Below the pieces are notes generated by a model. The model saw nothing but the letters and a program-made list of their open reading frames with translations. It ran no database searches and was not told the origin of the DNA. A DNA stretch of 63,744 nt, counting the filler, from Reticulomyxa filosa (lineage: Eukaryota > Protista > Foraminifera), in assembly GCA_000512085.1 (NCBI GenBank). It is 23 parts of 23 records of this genome, joined end to end, with 100 filler letters (N's around TTAATTAATTAA, not from the genome) between each part and the next. Parts side by side here need not be neighbours in the genome. Positions count along the whole stretch, not along the records: positions 17,128 to 18,507 come from ASPP01016142.1; 22 more parts are not named here. One strand, 5' to 3'. The translations under genes were made by a program, and so were the position numbers. Position 1 is the first letter of the stretch. Every line of letters begins with the position of its first letter. Shown piece by piece: positions 1 through 63,744 of this stretch.

Positions 1-772
1 ACAACAACAACAACAACAACAAGTATCAGGAAGAGATGCCAAAGTGCAAAACCACAACGCTGATGACAGCAACTCGGGCGCACTTGTTGGCACTCCATTT
101 GCTTCTCAAAGTAAAAAGAAACGTGCAGGATCGCACGTGCAGTCCGATACCAAATCGGAACCGACTGTATCTCGTCGCCACCGACAGCTGTTTCAGTTTG
201 AAAACGCTCTCGACAACACTGTCATGAATTTTGAAGATGTCATGAACGTGCACAAACACATGCATCAACAAGCTCTTCTTCCATTTACTGATTGGACGAG
301 GACGCAGAAATCCAAAAAACCTCACACTGAAAAGGATCGAAAATCGGCCCAAGATCGAGCCAATGGAACTCCCATTCCTTTGATTTCTCATGAGAGAGAT
401 TTTGATGTTCCTTTGCCTGCACTTACTTTGCCTCGACGAATGGCACTTTCGGGAACTCAAGATCAATTGGATCATTCTACACCTACCACACTTCCTATGC
501 AGCTCTCTTTGCCAAACCAAAAATTGTTTGACGACGCTGATTCACTGCAACATGACAATACCAATGATCTTCACCAACTCCCCTCTCAAACTCTAGGAGG
601 GTCAACTAACGATATAACACATGAATTACAGGCTCAAGAGATAAAGGCAAGCGCTTCCACTCCCCAAAATTTGTCTAACAAAAAGAAAAGAAAAAAGAAG
701 AAGAAAAAAAACGGAACAGAAACACAAGAACAAATTAAAAAAAACGACAAGACAACGCAAGATCATCTGTAA
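1..772 (+). CDS. 3' part of hypothetical low-complexity protein (poly-Q start, Lys-rich NLS-like tail)
   Basis: The frame is open from the (CAA)n at the window start through the 242-aa ORF 44..772, followed by T-rich 3'UTR-like sequence. No family recognised. Confidence 0.6.
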   Translation, partial: QQQQQQQVSGRDAKVQNHNADDSNSGALVGTPFASQSKKKRAGSHVQSDTKSEPTVSRRHRQLFQFENALDNTVMNFEDVMNVHKHMHQQALLPFTDWTRTQKSKKPHTEKDRKSAQDRANGTPIPLISHERDFDVPLPALTLPRRMALSGTQDQLDHSTPTTLPMQLSLPNQKLFDDADSLQHDNTNDLHQLPSQTLGGSTNDITHELQAQEIKASASTPQNLSNKKKRKKKKKKNGTETQEQIKKNDKTTQDHL

Positions 773-2500
773 TGTAAGTTTAGTTGCTTATGTTGGAAGC
801 CATGAAGCGGTGGCCAAAAAAGCGAGGCTGTTGTTTTGACTGGGGGGAAGGTGTTACAAGAAAATATAAAACTACAACCTGCGCTTGTTTGCCATGTTGT
901 TTTATTTTTTATATTTTTTTTTTGTCTGTTTGTTTGGTATTTTTCTGTTTTTGTTTTTGTTTATTCTGTTTCACGTTCGTTCGATTTTTTCTTTTTGTTT
1001 TGTTTCTTAGTGGCACGTCATAGCGTGATTGAAGTTTTTTTGGAAGGAAAAAAATGTTAAAAAAGACACCAATGACAAATCATACGTTAGTTCTTTTACC
1101 CTTTTGCATCGTTTGTTTCCGCCGCTGTTGCTTCAACGGTCAACGCTTTGTTTAGCTGTGACGTTGTTGCATTTGATGTGTGAGTGGTCGAAGTGACTTT
1201 CGTAGGTGTGATGTTTCAATGTTTTTTCTGACGTTTAAGTTCATCCTTTTTGTCTTTGGGGTCAAAATTATTTTTTCTGCATCAAAGATCTTTTGCGACA
1301 AATTTGATAATTTTTAAAACAAAAGTGCGTCATTGCGCAAAAAAAAATTTTCGCATTCGAAAAATATTAGAAATAGAATTTCAATGGAATGAATGTTTCT
1401 CAAAAGTAAATTTATTAGTTTTAAACAAAATACAACAATTTTAAACATTGAAAATTTTAATTGCAAAAGTTTGCACTTTAATCGTATCGCGATTTTCCTG
1501 TTCAAAATCAACCCTTTTTCAATTTTTCAGTCCACAAAATAATCACAAGTAAAAAAATTTTTAAAAAGGTCAGGCTCCGCCATTTTTTTCCATCAATTTG
1601 GTCAGACACAGCGAGTAAGGTTTTCATCCTGAAAAAATAAGAAAATTTTTTGCATTTAACTGTTTTTTTCCGTTCAATACGGGTGTCAACAGGTTTTTTT
1701 TGATTTTCTGTAATTTTTATTTTGTTGATAACATTATTTTTTAAAACAGTAAATAATTTTTAAAGGCAAACATTTTTTTAAGTGATCAGACACCCCCAGT
1801 ATGTTTTCCTCATTTTCATTCAGTCTAAGGAACGCAATACTTAGTTTCATCAAAAACGCTCAAAAAAAATACTACAGCATAGTTTACCTTATTAATATTG
1901 TACACAAGTACAAGTGCAACAAAATTCCACGGTTTTTCGCATATTAGTTGCCATTTGTTTTATCGTTTTGCAATAAGTTACAGTAGAAAAGGCAACATGT
2001 AAAAGACATTTTAAAAAATGTTAGTGTAAACACGAAGCTTTGTTTAACAACAAAAAAAAGCAAAAAAACTAGAAAAGTTCAAAACTAGGGAATCTTTCGT
2101 CCGTTTTGTTCTTACGAAGGTAAAGCATCACGAAAACTAAAAAAATACAAAATTGAGGCCTAAAGTGGATGATGTTATTCTGTTATTTTACACTTACAGT
2201 ATAATTTTACCAAAATTAAGTAATTTTTGTGTAATATAAAATTTGGTTGTAAAAAACTTTTTGAAATGTAAAATTTCAAAAAAGGTTAAATCAAATGACA
2301 GAAAAAAGCATGAGAAAACAAGATTGAAGAAATTAAATCGCTGCAATTTGGCAATGTGTAAAAGTTTTTCCAAAGGTTTTTTTTGACAAGAAAAAAAAAA
2401 GGAAATACCAAATGACCTCAAACGAAACGAAAACAAATAGTGACAATGACAAAAGACAATTGAAAGAACGAGATGAACATGCACATGGGAAACATGAGAA

Positions 2501-2601
2501 ANNNNNNNNNNNNNNNNNNNNNNNNNNNNNNNNNNNNNNNNNNNNTTAATTAATTAANNNNNNNNNNNNNNNNNNNNNNNNNNNNNNNNNNNNNNNNNNN
2601 N
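2501..2601. other. Artificial contig linker (first of 22)
   Basis: N-run + TTAATTAATTAA (stops in all six frames) + N-run. It recurs at ~6361, 10816, 11980, 13459, 17028, 18508, 20586, 24524, 26071, 27705, 33455, 35149, 37494, 49111, 50359, 53067, 54892, 56917, 60081, 61288 and 62591. Confidence 0.99.
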
Positions 2602-3805
2602 CCCGAGCCAGTGAATATATCATACCTACACAATTCCACCATCAAATAAAATTGTAATCCACGCCGGATTGCCTTTTCAATTTCAGTCATTTCCATGCTG
2701 TTCTTGACCATATACAAACTGCCAATATCTTTGCATTGCTCGGCAGTCAAAAACAACGCCGTCTGCGGTGGATTGCTTTGCATGTGTGTCACTTGGATAC
2801 CATTTGAAATATAGCGGTAGTTGTATTCCATAGTTTTGCTCAAGAGGAGAGACAGACGAAAAGTAAGAAATTTGCATCGCGCAATCTTAATCAATTGCTC
2901 CAATTTGGTTTCTGTTTGGATTGATGTGATTAGCGCATTGGACGCTTCCAGAAAACTGCTCGCGTCCAACGCCTCGTCTCGCTTCAATGACTTGGATAGA
3001 ATCGACGTGTGTTCGAAATGCAAAAATTGCTCATGGGCACGAATCAACAGGACGGCCAAGTCGCTGGTCAATTCTCGGCCATTCACTCCGTGAGATAAGC
3101 GCTTGATTGTACACTCATCAAATGTCTTCTCCTCGTGGCTCATTACATTCGGACTCGGAGTCGATCTGCAAATCATATTCATCAACTGCAAAGCGATCTC
3201 TGTTCTTGTGAAAAGATTCGGTTCAATAAAATGATTATGTTGGCCGGATAAAAGTGAAACGAAATGTTCTGAAAAATCGGTGGCCATTTTCTTTTCCATT
3301 TCATCCGTAGGGAGCATCCTTTGCTTGTGACAAAACTCTTGGACATATCTTTGTATCCAATATTGCAATGCATCATCACTTTCAATAGACATTGAACTTC
3401 TTTGCCTAAACGTGGCTTGAACAGATCGAAACAATTTGTCCACTGCCTCCGTCTTATACAATTGAAAATTATTATCAAACATGTCTGGCCAATTGTAATC
3501 GACTTCGCAACCGATCGTAGTTACGCAGAGTATCCACAATTTTAGTTTATCCCAATACTCTTCCAATCGTTTACCTGACTGTGTCATCTGTGACGCCCCG
3601 AAATTGAGCCAACGAATCAAACGCTGAATTGGCTGCGCAATTGTGCTCAATTCGATTAGCTTTGCTCTCATTTGCTCACCAGACGCATTATTCTCTACGT
3701 TTGTTTTCGCATTTGAGAGCGCGTCCACCAAAAGCTCTGCTACACATTCATGGAGCGGCTTTTCATCCCACCCTTGCATATTATCATTATTCAAATGCAC
3801 AGTTT
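2602..3805 (-). CDS. Internal exon of a large hypothetical alpha-helical protein (partial)
   Basis: ~400-codon open frame running into the linker. It starts at an AG acceptor (~3806) just after the (TA)n tract. Confidence 0.7.
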
Positions 3806-3834
3806 CTTATTGCTTATCAAATATGTACATATAC

Positions 3835-3835
<1 letters not shown>

Positions 3836-3891
<56 letters not shown>
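3836..3891. repeat. (TA)n microsatellite
   Basis: About 55 nt of alternating TA. Confidence 0.97.
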
Positions 3892-3895
<4 letters not shown>

Positions 3896-3925
3896 CACTA
3901 TGCTGTTGTCGTTGTTAATATTCAG

Positions 3926-4779
3926 GTTTTGGCCGTTTCCAAGCAAGCCACCTGTTCGGTTACCCCCAGAAGTGCAGCGACAATGTGATCGTTACATTCA
4001 ATTTTATTGTGAAAGTCATAGTGGTAGAAGACTCATATTTGACACATCGCGAGTTTTGTCCATATTTTTTAATTGGGAGTCAATCACTCCAATTTCTTAT
4101 TTTGTTTTTTAAACTTTATAGGGTATCGCAGAACTGTCTGTAGATTTCGATAGTGGAAGAAAAGAATTTGTCGTACAAACATATCAAGTATGATAGTGTC
4201 TGTTTGCTCTATCCATATACAAATATTGTATACAGATATGTAATGATTTTTTTTTTATTTTAAAAAAACAAACAGATGTGCGTACTAATGCTGTTCAACG
4301 AACACGAAACAATGACGTGGAAACAAATAAAGTTGCTGACTGGAATTGACGAGGAGACTTTGGAAACACATGTTTTGGCATTGGCACATCCCAAAATAAA
4401 AATATTATTGAAACGACCAAATCGAAAGGAGGTCGCGGATACGGACAAATTTGCCTTGAATAAACAATTCAAAAACCAAAGGGTACGAATTACTGTTGGC
4501 CTTTTGGAATCGAAGCTCCGTCCTGTCCAAAAAAATGAGGAAGTGCCAAAGCACTTGCAAGATGCTCGTAAGAATCGTGTGGAAGCTGCGATCATACGTG
4601 TTATGAAAGCGAGAAAAACATTGGAACACAACCTATTGGTCTCTGAAGTAGTCCATCAACTCCAAGCCAGATTCAATCCCAATCCACAATTTATCAAACA
4701 AAGAATTGCGAGTTTAATTGAAAGAGAATATCTGGCTAGAGATGATCATAACCGAAAGGTTTATCATTATTTACCATAA
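3926..4779 (+). CDS. Cullin (Cul3/Cul1-like), last three exons
   Basis: Exons ~3926-4052 (FWP..LPPEV..FYCESHSGRRL), ~4122-4187 (GIAELSVDF..VQTYQ) and 4276-4779. The last exon has the neddylation domain EAAIIRVMKARK..IKQRIASLIEREYLAR..YHYLP. Introns are GT-AG. Confidence 0.93.
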
Positions 4780-6186
4780 ACTATCTTATTCTTATTGTTT
4801 TTATTATTATCATCGTTACTATTACTAATTTTTTTTGTTTTGTTTTGTTTTCTTTCTCCATTCTCTTTATCATGTCAATGTTCCGATTTATAACAGGTGA
4901 CAAAGAAAATAAAAATAAAATAAGCTCTTTTTCGTTTGTTCTGTTTTCCCTCCTCCTATTTTTGCTTGATGGATTACAAGGGACTCTTTTTTTTGGTCTA
5001 TCTCAAAACGCAACGTATTTGTGCTTCTATTTATCGTCACAGCATCAAACTCTTTTGATTGTTGTTGTGTAAACTTTTTTCTGTTTTTTGTTTTTTCCCC
5101 TTTTTTTACAAACGCGTGTCCTTTTGCAACGTTGAAATTTTGGCTTGTTTTGAATAAAATAAAACACTTGTATGTCCAAATGACAGGATAGACTCACTTT
5201 GAAACTAACCTTGAATGGACATTCAAGTAATATAATTTTTACTATCCCTGGCCCATTAATGTTGTTTGTTACAGAAACATTTGAATCCACGTTATTGTGG
5301 CATATGCTTGTTTTTTTCGGTAATGTAGTTTTTTTAAATCATTTACTTTGAAAGAAATGAATTGGCCACCTTGCCTTGCACTGTGCAGAGCACTTCTTCT
5401 AAAAAGATAAAAAACTTTCATTGAGATTTTATTAGAGCGCTGAGACAACTGTATTCAAAAAATCTTTTTGGTAACTCTTCTGCAAGTAAAATCGATTTTG
5501 ATTTAATATGTAAATTTACTCATAATTTAAGTTTAATTTCTCAATTATTATAATGGCCAGCAGCAAAGGTTATGCTATATTTTTTTTAGAAACTTTCTAA
5601 AAAGTCATAAAGATTGAAATCTTTGGTTAAAGGTTTATTTATTATAAAAAATAAGTTATTAACATTCATAATATTTAATAATTTGTTATTTGCTTTATTG
5701 TAAACTTTTCTTTTTATATATTTTGACTCCTTCAAAAATTATTTCATCTACTACATTTCATAATAATTTGATAAAAATTATCGATTCATCTTAATTTTAT
5801 CTTTAAAGTTCGAGTCCAATTTTAAATAACAAATTGTATTCCATTTTTGACTGTTTACTATTTGTTAATTATTCACAATCAAATTTATTTGTGTTTCATC
5901 AAAATAAATAAACAAATCATTACCAACGTTGAAGGATCACACGCTTTAGCCTTCATGTGAGTTGATAATTTTGTATTTTTATCATAAATGTTATTTGTAA
6001 ATAAATTAATCAAAAAAGTAAAAAATAAAACGCTAATCAATTATATGACCTTTTTTTTGTTTGATCCAAATTGCAATCACAACGTACAAAAAGTCAGTTA
6101 TCTGACCACGATAAAAAAAAGAAACAAACACTAAAAAAAAATCTCCATCAAAAGCTTCACAAAAAGTGCAATTAGCTTAAATATTT

Positions 6187-6319
6187 AAAAAATAAAAAAA
6201 AAGCAAATAAAAAAAAAAAGCGAAAAAGAAAAAGTTTAGTCCAGGCGGCGCCAAGGGCGCCGCATGGATTAAACTATTTCTTTTTGATTTTTTTTTTTTT
6301 GCTTTTTTTTTATTTTTTT
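6187..6319. repeat. Long imperfect inverted repeat with GC-rich core hairpin
   Basis: Core CCAGGCGGCGCC-AAG-GGCGCCGCATGG at 6241-6267. The A-rich left arm and T-rich right arm are complementary. Confidence 0.75.
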
Positions 6320-6460
6320 CCAAAGCAGCAAAAAAAAAACCTGGTTGCTACTTTGTCTTTNNNNNNNNNNNNNNNNNNNNNNNNNNNNNNNNNNNNNNNN
6401 NNNNTTAATTAATTAANNNNNNNNNNNNNNNNNNNNNNNNNNNNNNNNNNNNNNNNNNNN

Positions 6461-9400
6461 ATATGTATGTAAACTTTACCATTGTAATGGCTAATGGTGT
6501 GGTCATTATAAATGCTAATGATTTGATCAAATTGCTGAACAGCTTGATCGTACTTGTGCCATTCCATATAGACATTGGCAAGGTGTCTTCTCATAGCAAT
6601 GTTTTGTGGGTTGGACTGCAATGCCTTCAACAGATATGTTTCAGCCTCTTCGTATCTCTTAAATTCAAAACACAACAACACCGCATAGGCAACGTACAAA
6701 TGGGGCATGCCTTCGGCATAAGGCAACAGCATTTGCCACATGTGCAAGGACGTTTTCAAATCTCCTTTCGCAAACGCGTCTTCGGCCAATTGTTTCATTT
6801 TTGCAATGGAGAGGGAAATGGGAGCCATGCTATCGCTGCCTTGTATATTGCTGTCCTCTTCGCTGTGTCCTAACTTCATTTCTTCGATCACCTTTTCGTC
6901 GAGTGACGCGTCGGATAAGTCGAGCGAAGTCGGAGAAGGCATGGAGCCAGAGATTAAGATAGTGGGAGCATTGTGATCGGAGTGGTTGTGAGTGGTGCGC
7001 TTGGCCCTTGCGACAACGATGCTCTTTTGAGACACAGTTGCGTGTGTGTCGGTGGGATTGTTTTGTTCTTTCGGTTCCTTGGTTTCGTCATTCGACATGG
7101 TTTTGTTTTTGCTGTTGGTCCCTCCAATGAAATTGATAAGCGCGATATCACTTCGCTAACGCTTCTGCGGGTTGTTTGGCTGCGGAGCTCTCGTGTGGAT
7201 TTTTCTTCTTCAAATCCGACCTTTTCTTCGCCACGGTCGCTAAATTTTGCAATAGTATCAAAGCGATCGGAAGATTCTATCCAAAAAATCATCCGCATTT
7301 GAACATGTTTTTTTTTTTTTATATAATAATAATAATAATAATAAAAAAAGACCTCCAGCTCTCTTTGGAATGGAGATGGATGGCAATTGTCCTCTGAATT
7401 TTTTGAGAGGACGGTCCATTTCATCCATGTCGTCGTCGTAGTTGCAAAATGCGTCCTCGTTTTGATTCGAAGCCAGCAATTCCCTCTGTCTCGCATCTTC
7501 CGGAAATATCGTACAAAACTTTGTGGGAACGGACAAAGGCAAGGTATTGCTGTCGTCATTTGCGACGGTCGACTTTAGTTCGTGTTCAAACTGTTGCCAT
7601 ATGATTTCGCTGTAATCCGTGAGTACTCCCGGCAAAGGACTCCTGTACTTTTCCATTCGAATTTTTGTTCTCTCTTTCTTTATTGCCATCCCCAGGTCCT
7701 GTTCGATGTGTCCTTTCTCTGTCACTCTGTGAAGTATTATATATGTATATATGTATTTTTTTTTTTTGCAAAAAAAAAGAAAAAAAAAAAAAATTACAAT
7801 GTAAACAAACCTGAAACAAGGAACACTATGTGTAATGGTAGTGGGAAAGGGAGCTGCGTCGCCCAGTTCATTGGTCTGATAATGCAAATGTGCATGCTTG
7901 CCCTTGCCGGTAGGCGTCCAAAAGTCGCTTGGCGTGGGAGACACGTCGCTGCTCCTTCGTCGATGCTTTTGATAGGAATACGGATATGGATGAGGATGCG
8001 AGTGCGCATGTGGATGTGGGTGTGAATGTTGTTGATGCAATAGTAGCTGCGATTGATGGGACAGACGTTCACGATGGTGCTTCTCGGGCCAATCTTCGTG
8101 AGGAGTGCGTTTGCCGATGGGACTGAACGACAACGGCTGTCTCTCCTGAGGTGTGACTTTGCCACGGGGAATGTGAACAGGAGAATTGCCTACAGGACTT
8201 GCGTCTCTTTGATCTTCCTTGGCGTCATGAACATGTCCACTTTGCTTCACGTAGTCGTCGATACGAATGGGCGAAGGCTGTTGTAGGTGATGATCCGATA
8301 AGGGCGAGCGACGAACAGCCACTAGTCGACCTGCCGTGTGAGCATTGCGCTGACTCGACAATGTGTAGGCATTATGCTCTTCATCACTCTGCACTCCGCC
8401 ATCCGCCAATGAAGTCACTGCACTTGCCAATGACACATTGGGCTTGTTCTTTTCTAATCCTTTTTATTATAAACACACAAATAGATAAAACAAAACAATG
8501 TGTATAAAATGAGTTGTTTTAAACTTTTCTCATGCTTCAGCTGCGCATCGACATCGAGATCTGCTCGTGTGTGCTCTTTTTTTTCTTTCCAAGATGTAAG
8601 AGGAGACGAAGGGGAGGACGGAGACACTTTCACCACTGTGCTTTTCGTCTGCTCTTTGCTGTGTGACGTCTCCAACGAGTCTCTCTCATTTTTTTTATTG
8701 TCCATCTGTTCCATCGAATATTTGCTCTTTGGTGTCATGGCTATGGCTATGGGTACAATGTCCTTTGCGATTATATGACTCGGACGAGACTGCGGCTGCG
8801 AACGTGGCGTGGTACTTGTTGCATTCGACAAATGGCTTTGATAATGGTCATTTGCATTTACATTTGTATTTACATTTACATTTTCATTTACAATTGCATT
8901 TGCATTTGCATTTGCATTTGCATTTACACTTGCACTTACACTTACACTTACATTCGCATTTTCAATTGCACGCTCATTCGTGCTCATGTTCCTTTGGGCC
9001 AATTGGGGAGACAACGATTCTTGTTCGCTTTCATCGCCCACGTGTATACGTGTTTGGCTCCGCTTTTCGGGCATTGGCAAAGGCAGACGATCCGCAATGT
9101 GTTGACTTTCATCATTCGAAGGTGTGACGGCGGTGTTTGTGAAATAAGGTTTTTCTGTCTTCAATCCTTGAATTGGCGTCGACTTGGAATGGACACGAGG
9201 AATAGCATGTTCGTTCCATGATAGAGATGCTTCGTGTGCAACGCGTGTCGTGTCGATGTGAATACTCAGATTTTTCATCGCAATGTCTTTGCGTCTTGCT
9301 TTTTGGCCGGGAGATAGGCTCGTCTTGACTGGTCTGGTCATTGCGTCGTTTTCCTTTCGTGTCTCTGCGTGTTTCCAATGTTCTTCGTCATTTGAGTATG

Positions 9401-10526
9401 CAAGTTGGTTGATTCGATCACGATTGCGACTACGATTAGCATTGGAATCGATATTATTATTGGCATTATTATTGGCATTATTATTGACATTATTATTGCC
9501 ATTATTATTGCCATTATTATTGCCATTATTATTAGCATTATTATTAGCATTATTATTAGCATTATTATTGACATTATTATTGATATTAGGATTGGAATTG
9601 AAATCCAAGTCGAAACTGTCCTTTTCCTCAATACGTTGCTGATGTTGCACGGAATAACGCCTGATCTGCTCACTTCCACCTCTGTCATTGCTTGGAAACG
9701 TCAAAGTCAAAGGTAACATTGCAACCGGGGGTGGAGGAGGTGTCCTTTGACTGGTCTTGCTTTTGAATGACGTGCCAAACAGCAAGGCGCGATTTGCGAC
9801 AACGGTCGTAATGGAAGACGGGTTGTCATTGATTGGAAAGTGTTCACCGGACTCTCTCTTCGTGTCGCTTGCCTCGATAAGCAGTGGATGACGAGGAGAT
9901 ACCGACCGTGGAGGCTGCATGATTCGCAGGGGATGCAGGGGATGTATAGAATGCAGAGGAGGAGGCGGGGTTGTGGGAGTAGCGACATGATCTTTCGTAT
10001 GATTGGCTCTGCTTCGCGTCAAATGAATTGACGATGCCTTTTCCACTTTTTGTTTCGTTTCGTCTCGTCCAAAAGCGATAATGGCTCTGCCATCCCTTTC
10101 ACGACGTTGCCATGTCGCCATTGAATTGGGTGAGTCTGATGCCGCCTTCGAAGAGTGCGACTTCTGCATTGGAGCATTGTTCTGTCGCTTTGTCATCTCG
10201 TGTTGCAAAGACACGTCGTTCTTGAGGCCCGTCCGTCGCTTATTTGCTTTGTTCATCGATCGCTCTGGAGCCGAATACTTCCAACTGTGGAACGCAGAGC
10301 TATCGCTGTGAGTCGCCGTCGTTATGCTTGTGCTCGCCGCCGATGGCGAGTGTGCGCCCATGCTATCCAATTGTGTGGAAAGGATTGCACTCCCGGCTGT
10401 CGACAATGCAAAAGGTGGACTTTTTTTGTTCAGTCGCGTTTTATACTCCACTTTTCCTTTTTTCTTCAAAACTTTTTCTTCTTCTTCTTCTTCTTCCTTT
10501 GTTTCTGTTGGTCGTCTAGTCTTCAC
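6461..10526 (-). CDS. Large multi-exon protein: long disordered N-terminus plus C-terminal TPR repeats (3' partial)
   Basis: The 690-aa, 392-aa and 229-aa ORFs appear to be exons of one gene. One splice was checked in frame (GAGAAAA|gt ... ag|AAAAGAAC). TPR-like text: YEEAETYLLKALQSNPQN..HLANVYMEWHKYDQAVQQFDQII. Confidence 0.75.
8850..8960. repeat. 6-bp tandem repeats encoding (NA)n/(NV)n/(SV)n
   Basis: TTTGCA/TTTACA/CTTACA units. Confidence 0.85.
9452..9585. repeat. 12-bp tandem repeat encoding NNNA/NNNG/NNNV
   Basis: Array of ATTATTATTRGC/GAC/GCC units inside the minus-strand ORF. Confidence 0.9.
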
Positions 10527-12079
10527 TTTTGTTTTTCTCTGCTTTTTGCCTGTTCAAAACAATTCCCTTATCTTTTACATGTCACCATTGTCATCCCGTG
10601 TTCATTCAAAATCTTTTTTTGACAACAAAACCATTGACACCAAATACATACATAAATAAATCACTTTTTTCCTAAAGCGGACTTATTGCAGTTTTCGTCA
10701 AGAAAAAAAAATATTATTCAAGTGTGTTTACTTTCCATATGTGTATGTATGTATACATATATGCTCGAATATGTCGTATAAAAGTTGTTTCAGCTCACCA
10801 TAAAAAAAAAAAAGGNNNNNNNNNNNNNNNNNNNNNNNNNNNNNNNNNNNNNNNNNNNNTTAATTAATTAANNNNNNNNNNNNNNNNNNNNNNNNNNNNN
10901 NNNNNNNNNNNNNNNGATGTTATTAAATAATCAACCACAAAAATGTGATATAGGCGAAGACTTTCACAAAGAGGGGCACCCCCTTATTATTACAAGCTCG
11001 TAGAATGGACAAAATGGAAAAAGATGTCATCATTGCTAAAGTGGACGTGACAACTCAGAGTTGTTTTACTTTTTTCAAATCTTCATCTAATTCAACAGTG
11101 TGAATCAACAATTTATATTTTTGTGCATTCTCTTCCTATTTTTAAGAGAGGTTTCATTTGCAATCTGTTATTTTATATTTTTGTATGTGTGTCATTTGAT
11201 CATGCATACGAGTAACATAATGAAAATAATAATTGAATTGTGGAGTATATCCATTTACATTGATGTAATATTTACGTTCACAATATACATGATTACAACG
11301 GAGACTCAAGACCTAACTGTTTCCTTTTTCTTCTTCTTTACCAATACATTCACTCATATTCGGTGTGATGTGTCTTAACATTTTTATCAAGAGACAATAT
11401 CATTGACACATATATATTCATATTTATAGGCTTGTGCAACATATCCAATTGTCAATCCTGATTTGATAAAACAACATTTCATTGTTTTTTTTATTTTGTT
11501 TTTCATTCATTTATACAACTCTTGTCCACGTTTTTGGATATAACATAGCCGATTTTGAAATATGTTTTTAAAAAAAGGGACGAAAACATTTGTCCCTTTG
11601 AAAAAATATCTTTGCGAAAAGGAAATATAATTTTCCATCTGTAAAAAATTGTCAAATTAAATTTAATCTATTTAAAAAAAAAATTACTATTATTTAGTTT
11701 GTTTCTTTTTAAATAATAAAAAAAAAAGAACATATATAGTTCATCAGCAACACAACTTTCTTTATTGCTGACTGCGATTAAACGTGGAACAATGACGATA
11801 TTGTTTGACCAGACCGCTTATGCCAATGTCGCCATACTTGGCCTTGCCATGATTTGCAAAGAAATGAGATCGACGATCACTATCGATTGTAATCTTGTTT
11901 TTATTTATATTGGATTGATAACACTTTCTTATTCTTTTTATTGATTCTCTCGTGCGATGGACTTGTTTGTATTGTTAGCNNNNNNNNNNNNNNNNNNNNN
12001 NNNNNNNNNNNNNNNNNNNNNNNTTAATTAATTAANNNNNNNNNNNNNNNNNNNNNNNNNNNNNNNNNNNNNNNNNNNN

Positions 12080-12396
12080 CTCGACCGACGCCGAGATCGA
12101 GCGGGCCGGCACCGATGGCAAGGCCGTGGTGCTCTATCCGCTGGCCTTACGTGTCGGAGCATTCCGAGACCCTGGTCGAACTCGACATCGAATATCGTCA
12201 TCTCAGCGAGAAGAGCGGCGTGCCGGCCTATGTTCGCGTGCCGACCGTGGGCACGCATCCGGCCTTCATCGCCGGTCTTGCCGGTCGCGTGCGTGCGGTT
12301 CTTGCCGAGCCGCAGATCGCCGTCTGCCATGGTGCGACCGCGATGCCCTGCAGTGCCGACCATCGCGGCTGCCCGCTGATCGCCGGAGCCGCCTGA
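12080..12396 (+). CDS. hemH: Ferrochelatase C-terminus (bacterial, 5' partial, 1-nt frameshift)
   Basis: STDAEIERAG..VVLYPLAF-VSEHSETLVELDIEYR..RVPTVGTHPAFI. The EHxETLxELD motif is diagnostic. An extra A at 12149 breaks the frame. Confidence 0.92.
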
Positions 12397-12821
12397 TGCT
12401 CTACGATGTGCTGAAGGCGCTGCACATCATCTCGGTTATCGCGTGGATGGCCGGACTGCTCTACCTGCCGCGCCTATTCGTCTATCACGCCGCTGTCGAA
12501 AAGGGTTCGGTCCAGAGCGAGACCTTCAAGACCATGGAGCGGCGCCTGATGCGCGCCATCATGAACCCGGCGATGATCGCGACCTGGGTCTTCGGCCTCC
12601 TGCTCACCTGGCAGGGCGGGTGGTGGCACTCGGGCTGGTGGCACGCCAAGTTCGCCCTGGTCTGTGGCCTTACCGGGGTACACCACCTGTACAGCCTGTG
12701 GCGCAAGGACTTCGCCGCGGACCGCAACGCGCGTCCGGCAAGGTTCTATCGCTGGTGGAACGAGGTCCCGACCCTGCTGATGATCGCGATCGTGTTCCTG
12801 GTGGTGCTCAAGGCGTTCTGA
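12396..12821 (+). CDS. hemJ: Protoporphyrinogen oxidase HemJ
   Basis: MLYDVLKALHIISVIAWMAGLLYLPRLFVYH..MERRL..IMNPAM..NEVPT..LVVLK. TGATG translational coupling with hemH. Confidence 0.95.
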   Translation: MLYDVLKALHIISVIAWMAGLLYLPRLFVYHAAVEKGSVQSETFKTMERRLMRAIMNPAMIATWVFGLLLTWQGGWWHSGWWHAKFALVCGLTGVHHLYSLWRKDFAADRNARPARFYRWWNEVPTLLMIAIVFLVVLKAF

Positions 12822-13458
12822 GCAGTTTGCCTGGCCATGTCTTCCGTCCGACCTGGTCGGCAACGATGTCCGCGATCGTCTCTCCGGCGAATCGCGTCAG
12901 GCGCGAGACCGGCCGGTCGGCCGGATAGGACAGGACGAGCTGGCGGACGGGCGCCGGATCTGTGAGTGGTGCAGCGAGCAGCCGTCCCGCGGCGATATCG
13001 TCATGAATCGGTGAGAGCGGCAGGATGGTCCAGCCGTGGCCGTGACGGACGAGGTCTTTCAAGGTCGCGTAGGAATCGGCTTCGACAGCCACGCGCAGCG
13101 AGATGCCCGCCTCCACGGCGCACTGCTCGACGATCGTTCGCAGACCGTGACGCGTGCTGGGCAGGAGAATGCGCTTGTCGTCGAGTTCCCTGAACGGAAT
13201 TGAGCGTTCCGCCGATAGTCCTGACCCGGGTGGGCCGATCAGGAACAGGTTCTCGAGCAACAACGGCTCCGACCGCAGAGATCGCGCAACGTGCGGATCG
13301 TAGAGGATAGCGACGTCGATCTCGCCGCGATGGAGCCAGTCGATCAGGTGGCCGGTATAGGCGCCGACCAGCCGCAGCTCCACTTGCGGATGGGTCTTTC
13401 CGAAAGCGGCGACCAGGGGCAGCGAGAGGATGTCCGCGACGGTTGGTGGAAAGCCGAT
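12808..13458 (-). CDS. LysR-family regulator, substrate-binding domain (5' partial)
   Basis: ..HPQVELRLVGAYTGHLIDWLHRGEIDVAILY..EADSYATLKDLVRHGHGWTILP.. The HTH is cut off by the contig end. It overlaps the hemJ 3' end by 14 bp. Confidence 0.9.
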   Translation of the reverse strand: MGFPPTVADILSLPLVAAFGKTHPQVELRLVGAYTGHLIDWLHRGEIDVAILYDPHVARSLRSEPLLLENLFLIGPPGSGLSAERSIPFRELDDKRILLPSTRHGLRTIVEQCAVEAGISLRVAVEADSYATLKDLVRHGHGWTILPLSPIHDDIAAGRLLAAPLTDPAPVRQLVLSYPADRPVSRLTRFAGETIADIVADQVGRKTWPGKLLRTP

Positions 13459-14245
13459 NNNNNNNNNNNNNNNNNNNNNNNNNNNNNNNNNNNNNNNNNN
13501 NNTTAATTAATTAANNNNNNNNNNNNNNNNNNNNNNNNNNNNNNNNNNNNNNNNNNNNGAAAGTCGGACGGCGTCCTCGAAAAGTCGGAAGACAACTGCA
13601 CCCACCTTTAGCGTCACCACTCCAATTGTGACCACATATGACTTTAAGGTTTTCTTGTTTGCTGAAAAGAATATTGTCTTGCAGCCAGGCATCGCTGCAT
13701 CCACCGCTTTGTCAACCACATCGTCATCAGCAGAAGCAACAGCAACACTGACAGCAGTCCAACAAGATGTTGATTCATCCAATAGACACTATGGGGAAAA
13801 AAAAGGCCGAAAAAAATATAAATAATAACAAAACGAGCCATTGTTGCTGTTGGAATTGTATAGCATTAGATTGTGTATTTTGTAAATCTTTTCCAAATTC
13901 ATTCAAAGCTTTCCTGAAAATCAACATCGAATTCGGCAAAGATGTTGGCGTTCTGTTTTTGTTCTTGTATGCAATTGTCAACGAGTTTCTTTTAATCTAC
14001 GTTCCATTATTATTCGTTTTCACAATTGCTTATTTGTTTGTTTGTTTATTTGTTTGTGAGCAACAGAATACACTTGCTGGAGATTCGTTGTAAAAGGAAA
14101 TGGAGTGGTCGCACACACGAGATGCCGTCGCGCAATGTTTTTAAAAACAGTCGTTTTTTTGAGTATTTTTCCGAAAAATACGACTGAAAACATTTCTTCA
14201 ATCAGTTAACCTAGACACACATCATATAGTAGTCACTTACGACTT

Positions 14246-15579
14246 ATGGTCGTCTTATCCTTTTATCACAATATCTTAAAGCACTTGATCGACAATACAT
14301 TTATGGAAAGCCAGATGAAAATAGAAGAGGTGTTGGATAGCAGCAATATCGTAGAAGACAAAACTATACATTCCATCTCCGAAAATAAGTTGCTTTTGTT
14401 GCCATATCACAATTCGCTATTGTCCAGAGTTTCCAACACGATCAAGTCGTCGTCCGAATTGTACTTGTTCGACGCGTTTGTATGTTATTTAAATGACATG
14501 TTTGTCAAGTCAAAAGACACAATGTAATTTGTTCAATAACAAAAAAAAAATTTTTTTTAAAAATATATACACATACATATATATGTATAATGATTGATTT
14601 TGTATCTGTTTTGAAATATCAAACGAAAAAATCGTTTATCGATATTGCAAGGCTAGCCAATGGGGACGATATTGCAATCAATCATCACGATATTAGCGAA
14701 TGCTACTCATAAAACAGTGAATATGCCGTTTTCAACTCGTAAGCTGTCGAATCGAGACAATATACGACTGAAAACCGATATCAGTGATATCATATTGTCT
14801 AGTGAAAGAAACGCCTTTTTCGCGAGTGCTACTTTTCCATCCGAAAATATACCAAACGATTCCATTCAAAAGTACCAATATCCATTATCATTATTATTAT
14901 TGTTGTGTTGTTTGTAGCAAGCACATTACTGTCAACAGGTTTCGATGGGAAATATTGTTCAATCGCGTCGACAATCGATTGAAACGAATGCCAGTCTGTT
15001 CGATTCAACTTCAAATACAATTGCAAACAACGTATCTCCAAGGGCATTTGTTACCAACAGCCCGAGTGTTTCCACAGTAAATATCCAAGCATGTTCGATG
15101 CATTGGATGCAATTGCGACTGTATCAAGCCGATCTTCGCTCATCCGCAGCATTACGACATCCCCGACTATTTATTTTCGCTGTCGCTGTTTTCCAACAGC
15201 TATGGACAATAGCCCTGCAACCAGTCCGATGTATTTGCGCCGACCAGAACGTCCCAAAGCAGTTCACTAAAGCAAGAGGACCCCAAGTTGGACGCATTGA
15301 CAGCCTGGACAAAGATAAATACAAAGACAAAGATAAAAATAAAGACAAAGGCGTGTTGTTTGAGTGGATGAATTATCACACGATATCGGCCGCTCGAGTC
15401 GACTGACGAACTCGCGATCCGGCCGTTGCGCACAAGATCGAGGTTGTGAAGAAAATGCTGAAGACGATCGAGCTGGTGGGGCAGTGCTACAGCAAGTGCG
15501 CCTTGTGCTTGTGATATACTTTGACGGACTGAACATGAACGAAGAAACGCACGATTTGAGAGAAATTGTAAAGATTTAG
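14246..15579 (+). other. Fragmented eukaryotic hypothetical gene or pseudogene
   Basis: Coding-like segments separated by AT-rich intron-like tracts, with frame shifts. No family recognised. Confidence 0.3.
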
Positions 15580-17127
15580 GCGCACAAGTTCACGCAGATT
15601 GGCAACAAAGTCACGCAGTCCTTGGCTCCGGTGCAATACTGTTGTGTCAATTGACAGCCAAAGACATGGGCATTTTGATGGACAACATTTGCTGATGGTG
15701 TCTTGCCGACACGCTTTTTGCCCATCGTTGTGCATTGCCACATGTTTGAACCGCACCAATTGTCAATACTACCGCTGGCCACTCGCAGTCTGTGTCATTT
15801 GCTGCCGCAATTTAACGCAATATTCGAACACAACAAAGACAAGTTGTTGCATGAAAACGACTGCGGCAACTAGAGTTACTTAAACGATAATGACAACAAA
15901 TTCATTCATTCATTTATTCATTTGTTCATTTGATATGACTGTTGCCACATTAGATAAAAGCCAAACCGAAGAAGAACAAAAAAGAAATACTACAATAACT
16001 AGGAGGACGACAAGCCGAAAAAAAGAAATGTTTGTCACAATATGTACTGCATCAACACAAGCGACTGTTGATTTCACTAAACAACTGATAGTAAACAAAC
16101 AACTGAAGAAACATTACGAATAGTTATAGTAGCAGTTGCAGTAATAGTCTTAGTGTTAGTTAGAATCATAGCGACAGTATTATATTCGTGTGAAAATCTA
16201 TAGAATGAATTATAACAATTAGATTATGAAATATCTAAATGAAAATCAAATGTTGCATCAAAGTAAGCAGATTTCAATCTTGCCACTATTCTACGTTTAT
16301 TATAATCAATTTATGCATCATTTGATTAAAATATAGTAACATATGAATCTGTTAGATATTTTGTCAACATATGATAGTATTTGTATTGATTTACTAATAT
16401 ACTAATTCAACATAGTATTATATCAAGTATAATCATTACAAACATATTATTTACATTAATGATATTTCATAAGAAGTATAAACCAATTTAATGTGTTATA
16501 TGTAATTAATAATGGATTCACATTTAATGTACAAAGAATATGTTAATTATGTGTATGGAAAAGCTTCAAAAAAACTTGTATATTTGACATTACTTTATTC
16601 TATAGTAATTATTATCAGTTTAAGGATACAATTGCTTTAAAATAATAATATGCAGTATTTAGAAACGCATGTGCTGCTGAATCATAGAAGAAGAAATTAA
16701 TATTTTTTTTCTTCGTATTGATTGAAAATAAAAATAAAAACAATACAAAAAATAATATTTTTATGATGGCAAAACAAAAAGAATAAAACATAAAAAATGT
16801 ATTGTAATTGATATGTCATTAAACAATTAATAATAGCCAATATCATCATCGAGATAATTACAACTAACATCATCTGTTGGCTGCTTGTTCAAAAATACAA
16901 ATACCATATTCTTTTGGAAAATATTGTGGATAATTTCATTGCCAATACTGACACAACTTCGCTGTAGTTCAACAGCCAATGCATTGCAAACACTTCGTAT
17001 CAGTTATATCGAATAAACCACTCTTGGNNNNNNNNNNNNNNNNNNNNNNNNNNNNNNNNNNNNNNNNNNNNTTAATTAATTAANNNNNNNNNNNNNNNNN
17101 NNNNNNNNNNNNNNNNNNNNNNNNNNN

Positions 17128-17447
17128 GCATGGTGCGCATGGCTATCCGCATGGTGCACATCACGCGCGAGCACGCGATGGAGCACGGCGTGTCGATGAA
17201 GCTGCGCGTCGGCATCAACAGCGGCCCGGTGGTGGCCGGCGTCATCGGCAAGAGCAAGTACATCTACGACCTGTGGGGCGATACGGTGAACCTGGCGAGC
17301 CGCATGGAATCGGGCGGCATCCCGGATTCGGTGCAGGTCACCCGCCCGGTCTACGAGAAGCTCAAGGACCTGTTCGTCTTCGAATCGCGCGGCGAGATCG
17401 AGGTCAAGGGCAAGGGCCACGTCGAAGCCTGGGTATTGAGGCTCTGA
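17128..17447 (+). CDS. Class III adenylate/guanylate cyclase catalytic C-terminus (bacterial, 5' partial)
   Basis: LRVGINSGPVVAGVIGKSKYIYDLWGDTVNLASRMES..RGEIEVKGKG. The D in YDLWGDTVN suggests ATP specificity. GC-rich and intronless. Confidence 0.93.
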
Positions 17448-17483
17448 AGTCCAATTCTCGGCAAGCAACTCTTCTTTGTGGAC

Positions 17484-17506
17484 GAATGTTATATTATAAC
17501 ATAACA
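17484..17506. promoter_or_regulatory. Zur (zinc uptake regulator) operator-like palindrome
   Basis: Perfect 8-1-8 inverted repeat ATGTTATA-T-TATAACAT at 17486-17502. It matches the proteobacterial Zur consensus core ATGTTATANTATAACAT and lies 45 nt upstream of the GTG start. An RBS-like GAGGT is at 17538-17542. Confidence 0.82.
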
Positions 17507-17547
17507 TCTCCTCGAGGAATCCGAGCGACACATCGACGAGGTCTTGC

Positions 17548-18507
17548 GTGGAAACACAGAGTGACTTCTTTCATTCGATCTTTGCCGAATGGCTGGATGA
17601 TCCCGAGACGACAGTTGCCTGTGGAGCTTGGTCCGATGGCGCGGTTTCCGAACTGGTGCCTGGAAGGCGTGGCCATCTGCTGCCCGCGCGCTACGAGGGC
17701 TGCTTCGCCGGCGTGCGGGAATTGCGCATGGAGGATTCTCCGCATCATCTTCATGTCGATTTCGGGCGCGTTCATCAGGTTTGCTACACGGTGGCACCAA
17801 GCGTGTGCTTCGGGTTCAAGCCGTCCTTTGAAGCCAGATTCCTCACGACCGGGCCGGGCGGAGCGCCCACGGATCGATGGTCCGTCGCGCTTATGCAGGG
17901 CCGACCGTATGACTCCGGTGGGCTCCGGTCGGATGCCGTCAAACACTTCTTCGAACGGGCTCGTACGCACGCGCATATGCAGCCTTCCCTGGTCGACATT
18001 CAGATCCAGCAGGATGTGCGCGAGAGCGATGAGGGGGCTAGGCTCCTTGCGCTCTTGAGAGGCCTTCTTTCACGCCCTACGGCGGACTGGAACACGTTGC
18101 TTGCGGCGATCAGGCCGCCTGTGTCGACCGATGCCGATCTTCATCTCGTGTCTCCGACCTGTCTCCTCTTGCTCAAGCAAGCCTTGAGCCTTCGCGACGC
18201 CTCGTTGGTGATCTATCGAGATCGCACCCTGATAGAGTTCAAGACGGAAAGGCTGGACGGTGTCCATCGTTACGAGGAACGAGGTCATGTTTCCTGGCAG
18301 ATCGGCGCGTTCGACGACCATCATTGCCATCTGTCATTGACGTCTGTCGAAAGCGTTCTGTTCTCCGCAGAACCCGTGCCGTGCCAAGGCGGTGGACTGA
18401 ACTATACGATCTGGTTCCTTGTGCCCGGCTCAACGGGAAATCCCTGGCGCCGTGACGGCTACTTCTCCGTCACGTTGAACAGCCCCTACCGGGGCATGCA
18501 GCCTCGT
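17548..18507 (+). CDS. Uncharacterised bacterial protein with two tandem HemS/ChuX-like domains (3' partial)
   Basis: Internal duplication: HHLHVDFGRVHQVCY..APSVC..ALMQGRPY versus HHCHLSLTSVESVLF..EPVPC..SVTLNSPY. The pattern resembles the HLH..S..F..G..F strand order of HemS/ChuX split barrels. Confidence 0.6.
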
Positions 18508-18970
18508 NNNNNNNNNNNNNNNNNNNNNNNNNNNNNNNNNNNNNNNNNNNNTTAATTAATTAANNNNNNNNNNNNNNNNNNNNNNNNNNNNNNNNNNNNN
18601 NNNNNNNAAAGTAGTACTGTGTTTCTCGTATAACTGCAATAATGCTACAAAATACAAACAATTGTTAAACCTCCTCTTACGAACATGCTTGGGATGTGGC
18701 CAAAATTGATACACGACAGAAAATTCAAGAAAGCAATAAAAAAAAACAAAACAAAAGAGAACAGTTTCTAAGTTAAATTTTTATAGTAATTAATTAGCAA
18801 ACCCAGGTCCAAAGAGCCTGTAACCATTGATTCAAACGAAAAAATGATAGGTGAGATATTTTTCAGAAGCGAAAATGTAACATTTTTTCTCAAATGGGTG
18901 ATCAAAATGAACTTACGATCCGAAGCCTCTTAATTTTTTATTGTATTAGAAGTCCTACATTATTGGAAGT

Positions 18971-20425
18971 TTAATCTGATATTTTGTTTGTGTTGCTCTC
19001 AGCCGGATAGTCAGTGTAAGATCTGTGTTCCTTGTTTTTTTTCTTTTTTTGAGGGCTTTCCCCCACGGCCTCGCTGGAGTCATCACTGCCGTTGGCCGTG
19101 CTTTGATCTGTGAGAGTGTAACTTTTTGAATGATTGACAGAGAGCTCTTGTTGGGACCTGTTTTTTAAATGTTTACGACTGGAGCGAGTTTTTTTTTTGC
19201 CCAAATAGGTTGGAAGTGTGTCACTTTGGGCTATTCTTTTGAGATCGTTGCTACTGTTCTGGGCAGCAGGTTGAGTCGACGCATAGGTAGTTTGTGCGAC
19301 CATTTTATTTGTAGTGTCAATGATCGGAGCAAGGTTTTGTGACGCGTTGGATTGGCGATGTTCGTCACTGTGTATTCTACGTGTGTGTATATGTGTGTTG
19401 ATTATTTGAATAGATTAGAGGAGAGATAATTATAAATTAAACTCTTTTCTTTCCTTAATTGGTTTAATATTAACTTGTTATGTTCGATTGGATCCGCAGC
19501 GTTTGGATTGTCCTTTTCAATAAGGTTTGCATTCAAAGCCGACGGGCCGTTTGTATGCTGGTCATGAGCAAGGTCGAGGTTGGAGTGCTTGTCCGAGTGT
19601 GACAAAAAGTGAATGATGTCGACATAAGTGCGGCAAACGCAACAGCACAAATATTCAGTCAACCTGCAACTTGTTTCAATTGCGGCAAAGCCACATTTAC
19701 AACAAATCTTTTTCAAGCTTCGCCGCAACTCTTTGCGAACACGTGAGACCGTTGCAACAAATAATATAGCATTACACCTTTTATATGTATATATATATAT
19801 ATATTACAAATATTTATACACACATTTATTTCTATGTATTTGTTTGTTGTCACAGGTATTATTGGATAACACACAATCCTTGCGCGGGGTCAAAAGCAGT
19901 TTGCAAGTATTGCAGTAGCGTATTCCATACAGTATCTTGGAAACTTGGAGTGGTGTAGACAATAACATTTCGCAGAGAACCGGGCATTCGAAGAAACACA
20001 AACACCAAAGGAATGAGCAGTAACCGATGCAATAACTCCAACAGCTGTCTGTTTTGATATTTGATCGATTTGGACTTGTTGTTTTCGCTAGGCGGAGCCC
20101 CGACGGCCGTCTTTGTGCTTGCCAAGAAAATTGAATTTTGAGGATTGTGGTATTTCCGACCCTTCCCAATGTGGTCAAGGGACGACTGCTTCCATGACAA
20201 TTGGGGACTTTGGTAAGAATAGGCATAGCCGGCGAACCCTTCGCCAACCCCAATTGACATTCCGGCCTCATTTTCGCAAGAGGCATTGTTTTCGTCCTCT
20301 CGCGGCGATTGTTTTTTGTGGTGCATTTTTGTCGACTGGAGAGCGTGCTGTTTCTTATGATACTTTCCGGTGGATCCCAACGAATCATATGTTGGTAATG
20401 TTAAATACTGGTTTGGATATTTGGC
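18971..20425 (-). CDS. GPCR, cAMP-receptor-like/GPR157-like family (ICL3, TM6, TM7 and C-tail; 5' partial)
   Basis: The spliced reading gives RLLLIPLVFVFLRMPGSLR..LQTAFDPAQGL|CNAILFVATVSRVRKELRR. QGxxNAILF is typical of CAR/GCR1/GPR157 TM7. Confidence 0.82.
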
Positions 20426-21229
20426 CTTTTATATACATGCACATACATACATTGTATACATATATACGTATATTGACATATATCTGCGAAAAACGATAAA
20501 AAAAAATAATAGTGTCTCACATCATCCAAATAAAAAGACGTTCACATTAAATGACAAACAATAATAATAATAATAATAATAATAANNNNNNNNNNNNNNN
20601 NNNNNNNNNNNNNNNNNNNNNNNNNNNNNTTAATTAATTAANNNNNNNNNNNNNNNNNNNNNNNNNNNNNNNNNNNNNNNNNNNNTGTTCATCACACTTC
20701 TTCAGCGCTTTCAAACTATTTGCTTCATCTGTTCATGCTTTCTTCGCGTTTTCGTATGCAGTCATTCGTTGGATTACGTCATAGTTGGCCAGTTTTCTTT
20801 TTTTCTAAAAACAGACAACAATGAATACGAGACTTTCTTGAATTTTTCAGAACTAGGTCATTTTTTGTAGTTTGTGGGTCATTTTTGAACCAATTTTTAT
20901 TAAAAAAGCACTTTTTGTCAAAAAAAAAAAAATTTCCAAAAGTGTTCGATGGGGGGATGTAGTTCAAGTTTTTTTATGTTGGTTTATGTAATGCTTCTTT
21001 TTTGACAACAAAGAATGCAATTCCAGTGACATTTGCTCCCAGAAAAGAAAAGATAAATAGTGTTGAAAGCAAATCATGCAAGTAAACATGTGATAAAAGA
21101 CATTAGTGAAGTCGTCTTAACGACAGAATAAGAAAGACATAATTTGACAAGGAATCATAAATCAGTTATTCATTCAATAATCAAAAAGCAAACCAGTGAT
21201 TGCTAGTCAAGTGTTTGGACCACATTGTC

Positions 21230-23820
21230 GAACACAATATTGGACAATTGGAAAAATATTAACATTCATTCACAACAACAGTCGAGAAGGAAATCGTTCG
21301 AGATATTAATGAAAAATTGTCTTGTGTTGCTTTGGACTATGGTGATAAATTGAAGAAAGCTGAGACATCCGGGCGACTTGGAACAAAACTACGATTTTCC
21401 TAGTGGCCAAGTCATTACTGTTGGAGACAAACAATAGAGTTATTTATAAATCTTGATATGACACAAGTCTAATGAAACCAGCAAAAAGATGGTGAATCAA
21501 TGCATCTGTCGATAACTCCAATGCCAATGGTGATATCAGTCATTCAAATTCTAATGTCCATTTATTTCGAGGTGTGCTATCTTTGATGTCATTTTATTTG
21601 TCATTTTTTATTTTTTTTATTTTTTATTTTTTATTTTTTTTAAAAAAAAGGACAAGGATATAGCAGCAGTCAAGGAAATCTGATGAATGATAGCAATGAA
21701 CTTCCGGGCATGAGAGACAATGTACCTGGAAGACAGCCACAAGTGCAGTTGTTTATACTTTGTTTTTGTGTTCAATTTGACTGACTGTTATTTTTTATTT
21801 TTTTTACAAAAGATATAAAACAAGAGTTGTATTTTTTTGTATGCGTCCAGGAAGGGAGATTTGGAACGACATGACAACCATATCAAACTTCATCCAATCA
21901 AAAGAGAGCTAATGTCGCACAACAGATCATTGATCCAAATACAAACAATAGTACAAACGCAAGTGACATTAATTGATGGACAACAAACACAAGCACGAGC
22001 AATTGGATTGGACAACTTACCATCCTCTGGAGTATATCTTCTTCAGTAGGAAAGCAATCGCAAGCCCAAACATTCATTTCTGGATTAATACAATAATCCA
22101 CAAGAGTTACAAGCTTCCATTTCTTTTTATTTTTATTTTTTATTTTATAAAAAAAATAAAAAAGAACATGTAATCCTCTTTGTTGTCATGTGATAGCAAA
22201 ATAGACACAATCTATCAGTACGTGTGTATCAATTGCTCAGGGCTCGATTGCTACAATTGTCGTCACAATGCAGAGGTCATCACCAATGTCAACTGATGAC
22301 AATGCGGGCAATCTACCAGACGCAGACCGCGTTGAAATTTGGAGTAAAGTCCAATGTCACACAAAATGCTAAATGGACAACACTCATCGAATATACTGAC
22401 GGGCAATGTCATTGAGAACATCGTGATGACGACTGCTCATAACAATAGCAATAGCAATAGCAATAGCAATAGCAATGAAAATGAGCAAGTACAAATGCAA
22501 ATACCATTAAATAAAAAAGAAACAGTTGACAGTACAAAGAATGCAAACCATGTGACAGCAACGTCGCACTTGCAACAGTATGCATGCATGCATGCAGGAA
22601 GAGCAGACGAAAATGGAATGGAAATTGCATGAAATTGAATGTGAAGCGCCAAAACTTGGCGTACCGAAATCAATTGGCTCAGCAAAGTGCAAAGACAGTT
22701 CCAAATCAACTCAAGCGTGAATTTGGATTACAACATAAAGTTTCAGCACACACACACACAATGCTAAAAGCAGTTGCGACATTTGCAGCAACAAGACAAC
22801 AGTTTGGAAGAGATCCGGATTCAAGAAGTCGCTGCATATATCCAACTTCAGAATGCTTATAATATATTGGAGGCAATTATTAAAGAAAACTTAAATCGTG
22901 CTTTCACTCCTTCATCAGGTGATGACTTATGTTTCATTATTTCCTTTATTTTTATTTTTATTTATTTCATTTCATTTGTTGTTTGTTTGGCAATTTGAAA
23001 AAGAAGTAGTATTCATCTGAAAGCGACTTAAATTTGAATAAATTGCATAATGATCACAATACCAAATCAAACGTCGAATGTGGCAACAGACAAAAGAGGA
23101 TGTTTCAAATGTGATGACAAACGAGCACAAACAACCCGCGTCGATACAAGACAATCCGTTTTGACTAGCTTACTCATCATTTATTCTCTCTCACCAACAT
23201 ACCTGGCCGGAGGCTCACATACTGTACGTATACAACACCAATAACTCCCTCAAAAAGATACAGAGCAAGAAGCCCTTTTAATTCAATTCAATTCGGACGC
23301 AATAGAATTCAAACCAGGATTCTTTGACAAACTCAACCCAAACACAAATCACAATCCCAATACATCTTCTTTAGATAACATGGGTATTTCTTTTTGTTTA
23401 AAAAAAAAAAGAATGATATAAATTTATACAAATAATAAACAATAATACAAAAATAGATGAATGGCTAGCCGTTCCATGTCAGTTTGCATTCACAAAAACC
23501 TTCAGAAAAGAATAGTCGAGATCCCAACCATGTGATGTAATATTACATTGTCCACTTTATTACATATCTTTGCTTTCAAAAAAAAAAGAAATGTGTATTT
23601 GTTGGTAGGAGACAAGCAAAGAGTCACAATATCAAAAGTACAATGAGTTTGATTCGCATCGTCCCTCTCCAGAGCCATCACCGAAACAAGGAGATGTACA
23701 ATCGGAAGTTGTAACGGAGGTAAGAATTGCCATGGGACTTGAGAAAGAGAAGATTCAGAAAGACAAAAGGATTATAATAATTGAAGAAGGTCATTTTGGC
23801 ATCATGCAGTCGGCGATCGA
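21230..23820 (+). pseudogene. Degenerate multi-exon hypothetical gene
   Basis: Coding-like composition between intron-like tracts, but with repeated stops and frame changes. Confidence 0.3.
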
Positions 23821-24644
23821 CTCGGATGATGATGCTTTGTTGTTTGTTTTTTTTTTAGTTTGATGCAAAGAAAGTGTTTAAAAAAAAAAAGCATATAATA
23901 TGATTTATTATTTATTTGCTTTTTTTTGTCTTTCAAAAATAAAAATGTATCTGAACTTGTGATATATAAAAATCTTCTTTGTTTAATAAACAAAAGTAAG
24001 AATACATACAGACTTTATTATTATTATTATTATTGGATGATACAATGTTATAAATAAAACTTTATTGTAAAAGAAAGACATAATTTAAGTTTGGGACTGA
24101 TTAAAAATTTATTTTTATTGTAAGAAAATTGATTTGAAATAATATTGAATGAAATTATATTATGTAAGGAAATTCGTGGTTGTAATAATGACCTTATAAA
24201 ATCTTTCAATCGATTAAACCCACTTCCTTTACTTTTTTTTTATAAATATAATAACATTCTATAATAAAGAAAAAAACATTTACGACTTTTGAAATTACAG
24301 AAGAATGCCAAAAATCTTTGAATCAATAGACGTTAAATCTCGATGTTCAATTGAAATATAAGTCTAAAAAAAAAAAAAAAAAAAAAAATTTCAATGAACA
24401 TTTAATCTTTTTTTGCTCATCTCAGCAATCAAATAAGTGCCATATCACACTTACTTGAGCATAAAAAGAAATAACAGACAACAACATAACCCAAGACATA
24501 ACCCAAATAAAATGTCTTTTCAANNNNNNNNNNNNNNNNNNNNNNNNNNNNNNNNNNNNNNNNNNNNTTAATTAATTAANNNNNNNNNNNNNNNNNNNNN
24601 NNNNNNNNNNNNNNNNNNNNNNNTATATATTTGTCGTAGCACAC

Positions 24645-24949
24645 AAACCAATGATGTCAAGAGAGGCCTCGTTTTCCAATAAAAACTTGACAACATTCAC
24701 ATGAAAGTTGCACACGCTCAAATGCAAGGCGCAACGGTTATCGTAATTGACGGCGTTGACGTCGAACCCATTGGCCACCATGTGTTGCAACAGCTCCATT
24801 TCCCCTTCGCTGGCCGCACGGAGGAAGCGATACAACGCATAGTTCTTTCCTGGAGGAGGGGAGTTATAATTCATCAGCACCTCTTGGATGTCCGGGTTCA
24901 CCGCCTCATCAATGGGATAGTTGCCCCATCTGTGCACATAGAATCATAA

Positions 24950-24980
<31 letters not shown>

Positions 24981-26049
24981 AACATGTATATATAAACATA
25001 TATATATGTATATATAAAATAATAAACCTGTCAACAAGGTCGACTTGTGCTCCACATTGTAGCAATAGTTGTGCGATATCGATGTGATTGTAGCGACAAC
25101 TGATATGTAGGGGGGACCTTCGATCATAATCAACGGAATTGACTATAGTGTGTGAAAGATACATATACTTATCAAAAAAAAAAAAAATATATATATGTAT
25201 ATATATTTATATATATTTATATATATTTATATATATATATAAATATATGTGTACATATATGCATATATACATATATATGTATATTACCTGATAATAAGTT
25301 TTGTGCCGACACAATGCGCAAAACCTCTCGAAAATCACCAAGTTTGCAAGCGTGACACAGTTCGAACATAAGTACTCGATGATGTGTGGCTTCCAAGAAG
25401 CGATAGGACTTTTCCCCGATCTGTTTCATGTCCAGGCCTTCCAACTCGGTTTCAGCATCGATATTGACGGAGATGAAGCGCTTCATGGTGCGGAGCAGAG
25501 CAAACGTCCAGAGGCCGCTCCAGACGATGCCGACGACAGTGCCGAGACACTGCACAGCAAAGAAGGAGAGTGACTTGGTGGTGGCTCCAAAGACCAAGCC
25601 TGTGCCTTTGCTATTGGTCATATCACCATTGGCAAAGACGCCGACGAGCACCGTGCCAATGGCACCAGGGACGGCTTGCAGTGCAAACACGTCCAGCACG
25701 TCATCGATCTTGTACGTCCCCTTCAAAAGCTTGCCGACAAAGTAGCTGGACGTCGAGCCGCAAAACCCGACGGCGATGGCAAAGTACGGCGGGATAAACC
25801 CGCTGCCAGGGGTGATACTGGCGAGGCCACTGAAGCATCCATTCATGAGCGCCAGCACATGGAAGTATCCGTCGTCGCGATATTGCAGCGCAATTTGCAC
25901 CATCGCGCCCGTGCACGCGCTCATGTGCGTGCTGAACAGTGCAAGTCCCGAGATCTTGTTCGCCGCGTACGCACTCCCACCATTGAATGAGTACCATCCC
26001 GCCCAGGTGAATGATGCTCCGATTATTGCCAAAGGCAAATTGTGGTAAC
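24645..26049 (-). CDS. amt: Ammonium transporter (Amt/Mep) with C-terminal ankyrin repeats (partial at both ends)
   Basis: Exon 26049-25288: [53 protein letters not shown]. It splices in frame to exons 25142-25028 ([10 protein letters not shown]) and 24929-~24645 ([21 protein letters not shown]). Confidence 0.9.
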
Positions 26050-26834
26050 CTTTTTTTTTTTTTTTTTTTTNNNNNNNNNNNNNNNNNNNNNNNNNNNNNN
26101 NNNNNNNNNNNNNNTTAATTAATTAANNNNNNNNNNNNNNNNNNNNNNNNNNNNNNNNNNNNNNNNNNNNTCAATATTAATTTTTTAATTTTTTTTTTAT
26201 GTCGATTTGCTATTGTTTTTATAGTATGGAATGCTCAAAAGGACAACATGAGCATTATCAAAAGCAACATTTTCTCTGAAGCACGATATGACCTTCACAT
26301 TACTTGGGCATGTGTTGTTATGTTGTCAAGTAATTGTTTTAAACAATTCTATCATGCAATAAGTGATTCGTCAGCTGTTTCAGCTTCAACAGCCCCTTGT
26401 TTTTCTTTCTAGTTTTCAGCTGCAACTTTACTCATATTAGCTTTACTTTCACTTTGTCTAGTTTTTATGCGTTTGGTGATTTATTTACTGATATAGAAAT
26501 TCGGAAGAGTTTTTTAAGAAGTTGTTTTTTTTTTAAAGAAGTTTCTTTTTTAAAAAGAGTGTAAGACAAAGAAAAAATTCGTATTACATAATCTAGAAAC
26601 CGGATTTCTGAAAAAGAAGTGATCAAAACAGTTGGGTTTCCTTCTCATAAACTTGTACAAGTTCGTCAAGAAAAAGACATCCTTTCAAATGTAATATGTT
26701 TACTTCCAGCTGAAGCAGAGGGTAGTAGATCGCAAAGTTTGTTTTCAAAAACTACACGAAATGATACTAAAAACAAAAACAGGATTTTTTTTTTTTTTTT
26801 TTGAGAGTTGTTTGCATAAAAAATATAATGCATC

Positions 26835-27704
26835 ATGTCTTCTGAAAACGAAGCAGTAGTTGTAGAAGCACCAGCAAGAGAGCATGGCAATGAAAAGACG
26901 GCCTTGCCCGTTGATGTTCCCCCGGACGCGGTAGTGGTCGGCGGTTACAGCACGAACCTGAATGGAACAACAGAACCGACAGGAGGAAGTCATGTGCCCC
27001 CTTCGTCCTTGTCTTCGACCACAGCCACAGCAATGGGTGGAGACAGCACAAACCCCAGTGCGACGAATGGTTCAAGTAACGTGAGTTCAACAGCGGCGAG
27101 TGCGTTTAGCGTGCTGAAAGGCGCCTTCACGGAGGCCAAGTTGTTCACGAAGCATTTGACGGGCAAGATTATCGAAAGCAACGACGACCCCCGTGTTTCG
27201 CTTGCCTTGCAAAAACTTGACAGTTTTTTTTTTAAAAAAAAAAAAATCCCTTTCAAAAAAAAATTTTTTTTTTTATACGTATTTTTTTTTTTTTTTTATT
27301 AAAAAAAAAAATTTTATTTTAAAATTAAAAAAAAAAAAAAAAAAAGGGTACAAAGAAGAAATTGGGACATTGCTGCAAGCCAGTAACATGTTAAACGAAA
27401 GCTTGGACAAGACGTTGCAAGCGCACAAGTTGTTGATCCAGCAGTTGGATAATAGACCTCAGGTGCATACAGCCAACACGACGACAGCAGCGGCGACAGC
27501 GATAGCGACGACAGAAGAGAAGAAAAGCGAGGTCGCAGACCAACCGACAGTGGCGACGATGACCACGACGATGACGACAACAACGACAACGACCGTTGCG
27601 ACGAGTAACCATACCGTCAATGTGACCAAAATGAGGGAAGAAAAGGAGCTGAATGAACACGTCTTTACCACTGACCCTTCAAATAATAATAATAATAATA
27701 ATAA
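26835..27704 (+). CDS. Hypothetical protein, first two exons (possibly BAR-like helical N-terminal region)
   Basis: ATG at 26835, intron at ~27223-27346, continuing GYKEEIGTLLQAS... The BAR resemblance is weak. Confidence 0.55.
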
Positions 27705-27844
27705 NNNNNNNNNNNNNNNNNNNNNNNNNNNNNNNNNNNNNNNNNNNNTTAATTAATTAANNNNNNNNNNNNNNNNNNNNNNNNNNNNNNNNNNNNNNNN
27801 NNNNAAAAAAAAAAGTACGAAAATAATGGTGTGAAATGGACACA

Positions 27845-28171
27845 GGCATTTCAACCTTTTTGCAGGTCTGCTTGTCAATTCAAAGTTTGATATTTGTCCC
27901 AGAGCCTTATTTCAACGAACCAGGCTATGAAAGAAACATGGGACTCCCTGAATACACTGAAATATCGAATGATTACAATAAAAATATCCAGGAAAATTGT
28001 GTTCGCTGGGCGATGATTGATCTTTTGGAAAGCCCTCCAAAGTGCTTCGAAGAGGTCATCAAGACACATTTTAGACTGTCCAAAGATCGGGTGTTGGCAA
28101 ACGCCAAGAAGTGGTTAGGCGCTGACCATAAAATGGTAGGACAATTGGAAGGATTGTTAGCCAAATTGTAA
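27845..28171 (+). CDS. Ubiquitin-conjugating (UBC) domain C-terminus, BIRC6/BRUCE-UBE2Z type (last exon)
   Basis: STFLQVCLSIQSLIFVPEPYFNEPGYE..YNKNI..VRWAMID..PPKCFEEVIKTHF. Confidence 0.88.
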   Translation, partial: GISTFLQVCLSIQSLIFVPEPYFNEPGYERNMGLPEYTEISNDYNKNIQENCVRWAMIDLLESPPKCFEEVIKTHFRLSKDRVLANAKKWLGADHKMVGQLEGLLAKL

Positions 28172-28662
28172 AATCTTCAGAGTGTACAATCTTTGGAAAA
28201 AAAAAAACAAAGCCACTTCAAATCAATCGCGGATAGATGGAAACAAAAAATTAATAATAATCACAATCGTAACCGTCAAAGGAGGTCTTACACACAAAAT
28301 ACATGACTTGCACAATAATGTAAATCGTGGACGTTCAAAAAATTATTTCTTTTGATATTCCATTTGAAATTTTAAAATAACAAAATAAAATTGCTTTTGT
28401 GTCACTTGGATAACAAGCCTATTATCAATAATAATCCAAAAATATACACATTTGAAAGAACCAGGTTCAATTTCTATCTCTTAGTATTGCAATTTTGTCA
28501 GCACAAGTTTTGAAATGTAACTCCAAAAAGATCAAATTCGGCTGCGTGTGAATTTTCAGGTGGTTGACACTCCAAAAAAAAAAAAAAAAAAACTATTAGA
28601 ACAAGCATTTAGAAATACGTGCGTTTTCTTTGCGAATATTGACATCGCATTGACACACGATC

Positions 28663-29940
28663 ATGTCTGCCAAAAGAATAGCAGCACAGAAAGTGAGACG
28701 AATAAATAATAGTTTCAGTAATACTTTGAAACAGAAAAGAGAATTAGAAAAAAATGGAAAATCGGGTATAACAATTTGGAGTGTCTTTTTTTTTGGCTAA
28801 ATTTTTTTGCAAGAATTTCTCAGCATTCGAAATCAAAGAGAAAAATAAAAAATAAAAAAAGACAAGTAAAAATAAGTAAAAAAACGACGTGCACAATAGA
28901 CTCCAAGCGTACACTGAAATTTGAAACTTGTCCCAAATGCCATATAAAAGAGATGGATGGAAATACATTTAAGTTGTCACAACAGTTTTTGTACCCATGC
29001 ATTTGCAAAATGATCGATAATGGGTATTTAGAAATCGATTTCTCGAAAAACGTCGGAACAGCTATCTTGAGCGACTTGGAAAAAAAAGGACGGGGATGTT
29101 ATGAAATGAAATGTGTTTGTATAGTTGGTACCGAGAAGTTTGATGCAACAATTTTGTGGAAATTTTGCAAAGGAAGTACTTTCGCAAGAAATTGCCAACC
29201 CACGGTCTGCTCTTGCTTTATTTTTTTAATATAGCAAGCATTACAAATTGAAAGTTTTGAGGCAAAAAAAAAAAAAAAAAAGTGTGACAGCATGCGTATT
29301 ACGGTTGTTGCGAATGCATCCTTTACACTGGCCGAATCGGGTTGGGGAGCAATCGAATTGGTGATAAAAGGGCCAAAACTAGTGCAGAAGAAACCGTGTG
29401 GACGTCTTGGGGTTGGAATAAGCTTGAGCGCAGGGGGAGATTGGCCTGCCACTGTCGTCTATCTCAAAGACAAATGTCAATTAGAGACAAAGTTGGAATG
29501 TGCCGTTCGATACCCTCCTCATCTCAACGGTATGCAGTTCATAATTTATATTTATGTGCAAAAAAGTATACGTATAAAAATGATAGTAGTCAAATAATTA
29601 CAAACGCAAAAACGTATATAAAAGTAATGTATTTTGTTTTGGTTTGGTTTCGTTTGGTTTGGTTTGAAAAGCTGACATAAAAATTGATTGGGTGGCAAAA
29701 CACGATACGAGTATGCTACTTCATGCCAATACCAGTTTGTACGCCATGCTGTCGAACAAAGGTAATGATACGGACAACTCGGCGAGCGAGAGCCCTGTAT
29801 GTCTTAGTGACCATCAAAGATGTGAAAGTGTAACTGTTTCGAGTACATCTCCTCTTCTTGAGATCAAAAAGTCCCACCACCTGCAGTCCTACTCCCGCCT
29901 TATTTTTGGACAAGCCTCCTTTTCATGCTTTTTTTGTTGA
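28663..29940 (+). CDS. Hypothetical multi-exon gene (structure unresolved)
   Basis: ATG MSAKRIAAQK followed by a GTGAG donor, with coding-like blocks at ~28900-29204 and ~29283-29530. Confidence 0.35.
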
Positions 29941-32843
29941 TTTGGTGCGGTTCATCGAAGCTGATGATTTACTGAGTTTACTTCAAATAAATAAATAAAT
30001 AATTAAATGATTTTTGTTTTCGTCCGAAAAAAATTTTTTTTTTTTTTTTTTTTTTTTTGGAACAGAATTTAAAGCACTTGTTGCACCGTATAAACGACAG
30101 GAATTGAGAGACTTTTTATTTCAATCTGTGAAAATTGGATTTGACAGAAGAAATTGCTTGGATCTTATTGGATATCATCAACGGGTTGAGTTTCTCAAAT
30201 GGTTGGAAGCGATATTCTCATCAGAATTTGTGTTGGAAGTTAGTACAATTTTAGAAGAGGAGGGAAAAATGGAGACATAGGGGAATCAACAAAGTAATTT
30301 TTTTTTTTTTTGAGTAGTTTAGAAATATGTCATTTTGTAACATGTTAACATTTCGATAGACCTTTTGCGAGCAGCCCTCGGCGACAGATAATAAAGTTCC
30401 TTTTCAGACATCTTGCACGAAGGAGGGGGAGGGATTACTAGTCTATGTACTGCAGCAAATGAAAATTAGATATTCCTCAGAAACCTTCTATGCAAAGTTA
30501 AGGCAATTATTACGCCACTCGGATTGGTATCAAAACACAGTTTTGATGAATTTGATCTCATTTGAGAAAATTTCCATTTTAAAGGAAATCTACTCACTCT
30601 TGCAAAAATGGCCCCAACTCTTATCCCTTGAGGATTTTACTAAAAGATGTTTACGTAACAATAGGTATTTCATTTTGGTTTATTTACCCACAAGTTTCGC
30701 ACCCAACAAAAAATTTTTTTTTATTACATTTTGGAGGTTTGTTTGGAAATAGTATCAAGGCCATGATGACCCAATACAAGGAATATAACGCCCGGCAAGA
30801 ATGCGTTTTTTTGCACTATTGCGCTCCCTTGACTGACCAAATAAAACAACAACATCAAAATATCTGCAAAGCCGAGCAGATGTTTTGCATTTTAACTGAA
30901 ATTGAACAATTTATGCAAAAGTGTGCTTCCATGCACTTGGGCAATAAGGATAGATATTGTAATTTTCAAAAGACAAACTTCAATTGGAGAGTTTAATGCT
31001 GATCTCGATTGTCTGAACTAACAATCGAAGTAATAATTTTTTTTCGTGTGCTCGATTTTGACTGTCGGTTTGCAAAAAATGATCACGGTTTTCTTTTATA
31101 TTGTTTTGGTTTGGTTGTAGAAATAAAGCTACGACGAATTAATAGTAAAATTTCTTTTTCTTATGATAGAATTACTTCATTCACATGCCAAGACTATCAA
31201 AAGGAATTGTAAAAAAAAAACAAGGAAGAAAAAAGAGAATATTCAACCGTCTTTTTTAACAAGAGTTTAAACAAATAGTTCTAAGAAGTGACGCCAGTCA
31301 CTAAAAGGTTTGTATTTTTGGGAAAAACTTCTCAGGAAAGAAATAAACTACAAACAATAAGAGAAAGTGATCGACGGAGTAAGTAAAAGTTTAAGAGAAA
31401 AAAGATTTCAACGTTTTGAACGTTGTTACCAATTAAACATCATGTTTTTTAAAAATACAAACATTTGAAAAAATTTAAATCAAAAATAAGAGATAAAATT
31501 AAGCAATTTTAACAACAAATAAAAAACATTAAATTTGTTTGGATCAATAGCCAAATTTTTTGTTCGGTAATTTGAATCTCAAAATGCTTTTGTTTATTGT
31601 TTGAGTTGATCCCATTTTTCTTCGTTTAATTGTTTAAGTATTTATATGACAACTGCTTCGCCGTTTCGCTTAACGTTAGACTTGTTATAATTGTAAATTC
31701 GTTTTGTAAGCTTTTTATGTTGTGTAAATTTGATACGTTTGCAATGTTACGTCTAACATTGTATTTTCTCACTGTTTGGCTTGCCAGTTGCCAGTGATTA
31801 AGTGATTTTTTTTGATGTGGTTCAATGTCGAAAATTTCTAACAAACTTTATTGTTGATTTCCAGTATAAGTAATTAATATATTCCTACATTTGCAACTGG
31901 TTTTTTATTACATTTATTGCAATATTTTTAATCATAATATTTTCAAAACTGAAATATTTAATTGTATTATTCATGTTAATTCCTTTTGTTGATAGCCAAT
32001 GATATTTCGCAAATTTTATATTGTTATTTGTTGGGATTATCTTAGTGTAATTGTTGTAAAATGTTAAATCAATATTTCAGTATTATATAATGTTTAAACA
32101 ATTTATGTAGGTAATACAAACGCATATTATTAAACGTTTGCGTTTGATTGAACTTTGGATTTCCGTCAATGAACGAAATTAAAATATGACATGGCATTAC
32201 AAAATAATTGATGAAAACTACTACGATCATTCTAGCTTTTTACACAAACATTCAAAGATAACATTCTGTACATTAGAAATTACGTAAAGCAAACAGGACC
32301 AAATGTTCTCTTGTTGAAAAAAAGCGAACAATTGGAACGTCGATTTTCAAAGAGTTGTGTTATTTTTCGATCTGGTATTTGAAAGTTTGTTATGAACGCG
32401 ACACTTTAAATTTTTTCTGTACAATTATGCATTTCAGTGAGCCAACTGGACTCGAACAGTTTTTTTCTGTCGTTTTTTAGCAGAAAGAATTGACCTTTTG
32501 TTTTGATTCAATAAAAAACGCGAGTTATAGAACTGGAAAAACAAGTTAATATCTTAAACACACCAATCGACTTCAGAAAAAGAGACACTTTCTGATAAGC
32601 AACACTGTAGTAGATCCATTGAAAAAACAAGTTGGAATAAAGTTTAAGAGATCGAAAAGAGCAAAAAAAAAAATACAAATACAAATAAAACAAAACGATA
32701 CAAGAATTAGAAAAAAAAATGTTTTAAAAAAAAAATCGGTGGGAGTTGTTTATATCTTACAAGAAAATAAAAATAAAGGATTTTTCCGTTTTTTGGAAAT
32801 TGGGTTACAAAAAAATTACTAAAATTTATTGCAGCCATGTGTC

Positions 32844-33290
32844 TTAATGGTGATCATTCTCCAGGAAGGAATCAAAGTTTTGAGTGTAAAAGTGTTCTGG
32901 TGCGGATGGGAAATCACAATGCAAAAGGGTACCATTATAATGATCAGCATAATTGAAAGTGGAAATGATTGAAGAGGTGTCATCAAGTGCATCATAGTCA
33001 AACATTGAATGACAACACTTTTGCACAATAGAGTTATCACTATTATCACAAAGATTCAAAGTATCAGGCATATCGCAATCGTGTTGATAGCTGTTTGAAA
33101 CTTTCAAATCAAATAAACCCGAATCCGTATCACCCCATCCAGACAATGGACTGTCATTCAATGCATCGATATTGCTATCCATGTTTACTTCGGGTTCCAG
33201 CTGCTTCGATTCTAGCACGTCCACCTGCATTTCAATGGCATTGTATTCTTGCTGATGAAATTGTGGGGTGCAATCAAAATACGGTAAACG
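32844..33290 (-). CDS. 3' exon(s) of acidic hypothetical protein
   Basis: 174-aa ORF, Asp-rich, near the contig end. Confidence 0.45.
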   Translation of the reverse strand, partial: RLPYFDCTPQFHQQEYNAIEMQVDVLESKQLEPEVNMDSNIDALNDSPLSGWGDTDSGLFDLKVSNSYQHDCDMPDTLNLCDNSDNSIVQKCCHSMFDYDALDDTSSIISTFNYADHYNGTLLHCDFPSAPEHFYTQNFDSFLENDHH

Positions 33291-33554
33291 TTCCAAGACA
33301 AAAAAGTTTGTATTTATAAAGAAAATTGATTCGTTATTTTTTGTGCAGCCCCGTTTCGGCCATCCCACAGTGATGACGCCTTTTTTTGGATGAATGGGTG
33401 CAACAACAACAAAAAAAAAAAAAAAAAAAGATAAAAAAAAAAAAAAAAAAAAAANNNNNNNNNNNNNNNNNNNNNNNNNNNNNNNNNNNNNNNNNNNNTT
33501 AATTAATTAANNNNNNNNNNNNNNNNNNNNNNNNNNNNNNNNNNNNNNNNNNNN

Positions 33555-33590
<36 letters not shown>

Positions 33591-33745
33591 CTTGGGAAAA
33601 CGGTTCAAAGATATTGACAAAATTAGACGACGTGAAAAACTGTTGGTGGAAAAAAGTCTCAAATGGAAGGGAGAGACAACACGTGCTCAGACGCAAGAAC
33701 AAGTTGATTTTTTGTTGTTTTGATTTGGATTTCGTGCACTTTGTA

Positions 33746-33803
33746 CCGGGTTTTTAAAAACCCGGAATTCAAACCCTTTCGGTTCCAACGGAAGCGAAAG
33801 AGT
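33746..33803. repeat. Two adjacent hairpins
   Basis: Perfect 20-bp palindrome CCGGGTTTTTAAAAACCCGG (33746-33765), then CTTTCGGTTCC-AAC-GGAAGCGAAAG. Confidence 0.7.
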
Positions 33804-33971
33804 TATTGCGCATTTGCCAAAGCGAATGTGATCGACTAAAGCAAGAAAAAGATGTGCTCATTGAAGAAAACAAATCAAAGGAAACTTTGATCCGGGCTCT
33901 TGACGAGAGAGTCAATCCCTTAGTTATTTATTTATTTATTTTCTTTTAACGTTTCAATAGTCACGTCACTA

Positions 33972-34337
33972 ATGTTTTTTCTGATAACAATTTCGGGTGT
34001 TGAAAAAAAGGTTGGAAATGCAATGACGGAACTTTCTCGCACTGAACAAATATTGAACCGATCAGCCTCGTCGAAAAAGTTGGCGGATGAGCACATGCCT
34101 GACGCTCGTGACAACACTGACACCGATGTGCAAGCTCAGAACCATCGTCGTAAATTACACAAAAAAAGGTCTCGCAATGAAATGGAAGGTGACTCGACAA
34201 CGGACAACAATACGAAATCCAAATATGTTGTACATGATGAAACAAATGATAAAGACAGTCACATGCCTGTTAAAAAAAAAAGAAATACGAAAAGCACGTT
34301 TGAAGCAAATAAAATGCGTCTTGCTGTAAAGCTGTGA
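33972..34337 (+). CDS. Small basic hypothetical protein or last exon
   Basis: 121-aa hydrophilic ORF with NLS-like KKKR. Confidence 0.4.
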   Translation: MFFLITISGVEKKVGNAMTELSRTEQILNRSASSKKLADEHMPDARDNTDTDVQAQNHRRKLHKKRSRNEMEGDSTTDNNTKSKYVVHDETNDKDSHMPVKKKRNTKSTFEANKMRLAVKL

Positions 34338-34556
34338 ACATTTATTTATCCTTTTTTTTTTTCATACTTTTTTATTTACTCCATTTTTTGATTGAGTCTT
34401 ACATTCAATATAACGAATTCAAGCGACTGTTATCATCTTGGCTCACTGTCCTCTACGGGATATAATTTATTCAAAGATATTTTGACTTGCAAAAAAGATT
34501 ATAACTTTTTTTTAGAGCGAACTCTGTAAAAGGGTATTAACCCTTATTCCTTAAAA

Positions 34557-35028
34557 ATGGAAGGGGGTTTTCTATGTCATATTGATGATTTGCTAGCCTA
34601 CCACACAGTAAAAGTTGTGAAAGTGAAGAATCGATGGCTAGGGTTAACGCGATGGGCAATAGTAGGATTTATCCTAAGTATTGTCATTTGGCAAGTGTTT
34701 GTGGAGAACCAAGGTTACTATGCAGTGGATGAACCAATCGGCTCCGTTTCCACTTTGTTGAAAGGTCCTGCCGGGACGATTGACCCTTCGACTTACAATT
34801 ACTGCTCACAACACTACGTAAACGGCACAAACAGTAATGAGTTAGAAGAGATATCCTACAACAATCTTACGTGCAACGTATGTGACTCTGCCGACATCGT
34901 TGACCCTGCTGACCAAACAGATGCAATGTTTATCACAACTTCGCATCGTAATGTGGTGCAGCATCGATCTTGTGATCCAACCAAAGAATGTCTTTATCCG
35001 TGGTCTCCTACCCTTGATAACAGTACAA
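34557..35028 (+). CDS. P2X purinoreceptor (ATP-gated channel), first exon
   Basis: YHTVK (YxTxK motif), then KVKNRWLG, TM1, GY..EPIGSVSTLLKGP, YCS, C, FITT. This is collinear with Dictyostelium-type P2X N-termini. Confidence 0.88.
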
Positions 35029-35248
35029 GTACGTTTAGTACATAATTTCTTTTTTTTTTTTTTTTTTTTTTTTTTCCTTTTCCCCCCCCCCCCCCCCCCT
35101 CCCCAGCTTCGACCTCTTAGATGTACATTACACAAATTTTTTTTTTTTNNNNNNNNNNNNNNNNNNNNNNNNNNNNNNNNNNNNNNNNNNNNTTAATTAA
35201 TTAANNNNNNNNNNNNNNNNNNNNNNNNNNNNNNNNNNNNNNNNNNNN

Positions 35249-35442
35249 CCTTGATCGCTTTGGGTCAGAGTCACTTTCTCTTCTAACGTTAACCGAGATA
35301 TCAAGTCATTCACTCGCTCGCTTATTGGTAGATTGGGATTACAATATGGATAAGTATTTAGAGGATAATCTTGGCAAGTTTGACTACTTATTCCTTTGAA
35401 GATGAATAATGCAAGCACCACAACAGCATACATGTTCAACAT
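35249..35442 (-). CDS. Secreted GH3 beta-xylosidase/glucosidase, N-terminus (3' partial)
   Basis: Signal peptide followed by YPYCNPNLPISERVNDLISRLTLEEKV, the typical GH3 N-terminal motif. Confidence 0.85.
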
Positions 35443-36968
35443 TCTATTGAACTCTCAATTTTTCGGGCCAGAGTGTCAAAGATAAAAGTTACTTTTGTTT
35501 TCCAAACAAATACATGTCCTAAATCTTACAACTTTTGGAGGAAGATAAATTTCTTTGTGACGTCATGAAACCTTTGTTGTCTACACAACAAAATTAAAAA
35601 AAGCGACTTAAATAGAATGGCAAGTGAGACCATATTTCGATCAAACTTGTCATCTATAGAATGTACGATAGTACAACAAGAACAAAACCACAACCCACTA
35701 AACGAAATAAGGCAGTAATCCAAAAAAGAAAGAAATAATTAATAGCACTCCTCCAAAGATCTTATTAGTTTCCGCAAAAAAACACGTAGAAGCTGATTCG
35801 TCTTCTCTAGTCGCAATCAGAGAAACAAAAACATTGGAAATTAATCCACCCAAACGTTCGGCAGTGTTACCAGAGGAAATGACTGTTATCAAAGAAAGAT
35901 CGTATGCAAGAAAACTTTTCTTTTAGTTTAATGTAATATTTCAAAGCTAACAAACATAACCAAAAACAAAAGTGATGAAACAACATTTGAAAAGCCATTC
36001 TCAGAGCAAGTAGGCCAAAGCATTATTATATCCAAAAGACAGCGCCAAAGTTTTCGTTATTTGGCAGACAGAAGTATCGGCTCGTTGTCTGCGAACGGTG
36101 CTGAGTTGTCACAGATATCGTTTGATTCTAATGATGACCTTACCAAGCAAGAAAAATAGAAGTAATCTTCAATTTTTTTTGTTTTTCATATCCACATTTC
36201 CTTATAATGCTAGTTTTTTTTTGTATTGATATAAGTTTGTTCCCTTTTTACTTAAAAAAAAAAGGAAAGCACACCCATACCCCTCAAATTGAAAGATGCA
36301 AAGGTCTCAACTGTACTTTATGGTGTTCGACCGAATATCTTTTTCTCAAGGGAAACAAATCTAGCAGATTTAGAAAATGAACAGCATGTCATTTCATGCT
36401 TTCAAAATGATAATAAGTGGATACACGACCCAAACCCGCTCAATAACAGAAAATATTGCCAGCTGTTTTTTGCATTTAGTTTGAAATTTAAGTTATACTT
36501 GGTCATTGCATTGATGATATTGGATGCGCAATGGACTCCAGAAACACTTATGACTAATGAGAAAAGAAGAGTACTCCAAATAGCACAGTTCAAGTTTTCA
36601 AAGAAAAGGCACACATTTTAAAATTTCTTTCTTTGAGCCACAAAAAAAAGAAGTCAATTAATCTAAATAACCTTTTTTTGATGTTTCTGAAACAATGAAA
36701 AATTTAGCGTTGCTGTTGGTATCTGTGGAAGCATCTCAATTTGCTATTTGTTTTATCTCTCAAAACTGTACCAAAAAAAAAGCAATTTTTTGCAATTGAG
36801 AGCAGAAGTCAAAAAAAACATATAAAAAAAAGAAGAATCAAAACAAAAACGAGCAAAATGAAGCTGAAAATAATCAGAATATCCTTATCGAGTCACAGCT
36901 GCCTTTGCAAACAGTAGAGAATATTCTTTACTTATATTTACTATTCTCAATTCTAAGAATGACAATTA

Positions 36969-37493
36969 TTGCCCTTTACATGGGGCATTTATTCCAGTTA
37001 TAACAGCGAAAAATGTTTTTATTTTAACTATTTACAAATTTGGAGTTTTTTTGAACTGAACAGAACGCTAGACCTTTTATTGGTCGATTCATTATTGTTT
37101 TTATCTTATTTGTGGTATGAATTTAAGTATATAAAATATTGTGGCATATCAATTGTGGTCACTGCAAATATACTATATTTTATCAACTCAATCGCCGACA
37201 ATGATGGTTTTTCGTGGGAAAAAATTTGTTATTCGTGTCTTTTAATTAATTGTGGGAACTTGTCCATGATCAACAGCTTGTATCTTGTCAGTAAACAACA
37301 ATTATGCACCGGAGCTGAGACTTTATTCAATCGGATACAATTACATATAGAAAGAAAAGAACACACTTACATTATGAACAGTTTAATGCCAGCTCCGGTC
37401 ACAGAGCAAGTACTGCTCAAAGGAGAGACTCCAATTTATGGAAGAGACGTGACCGTTGGTTTTGTGTATTTTACATTTTACGACAAATTAACT
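36969..37493 (+). CDS. Membrane-anchored class III nucleotidyl cyclase-like protein (TM block and start of the cyclase domain; partial)
   Basis: Hydrophobic helices followed by ERKEHTYIMNSLMPAPVTEQV..DVTVGF, resembling E+..LL.S.LP..VA..VTILF. Probable upstream exons from an ATG at ~35617 were not resolved. Confidence 0.62.
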
Positions 37494-37593
37494 NNNNNNN
37501 NNNNNNNNNNNNNNNNNNNNNNNNNNNNNNNNNNNNNTTAATTAATTAANNNNNNNNNNNNNNNNNNNNNNNNNNNNNNNNNNNNNNNNNNNN

Positions 37594-40500
37594 ATAATGT
37601 TATGCATGCGTTGTCTTAATGTTTGCAAAGCAGATACAGATAGTCCAATTCTCTCACGTGCACTTCAAAGGTGCCACAAAAAACTCATTGGATCATTCGA
37701 GTCTATACTCACTGGCTGGATCAATTTTAAAAAAATTAAAGGCTATATTTGTGAGGATAGACCATTGAACAGGATGATGGAATTGAATCTTCCTAATTTG
37801 CAATATGTTTTGACTCATCCGAATATCCATCAATGTATCATTCATGAATTGAATAACTTGACTAACGATGAAATATCAAGAGGTCAAATCGATGTATTCA
37901 AATGTTTGTGTGTTTCAGCACAAACTACAAGCGTGATTGCACAATGGTTGCAAAAACACTTTCAACATTCAAATCGAAACATACGCAAAGATTGTGCAAA
38001 TGCACTTGGAACAATAGCAATGAAATTGGATGAAAATCAATTAGAGAGTATGGCAGAATTGATAATAGATGGATTTAAAACAGAAAATTTTTCTTATATT
38101 GATGTGTACGCAAATTTACTTTCAAAGTTATCATTATATTTTAATGAAAAACAATCAAGTAATATCTTTCATTGTTCGATAGATACATTGAAAGACACAG
38201 ATAAAAATACTTGTTTATCATTTTCAAAAGCATTTAAAATACTAGCAACGAGATTGAATGAAAAACAAATGAACGAAGTGTTTGATTGTTTAATGAAAAA
38301 AACTCAATATGGGGAAAACTGTGAATGTTATGAAGAAGCATTAAAAGTGATTTCTTTGAAATTGAGCAAAACAAAATTTGATTATTATGTTAAAAATTTG
38401 TTGACTAGTTTTAATAATAATCAGCAGAGTGTTCGTGGATTATGTGCTAGATTGCTCGCGGAGATTTCAGTGAAAGTGGATGAAAAACAACGAGGTTATA
38501 TTTTTAATTGTTTATTCTCTGGATTAAATGACTGCAGTAAAGATATTCGTCAATTATGTGAAAAATTACTTGAAAAAATTCCAGCGAGATTGAATAAAAT
38601 ACAATTAGATAATGCTTTTTCATATTTTATAAATGGATTAACCAAACATGGACAAGACATTGTTCGTCAATATTGTGCAACAGCGCTTGGAAATCTTTCA
38701 GTGAAATGGGATCAAGAACAATTAGAAAATATTACAAACTGTTTGATGGATATTTTGACTAAAAAAAATGATAAGAGCGTGCGTTGGGCATGTGAAAGAA
38801 CATTGGGAATTACTTTAGAAAGAATAAACCAAAAAAAATTGGAGATCACTTTTGAATATTTGATGAATGAATTGAAAAATACAAAACAATATATTCGTAA
38901 ATCTTATATTAATGTACTGAGAATAATTGTAATGAAATTAAACCAAACGCAATTAAATGCCTTCTTTGTGGATTTGGTAATGAATGAGAGTAAAAATGAA
39001 AATGGACGTACTCGTTATTTATGTACACAAATCACCCAAAAAATGTTGTTATTACGATTTAATGAAATACAATGGAGTGAAAATATTTTCAATTATTTCA
39101 TGAATGGACTTCTAGGTGATCCAGATAAAAATGTTCAATATGTATGTGCGGAATCATTAGGAAAACTTGCAACAAAATGGGATAACCAACAATTTGATAA
39201 TATTTATTACTGTCTGATTAACAAATTTCAAGATGACAATGAAGATGGATTAGTTCGTATAGCATGTGCGGAATCACTTGGAGCAATGTCAAAAAGAATG
39301 TGTCAACAACAATTTGATGATACTTTTAAATGTTTAATAAAAGAATTCAATAATAATGAAAATACAATTGTTCACAAATACTGTGTAGATTCTCTTGAAG
39401 TGCTATTAGTGAGATTGAGAGATGATTTTAAAGATTTGCATAGTGAATTGGAAGAAGATGAAGATAGAGATGTTTGTGCATCATCTACACAATCTCTAGA
39501 GGCTCTTGTAATGATATTGAAAAATAAACGACTTAATACTATTTTAATAAGTTTCATTAATGGACTTAAAGACGACAATGAAAGTATTCGTTTGCATTGC
39601 TCAGAAGAACTTGTAAAAATTTTTATTCAATTACACGGGAAACAATTGGATGATGTTTTCAATAGTTTGGCTAATGGATGCAATGATAAAAACAGAGATG
39701 TTCGTAGTTCGTGTCGAAAAGCATTTGAAATGATGTCGATGAAATTGAATAATGAACAACTAAATGATGCATTCAAATGTTTGATAAACATTTTTAATAA
39801 TGAAGATGACCATATTCATGATGCATGTGCAAACACACTCCAAGAAATAGCATTTCAATGGAAAAAAAAACAAATAGATTGTGTGTTTGATTGTTTAGTT
39901 TATGAACTTACTACCAAAGATTGTAATGTTTGCAGTTCATGTGCAAATGCACTTGGAATGATTGTGATGAGATTAAATGATAAACAATTGTGTTCATTAA
40001 TAAAAGGATTGTTAAAAAAAAAATTGACATGTGCACAAAGAGGTGTGGATATGATATTACAAGCAATGACAAATGATATATGGAAACGTTTTATAATGAG
40101 TGTGTTGAAAGAGAAAAAGAACAAGAAAAATGAAAAGAGGAAACAATTAACTGAAAATGAACAAATAGCATCAAATCAAAAAAATGAAAAGAAAGAAATT
40201 CAACTATTGACATTTGCTTTATTGATATACACTCCTCGTATTCAATTGAATGTTGATGACACATTTACTGGATTGATATGTTGGTGCAATAAACAAGCCA
40301 TGAAATGGGGTTTCCCAATAGAACAAAAATGGACTAACTTTGATTCTATTTCATATCCTTCTTTGGATAATCTTTCTAATGGCAGTCAATACAATGATAC
40401 GTATCCTATTATTCATGAGGCAATAGAATCCAACGATATATCACAAATAGAGCGTGCATTGGGATATTATATTAATATCAATAATGTATTACAATTGGCC

Positions 40501-41766
40501 ATCCGTAATAAAAATTGGAATATTGTTCGTTATTGTATTGAGAAAGGTGCATGGATTGATATTACTTTTGATATAATCAAACCATTAACTCCTTTGCAAT
40601 ATATCATAAAACTAAGTGATAAAAGGAAAAAGATAAAAGATAACAATAATGAGAGTGAAAAAAAAAATTTGGAAATGGTAGAAATGTGCAAATGGATATT
40701 GAAAAAACGAACTAATTTTCCAATGAAACAAATTGAATATGCCATTGATTATGTTAAAGATAAGTTAATTGATGAAGATGATCAAACTAGTAATGACGAA
40801 AGTGATGAGAAGTTATTACAAGAAGGTGCAAGTTTCTTATTGGGAATGAGTCCAACGCAATTACAAGAGGGATTAGATAGTAATTCAGTTTATTGGACAA
40901 ATACTCAAAGTATTGAATCGATTAAACACAATAATACAAACAAAAAGCAATGGGATCCAATTCCATTTTTAATATATCGAATATTTTTATTATTTGAAAT
41001 ATGTGTCAAATTAAAACAGCAAGGAACAATTAATATTAATTTGCCAAAGCATACAACATTTGAACAAATATATGAAAAAGGGACAAAAGAATTACAGACA
41101 CAATTGACAACATATTGGGATTATAACACAACTAAAATACTTCAACACAAATATCCAGAGCTAATTGATGAATGGAGTTGGAATATAGTAGATCGTGTGA
41201 TGAATTTAAAACCAATGTCATTGAATGAATGCTGTGAAATTAGTTTAATAGTTGGCTATAAAGATTATAAATTTTATTTGAGTTTGTGTAAAACATCTAC
41301 TTCTATTTTGATAAGACTTGACAATCGATGGATGGGTACTGTTCCATTGAATACACCTCATCTGAAGAAAGTAATATCAATAAATGGGAACAACTATGAA
41401 GCAATACAACCATATTTAGTTGCATTTTTTCCATGTGATAGTTCAAATATCGAACAAAATAAGGAATGGTTAAAAAATTATATTAAATATGCAATTGAGT
41501 TAAGAAACAGTGATAGTACTGAAAGTATGGAACACTTGTATGGTAATGTTAGCAAGCCACATAGCGTCCTTCCTCTTGAAGGTGGTTGGCCATCAACCAC
41601 AAAGAATTGGCCATATCGCCCAATACAAACAGATATAAATGAGTGTTATTTACGAAATCATAATGTCGGATATCGAATTCGTTTAGGTGATAACATTTAC
41701 CAATGGTTCCGTGATCAAGAAAGAAAGTTTTGTATCAAACACAGGAGCACCAAGAAAAATTCGTAA
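37594..41766 (+). CDS. Large intronless HEAT-repeat + ankyrin protein with uncharacterised C-terminal domain (5' partial)
   Basis: About 17 ~39-aa repeats (D....VR..CA..LG.I..KL...Q....F.CL..GL), then ankyrin-like IHEAIESND/LQLAIRNKNWNIVRYCIEKGA, then a ~330-aa globular tail. The frame is open at the contig start. Confidence 0.88.
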   Translation: MMLCMRCLNVCKADTDSPILSRALQRCHKKLIGSFESILTGWINFKKIKGYICEDRPLNRMMELNLPNLQYVLTHPNIHQCIIHELNNLTNDEISRGQIDVFKCLCVSAQTTSVIAQWLQKHFQHSNRNIRKDCANALGTIAMKLDENQLESMAELIIDGFKTENFSYIDVYANLLSKLSLYFNEKQSSNIFHCSIDTLKDTDKNTCLSFSKAFKILATRLNEKQMNEVFDCLMKKTQYGENCECYEEALKVISLKLSKTKFDYYVKNLLTSFNNNQQSVRGLCARLLAEISVKVDEKQRGYIFNCLFSGLNDCSKDIRQLCEKLLEKIPARLNKIQLDNAFSYFINGLTKHGQDIVRQYCATALGNLSVKWDQEQLENITNCLMDILTKKNDKSVRWACERTLGITLERINQKKLEITFEYLMNELKNTKQYIRKSYINVLRIIVMKLNQTQLNAFFVDLVMNESKNENGRTRYLCTQITQKMLLLRFNEIQWSENIFNYFMNGLLGDPDKNVQYVCAESLGKLATKWDNQQFDNIYYCLINKFQDDNEDGLVRIACAESLGAMSKRMCQQQFDDTFKCLIKEFNNNENTIVHKYCVDSLEVLLVRLRDDFKDLHSELEEDEDRDVCASSTQSLEALVMILKNKRLNTILISFINGLKDDNESIRLHCSEELVKIFIQLHGKQLDDVFNSLANGCNDKNRDVRSSCRKAFEMMSMKLNNEQLNDAFKCLINIFNNEDDHIHDACANTLQEIAFQWKKKQIDCVFDCLVYELTTKDCNVCSSCANALGMIVMRLNDKQLCSLIKGLLKKKLTCAQRGVDMILQAMTNDIWKRFIMSVLKEKKNKKNEKRKQLTENEQIASNQKNEKKEIQLLTFALLIYTPRIQLNVDDTFTGLICWCNKQAMKWGFPIEQKWTNFDSISYPSLDNLSNGSQYNDTYPIIHEAIESNDISQIERALGYYININNVLQLAIRNKNWNIVRYCIEKGAWIDITFDIIKPLTPLQYIIKLSDKRKKIKDNNNESEKKNLEMVEMCKWILKKRTNFPMKQIEYAIDYVKDKLIDEDDQTSNDESDEKLLQEGASFLLGMSPTQLQEGLDSNSVYWTNTQSIESIKHNNTNKKQWDPIPFLIYRIFLLFEICVKLKQQGTININLPKHTTFEQIYEKGTKELQTQLTTYWDYNTTKILQHKYPELIDEWSWNIVDRVMNLKPMSLNECCEISLIVGYKDYKFYLSLCKTSTSILIRLDNRWMGTVPLNTPHLKKVISINGNNYEAIQPYLVAFFPCDSSNIEQNKEWLKNYIKYAIELRNSDSTESMEHLYGNVSKPHSVLPLEGGWPSTTKNWPYRPIQTDINECYLRNHNVGYRIRLGDNIYQWFRDQERKFCIKHRSTKKNS

Positions 41767-42186
41767 GAAGATCATCAAGGATATATTCCCGTCATAAAAA
41801 TTCAACTTAAGTTGTTTGAAAATTTTCAGCAGCTGAAAGTTTTATTTGATGGATGCGTTCTGTTGGTAAGTCCTTTTTTTGAATTCTCATTTTATTGGAA
41901 ATTTTTTTTCATTGCAGAAGAGAAGAAATTATGAAAGATATCCTCTTAGCAATTATTGTTTTTTTATGCAACAAAGTTTAGGCGTCATATTAATTAAAAT
42001 TAAAAAAAATGTCTCAGAACCAAGAATATCGTTCACAATTTTTTTTTGAAAAAAAGGTGACCATATTTGTAAATTTAAAGTTAGAGAATTATAATGGAAA
42101 CAAGGATATGCACATGAAATACTATTGTGTAATTTTGATAGTACATCAAAAATCAGTACCTCGTATTGATTATAAGAAAAATTTAG

Positions 42187-44381
42187 TTACAATAATCCCC
42201 ACAATCGAATTGTTTTTCTACTTGAGCAAGATGCAATAGTGTTTCCATCTAGTGAAACATCTATTCTTATCACTCTCGATGAATGTCCTTTCAATGTTTG
42301 AATTTCTATTCCAAGTTTTAAATTCCATAACCGTATTGTTGTGTCATCTGAACATGATACTATAGTTTCTCCGTCTGGAAAAATGTTACATCATTAACAA
42401 TGTCCGAATGTCCTTCCAATACTTTAATTTCTACTCTTGATATTGTATCCCATATTCGAATTGTTTTGTCAGTTGAACAAGAAGCAATTGTTTGACCATC
42501 TGGTGAATATTGTACTCTAAGCACATGCCCATTATGTTTACATAATTCGCCTATTCTTTGTGTATGCAATATATCCCATATTCCAATTGTTTTATCACAA
42601 GCAGATACAAGAAATTGACCATTTGGAGAAAATTGCACATCATTTACTTCTTTTAAATGTTCAAATCTCTTTATTTCTTCTCCAGATTTCGCATCCCATA
42701 ATCGAATTGTACGATCTTTTGAACTTGAAGCAACAAGTGTTCCATCTGGTGAAAAACTTGCACTTGTTACATTGTCAAAATGTCCTTCAAATTTTCTTAT
42801 TTCCTTTCTTGATCTAACATCCCATAATCGAATTGTTCGATCATCTGAACATGACACTATCATTTTTCCATCTGATGAAAATTGAGCATTATTAACGATA
42901 CCTAAATGCCCATACAATGAGTGGAGTCGTTTTCCTAATATTCTAATTTTTTTATCTGCTGATGATGAAATAACTTTTGTTCCATCAGGTGAAAATTTAA
43001 TGCTGTTCACAGACTTTGGATGTGCATGGCATTCTTTTAATAATTTGAAATATTTCACTGACTATTTTTTTTTGTAGACCTAATTATAAAAAAAATTAAA
43101 ACAAAAAAATATATACCCAAAAATTTCGTAAAATGATGATGTTGAATTCATCAATCCATCCTATTTTAATGCATGATGATCGTAGCCAATGTCTAGTAAT
43201 CATTTTGATCTCTTTTGTTTTCTATTTTTTTTTATATCTATAATTACAAGAATAACAACAATAATGAATAACTCAACTGTTAACCTTTTGATATCGACAT
43301 TTGGTTGCATCATGTTCATCTCCAGTTTAATCGATTCAGTTTCTTTTATTTGCTCTTGTTCCATAAACCAAAGTTTTTCGACTTCAGTTTGTTTTTTCAT
43401 TAAATCTTTCAATTTTACCTTCATATGTGTCAAACGAATATCCATTCTTCTCTTTTTTCCAATGATATGTACATATAATTGATCATCACTTAATATTCCA
43501 ATGCATTCGCTTAATAAAAGAGGTAGAGTTGTCTCACATTTCATCCATTTATCTTCATGTATTAAATATTTGTGTATGCTTGCACTTGCCTCAAGATAAT
43601 CACCACGTCCACCAAAAAACAAAATCATATCATCTGTAAGCACATATCCATAATCTTGAAATTGTCTAATTGTTGAACACATCCATATGTTACGAAATTG
43701 AAATGTTTTATTGTCTTCCTCATATTTAATAGATAATCCTGTCGTTTTAAAAAATAACAGCATTTCACTTTTATTATTTTCATTTGGATGAGTCATTGCA
43801 TTTGTTGACCTATTCTCCGGTTTTAATACAAAACAATGAAAACTAACAGGATCAGTCATTGGTAAACGAGCAGAAGCGACATATTTATATGTATCTAAAT
43901 CAAACACATCAATATATGTAGAAGAAGTAATAAACAATAAATTATTATTGCTTCCTCCAATTACTGCACGTGTTCCCATAAAATTAAAATGTCTTTTTTG
44001 AATACAAACTGGTGCATTATTGCTGTCAACTAAAGGAATCCATGTATTATCATCTGTTGTTTTTTCAATTCCTCTTTTTTTCCAAACGCTTATATATTTC
44101 ATCGTCAGCACATGTCCAAATGCTCCACCAAATGACAACAACACAGTTTCATTTGAATCATTTTTATTTGGAATTTTTACTACACAATATCCATAATGTG
44201 TAAATTCCCGCGGATAGTCGCAAACCCATTTGTATTTGCTTCCTGGGATATGATAGGAGTAACAACCTTCTTGCTCGATACCCCCACAAACAAGGATTTC
44301 GCGTTTTTGAATAATACATTGACATTTACAGAAGTTGTATGGCAAAAAGGTCAAGATATGGAACGCAGCTGAATTCTTCAT
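42187..44381 (-). CDS. Kelch-like propeller + WD40 fusion protein (one homopolymer frameshift)
   Basis: Exons 44381-43278, 43221-43117 (KTKEIKMITRHW..GWIDEFNIII) and 43061-42187 join in phase 0. There are 7 WD repeats (FSPDG..SCSxDxTIRLWD). A frameshift at ~42380-42383 interrupts repeat 6. Confidence 0.85.
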
Positions 44382-45060
44382 TTTTTGTTTGCGAATACAA
44401 TGAATTATAATTTTTCACTCAACATAGAACTAAAAAATAAGGGACCTATACTTTAGTTTACTGTTTGGTGTCACAGAATCGAGACCTGTAATTGCTTAAG
44501 TAACTTCTTCCTATTTTTTTTGGTTTTAGAAGCAAATATCGTTTATAATATTCAAAGAAACGAATTGACGAGCTTAAACATCTAAATATTAACTCAACAT
44601 CATAGGACCATTAAAATCAATGTGTATTGCAAAATAAAGTGTTGTGGAGATTATTAGAAATGTACTCATACTATTTTTTTAAAATTTCTTTATTTTTTTT
44701 ACATATCAATTTCTTGTTAGTTTTCAAAATAGAAAAGCATTGCATAAGTGCAACAAATCGGGATATTGATCGAGCACAAATTTTATAATTAAAATTCAAT
44801 ACTTTGTGCCATTGACATCTTAATTATTTTGTTTTTTTTTTTTGCACAGCAGTTATTTCAAATGTTTTTTCAAGTTAAAAAAAGCAAAACAGTAACAAAC
44901 AAGAAAAATTGTCCTAAGAGAGGAGAAATTATGTTAGACATGATTTGCGAATGAAAATGTTAAAATTCAATTTCATAACAAAAAAGGGAATTCAATTTTT
45001 ACTCAAAAAAAAAAAAATTTATAAAAAACAGAACGGAGAAATTGTGAGAATAGAGAGATA

Positions 45061-47219
45061 TTAAGCTTGTAATTGCCTTCTCACTAATTCAGAGTAGTAA
45101 GTTTTGTCGTCAGCGATGAGTTCTTCATGAGTTCCTTGTTCCACAATTTTCCCATTTTTTAACACAGCAATCCAGTCACATTCGCGTATGGTGCTCAAAC
45201 GATGGGCTATTACAATTGTAGTCCTCCCTTTCATTGATTTTCGCAAAGCATCGCTGACAAGGGCCTCACCGGCGGCATCCAAGGCGCTCGTTGCTTCATC
45301 AAGCAACAGTATTTTTGGATTTTTGATCAACGCACGTGCAATAGCGATACGTTGTTTTTGTCCACCGGACAAATTCAATCCGCCCTCACCTGGTGTTCAC
45401 ATATGCAAACATGAAATCCATTATCCAAGCAGCAGCAGTCGATTAAAAAAACAAAGAAACAAAAAAGGCATTTGCATACCAACAAAAGTGTTATACTTTT
45501 GAGGAAATTGAACAATAAAGTCATGAGCATTGGCTTCCTTTGCAACACGCACAATTTCTTTGTCCAATGCGTCGGTGTCGAACTCGTAAGTCTCTTGAAT
45601 GGAGGGAGGAGGAGCAGAAGAGGAAGAAATGGCAGTGGAAGCTTGTTTGCGAACAAACAAGTGTGGCAAAGGGACATTGCTTCCTTTGTAGTGTTTATAG
45701 TGTTCCAGACCATATATGATATTGTCGGCAATGGTTCCAGTGAACAGCACTGGCTCTTGCGACACGACCGCGATATTGCTGCGAATCGACTCTGGTTTGA
45801 CCTCTTTCAGCCTCAATCCATCCAACAAAACGTCTCCTTCATCTGTGTCGTAATAGCGCAAAAGCAGCGACATTATCGTAGATTTGCCCGACCCCGATTC
45901 ACCAACGACAGCGACTGATCTTTCCAATTTAACACGCATATACATGTGTGAACATGTGTGTGTGTGTGATCTGATATATGCATCCATATATATATATATA
46001 TGTTTATATAAACACCTACTTTCCGGCAGGAACGGTCAAGCAAAAGTCATCCAAAATGATGTTTTCTTTTCGCGTGGGATATCTGAATTTGACACGTCGA
46101 AACTCAATGTGACCTTGAATGTTGACAGGCAGATCAATACCAATGTCATTGGGGATGAGCGAGTTACGATCCATAATTTCAAAGACTCTGGTGGAGGCGC
46201 CAATGCCGCGCATCAGAGAGGCAAAGTTGTTGGTGACGCTGACGGTGGACATGCCAACGTAAATGGAATAAAGCAAGAACGACGTGAGCAGTCCGCTGGT
46301 GATGACGCCCGACTGCACCAGCGTGCCACCATAAGCCAGCACGCCGAGCATGAACAAGTTGCCGACCATTCCAGCGGTCCCAAAGAAGACACTGCTGCCT
46401 TGGCTTTGAAGTAGTGATATATTAAACACGCGATCAATCTGACAGTTGATGTTTTGTCATTACAAGAATGTTATTGATTTATAACACAATCACTCAGTCA
46501 ATCAATTAATTAATCATTTTAAAATAAATAAATAAATAAATAAATGATATGAAAAACTTGTTGATGATATCTCTTTCGTTCTTGAATTTCATTTGCAAAT
46601 GACCGCACGGTTCGAATATTCAACAGCTTTTCTTCAGCTACACTGGTGCTGTCACTGAGGGCCCTTTGCACGGCTTCTTGCGTGCTTCGGACAAACCTGC
46701 CAAACAAAATGCTGCCCGTGATGCCCAAAGGGATTAATGCGCACATCACTTTGCTCAGCTCCGGCGACAAGTATACCATCACCCCAAAGGCGCCCACGAA
46801 TTGAGCCAGATTGCGCAGCATCGCCGCCAGCTGCAGTCCGCCAAACGACTCGCCCATCAGCGTGGTGTCGCTGGACAGTCGATTCACCAGCTCGCCCGTC
46901 GACGTGCGATCAAAGAACTCGGTCTCTTGCTTCGTTATGCTATCAAACAGCTCCTGTCGGATACGTCGCACCACATTGTGTCCGGCGCGGCTGAAGCAAT
47001 ACACGCGGCACGTGTTCGCTGCGCCGCCGATTACAAACACTGTGCCTAGCAATACACTCAAACTGCTTAAGCTCATCCCTGTCGCCGCGCCCTGTTTGCA
47101 TTTTGAGTTGTCCCCGTTCCCCCCAAAAAAAAAAAGTTCAAAAGTTCACACAAGTTTCAAATGTAAGAAAGACTTTGAGATTTCAATATACATATATGAT
47201 CACCGACTTTCAAACAATT

Positions 47220-47250
<31 letters not shown>

Positions 47251-47620
47251 GGGGTTTTAAAAAATTTTTTTTTTTTTTTGCAAAACTGTGGCAACATCAA
47301 TTATACGTCCGAAAGCGGCAGGCACAATCATCGTTACGCCTGTAGATATCGTCATAAAACCGGCCCCAGCCAAAACCCATTTCATTTCTGGCTTGGTGAA
47401 ATGCCACAGTCTTTTGAACTCGGCTTTGCCAATGTCGTTCCTTGTCGTGGCCAGGGTCGACCATATGTCCTTTGACGGACCTCGCTTTTTTCGCACGTTG
47501 CTTTGGCTCGTAACGCTCACGGAGGTCGCTGGGGCGCTCTGCTTTTCTTGCTCGCTTGTTGAAAATTGATGTGCTATCAAACATTCTGCCTTCTTTACAT
47601 TTTGAGATATAGGACCAAAG
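45061..47620 (-). CDS. ABC subfamily B half-transporter, ABCB10/MDL1-like
   Basis: TMD exons ([19 protein letters not shown]; [14 protein letters not shown]) and NBD motifs [43 protein letters not shown] and IAHRLST. The start codon is unresolved. Confidence 0.93.
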
Positions 47621-48810
47621 CGTTGCTGGCTTCTCTTTTTTTTTTTAAGGTTGTTGTTTTCAAGTTCAATGAATTTTATTACTTATTTATTTTCAATGGC
47701 ACCAATGGCTAACTTACTAAGCCTTCTTGCAAACTGAAACGCCGAGAATAGGCCAGCAGTCGATACATGCAGGTGAATGTTGTTCGAAAAAAAATATTGA
47801 AAAGTAAAAGGGGCAAGCCACTCCTTAGCACTTGCTTTTTATTGTTATTGAAATTTATTGTTAAATAGACTCGCTTAAAAAAAAATGAACATAATTACTG
47901 TGACAATCAATTGAAATATTTCTTATTTTTATTTTTTTTTTAGATTTGATTTTTCACAATTATCAAAAACTTAAAAACAGTCTGCAGCAAGTTTCAGAAA
48001 AAGGAAAACAATGCTGTATCGCTTTTTTCTCTGAAAAGAGTTGACGTAAGTTCTTCAAGTATCGTAGCTGCATAAGGTAAAGTTTTTTAGTACTTGGTAA
48101 ACGTTCCTACCATTGCCACTTACTTTTTTTTTTGCTGTTCGAGATTGAATTGCTGCTTTGGGAGAGTGAAGCCAAAAATCAAAGAAAAAGGTCTGTCTAT
48201 GTTAAGCTGTTTGTTTATGTTTGTCGTTGAGTTCTTTTTTGGTGACGTTCCACACTGTAAAACGAAGTGTGCTCTGTTTCCGAACGAAGGTCACGTAAAA
48301 AATGATCAAATTTTTAAAGGTTCAATAACAAAAAAAAAATGTTTCAAACACATAAATGAATTGTTTCCTTTTTTTTTTTCTTCCCTCTCTCCTCTCCTCC
48401 CCTGGAATTTTGTAGGATTCTTCCAAACGTCCACATCCAGTATCCGGCTCACATGCAAACAGCGTTGGTCTGTTTTGTTTTGTTCTGTTTTCTCATGTAT
48501 TAAAAAATAATTTTTTTTACACTCCTTTTTGGTATACCCGTGCAAAATTTTTGAAACTTTCGGGAAATCGCATTTCCAAAATCCCGGAAGAGGTGCTTTC
48601 GACATGCGTTTTTGCGGCGTGAAAAAAGTGTGTATTGATTACTGCACAATTTAAAAAAAAAAAAAAAAAATGGACGAGTGCGAAATGGGGGAAAAAAAAA
48701 AAAAAAAAGAAAAAAATAAATTGTAACAGCAAATTTGTTTGTTTGTGTATTTGTTTTTGATATATGAAAAGATATTTCCTCATTCATATTTGGAATTGAC
48801 AACCTCGGCG

Positions 48811-49071
48811 ATGGACGAAAACAGCGCAGCGGACAATCATCGTGCATCGAACAAGAGTGGCCATTACAGCGAACGAAAAAGTCGAAAAAGAAATGAAGTG
48901 AATGACAGCGCAAGCAGAGGGGATGGAGATCCGTTGTTTCGAATTGAGCCCTCTTGTCTCCACAACACAGAGCAAAGAAATAGGACAATAGAAGCAAATA
49001 AACATTATGGTGATTCCCATTTTCAAAGTATTGTGAAAATGAGCACTCCTATTCATAATAGCAATTACAAC

Positions 49072-49110
<39 letters not shown>
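48811..49110 (+). CDS. Hypothetical protein N-terminus (partial, ends in poly-N)
   Basis: MDENSAADNH.. open to an (AAT)n tract at the contig end. Confidence 0.5.
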
Positions 49111-49254
49111 NNNNNNNNNNNNNNNNNNNNNNNNNNNNNNNNNNNNNNNNNNNNTTAATTAATTAANNNNNNNNNNNNNNNNNNNNNNNNNNNNNNNNNN
49201 NNNNNNNNNNGTTTATTTGTTGAGTGTGCATACACACACACACACACACACACT

Positions 49255-49504
49255 CAACAAACAATTTTCTTTTTTTAACGTTGGTAAAATGTTTTAGTGC
49301 TCTAGAATGCAATTGTGATTCGCTCTCGGGTAAACGCTTTTGCTTTGCTTTTTGAATTGAATTTACGAAATGGTGCAGCGAACTCGTTTCATCGGTGCAA
49401 TGGTCATGCTCTTTATCCACGGCAAATAGACATAATTGATCCACTAAGTGTAAATACCGCATTTGTGCCATCAGTAAATCCATATTGATAGTATTCGCCA
49501 TCAT
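49255..49504 (-). CDS. Hypothetical protein, probable first exon
   Basis: MMANTINMDLL.. followed by a (GT)n intron-like tract. Confidence 0.4.
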
Positions 49505-50459
49505 CTCTCTATTGCCATCTCTTTGGTTGTTTTGTGTTTGTTTTTTTCTCACCCTTTCTCTTGCGAGCGAAAGGGAAAGCGGGGGAAAATTCAATTTTGA
49601 TATGCAACTTGGATAAGGCCTCAGTATTAAACCACGTTTTTCCTCTTGCCGACGCTGATCGGTTTTCAAGCAGCAATACTGAGTGTCCACGAAAGCGCAG
49701 GGTTTTCATCAATGTGAACATTTTGAGGTTCTGCAGGGGAAACTTAGTAAAAAAAAACTTTGTAACTCGACTTCTTACTCAAAAAGCAAGTTTTTGAGTG
49801 ATACTAATATGCTTTGATCTTAATTAGTCAACACAAAAACAGACTTGTTTTGTCTTGGCTTTAATTTATTACTGCGATTAATGATAAAGATATTGTCAAA
49901 GTGAACGTACTTATTATAAATAGCCTGTCACTTTGTCAATTTTTTTTTTTGCTGTTATTGTCAGCATTTTGTTATTCGTATATAAATTGTGTTTGCAGTT
50001 GATTGGTTTTAAACTCTGACGATTAACGTTAGTATGCGTAATCGATAAGTAATCATTTCGATCCAATTTAAACATGGCTCTTTTTAAGCATGTTAACATT
50101 ACAAAGCAAGCTAATTTAGGAATGTCGAATATGCACACTCTGTCTAAAAAAGACCAGTAAAAGAAGATTTTTTACAGTGAGAATATAATCTGCAAGTTAT
50201 CGAGTAATATCAAAACAACAACCCGACAAAAGGATGACAATGTACTTTACGTCCCTCAATAGCAATAACAAAAACAAATAAACAACAAAAAAAAAAAGCA
50301 ACAACACTGAATCCAATTTGGACTATTAAACTGAAGTGAATACACTGAATATGAAAGTNNNNNNNNNNNNNNNNNNNNNNNNNNNNNNNNNNNNNNNNNN
50401 NNTTAATTAATTAANNNNNNNNNNNNNNNNNNNNNNNNNNNNNNNNNNNNNNNNNNNNA

Positions 50460-50548
50460 TTACTGTGTTGGCGATATTTTTTGGTTTAATCATGTTAGTG
50501 GTTCCACTAACAAGTTAATTATATATATTTTTTATTTAGATATTTTGT
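50460..50548. repeat. Direct repeat copy 1 (contains hairpin TGTTAGTGG-TT-CCACTAACA)
   Basis: Near-identical to 52969-53066 at the other end of the same contig. Confidence 0.9.
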
Positions 50549-50959
50549 TACTTTTTTTTTATGAAGTACAGTTTTTGTTCGTGAACAGTGAATTGTCAAT
50601 TCAAACTCTTCAAATTATTACAACTGTTCCAACTCTAACAACGTCACTAATAACCACTTTTAGATTTCAATAAGTTTTCAAGATTTATGAACTAGATGCG
50701 AACTCAATCAATTACAAGACTCCATAAGAATTTATGATTTATTTTTCAAGAGTTTTTTTCATTTTGTTTTTCAACTACCTTCAACATGATTCATAAGATT
50801 ACACAAACTGATTTTTATCAACATTGGTAAAATATACTTTTTTGTTTCAAAGTATTTGCAATTGCACAGAAATATTTTGAAGTTTAATAAAAAAGGAAAT
50901 ATTTCGCTGAAAGTCCTTTGAAAAGAGTACAAGTGGACAGATACAACAAAAAAATTATC

Positions 50960-51842
50960 ACCAACTGGGAATATTGGAGATGGGCACACAAACACACGGC
51001 AGCAAGTACTCTATTGCCTCTTTGTTAATGAAAATGTGGCGAAAAAGTTGCTGAAGGGAATTGAAAGTAATCCACTTGTTTGCGCTTTTGATCTTAATCC
51101 ACCACCGATATTGATTTGCAGTCCGTAATGGAGTTGGCCTTGCAATTATGAGCTGATCAAATTTGTAGAGGAACCTCGCATCGTGCGTGTCACCAATGCC
51201 ATTTGGAATTCCTTTCGGCCAGAGGTGTCTTTCCAGCAATCGGAAATGGACTTGAAGACACTCTGCCACAAACTGTGGAATTTTCTATTTTCCCCCTCCC
51301 GTTGGCAAGTTTGCAAAACGTCATCAACGTTGTACTTGCTGTATTTGGCATTGTTCTCCTTTGTGACCTGGATGTTGACGTATTGGTACTGTGGGTGGCC
51401 TCAGCAGGGTATGTGTACTTTTCATCGATGTCGAATTATTGGGATGTGTTATTGCGTTCAATTGGATGGTCTTGTTTTATTTGCGATTTATCAATAATCA
51501 CACATTAATACGTGACAGCAATGGCAATTTGGATGATATCAAGACACCACCAAAGCATATATGCTATTTTGGACAATCCAGTCAAAATTCTTCAAATTTC
51601 ACGAGATGCAAGGTCCTTTGATCCGAATGATCAATCAATTTTGTCGATATTGTCGTTACAATTTGGCCGAAGATCGAATGCACATTGAGTACTATTTGAA
51701 ACTGTTTGATGAAAGAAGTATGCACATGGATTTCGTGGACACACAGCACGTGCGGGATTTGTTGGCGTCCAATGATCGATTTGGATTACCCACTTCTCAT
51801 TTGTGTGAAATGTGTCCCAACTGTTATCGCCCTTTCAAATAG
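50960..51842 (+). pseudogene. TRP-channel-like membrane protein pseudogene fragment
   Basis: Across frames: MELALQL*..FVEEPRIVRVTNAIW..NFLFSP..LYLLYLALFSFVTW..LWVASAGY..NYWDV. This resembles the TRP pre-S1/S1-S3 region, with stops, frameshifts and no pore region. Confidence 0.5.
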
Positions 51843-52968
51843 GTTATTGTACACATTTGAAGTTCCTATATTGCCTTCAAACTTGTCATATGGCCCATTT
51901 TGTTAATTTTGATATTCCTTCCTGCTAACATTGCAAGATTAGTCGATTTCATTAACAGCAAATTTGTGGTAGAAGTATCGGAAAAAAATAACAACAAATG
52001 TCTTCCATGTTCAGAGCCGAAGGAAACAATTAGTAAAGTGAACCGAAATGAATTGAAAATTTGAGAAAATCGTTGATGTCCTCGTTGTTATTTTGAGGAA
52101 ATAACGACAACGGCAGAGAAGGCTCAAGCATGAAACAAGAGAATTGCAAATGTTTTTGCGTGGATATGTTTTTTTGTTAACGGCTTTCCACTCTTGTTTC
52201 TGAGCGTGTTCTGCAAAACAAATATTAATAAAGAAAAAAATTAAGAAAATTGTGGAGCTCCACATTCACTTTCTCTATTAAAGTAAAAATACATAAAAAA
52301 ACAATTGAACCATTCTTAGAAAAATTCCTTCCACCAAAGAATAAGATATTCACTATTTTATGTTTCAAATATTTTTTATTGTTATTCATCACTTTTATTC
52401 ATTAGCATAAACTTTGGGATACGTTTTTTGCTTAACAAAAGCATTTATTTTAGTGGAAAAATCAAAACAAAATTTGGATCACTTGCAAGATGCTTTGTCA
52501 GTCAATTTTTCTATGTTTAAATAATATCAAAATTAATATTTGCAAAAATCAAATAACAATAAATTGTACTTTATATACGTGATGACAAAATCACTTAAAT
52601 ATTAAAATGATCAAATTTCTATTTGAAAGAATCGAATGAAATGATGATATTTCACCATTTTGTCAACAGGCAAATAATTCTTTTTAATTACTTTAAAAGT
52701 AATGTAAAAAATGTTGAAAATAAATTAAATGTTTACGATCATTATATCATAAAAAATTTGAATAAAAAAAGAAACAAATACAAACAAAAAAATGCTTTTA
52801 ATAATGACAATTTTTTTATAATATGATTAAATGAAATTTTTTTAAGTTCAAAAAATGAATTTTTAGATAGATTTTCCCTCATTTTTTAATTAGTTAATAT
52901 GTTAAGTATTGTAGCGTTGTTGTGTGATATCAATTTTGATAGTTATAACAAATCTGGAATTATTTGCG

Positions 52969-53066
52969 TTATTGTGTTGGCGATATTTTTTATTTGATTA
53001 TGTTAGTTGTTCCACTAACAAGTTAATTATATATATCTTTTTTTTTTCATTTAAATATTTTATTGT
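52969..53066. repeat. Direct repeat copy 2
   Basis: TGTGTTGGCGATATTTTT..TGTTAGTTGTTCCACTAACAAGTTAATTATATATAT, matching copy 1. Confidence 0.9.
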
Positions 53067-53166
53067 NNNNNNNNNNNNNNNNNNNNNNNNNNNNNNNNNN
53101 NNNNNNNNNNTTAATTAATTAANNNNNNNNNNNNNNNNNNNNNNNNNNNNNNNNNNNNNNNNNNNN

Positions 53167-53207
<41 letters not shown>

Positions 53208-53262
53208 TTCGATATCGGAATGTCTTCATCCCTCCAAAAAAAAAATAAAAAATAAAACTAAC

Positions 53263-53793
53263 CTCTTGAATCAACTCCACATACGCTAGTCGAATTTCTT
53301 GTCGAATTTCTCCTTTATGAATTTTGGATATTTGTTTCATCAGGGTTGTCTTTCCTATCCATTTTTTTTTTTTTTTTTTGCACATAATATGCATATTAAT
53401 TAATTAATAAATAATTCATTTATTTAGTTAGTTAGTTTGTTGCTTACAAAAAAAAAAAAAAAATGATACACACATAAATGCACCTGTCTCTCCTGGGCCA
53501 GTGAGAATGATTCGGAAAACAATTTTGGTGGATTCTTGCTGCTGTTTCAAATATTTCTCGATTTCTTTGTTGTATTCGGCTTCCATTTCGTCGTCCACAT
53601 CTTGTGGCAACAGACCGATCGGGATACTGGTTTTCTTCGTAAACTGATAGCCTGATGTATCCACTGATCCTCTTCCATTTCTTGCTTGTTCCGTTGTTTT
53701 CTCTTCTTCTTTTGTTTCTTCAATTTTTTTCTTTGATTTTCTCTTTACATTTTTTTTTATATTTTTACTTTTATTTGTTCTTTCGCACATATA
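53263..53793 (-). CDS. Heterotrimeric G-protein alpha subunit, divergent (3' partial)
   Basis: NKEIEKYLKQQQ..FRIILTGPGETG|KTTLMKQISKIH, with the P-loop split by an intron. This matches G-alpha K.LLLGAGESGKSTI.KQM.IIH. The start is uncertain. Confidence 0.83.
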
Positions 53794-54228
53794 TAACTCT
53801 TTTTTTTTTTTTGCATTGCCAACAGAAAGTAACTGAAAAAAATTGCATTTTTTTTTATAGTCAGAGGTCAATCACTTTGTGCAAAAGATTTCCAATTTTT
53901 GATGTCGTATTATATCGACTCAATGCTTTCTCAAGGATTGTTAAAATTGGTATCCAAAAAAAGTTATTAGCTGGGGCCTCGGTTCAACACACAGCACAAT
54001 TGACAAACTGTGCAGGTAATTCCAAAACACTTGATCACCCTATTTTCTCAAGTTACTCCAAACAATGTCCTATTTTGCTTGTTATAAATAAGACACCATT
54101 ATTTTTACGTGTGCGTACCTCCAGATGAAAAGGAAGGCAGAGGAGTTAGTGACTTCATTTTTAAAAAAATTGGAGCTATTTTCCAATATCTACACAATAT
54201 CAATTTTTAAACAAACAGAAATAAAAGT

Positions 54229-54891
54229 ATGATTCAAGTCCAAGATAAAACCATTTCGCAATTAATGACGCAGCTGAACGGATGTTCACAACACCTGGAG
54301 TCCAGGTTCTTATTTGCAAACTCAAAAACGGAGTTATATGTGTACAAGATATTACTTTGATTTTGTTTGCTTCAAATGCAGAAAGCTGAAAGAAGTATCC
54401 GAACAAATTGAAACACTTGAAAATATAAATAAAAATCAAAAAGATCAACTCCATTCATTAAACACTAATTATTTTAACCTGTCTAACCAACTTGACGAGT
54501 GTAAACAAGACAATAAAAAGCTTAAAGAGTTCAATAATAATGCCATTTCCCAATCATGGCATAATTTTTAACTGTTTCTTTGTACTAAACGAACAGGAAA
54601 AAAACCACTCACATTTACACCAAAAAAAAAAATAAAATTGTCAAACAAATTTATATGGTTACATCGTACAAAAATGTAGAGCCAATGGGCAATTGTCAAG
54701 AGAAGTACAAGAACTGAGAGAGAGGATTTGTGAATTGACAGTCGGAAAAGGAATAGAAAGTGAATTTCCAGCTGTGAATACAATTGTGATGGATTATAAA
54801 ACAATAAGCAGTAATTATCGATTAAATTTAACAAGTGAAATCATGAAACAATTGAAAAGTAATGAAAAAATAAAAGAAAATTATGAAATAA
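54229..54891 (+). CDS. Coiled-coil hypothetical protein (partial, multi-exon)
   Basis: Heptad-rich segments separated by short introns. Confidence 0.45.
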
Positions 54892-55338
54892 NNNNNNNNN
54901 NNNNNNNNNNNNNNNNNNNNNNNNNNNNNNNNNNNTTAATTAATTAANNNNNNNNNNNNNNNNNNNNNNNNNNNNNNNNNNNNNNNNNNNNCCAACTAAT
55001 GTAAACACACCAATTCGATATTATTGACTTTTTTTTGATTTAAAATGTTATCTCTGACTGGTTATTCAAAGTAATTCCAGATCTTTTTAGTGACAGCTTT
55101 TTCAAAAAAATGTTTCTTTTTTAAATTAATAAAAACAGAAAAATTTCATTTTTTAAAAATTTTTTACTAAATTTAACTTTCGTTTTATCTTGCGTCAGGT
55201 ACATACTTTACATCCAACACAAAGATAGAAATAAAAAGTAGTGAGATTTACGAATGACACGGCTGATTTTTTCCATCAAATAATTGTGTGCAGCCATGAC
55301 AGTACTGTGTTATTACCAATAAATGGCGTCTTTGTTTT

Positions 55339-56849
55339 GTGACTGTCTTCAGGAAAAACCCTTTGAAGGCTGTTTTTCATGCTTCGACCATGGCGACTGA
55401 AGTGATAAATAATAAAGAAAGCCTTTCATCATCGATGAAAGGCGATCTCTTGTTGAATACTGTCCATATAAGTAGAGAGTTAGTACATACAAAGCTAATG
55501 GCGAACATACCGCATCCAACAATAGACGCATTTTTGTCCCACAAAAAAAGAAAGAGGTACTTACAGAAGAGACCGCTACCTCCAATTCCAGTTTTGGAGA
55601 ACTATTTAAACATCCATCTCAAGAAAAAAAAAAAAAAAAAAATGCAAAGACATTTTCAATGAAACATATTATAAACAAATGATAAAACAAGCAACCGATA
55701 GTAATTTACGCAATCATTGATACAATAATGTACCGAGCTTGTGTGCCCTTGTTGAGAAGTCAGAGCATAAAAAAGGTGTTACCAAAAATCGGAGCACAGC
55801 TGCGTTACTGTGGAGGCATTGGACAAAAGAGCTCGACATCAATCTCAACGCCGTCGTTGGCATTGCCAATGCCATTGATAGTGTCATCAACATCGCCATC
55901 AACACCAACGCCAATATCAATGTCATCAACAGCAATGCCCACGACTCCAACATCCCCAGCGACGCCGGCGCGATCATGGAGCAGCGTGGCACTCGAAGTG
56001 GTGTGCAAGCCAGAGGGACTGCACGATATGATTTGTGTGTGCAACGACAAGGTGGTCGACGAAACGGACACGCTGGAGGCCATCGGTACAAATGACAGCA
56101 GCGCGCCATTGATTCTGATATCACCCAGCGCCGTGCAAAAGACGAATGGTATGGGCAAGACAATACGAACAATGACGATCACGCCGGCGCCCATCATCGA
56201 GCGACAATGAGTGGAGGTGGTCCAGGTTTCTTTAGATCGACATTCTCGAGAAAGTGGTCCACATCTATTTTCGCCAATAACAAACCAGAGTCTAATCATA
56301 CTCGTAGTCAGTCATTGAGCAAAGATATTTCGTTACAATCTGATTCAGTAAGAATACAAATACAAAGAAATAGATTATATACATATATATATGTACACAT
56401 ATATATATATATACATATATATGTACATACATTTAAAAAAAAAAAAGATCTTGTCTCCAAAAACTATATCCGAACCTATGATAAAGACTCAAAAGAGCAA
56501 TGGCGACTTGTTTGATATATCCAAAGAGGTGCTAGGCCAACTGAAAAAACACAGCCGCACGGAAAGCAGCGAGCGACTAACCGTGGACCCCGTGGGCGAC
56601 GTATCTCCGCAAAAACGACGAAGCGAGAGCGTGGTGCAAAAAATGGAACGCTTAGGCTTTGGAGTGCGTGCGAGTCACAGCACCAATGCACTTTCGCTCC
56701 CGGCGGGGCAAGACAAAAAGTGCATGGACGTCTTGCTACACTGCGCCCAACAATTCGACTTGCCCGTCGCCCAAGTGTCGATCGAGCGTCTTGTCCATGA
56801 CATTTCCGATGCGGTCATGACTTTTCCACTTCCAGTTTTGGGTCTCTAA
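55339..56849 (+). CDS. Ser/Thr/Pro-rich hypothetical gene, possibly frameshifted
   Basis: Consecutive plus-strand ORFs 55339, 55728, 56207 and 56391 with TA-rich introns. Confidence 0.4.
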
Positions 56850-57553
56850 TGGATGAGGCATATAAGAAGAGAAAATAAACATATAACATAACATAACATA
56901 ACATAACATAACATAANNNNNNNNNNNNNNNNNNNNNNNNNNNNNNNNNNNNNNNNNNNNTTAATTAATTAANNNNNNNNNNNNNNNNNNNNNNNNNNNN
57001 NNNNNNNNNNNNNNNNAATATTCAAATTTTTTAAACAATTAGTAAAGATTTAATAAAAAACCAAAATGATATTTAAAAAGTACAAAATTTGTAGATATTT
57101 AAAAAAAAAAATTGGTCTGAATGTTGTTTTTTCATGTAGAAAATCAATTATCTCTATAATGTGCCATTTTAGGTGTCAACTTTACTTTGCATTCTACTGT
57201 ACTTAAAATTGTTGATATTCACAAGTTAAAAGCGAAGTAATAATAAAAAAAAGATTGTTCTTTTCTTCTTCCAACATATGCATTCAAGTTAATGTTGATA
57301 TTGACATTTTGTTTCTTAGCAAGTATAACGAATTTTTTGTTCAGTTGTGCTGACATTGACAGTTGTTTGTCCAAATGTATTCAAATCCAGTATGTATATT
57401 AATGTGACAATTCATAATCTAAGTACATATCGATGTTATTATCAATGATTTAAAAATTTTTAAAATAATGATTTGATGGACAAGTAGTTTAAGTCGTAGT
57501 GTTAATGCAATTATATCTTCGGACGCGCTAGTTCAAATCAAAAAAAAAAAAAA

Positions 57554-57626
57554 GACGTTGATGCGCAATGCGGTAGCGCATTGGACCTCGAATCTAAGTG
57601 TTGCGTGTCTAGTCCCTCCACTATTG
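57554..57626 (+). pseudogene. Decayed tRNA-Arg(TCG)
   Basis: D-arm GCGC-AATGCGGTA-GCGC and anticodon arm TTGGA-CCTCGAA-TCTAA are intact. The T-loop (TCTAGTC, not TTCGAGTC) and acceptor stem are degenerate. Confidence 0.68.
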
Positions 57627-57908
57627 TTATAATAATTTTTTAATATAAATTTAGATAGGAAAAAAGTATTGCTTTCCCTTTTAAAAAAGCAGCATTTTTG
57701 TGAAAACATGCAGAAGATTGCAATTTTAAGGATTTTAATGATCGATTCAACAGCTTTGCAGAATTAAAAGAAATGACCCCATCTTATATTAAGCGCTTTA
57801 GAGATAAGCTGCATCGAAAAAATAAGAGATATGATACAAAATTGCAATAAAAAAACTGAATATTTGTCATGTTACTGATTCACAAATATGAACAAAAATG
57901 ATAATGTA

Positions 57909-60036
57909 TTATGTTACAACAGTTTTTTTTTGAACTAAAGATTTGAGCGCTTTTTTTGCAATGTGTGATTTAGGTTGTCTCTCGTGGGGTTCGCTCTTCA
58001 ATTTTCGCAAGTTTTGCTCGATTTGACCACCAATATCAACTTTCTTGATCACACGGATGAGCAGATTCATGGATAAATCGACAATCTATTGGAACAACAA
58101 TTAATCGTTTTTATATCGTATTTTTTTTTCTGTTGGAAGCAAAAATCAGAGAAGAGAAAAGAAAAAGGAAATAAAGTCACGAAATTCTTACCAATTGTAC
58201 AAAATCAGTTAATTTGAAGCCTCCAACAGTGTCAGGCTCATCTAAATAGCATAGCACCTCAGCCATAAAAACGTTGGTAAAAGCAAGTTCATAGCAAAGC
58301 TCAGCAATACCCAAAATACCAGCACTTGGCATTGCGAGCATAGCGAAACAAGCTTTGATTAGACACACAAAAAATACGATGAGCACGATGGACAGATAAT
58401 AGCAAATTACAACAGGCCGAAGACAGCACAAAGTGAATAGCGCCAAAATGGTAAACAGTAGATGAAAGGCAAACGACAGCGCAAGAGACAAGATGCTAAA
58501 CAAGATTAAAACAAGTGCCATAACTCGTAATCCAATTGCATATCCTATATTTTTCGTCCACTCAATACATTCGATGGAAAAGTCTCCATCCGCCGTTCTT
58601 CGAATTTGTCCTTCCAATTCTTTCACTAAAGTGGCCTGCATATATACATCGTTATGTAGCAAGCGTTATCAAAGATTATAAACACACATCAATTACTATT
58701 TAGTTAATAAGCATGGACAATACAAACTGAACAAACTAGAGAAGCAAACAATTACCTTAAAGGTTGTAGTGTATTCTTCAAAGGTTTCCTTGATGACCTC
58801 ATCCAAAGCTTCTATTGCAAATTGAAACAATTTTGAATCCTAAACTCAAACAAAACAAAAGCAAAAAAAAAATTATTATCACACAACAACGACAGCAAGA
58901 GAATATTAATTTGTATATTTTTTAATTGTCAATTTCATACTGCATTTAAAAAATGTAAAAAAAAAAAAAAAAAACATCCAAACTTTAGAGTCAGCTGTTA
59001 CTAAATCCACCAAGTGTTTCACAGTGACTGGTCCCCATCCGGCATTATCTTGATTCATTTTGCTTTGCAATAGTTCTAAGAACCTTTGAACAAAAAGTAC
59101 ACCCGATTCAAGCTTGTCCAGCACTGCAGACAAGCGATTGATGACAGCTTCGTCCATACCGTATTGTCTGGCCAGCCACAAAATGATATGTTTAGCAGTG
59201 TTTGTCAAAAACACGGACTCGAGATGATCCTTCGGAACAAGCGAAATCCCACTCAGCAAATTTAACAAATCGTTGTTGAAAAAATCACCCACAGTGTCGA
59301 GTCCACTCTCCACCTTCAATTCCAAGTCCTCTCCTCGAAGCAGCGGTCCCGACTTTCCACTAGCGTTTTCCACAAATTGCCGACTCATCACATTTTGAGC
59401 AATTTCCTGTTGAATTTTTGTGACTATGTCTTGAGCATTTGCATCGGCTTTAAAGGCGGACAGTACACCCGATACTTGGTCCAACTGCAATTGTTCAATC
59501 GTTACCTGTGCGATATGTTTCTGTGACAATGCGTTGATTTGTTTCACAATATCGTCAGGAGATAGTCCTTGCATTGTGATTTGCGCTTCTTTCGATTCCT
59601 AAAATAGACAAACACATGCACACACACACACACACACACAAAAATGAGAGATATCAAATATATTGGTTATAAAGTACATGCTAACCTGCAAGAATGTCTC
59701 CACGTGAGTCTTCAAACCGTTGGGGATGACAACATTACCATTGCTGACAATGCTCTGCAAAGGCAATGCATTCGGAACGGACTGTAACAACCTGGCTGCT
59801 TCAGCAATAGTAGTCGTGTCGACACGATTGATATTTTGCAACCACTTGACAAATCGGTCGAATTCTTCACGAGAAAGTCGGCCATCCATGTTGATGTCGC
59901 AATACGACAACACAAAGTTTGTCAACTTGGTCACAATGTCCTGCACCTCGGACATCGATCGCGGCGCTGTGATGCCTTGAGATTGAGCCGTTTCAGATAT
60001 CGCACCGAATAACAGTTTCTCTAATTCTTCGCGTCC
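57909..60036 (-). CDS. EF-hand protein with C-terminal hydrophobic transmembrane hairpin (5' partial, multi-exon)
   Basis: Canonical EF loop DINMDGRLSREEF, helical middle exons, a ~70-aa hydrophobic block and a last exon at 58085-57909. Confidence 0.72.
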
Positions 60037-60180
60037 TTTTTTTTTTTTTTTTTTTTTTCCCCCCCCCAATTTTTTTTTTTNNNNNNNNNNNNNNNNNNNN
60101 NNNNNNNNNNNNNNNNNNNNNNNNTTAATTAATTAANNNNNNNNNNNNNNNNNNNNNNNNNNNNNNNNNNNNNNNNNNNN

Positions 60181-60625
60181 AAAGATGAAATTGAAACTGA
60201 ATGGAAATAACATTGAAGAAGCAAATCATGTCAAGTATTTGATGGAAGAGCAAGATATTTTATATTCATATATTCGTACAAAGGAATTATGCCGAGTTTA
60301 AGTGTTTACAATCTATTGTACAAGATAATAATCAAACCGTCATTGGAATACACGTATGCATTCTGGAATGGTGCTGCTGATTGTCACAAACGAAGACCGG
60401 AAAGGATAAACTCCACGTCATACGACACCGTGAATGCCATCTCGCGATCTCCACTTCTGGAATTGAGAAGAAGAAGTGAAATTATTCCGGAAATGTATCA
60501 AGTGGAGCAAAAAGTTTCCTGAGCTTAATTTGACAATGGTGTTCAATTGTGGAAATCGAACCACGAGCTCAAAGAAGATAAAAAATTCTGTTGGGAAGTT
60601 GTCCACAAACTCAGGTCTTTCTAGT
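60181..60625 (+). mobile_element. Non-LTR retrotransposon remnant (RT end/thumb region), decayed
   Basis: LKLNGNNIEEANHVKYL, then LYKIIIKPSLEY..W and P.LELRR, typical post-RT LINE motifs. Contains deletions and frameshifts. Confidence 0.75.
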
Positions 60626-60739
60626 TAAAAGAGTACCTCGTTCTACTCAAAAGAAACAAAAAAAAGAAAGAACCTCACAAAATCTTACAACGATCAGAAG
60701 GTCCACACAGAAAAACATTACAGTTAATTGATTTAGATT

Positions 60740-61287
60740 AAAATTTGTCTTTGTATCGATAACGAACTTTACTGCTGCCTTGACAACCTTGATCCTAATG
60801 TCTGGTTTCCATGTTCGGTCTCCGACAATGAAATATTTCATCGATAGGGACAATACATTGATATCTGGAAGCAATTTCTGGATATTTATCCACCAACTGC
60901 GACGTAAATCTTGGTACCGCAAACATTCCATCAGGAGTTTCTTCAGACTCTAATCTTTGGATGTTATACAAATAATCATTCAGTCCAACTTTGCCAGTGA
61001 TCATCTTTTCAAATGATTGTGCTTCCATCAGGTTAGATAAGGAATATCTTGGCATAATATGTCTTGGATTATCCACTCCTTCACATATCCAATGTCTGTT
61101 GTGGAATCAAATCTAGTTGCAATTGCAACGCTTTCCTGCGAGCATTATTTGCAACAAGATCCACTTTATCATTACCAGGAATCCCAGAATGACCTTTAAT
61201 CCAATAGATCTCTGGTACGTTATCCTCATTAAATGATTTCAATAATCCATAATTGCATTTATAGATGTCAGAATCCCATTTGTTGAA
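60740..61287 (-). mobile_element. Non-LTR retrotransposon remnant (RNase H and downstream region), decayed
   Basis: Minus strand reads WIKGHSGIPGNDKVDLVAK* (RNase H C-terminal motif), then MITGKVGLNDYLYNI..EET, resembling the RTGH..LN..L..I region of RNase H-bearing LINEs. Confidence 0.78.
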
Positions 61288-61469
61288 NNNNNNNNNNNNN
61301 NNNNNNNNNNNNNNNNNNNNNNNNNNNNNNNTTAATTAATTAANNNNNNNNNNNNNNNNNNNNNNNNNNNNNNNNNNNNNNNNNNNNTTTATTTTATATG
61401 TCAATGTGCACATTTTTTTTCTTTTTTTTTTGGGCAAAAAAAAAAAATAAAAAAAAAAAAAAAAAAAAG

Positions 61470-62590
61470 TGAAAAGAAAACATTGACGAAAGAACAAACG
61501 GAAATGCAATTGCAAATGAAACAATTGGCCGAGCAATTGGAACAATCGAAAAAAGACACCTCGGATCTGAAAAAAGAACTGCAACAAAGTAAAGACCAAA
61601 TTGATATGATTCAACTCAAAAGCAACCTTCTTGCAACACAATTAGAAAATAGCCAGCAACAGTTCGCACTCCGTCACAGGTTATTAGTTAGTAGTTTGGA
61701 ATGAGAGTGTTCAACGTTCTGTCTTTGCAAACACTTGTTTTTGCAACAAAAGCGCATACATACATATGGTATGATATGTGAGGGTACAGAAAAGTGAAGA
61801 AAGGGATCAGAGACGTGGAAGAACATGAACCATCGACACGTGGATCACCCCTCCAGACATCGGATGAGAAAAAAGACGAGTCCATGGAAACGAGCGGGTC
61901 ACAAGACGAGCCCGTCGTCTTCTGGCTACACGCAGAGCCAAATCAGGAACACAAAGTCCAAAGCGCGTCAAATGGTAAGGAAAACGTCTCTTCCAAACAC
62001 CGTCAACTCCCTGTTTCAAATAGTCAACTCGATAAGCGTTGTTCATTTCCGATATCGTCCAGTGCTCGATCGCACAACACGTTTTGTCTTTGTCTTTGTT
62101 TATGTATGAATGATTCTTTCTGTTTGCTTGTTCTGATCAGAAAACATGAGACACTGCAAGATGCTGAAAGCGATGGAGATACTGCAAATCTGACGTCAAT
62201 TGTGGAAGCGCGCGGAGATGCGCGATTGATGTTGACCAATCTGGTTGCACAATGTCACGGGCAAGATCAAAAGCTCCATGACCTACAAGCGTGAGTGTCC
62301 ACTCTTCAACACTTGTGTTTTGTTTTTTTTTAAAAAAAAAAAACAATGTCAAAAAATAGGGCATATGAAGACTTGCAATCCGAATATGAAAATACCATCG
62401 ATGGGACTCAACAGTTGGAGAACCGGATCAAGACCTTGGAGGAAGAACTAAGTTAAGTATCATTGTTTTCATGTTTTTGCCATTTGTGGTTTTTGTCTTT
62501 TCCAATATTGTGTGATGTGGTTATTTTTTTTTTTTTTTACAGAAGAGAGTGAGTCACAAAGAATGGCGTTACAAAAGGACTTGCACCAAC
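61470..62590 (+). CDS. Internal exons of coiled-coil protein (partial)
   Basis: Q/E/K heptad-rich exons separated by GT-AG introns. Confidence 0.55.
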
Positions 62591-63031
62591 NNNNNNNNNN
62601 NNNNNNNNNNNNNNNNNNNNNNNNNNNNNNNNNNTTAATTAATTAANNNNNNNNNNNNNNNNNNNNNNNNNNNNNNNNNNNNNNNNNNNNCAAAAACGCC
62701 TTCTTACTTTCGTAAAACGTGCTTTTCCGCTCCCGGTTCTCTACAAGGTGTTCAGTTTTTTTTTGCAACCTAATGTACTTCTTACTTTTCTTTTCGTTTT
62801 ACGAAGCCCTTATTCTCTTCTTAGTAAACACATCTCGTATTACAGTTAGTGTACCAATACTATCAGCAGACGTCCACAGTATCGTTTTATTGTGTTGTTT
62901 TTTTTTGAATTAAAATAATATATTGAATGGAAATTATTATTTGGAGAAAAGCAAAAATGAATGATTAATTGTATTTGATATGAAAAAGCAAGTATAATAC
63001 AACACAACACAACAATACAAGTATAAATGTA

Positions 63032-63744
63032 TTATTTTTCAATTGTGATTTGCTTTTGAGCTTTTTGCATACCATCACCTAATTGATGTAAAAACACACA
63101 CAATGGACGAGACATTATAGCAACAATCATTTTTGTAGATTGTTCTTTCATTTTTTGTTGTTTTTTAATGTCGTCAATAGTAAGATCTTCACAAAAATAT
63201 TCCAATGAATCAATATCAAATGGGTTAATACCATCAATGGCTTCCAAACGACTACGAATATCTTTATTAAAATTGCCACCTCTTCTGCATAAATGGATAG
63301 CTTTGTTAACTCCAATAGTTTGCAAAGGCTGGGCTAAGGTTCCTAAACTGGAAGAGCGCAAAAGAGTTTCTAATGTAATTTCAGTATTGAATTTAAGAGA
63401 AAACCATTGTTCTAAAATATTGATATCTTTTGCAATATTGACAAGACCAGCATAATTAACAACTAATCCTTGTTGGAATTTCTCATAAACTTGGAAAAAT
63501 TCTTTGACAGCATCAGCACTTCGTAAACCTGTTTTTTTTAAAATTTCAGACAAATTATCTTGAAGTTTATCTTTCTCTTTGATAATATCATCAATTTCTT
63601 TTTCAATTTCTTTCATTTCGTCATTAGTTTTTTTGATAAGATCATTTTTTTGTTTTTCCAAAGTTTCGATTTCTGTATTTAAGGTAATAATTTTTTTATC
63701 ATTTTCCTGTTGTTTTTTTACAGCTTTCTCTCTTTTGGCTTCAA
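63032..63744 (-). CDS. Hypothetical protein C-terminus: coiled coil plus small globular domain (5' partial)
   Basis: Intronless AT-rich frame of over 230 codons, open to the window end. Confidence 0.65.
   Translation of the reverse strand, partial: EAKREKAVKKQQENDKKIITLNTEIETLEKQKNDLIKKTNDEMKEIEKEIDDIIKEKDKLQDNLSEILKKTGLRSADAVKEFFQVYEKFQQGLVVNYAGLVNIAKDINILEQWFSLKFNTEITLETLLRSSSLGTLAQPLQTIGVNKAIHLCRRGGNFNKDIRSRLEAIDGINPFDIDSLEYFCEDLTIDDIKKQQKMKEQSTKMIVAIMSRPLCVFLHQLGDGMQKAQKQITIEK

Follow-up and report, generated by a model that had tools for sequence, protein, structure and literature searches.

A tandem ChuX-fold protein behind a Zur-type operator: a candidate zinc- and cobalt-handling family

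Heme is the known ligand of the ChuX/HutX fold, and ChuX/HutX genes sit in Fur-controlled heme-uptake loci such as the chu locus; HemS, ChuS, PhuS and ShuS are likewise regulated by Fur. From bacteria to humans, the leading candidates for zinc chaperones are GTPases of the COG0523 group, few of whose partners and clients have, to our knowledge, been identified. Nitrile hydratase activators are of the COG0523 type (Nha3/P44K) for the iron enzymes and beta-subunit-like (NhlE/P14K/P15K) for the cobalt enzymes; in nitrile and thiocyanate hydratases the cobalt sits in a non-corrin centre. Here we describe a gene from a window (the whole stretch of DNA that was analysed, 63,744 nt, filler included) whose product is a cytoplasmic protein of ~365 aa from an unnamed family, made, on structural models, of two diverged ChuX/HutX-type domains.

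The gene and its operator

The features of the gene and its upstream region, in window coordinates, are as follows.

17130..17447, plus strand: 3'-terminal part of the upstream gene, a class III adenylate/guanylate cyclase, given as context (PF00211, E 3.7e-33)
17486..17502, no strand: Zur-box-type operator, perfect palindrome ATGTTATA-T-TATAACAT, 0 mismatches, match to the proteobacterial Zur-box core
17491..17507, no strand: second, overlapping degenerate box ATATTATAACATAACAT, 2 mismatches
17538..17541, plus strand: ribosome-binding site GAGG, 6 nt 5' of the start codon, read from the sequence
17548..18507, plus strand: ORF with GTG start for the tandem ChuX-fold protein; the piece ends after 320 aa, leaving the 3' end (~45 aa) missing

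The palindrome, ribosome-binding site, GTG start and long ORF are each present where the original prediction had placed them. The GTG at 17548 is the first start codon past the upstream stop, and the ribosome-site block CGAGGTCTTGCGTGGAAAC is conserved in relatives. The nearest homologs, the best among 224, are 365 aa long and 87-88% identical to the window ORF, which can be called His/Cys-rich, as had been proposed, in moderate degree only (His 4.7%, Cys 2.2%). In two relatives (L001 and L007), the counterpart of the upstream neighbour is a 708-aa dCache-HAMP-cyclase. The nearest relatives carry the family gene alone, with the cyclase gene on one side and, on the other, a MarC gene convergent to it; for the window's lineage the earlier suggestion of the first gene of an uptake operon is rejected on this ground, and the window gene is probably monocistronic. 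In contigs from RNA runs the only matches were to the conserved cyclase domain, from other organisms, and there was no signal for the ORF.

The 17-bp palindrome ATGTTATATTATAACAT at 17486-17502 lies ~46-50 nt 5' of the start codon and matches the published Zur consensus core, which in proteobacteria is GAAATGTTATA-N-TATAACATTTC (PMC4219657), at 17/17 positions, and dinucleotide shuffles of the window gave 0.00 matches. Its 8-1-8 layout escapes the inverted-repeat finder, to which arms below the seed length are invisible. Within an otherwise diverged spacer, the palindrome is kept at -61/-62 in L001, L002 and L007, and in L006 its left arm is decayed and the box degenerate. A Zur box at -56 to -62 precedes the family gene in L001, L002, L007, L052, L110 and L124, while in L003, L008, L050 and L130 the box stands before the operon head, which in L008 is cobW followed by the family gene. 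In the next relatives, which sit beside znuACB and cobW, Zur boxes of the alpha and beta types occur at this offset too. Such boxes were found in 16 of 136 loci and in none of the shuffled loci, and each is promoter-proximal either to the family gene or to the first gene of the zur/cobW operon that contains it. The proposal that the palindrome is a Zur operator core is upheld by the consensus match (PMC4219657) together with the conservation at -56 to -62, the upstream regions of homologs having yielded Zur boxes in the window's clade. In most non-alpha loci none of the three Zur-box patterns was recognisable, and the zinc link there lies in the neighbouring genes.

The second, overlapping box has a stretch, TATAACATAACAT, that is unchanged in three of four aligned relatives, and it is similar to GTTATGTTATAACATAAC and GTAATGTTATAACATTAC, boxes of the 9-0-9 type that precede zur, cobW or the ORF-family gene in L003, L008 and L052. 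A scan of the piece for consensus sigma-70 promoters and terminators returned no match; a weak TGGACG-N17-TAACAT pair, matching at 8 of 12 positions, brackets the palindrome and is not claimed as a promoter.

Two diverged domains with shared His and Cys motifs

The coding region contains the following domains and motifs.

17551..18078, plus strand: N-terminal ChuX/LFE_1968-like domain, aa 2-177 (P0003 model against 3na2)
17743..17754, plus strand: HHLH motif of the N domain (H66, H67, H69), invariant in 42 and in 79 non-redundant members
17806..17808, plus strand: Cys87 of APSVC, N domain, invariant in 42 and in 79 members
18154..18507, plus strand: C-terminal ChuX/HutX-like domain, aa 203 onward, truncated (VIA-align of the model)
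18319..18330, plus strand: HHCH motif of the C domain (H258, H259, C260, H261), invariant, aligned by hhalign to HHLH
18382..18384, plus strand: Cys279 of EPVPC, C domain, invariant, aligned by hhalign to Cys87

That the ORF consists of two diverged copies of one domain, each with HHxH, a Cys and a PY, was confirmed by comparing the profiles of its halves with hhalign (probability 96.4%, E 1.2e-9, 79 columns), which pairs HHLH (66-69) with HHCH (258-261), APSVC (87) with EPVPC (279) and PY (120-121) with PY (313-314). Fold tests used an AlphaFold model of P0003, a full-length homolog 87% identical to the window ORF (pLDDT 85.6). Both halves proved to have the ChuX/HutX fold, the structural kinship that had been anticipated for each: by VIA-align, the N half of the model matches 3na2 with Z 13.4 (rmsd 3.0 Å, 137 of 138 residues), and the C half reaches Z 11.3 with ChuX (6u9j/2ovi), 10.9 with 3fm2, 9.3-9.4 with HutX (5exv) and 7.3 with ChuS. 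Among 48,161 PDB chains searched without bias, none but those of the ChuX/HutX/HemS type attained Z 5; Atlas models of the ChuX/HutX and LFE_1968-like families gave TM 0.72-0.82, and the neighbours in a protein language model carry the HemS and ChuX_HutX families. The packing of the two domains in the P0003 model is uncertain because the linker (194-199) is of low confidence. The description of the protein as a HemS/ChuX-like tandem stands for the fold of both halves and for the tandem layout; it fails for Pfam, where there is no match, and for the whole chain, which superposes poorly on HemS/PhuS.

By sequence the family does not belong to HemS/ChuX. An exhaustive search of 1.84 billion representatives found only 103 relatives, all unnamed. 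Members from Proteobacteria, Nitrospinota, Planctomycetota and Actinomycetota are 45-60% identical to one another. Searches of Pfam, NCBIfam and PDB sequences with the ORF, 42 members and the family profile gave no significant match, the sole Pfam family with any signal being PF22684 (E 0.06-0.23, 12-13 bits against a cut-off of 27). For the window ORF and the 42 members there was no match to PF06228, nor to PF05171 at E up to 1, and hhalign against ChuX and ChuS of E. coli (NC_002695) gave probabilities <1% (0.3% for alignment A1 against ChuS). No description of the family was found in literature linking ChuX/HutX/HemS to Zur or COG0523, or in that on 3na2, LFE_1968, DUF7676 and the accessory genes of thiocyanate/nitrile hydratase clusters; the passages searched in Haas et al. 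(2009; PMC2770081) and in a 2024 metallostasis review do not mention it.

The residues H66, H67, H69, D71, C87 and E95 of the N domain, and H258, H259, C260, H261, E275 and C279 of the C domain, are invariant in 79 members regardless of genomic context. In the model, HHLH lies within and just before strand 67-71, and Cys87 in the loop that follows strand 75-85; strand order and topology suggest that the HH turn and the Cys loop share one sheet edge.

Genomic contexts and candidate functions

Contexts were counted by tblastn with reference proteins in the 60 unique fused loci that have 5 kb or more of flanking sequence. Zinc-regulon markers (zur/COG0523/FolE2-type islands) occur in 33 of these 60 informative loci, with COG0523 in 32 loci; the other markers are Fur-family genes, FolE2, HemB-like ALAD, DUF1826, DUF1636, HisI-like PRA-CH and ZnuA. 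The COG0523 gene is immediately adjacent on the same strand in 22 of 78 loci. The expected neighbourhood is seen among homologs, which adjoin zur, COG0523 GTPases, znuACB and TonB receptors, and islands carrying the family include those of Burkholderia pseudomallei and a mobile-element-associated island of Pseudomonas aeruginosa. Thirteen of the 60 loci have neither a zinc nor a cobalt-enzyme context. The original prediction had not anticipated a second context: clusters for CTLCSC (cobalt-type) nitrile or thiocyanate hydratases, found in 15 of the 60 loci, several forming one operon with the enzyme. The same protein, with identical invariant residues, occurs in zinc-starvation islands and in cobalt-type hydratase operons, and on account of the latter we argue for a metal role (Zn/Co) over a porphyrin role. 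In P. aeruginosa, zinc and cobalt have been reported to be interchangeable under Zur control (PMC13083405).

Our best explanation, held tentatively and at somewhat less than even strength, is a Zur-repressed cytoplasmic protein that handles zinc or cobalt on a heme-chaperone scaffold, encoded as a single-gene unit and on when zinc is scarce. Zur would repress the unit and zinc scarcity would switch the gene on. In each domain the heme-carrier scaffold may have been turned into a divalent-metal site, with the invariant HHxH strand and the Cys of the adjoining loop as putative ligands, probably together with nearby Asp/Glu. The protein would hold or hand on Zn(II), or Co(II) in other lineages, within the COG0523 GTPase metallochaperone network, and would supply client enzymes under metal limitation. 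A wider proposal, possible and held more loosely still, is that the family is a new class of metal-trafficking proteins, with a duplicated ChuX scaffold bearing His/Cys sites for Zn(II)/Co(II). In zinc allocation such a protein may work with COG0523 GTPases, as their partner or as the acceptor of their metal, and it may further help cobalt-type nitrile/thiocyanate hydratases to mature, as an additional factor. Because the family is compact, strongly conserved, and found beside COG0523 in many phyla and in cobalt-enzyme operons, it offers a testable handle on the allocation of scarce zinc and cobalt. If the proposal is true, COG0523 chaperones gain a defined companion protein, and the heme-carrier fold has been reused for a different ligand. 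For annotation, the family is an added marker gene for Zur regulons, and in biotechnology the expression of cobalt-type nitrile hydratases may have lacked the help of this protein.

An unlikely alternative, and the one that survives best, is a metalloenzyme of unspecified reaction, in which the former heme pocket would house a catalytic metal centre built from the HxH strand and ligands close to it. Such a reaction would have to serve both in zinc starvation, where the protein would perhaps replace a zinc enzyme to which it is not homologous, and beside nitrile/thiocyanate hydratases. Catalytic metal sites commonly use an HxH carried on a beta strand. The 79 members share ~38 invariant residues across phyla and contexts, many of them Arg, Trp, Tyr, Asn or Gln, and also Glu; this exceeds the needs of a simple chelating site and looks like an enzyme or small-molecule pocket, to which the 45-60% identity between phyla also points. 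Proteins of the HemS/ChuS type can be catalysts (the PDB title of 4cdp names ChuS a heme-degrading enzyme), and Zur islands abound in replacement enzymes such as FolE2, ALAD, PyrC-like, gamma-CA and HisI-like proteins (PMC2770081). Arguing against an enzyme are sequence searches that show no similarity to any enzyme family, a recurring partner that is a metallochaperone GTPase and not a pathway enzyme, and the want of any one substrate common to zinc islands, operons of nitrile hydratase with amidase, islands with thiocyanate hydrolase and the neighbourhood of cobalamin genes. An aldoxime dehydratase analog, a COS hydrolase/carbonic anhydrase analog and a QueC-like role were each rejected, as none fits all three contexts, and these ideas are for that reason merged into the metalloenzyme alternative.

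We regard as improbable the retention of an ancestral tetrapyrrole role, by which heme, Zn-protoporphyrin or a corrinoid would be bound, and trafficked or degraded, in zinc starvation, when the Zn-dependent HemB limits heme synthesis. Both domains do match the heme binders ChuX, HutX and HemS/ChuS/PhuS, in agreement with the language-model neighbours; ALAD paralogs lie downstream of the family gene in L010, L028 and L036, and cobalamin genes flank it in L046. Its neighbourhood in L048/L049, where it is followed by a TonB receptor, Peripla_BP_2, FecCD and an ABC ATPase, resembles hemin loci, the best NCBIfam assignments being heme ABC ATPase for the ATPase and BtuB for the receptor, both below curated cut-offs. 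Such a neighbourhood is confined to few loci, however: a TonB receptor with an ABC importer occurs nearby only in L048/L049 and L052, all within Zur/COG0523 islands. The family also lacks a sequence match to HemS/ChuX families, its domain arrangement is unlike that of HemS/PhuS (whole-chain rmsd ~15 Å), and the invariant Cys beside the His residues fits zinc or cobalt better than heme iron. Since the hydratase cobalt centre is non-corrin, a porphyrin carrier would have no obvious role in 15 loci.

Finally, it is very improbable that the palindrome does not function as a Zur site, having arisen by chance in AT-rich sequence or serving a different regulator of the Fur family, with the gene zinc-independent here. 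In favour of this reading, the nearest relatives (L001, L006 and L007) have neither zur nor znu genes nor a COG0523 gene within 10 kb, the left arm is decayed in L006, the piece gave no consensus promoter and the RNA-run contigs no ORF signal. It is opposed by the full 17/17 match with 0.00 expected, by the position conserved within a diverged spacer, by the boxes at the same offset beside znuACB and cobW in the next relatives, and by the EMSA binding of P. denitrificans Zur to a very similar motif (PMC5387054).

Comparison with known systems

The best structural match to the N half is an LFE_1968-like protein from Leptospirillum rubarum (PF22684; PDB 3na2; Z 13.4), and Ava_4353 (PDB 3fm2, 'putative heme-binding protein') matches the C half with Z 10.9. 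These proteins are single domains of ~135 aa without known association with Zur, COG0523 or nitrile hydratase. ChuX/HutX proteins (PF06228; 6u9j, 2ovi, 5exv) share the domain fold (Z 9.3-11.3, rmsd 2.6-3.2 Å over 116-118 residues), but their identity to the window family is only 10-15%, with no profile match. HemS/ChuS/PhuS/ShuS proteins (PF05171) likewise have two ChuX-type repeats in a chain of ~340-370 aa, and the P0003 model matches them with a Foldseek probability of 0.8-0.96 and per-domain Z of 7.0-7.7. Their domains are packed differently: whole-chain superposition of PhuS (4mf9/4mgf) on the model gives rmsd 15.1-15.2 Å and Z 5.6-6.1, and whole-chain Foldseek TM to HemS/PhuS-type chains is 0.23-0.26. 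The settings differ as well, the window family having a Zur box, no heme locus, and metallochaperone GTPases and cobalt enzymes as neighbours, in contrast to the Fur-controlled heme-uptake loci and heme oxygenase neighbours of the HemS type.

The niche of the family is also that of DUF1826 and DUF1636, which are repeatedly found next to COG0523 genes under Zur control and next to zinc-sparing paralogs (Haas et al. 2009; PMC2770081); their folds and families are unrelated to the window family, which occurs in cobalt-enzyme operons in addition. Nitrile hydratase activators resemble the family in being encoded in operons with the hydratase subunits (L030, L056 and L100) and in their similar proposed role in metal supply, yet the family has no homology to either activator type. 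Because the beta-like activator is also present in those operons, the family protein would be an extra factor and not a replacement.

The gene and its Zur-type operator

The piece of the window with the tandem ChuX-fold gene most likely comes from a Reyranella-like alphaproteobacterium of fresh water, and the palindrome, ribosome site, GTG start and long reading frame of the original prediction are all present there:

17128-18507: whole piece, the part of the window holding the gene
17130-17447, plus strand: final 105 codons of a gene for an adenylate/guanylate cyclase (PF00211, E 3.7e-33)
17486-17502: perfect palindrome ATGTTATA-T-TATAACAT, zero mismatches, in the 100-nt spacer
17538-17541, plus strand: ribosome site GAGG, 6 nt ahead of GTG
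17548, plus strand: GTG start, the earliest start codon past the upstream stop

The spacer between cyclase and ORF has 45% G+C, against 60% in the whole piece. The ORF is open to the piece edge, and because 320 aa are seen and the closest homologs have 365 aa, some 45 residues are absent from the window. The 3' end upstream encodes the catalytic domain of a class III adenylate/guanylate cyclase, and the full gene in relatives is a 708-aa dCache-HAMP-cyclase. RNA-run contigs gave matches in the cyclase domain alone, all from other organisms, and none in the ORF. The order cyclase, tandem ChuX-fold gene, convergent MarC-family gene is kept across the Reyranella lineage, where the gene stands alone and is probably monocistronic, so the proposal that it heads an uptake operon does not hold there.

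The palindrome has a chance expectation of 0.00 matches in dinucleotide shuffles, and it shares 12 nt with an overlapping second copy, which has 2 mismatches. The palindrome is identical to the proteobacterial Zur box core that Gilston et al. (PMC4219657) quote, GAAATGTTATA-N-TATAACATTTC, in agreement with its predicted identity; Zur of Paracoccus denitrificans binds a related 15-bp palindrome in a zinc-dependent manner (PMC5387054). When the spacer was aligned with those of two Reyranella MAGs and of an ENA contig, all close relatives (proteins 85-88% identical), TATTATAACATAACAT and the RBS/start block were conserved amid diverged flanks, and the full palindrome was retained in three of the four spacers, with the right arm only in L006. 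The relatives that come next in the tree have boxes of different sequence with an unchanged offset: at -62, L052 (78% identity) carries a perfect 18-bp palindrome, GTAATGTTATAACATTAC, in an intergenic region that also serves a divergent operon including znuA and genes for an ABC ATPase and an ABC-3 permease, and boxes stand at -56 and -62 in L110 and L124. In L008, GTTATGTTATAACATAAC precedes a cobW-tandem ChuX-fold gene pair. A scan of all 136 fetched loci (1.5 Mb) for Zur-type boxes, a check of the kind that the original prediction had proposed, gave hits in 16 (none in shuffled loci), every one directly upstream of the gene or its containing zur/cobW operon. That the palindrome is non-functional, or not Zur's, is very unlikely.

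Other motifs were observed elsewhere. The beta-proteobacterial zur-cobW intergenic regions of L009 (~700-950), L017 (~7400-7650), L019, L021 and L042 are without a ATGTTATA-type box and have in common another AT-rich motif, roughly TAATGCGAATA..ATATCATTAGCA, between the divergent Fur-family gene and cobW, which may be a lineage-specific Zur operator. Upstream of the gene in an Acidimicrobiia locus (L034, ~9860-9880) is a 7-3-7 palindrome, GGAATGA-GAA-TCATTCC, resembling actinobacterial Fur/Zur boxes, and a Bdellovibrionales locus (L040, ~6400-6440) has a palindrome with 17-bp arms, GCTGTCACTATTGCAAA...TTTGCAATAGTGACAGC.

Predicted fold and family

The structure was modelled on P0003, a full-length homolog 87% identical to the window ORF, from a 42-sequence alignment (mean pLDDT 85.6), and the model shows a tandem of two ChuX-type domains. 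Foldseek against PDB ranked 3na2, 3fm2, ChuX, HutX and HemS/ChuS/PhuS at the top. In VIA-align, the N half (residues 2-177) superposed on 3na2 with Z 13.4, and the C half (203-336) on ChuX (11.3), 3fm2 (10.9), 2hqv (10.8), HutX (9.4) and PhuS/ChuS/HemS (7.0-7.7). A Foldseek-independent search of 48,161 chains gave five at Z of at least 5, all of ChuX-type fold (next match 4.9), and neighbours in the ESM Atlas, both feature-based and shape-based, belong to the LFE_1968-like, ChuX_HutX, HemS and DUF7676 families. Together these results bear out the predicted HemS/ChuX likeness at the level of fold, in both halves. Membership of the HemS/ChuS family itself, however, is unsupported, since the protein has no profile match to it and the whole chain fails to superpose on HemS/PhuS (rmsd ~15 A), though the inter-domain linker is poorly modelled.

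No match for the family was found in Pfam, NCBIfam or PDB sequence searches, the sole sequence signal being sub-threshold PF22684 (LFE_1968-like; E 0.06-0.23). A word-index search gave 224 homologs, none named beyond 'hypothetical protein' or 'uncharacterized', and when 1.84 billion cluster representatives were searched exhaustively with a profile, only 103 proteins came up at E <=1e-3; the family is small and sharply bounded. The internal duplication is real, as the original prediction had described it: comparison of the N-half and C-half profiles (hhalign probability 96.4%, E 1.2e-9) pairs HHLH with HHCH, PSVC with EPVxC and PY with PY. There is also a split form (L053 8001-9121; L056 7459-8546; ~23 more: L057-L074, L087, L088, L109, L136), in which an N-like gene (~210 aa; range ~170-220) and a C-like gene (~170 aa; range ~160-200), adjoining or overlapping by 4 nt, retain the HHxH/Cys motifs of the fused form. 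Two of 11 informative split loci are within nitrile hydratase operons and none is within a zinc island.

A tree of the 79 non-redundant members, built by a quick maximum-likelihood method, places the window ORF within a clade of nine (SH-aLRT 98) comprising Reyranella-type genes, L052, L110 and L008, all zinc-linked; hydratase-linked members are scattered over at least three separate positions. Because ~38 residues (including H66, H67, H69, D71, C87, E95, H258, H259, C260, H261, E275 and C279) are essentially invariant across these 79 members regardless of context, the same molecular activity is indicated in zinc and cobalt settings.

Zinc and cobalt contexts

Loci were classified by tblastn with reference proteins of checked Pfam or NCBIfam identity. 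Of the fused-type loci, 60 were non-redundant and had 5 kb or more of flank; 33 of these had zinc-regulon markers, 15 nitrile or thiocyanate hydratase genes, one both and 13 neither. The anticipated neighbours occur: a COG0523 gene in 32 of the 33, the znuA operon at L052 and a TonB receptor in L048. In a count over 78 loci, 22 had a COG0523 gene directly adjoining on the same strand. Representative gene orders (THIS, the tandem ChuX-fold gene) are:

B. pseudomallei: zur-cobW-cobW-THIS-FolE2-cobW-CysRS-YidD-QueD-like...gamma-CA...ThrRS
P. aeruginosa: same core, adjoining conjugative-transfer genes
L048: zur divergent from ZigA-like, YjiA-like, THIS, TonB receptor, ABC importer, DUF6925, HisI-like, DUF1826, DUF1636
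L030, L100: beta-alpha-activator-(isochorismatase)-amidase-THIS, one operon
L056: LysR divergent from N-like, C-like, alpha, beta, activator, amidase

By its surroundings, the zur-cobW-cobW-THIS-FolE2 island appears to be mobile: in B. pseudomallei (L003, 1-7200) it is next to T6SS VgrG genes and a pair of IS21-type transposase genes, and in P. aeruginosa (L050, 18436-21173), where it contains a second Fur-family gene, next to T4SS coupling-protein and relaxosome-like genes. Downstream in L048 (7704-15574; L049 alike), a BtuB-like TonB receptor and BtuF/BtuC-like ABC importer, all under NCBIfam cut-offs, are accompanied by DUF6925, a HisI-like cyclohydrolase, DUF1826, DUF1636 and a MetH-type S-methyltransferase, and may form a zinc-starvation-linked corrinoid or metallophore import module.

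Every readable hydratase locus has the cobalt-type CTLCSC motif, and one alpha subunit is identified by NCBIfam as the gamma subunit of a thiocyanate hydrolase (386 bits against a cut-off of 291). At several loci, among them L030, L100 and L056, the gene and the enzyme genes form one operon. In Nitrosomonas (L023, 9334-9684; L029, same position), a small metal-binding protein gene (SMBP, PF16785) is directly upstream, and a nitrile hydratase operon including a COG0523 gene converges from downstream. In a Burkholderiaceae clade that carries neither zinc nor hydratase markers (L024, 5136-6461; L025, L027 and L044 similar), a bacterial eRF1-like (baeRF family 3) gene comes next after the tandem ChuX-fold gene.

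Candidate function and comparison with COG0523

Beyond the conserved Zur-box operator, tandem ChuX fold, invariant His/Cys motifs and two recurrent contexts, a mechanism can be proposed. The strand order of the model would place the HH(x)H turn/strand and the Cys, in a loop two strands on, at the same sheet edge, where together they probably make up a single Zn/Co site in each domain; the protein would partner COG0523 GTPases to hold or deliver scarce metal. As cobalt can take the place of zinc under the control of Zur in P. aeruginosa (PMC13083405), a common Zn/Co role is plausible, and we regard this reading, tentatively, as having a little less than an even chance. So many polar and aromatic residues are invariant that two rivals stay in play, a metalloenzyme, which is somewhat doubtful, and a tetrapyrrole carrier, which is unlikely; the cobalt-enzyme link, unforeseen by the original prediction, points to metal rather than porphyrin handling. 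Taken as a whole, the original prediction is borne out as an observation and, for the greater part, as an interpretation.

Literature searches found no paper describing the family, or connecting the ChuX fold with Zur or COG0523. The fold and the regulator type were already known, and the motif and partners are new. In Nitrospinaceae (L010, 6393-9900; L038), a COG0523 gene of 451 aa and a pair of genes with WD40 repeats precede the tandem ChuX-fold gene, and ALAD, an amidohydrolase, FolE2 and a ZIP transporter follow; this arrangement agrees with the association of COG0523 subfamily 5 with WD40 in Haas et al. 2009 (PMC2770081). One family locus sits among cobalamin genes, and the three contexts of the tandem ChuX-fold family, zinc, nitrile hydratase and cobalamin, are those that the same paper describes for COG0523 itself.
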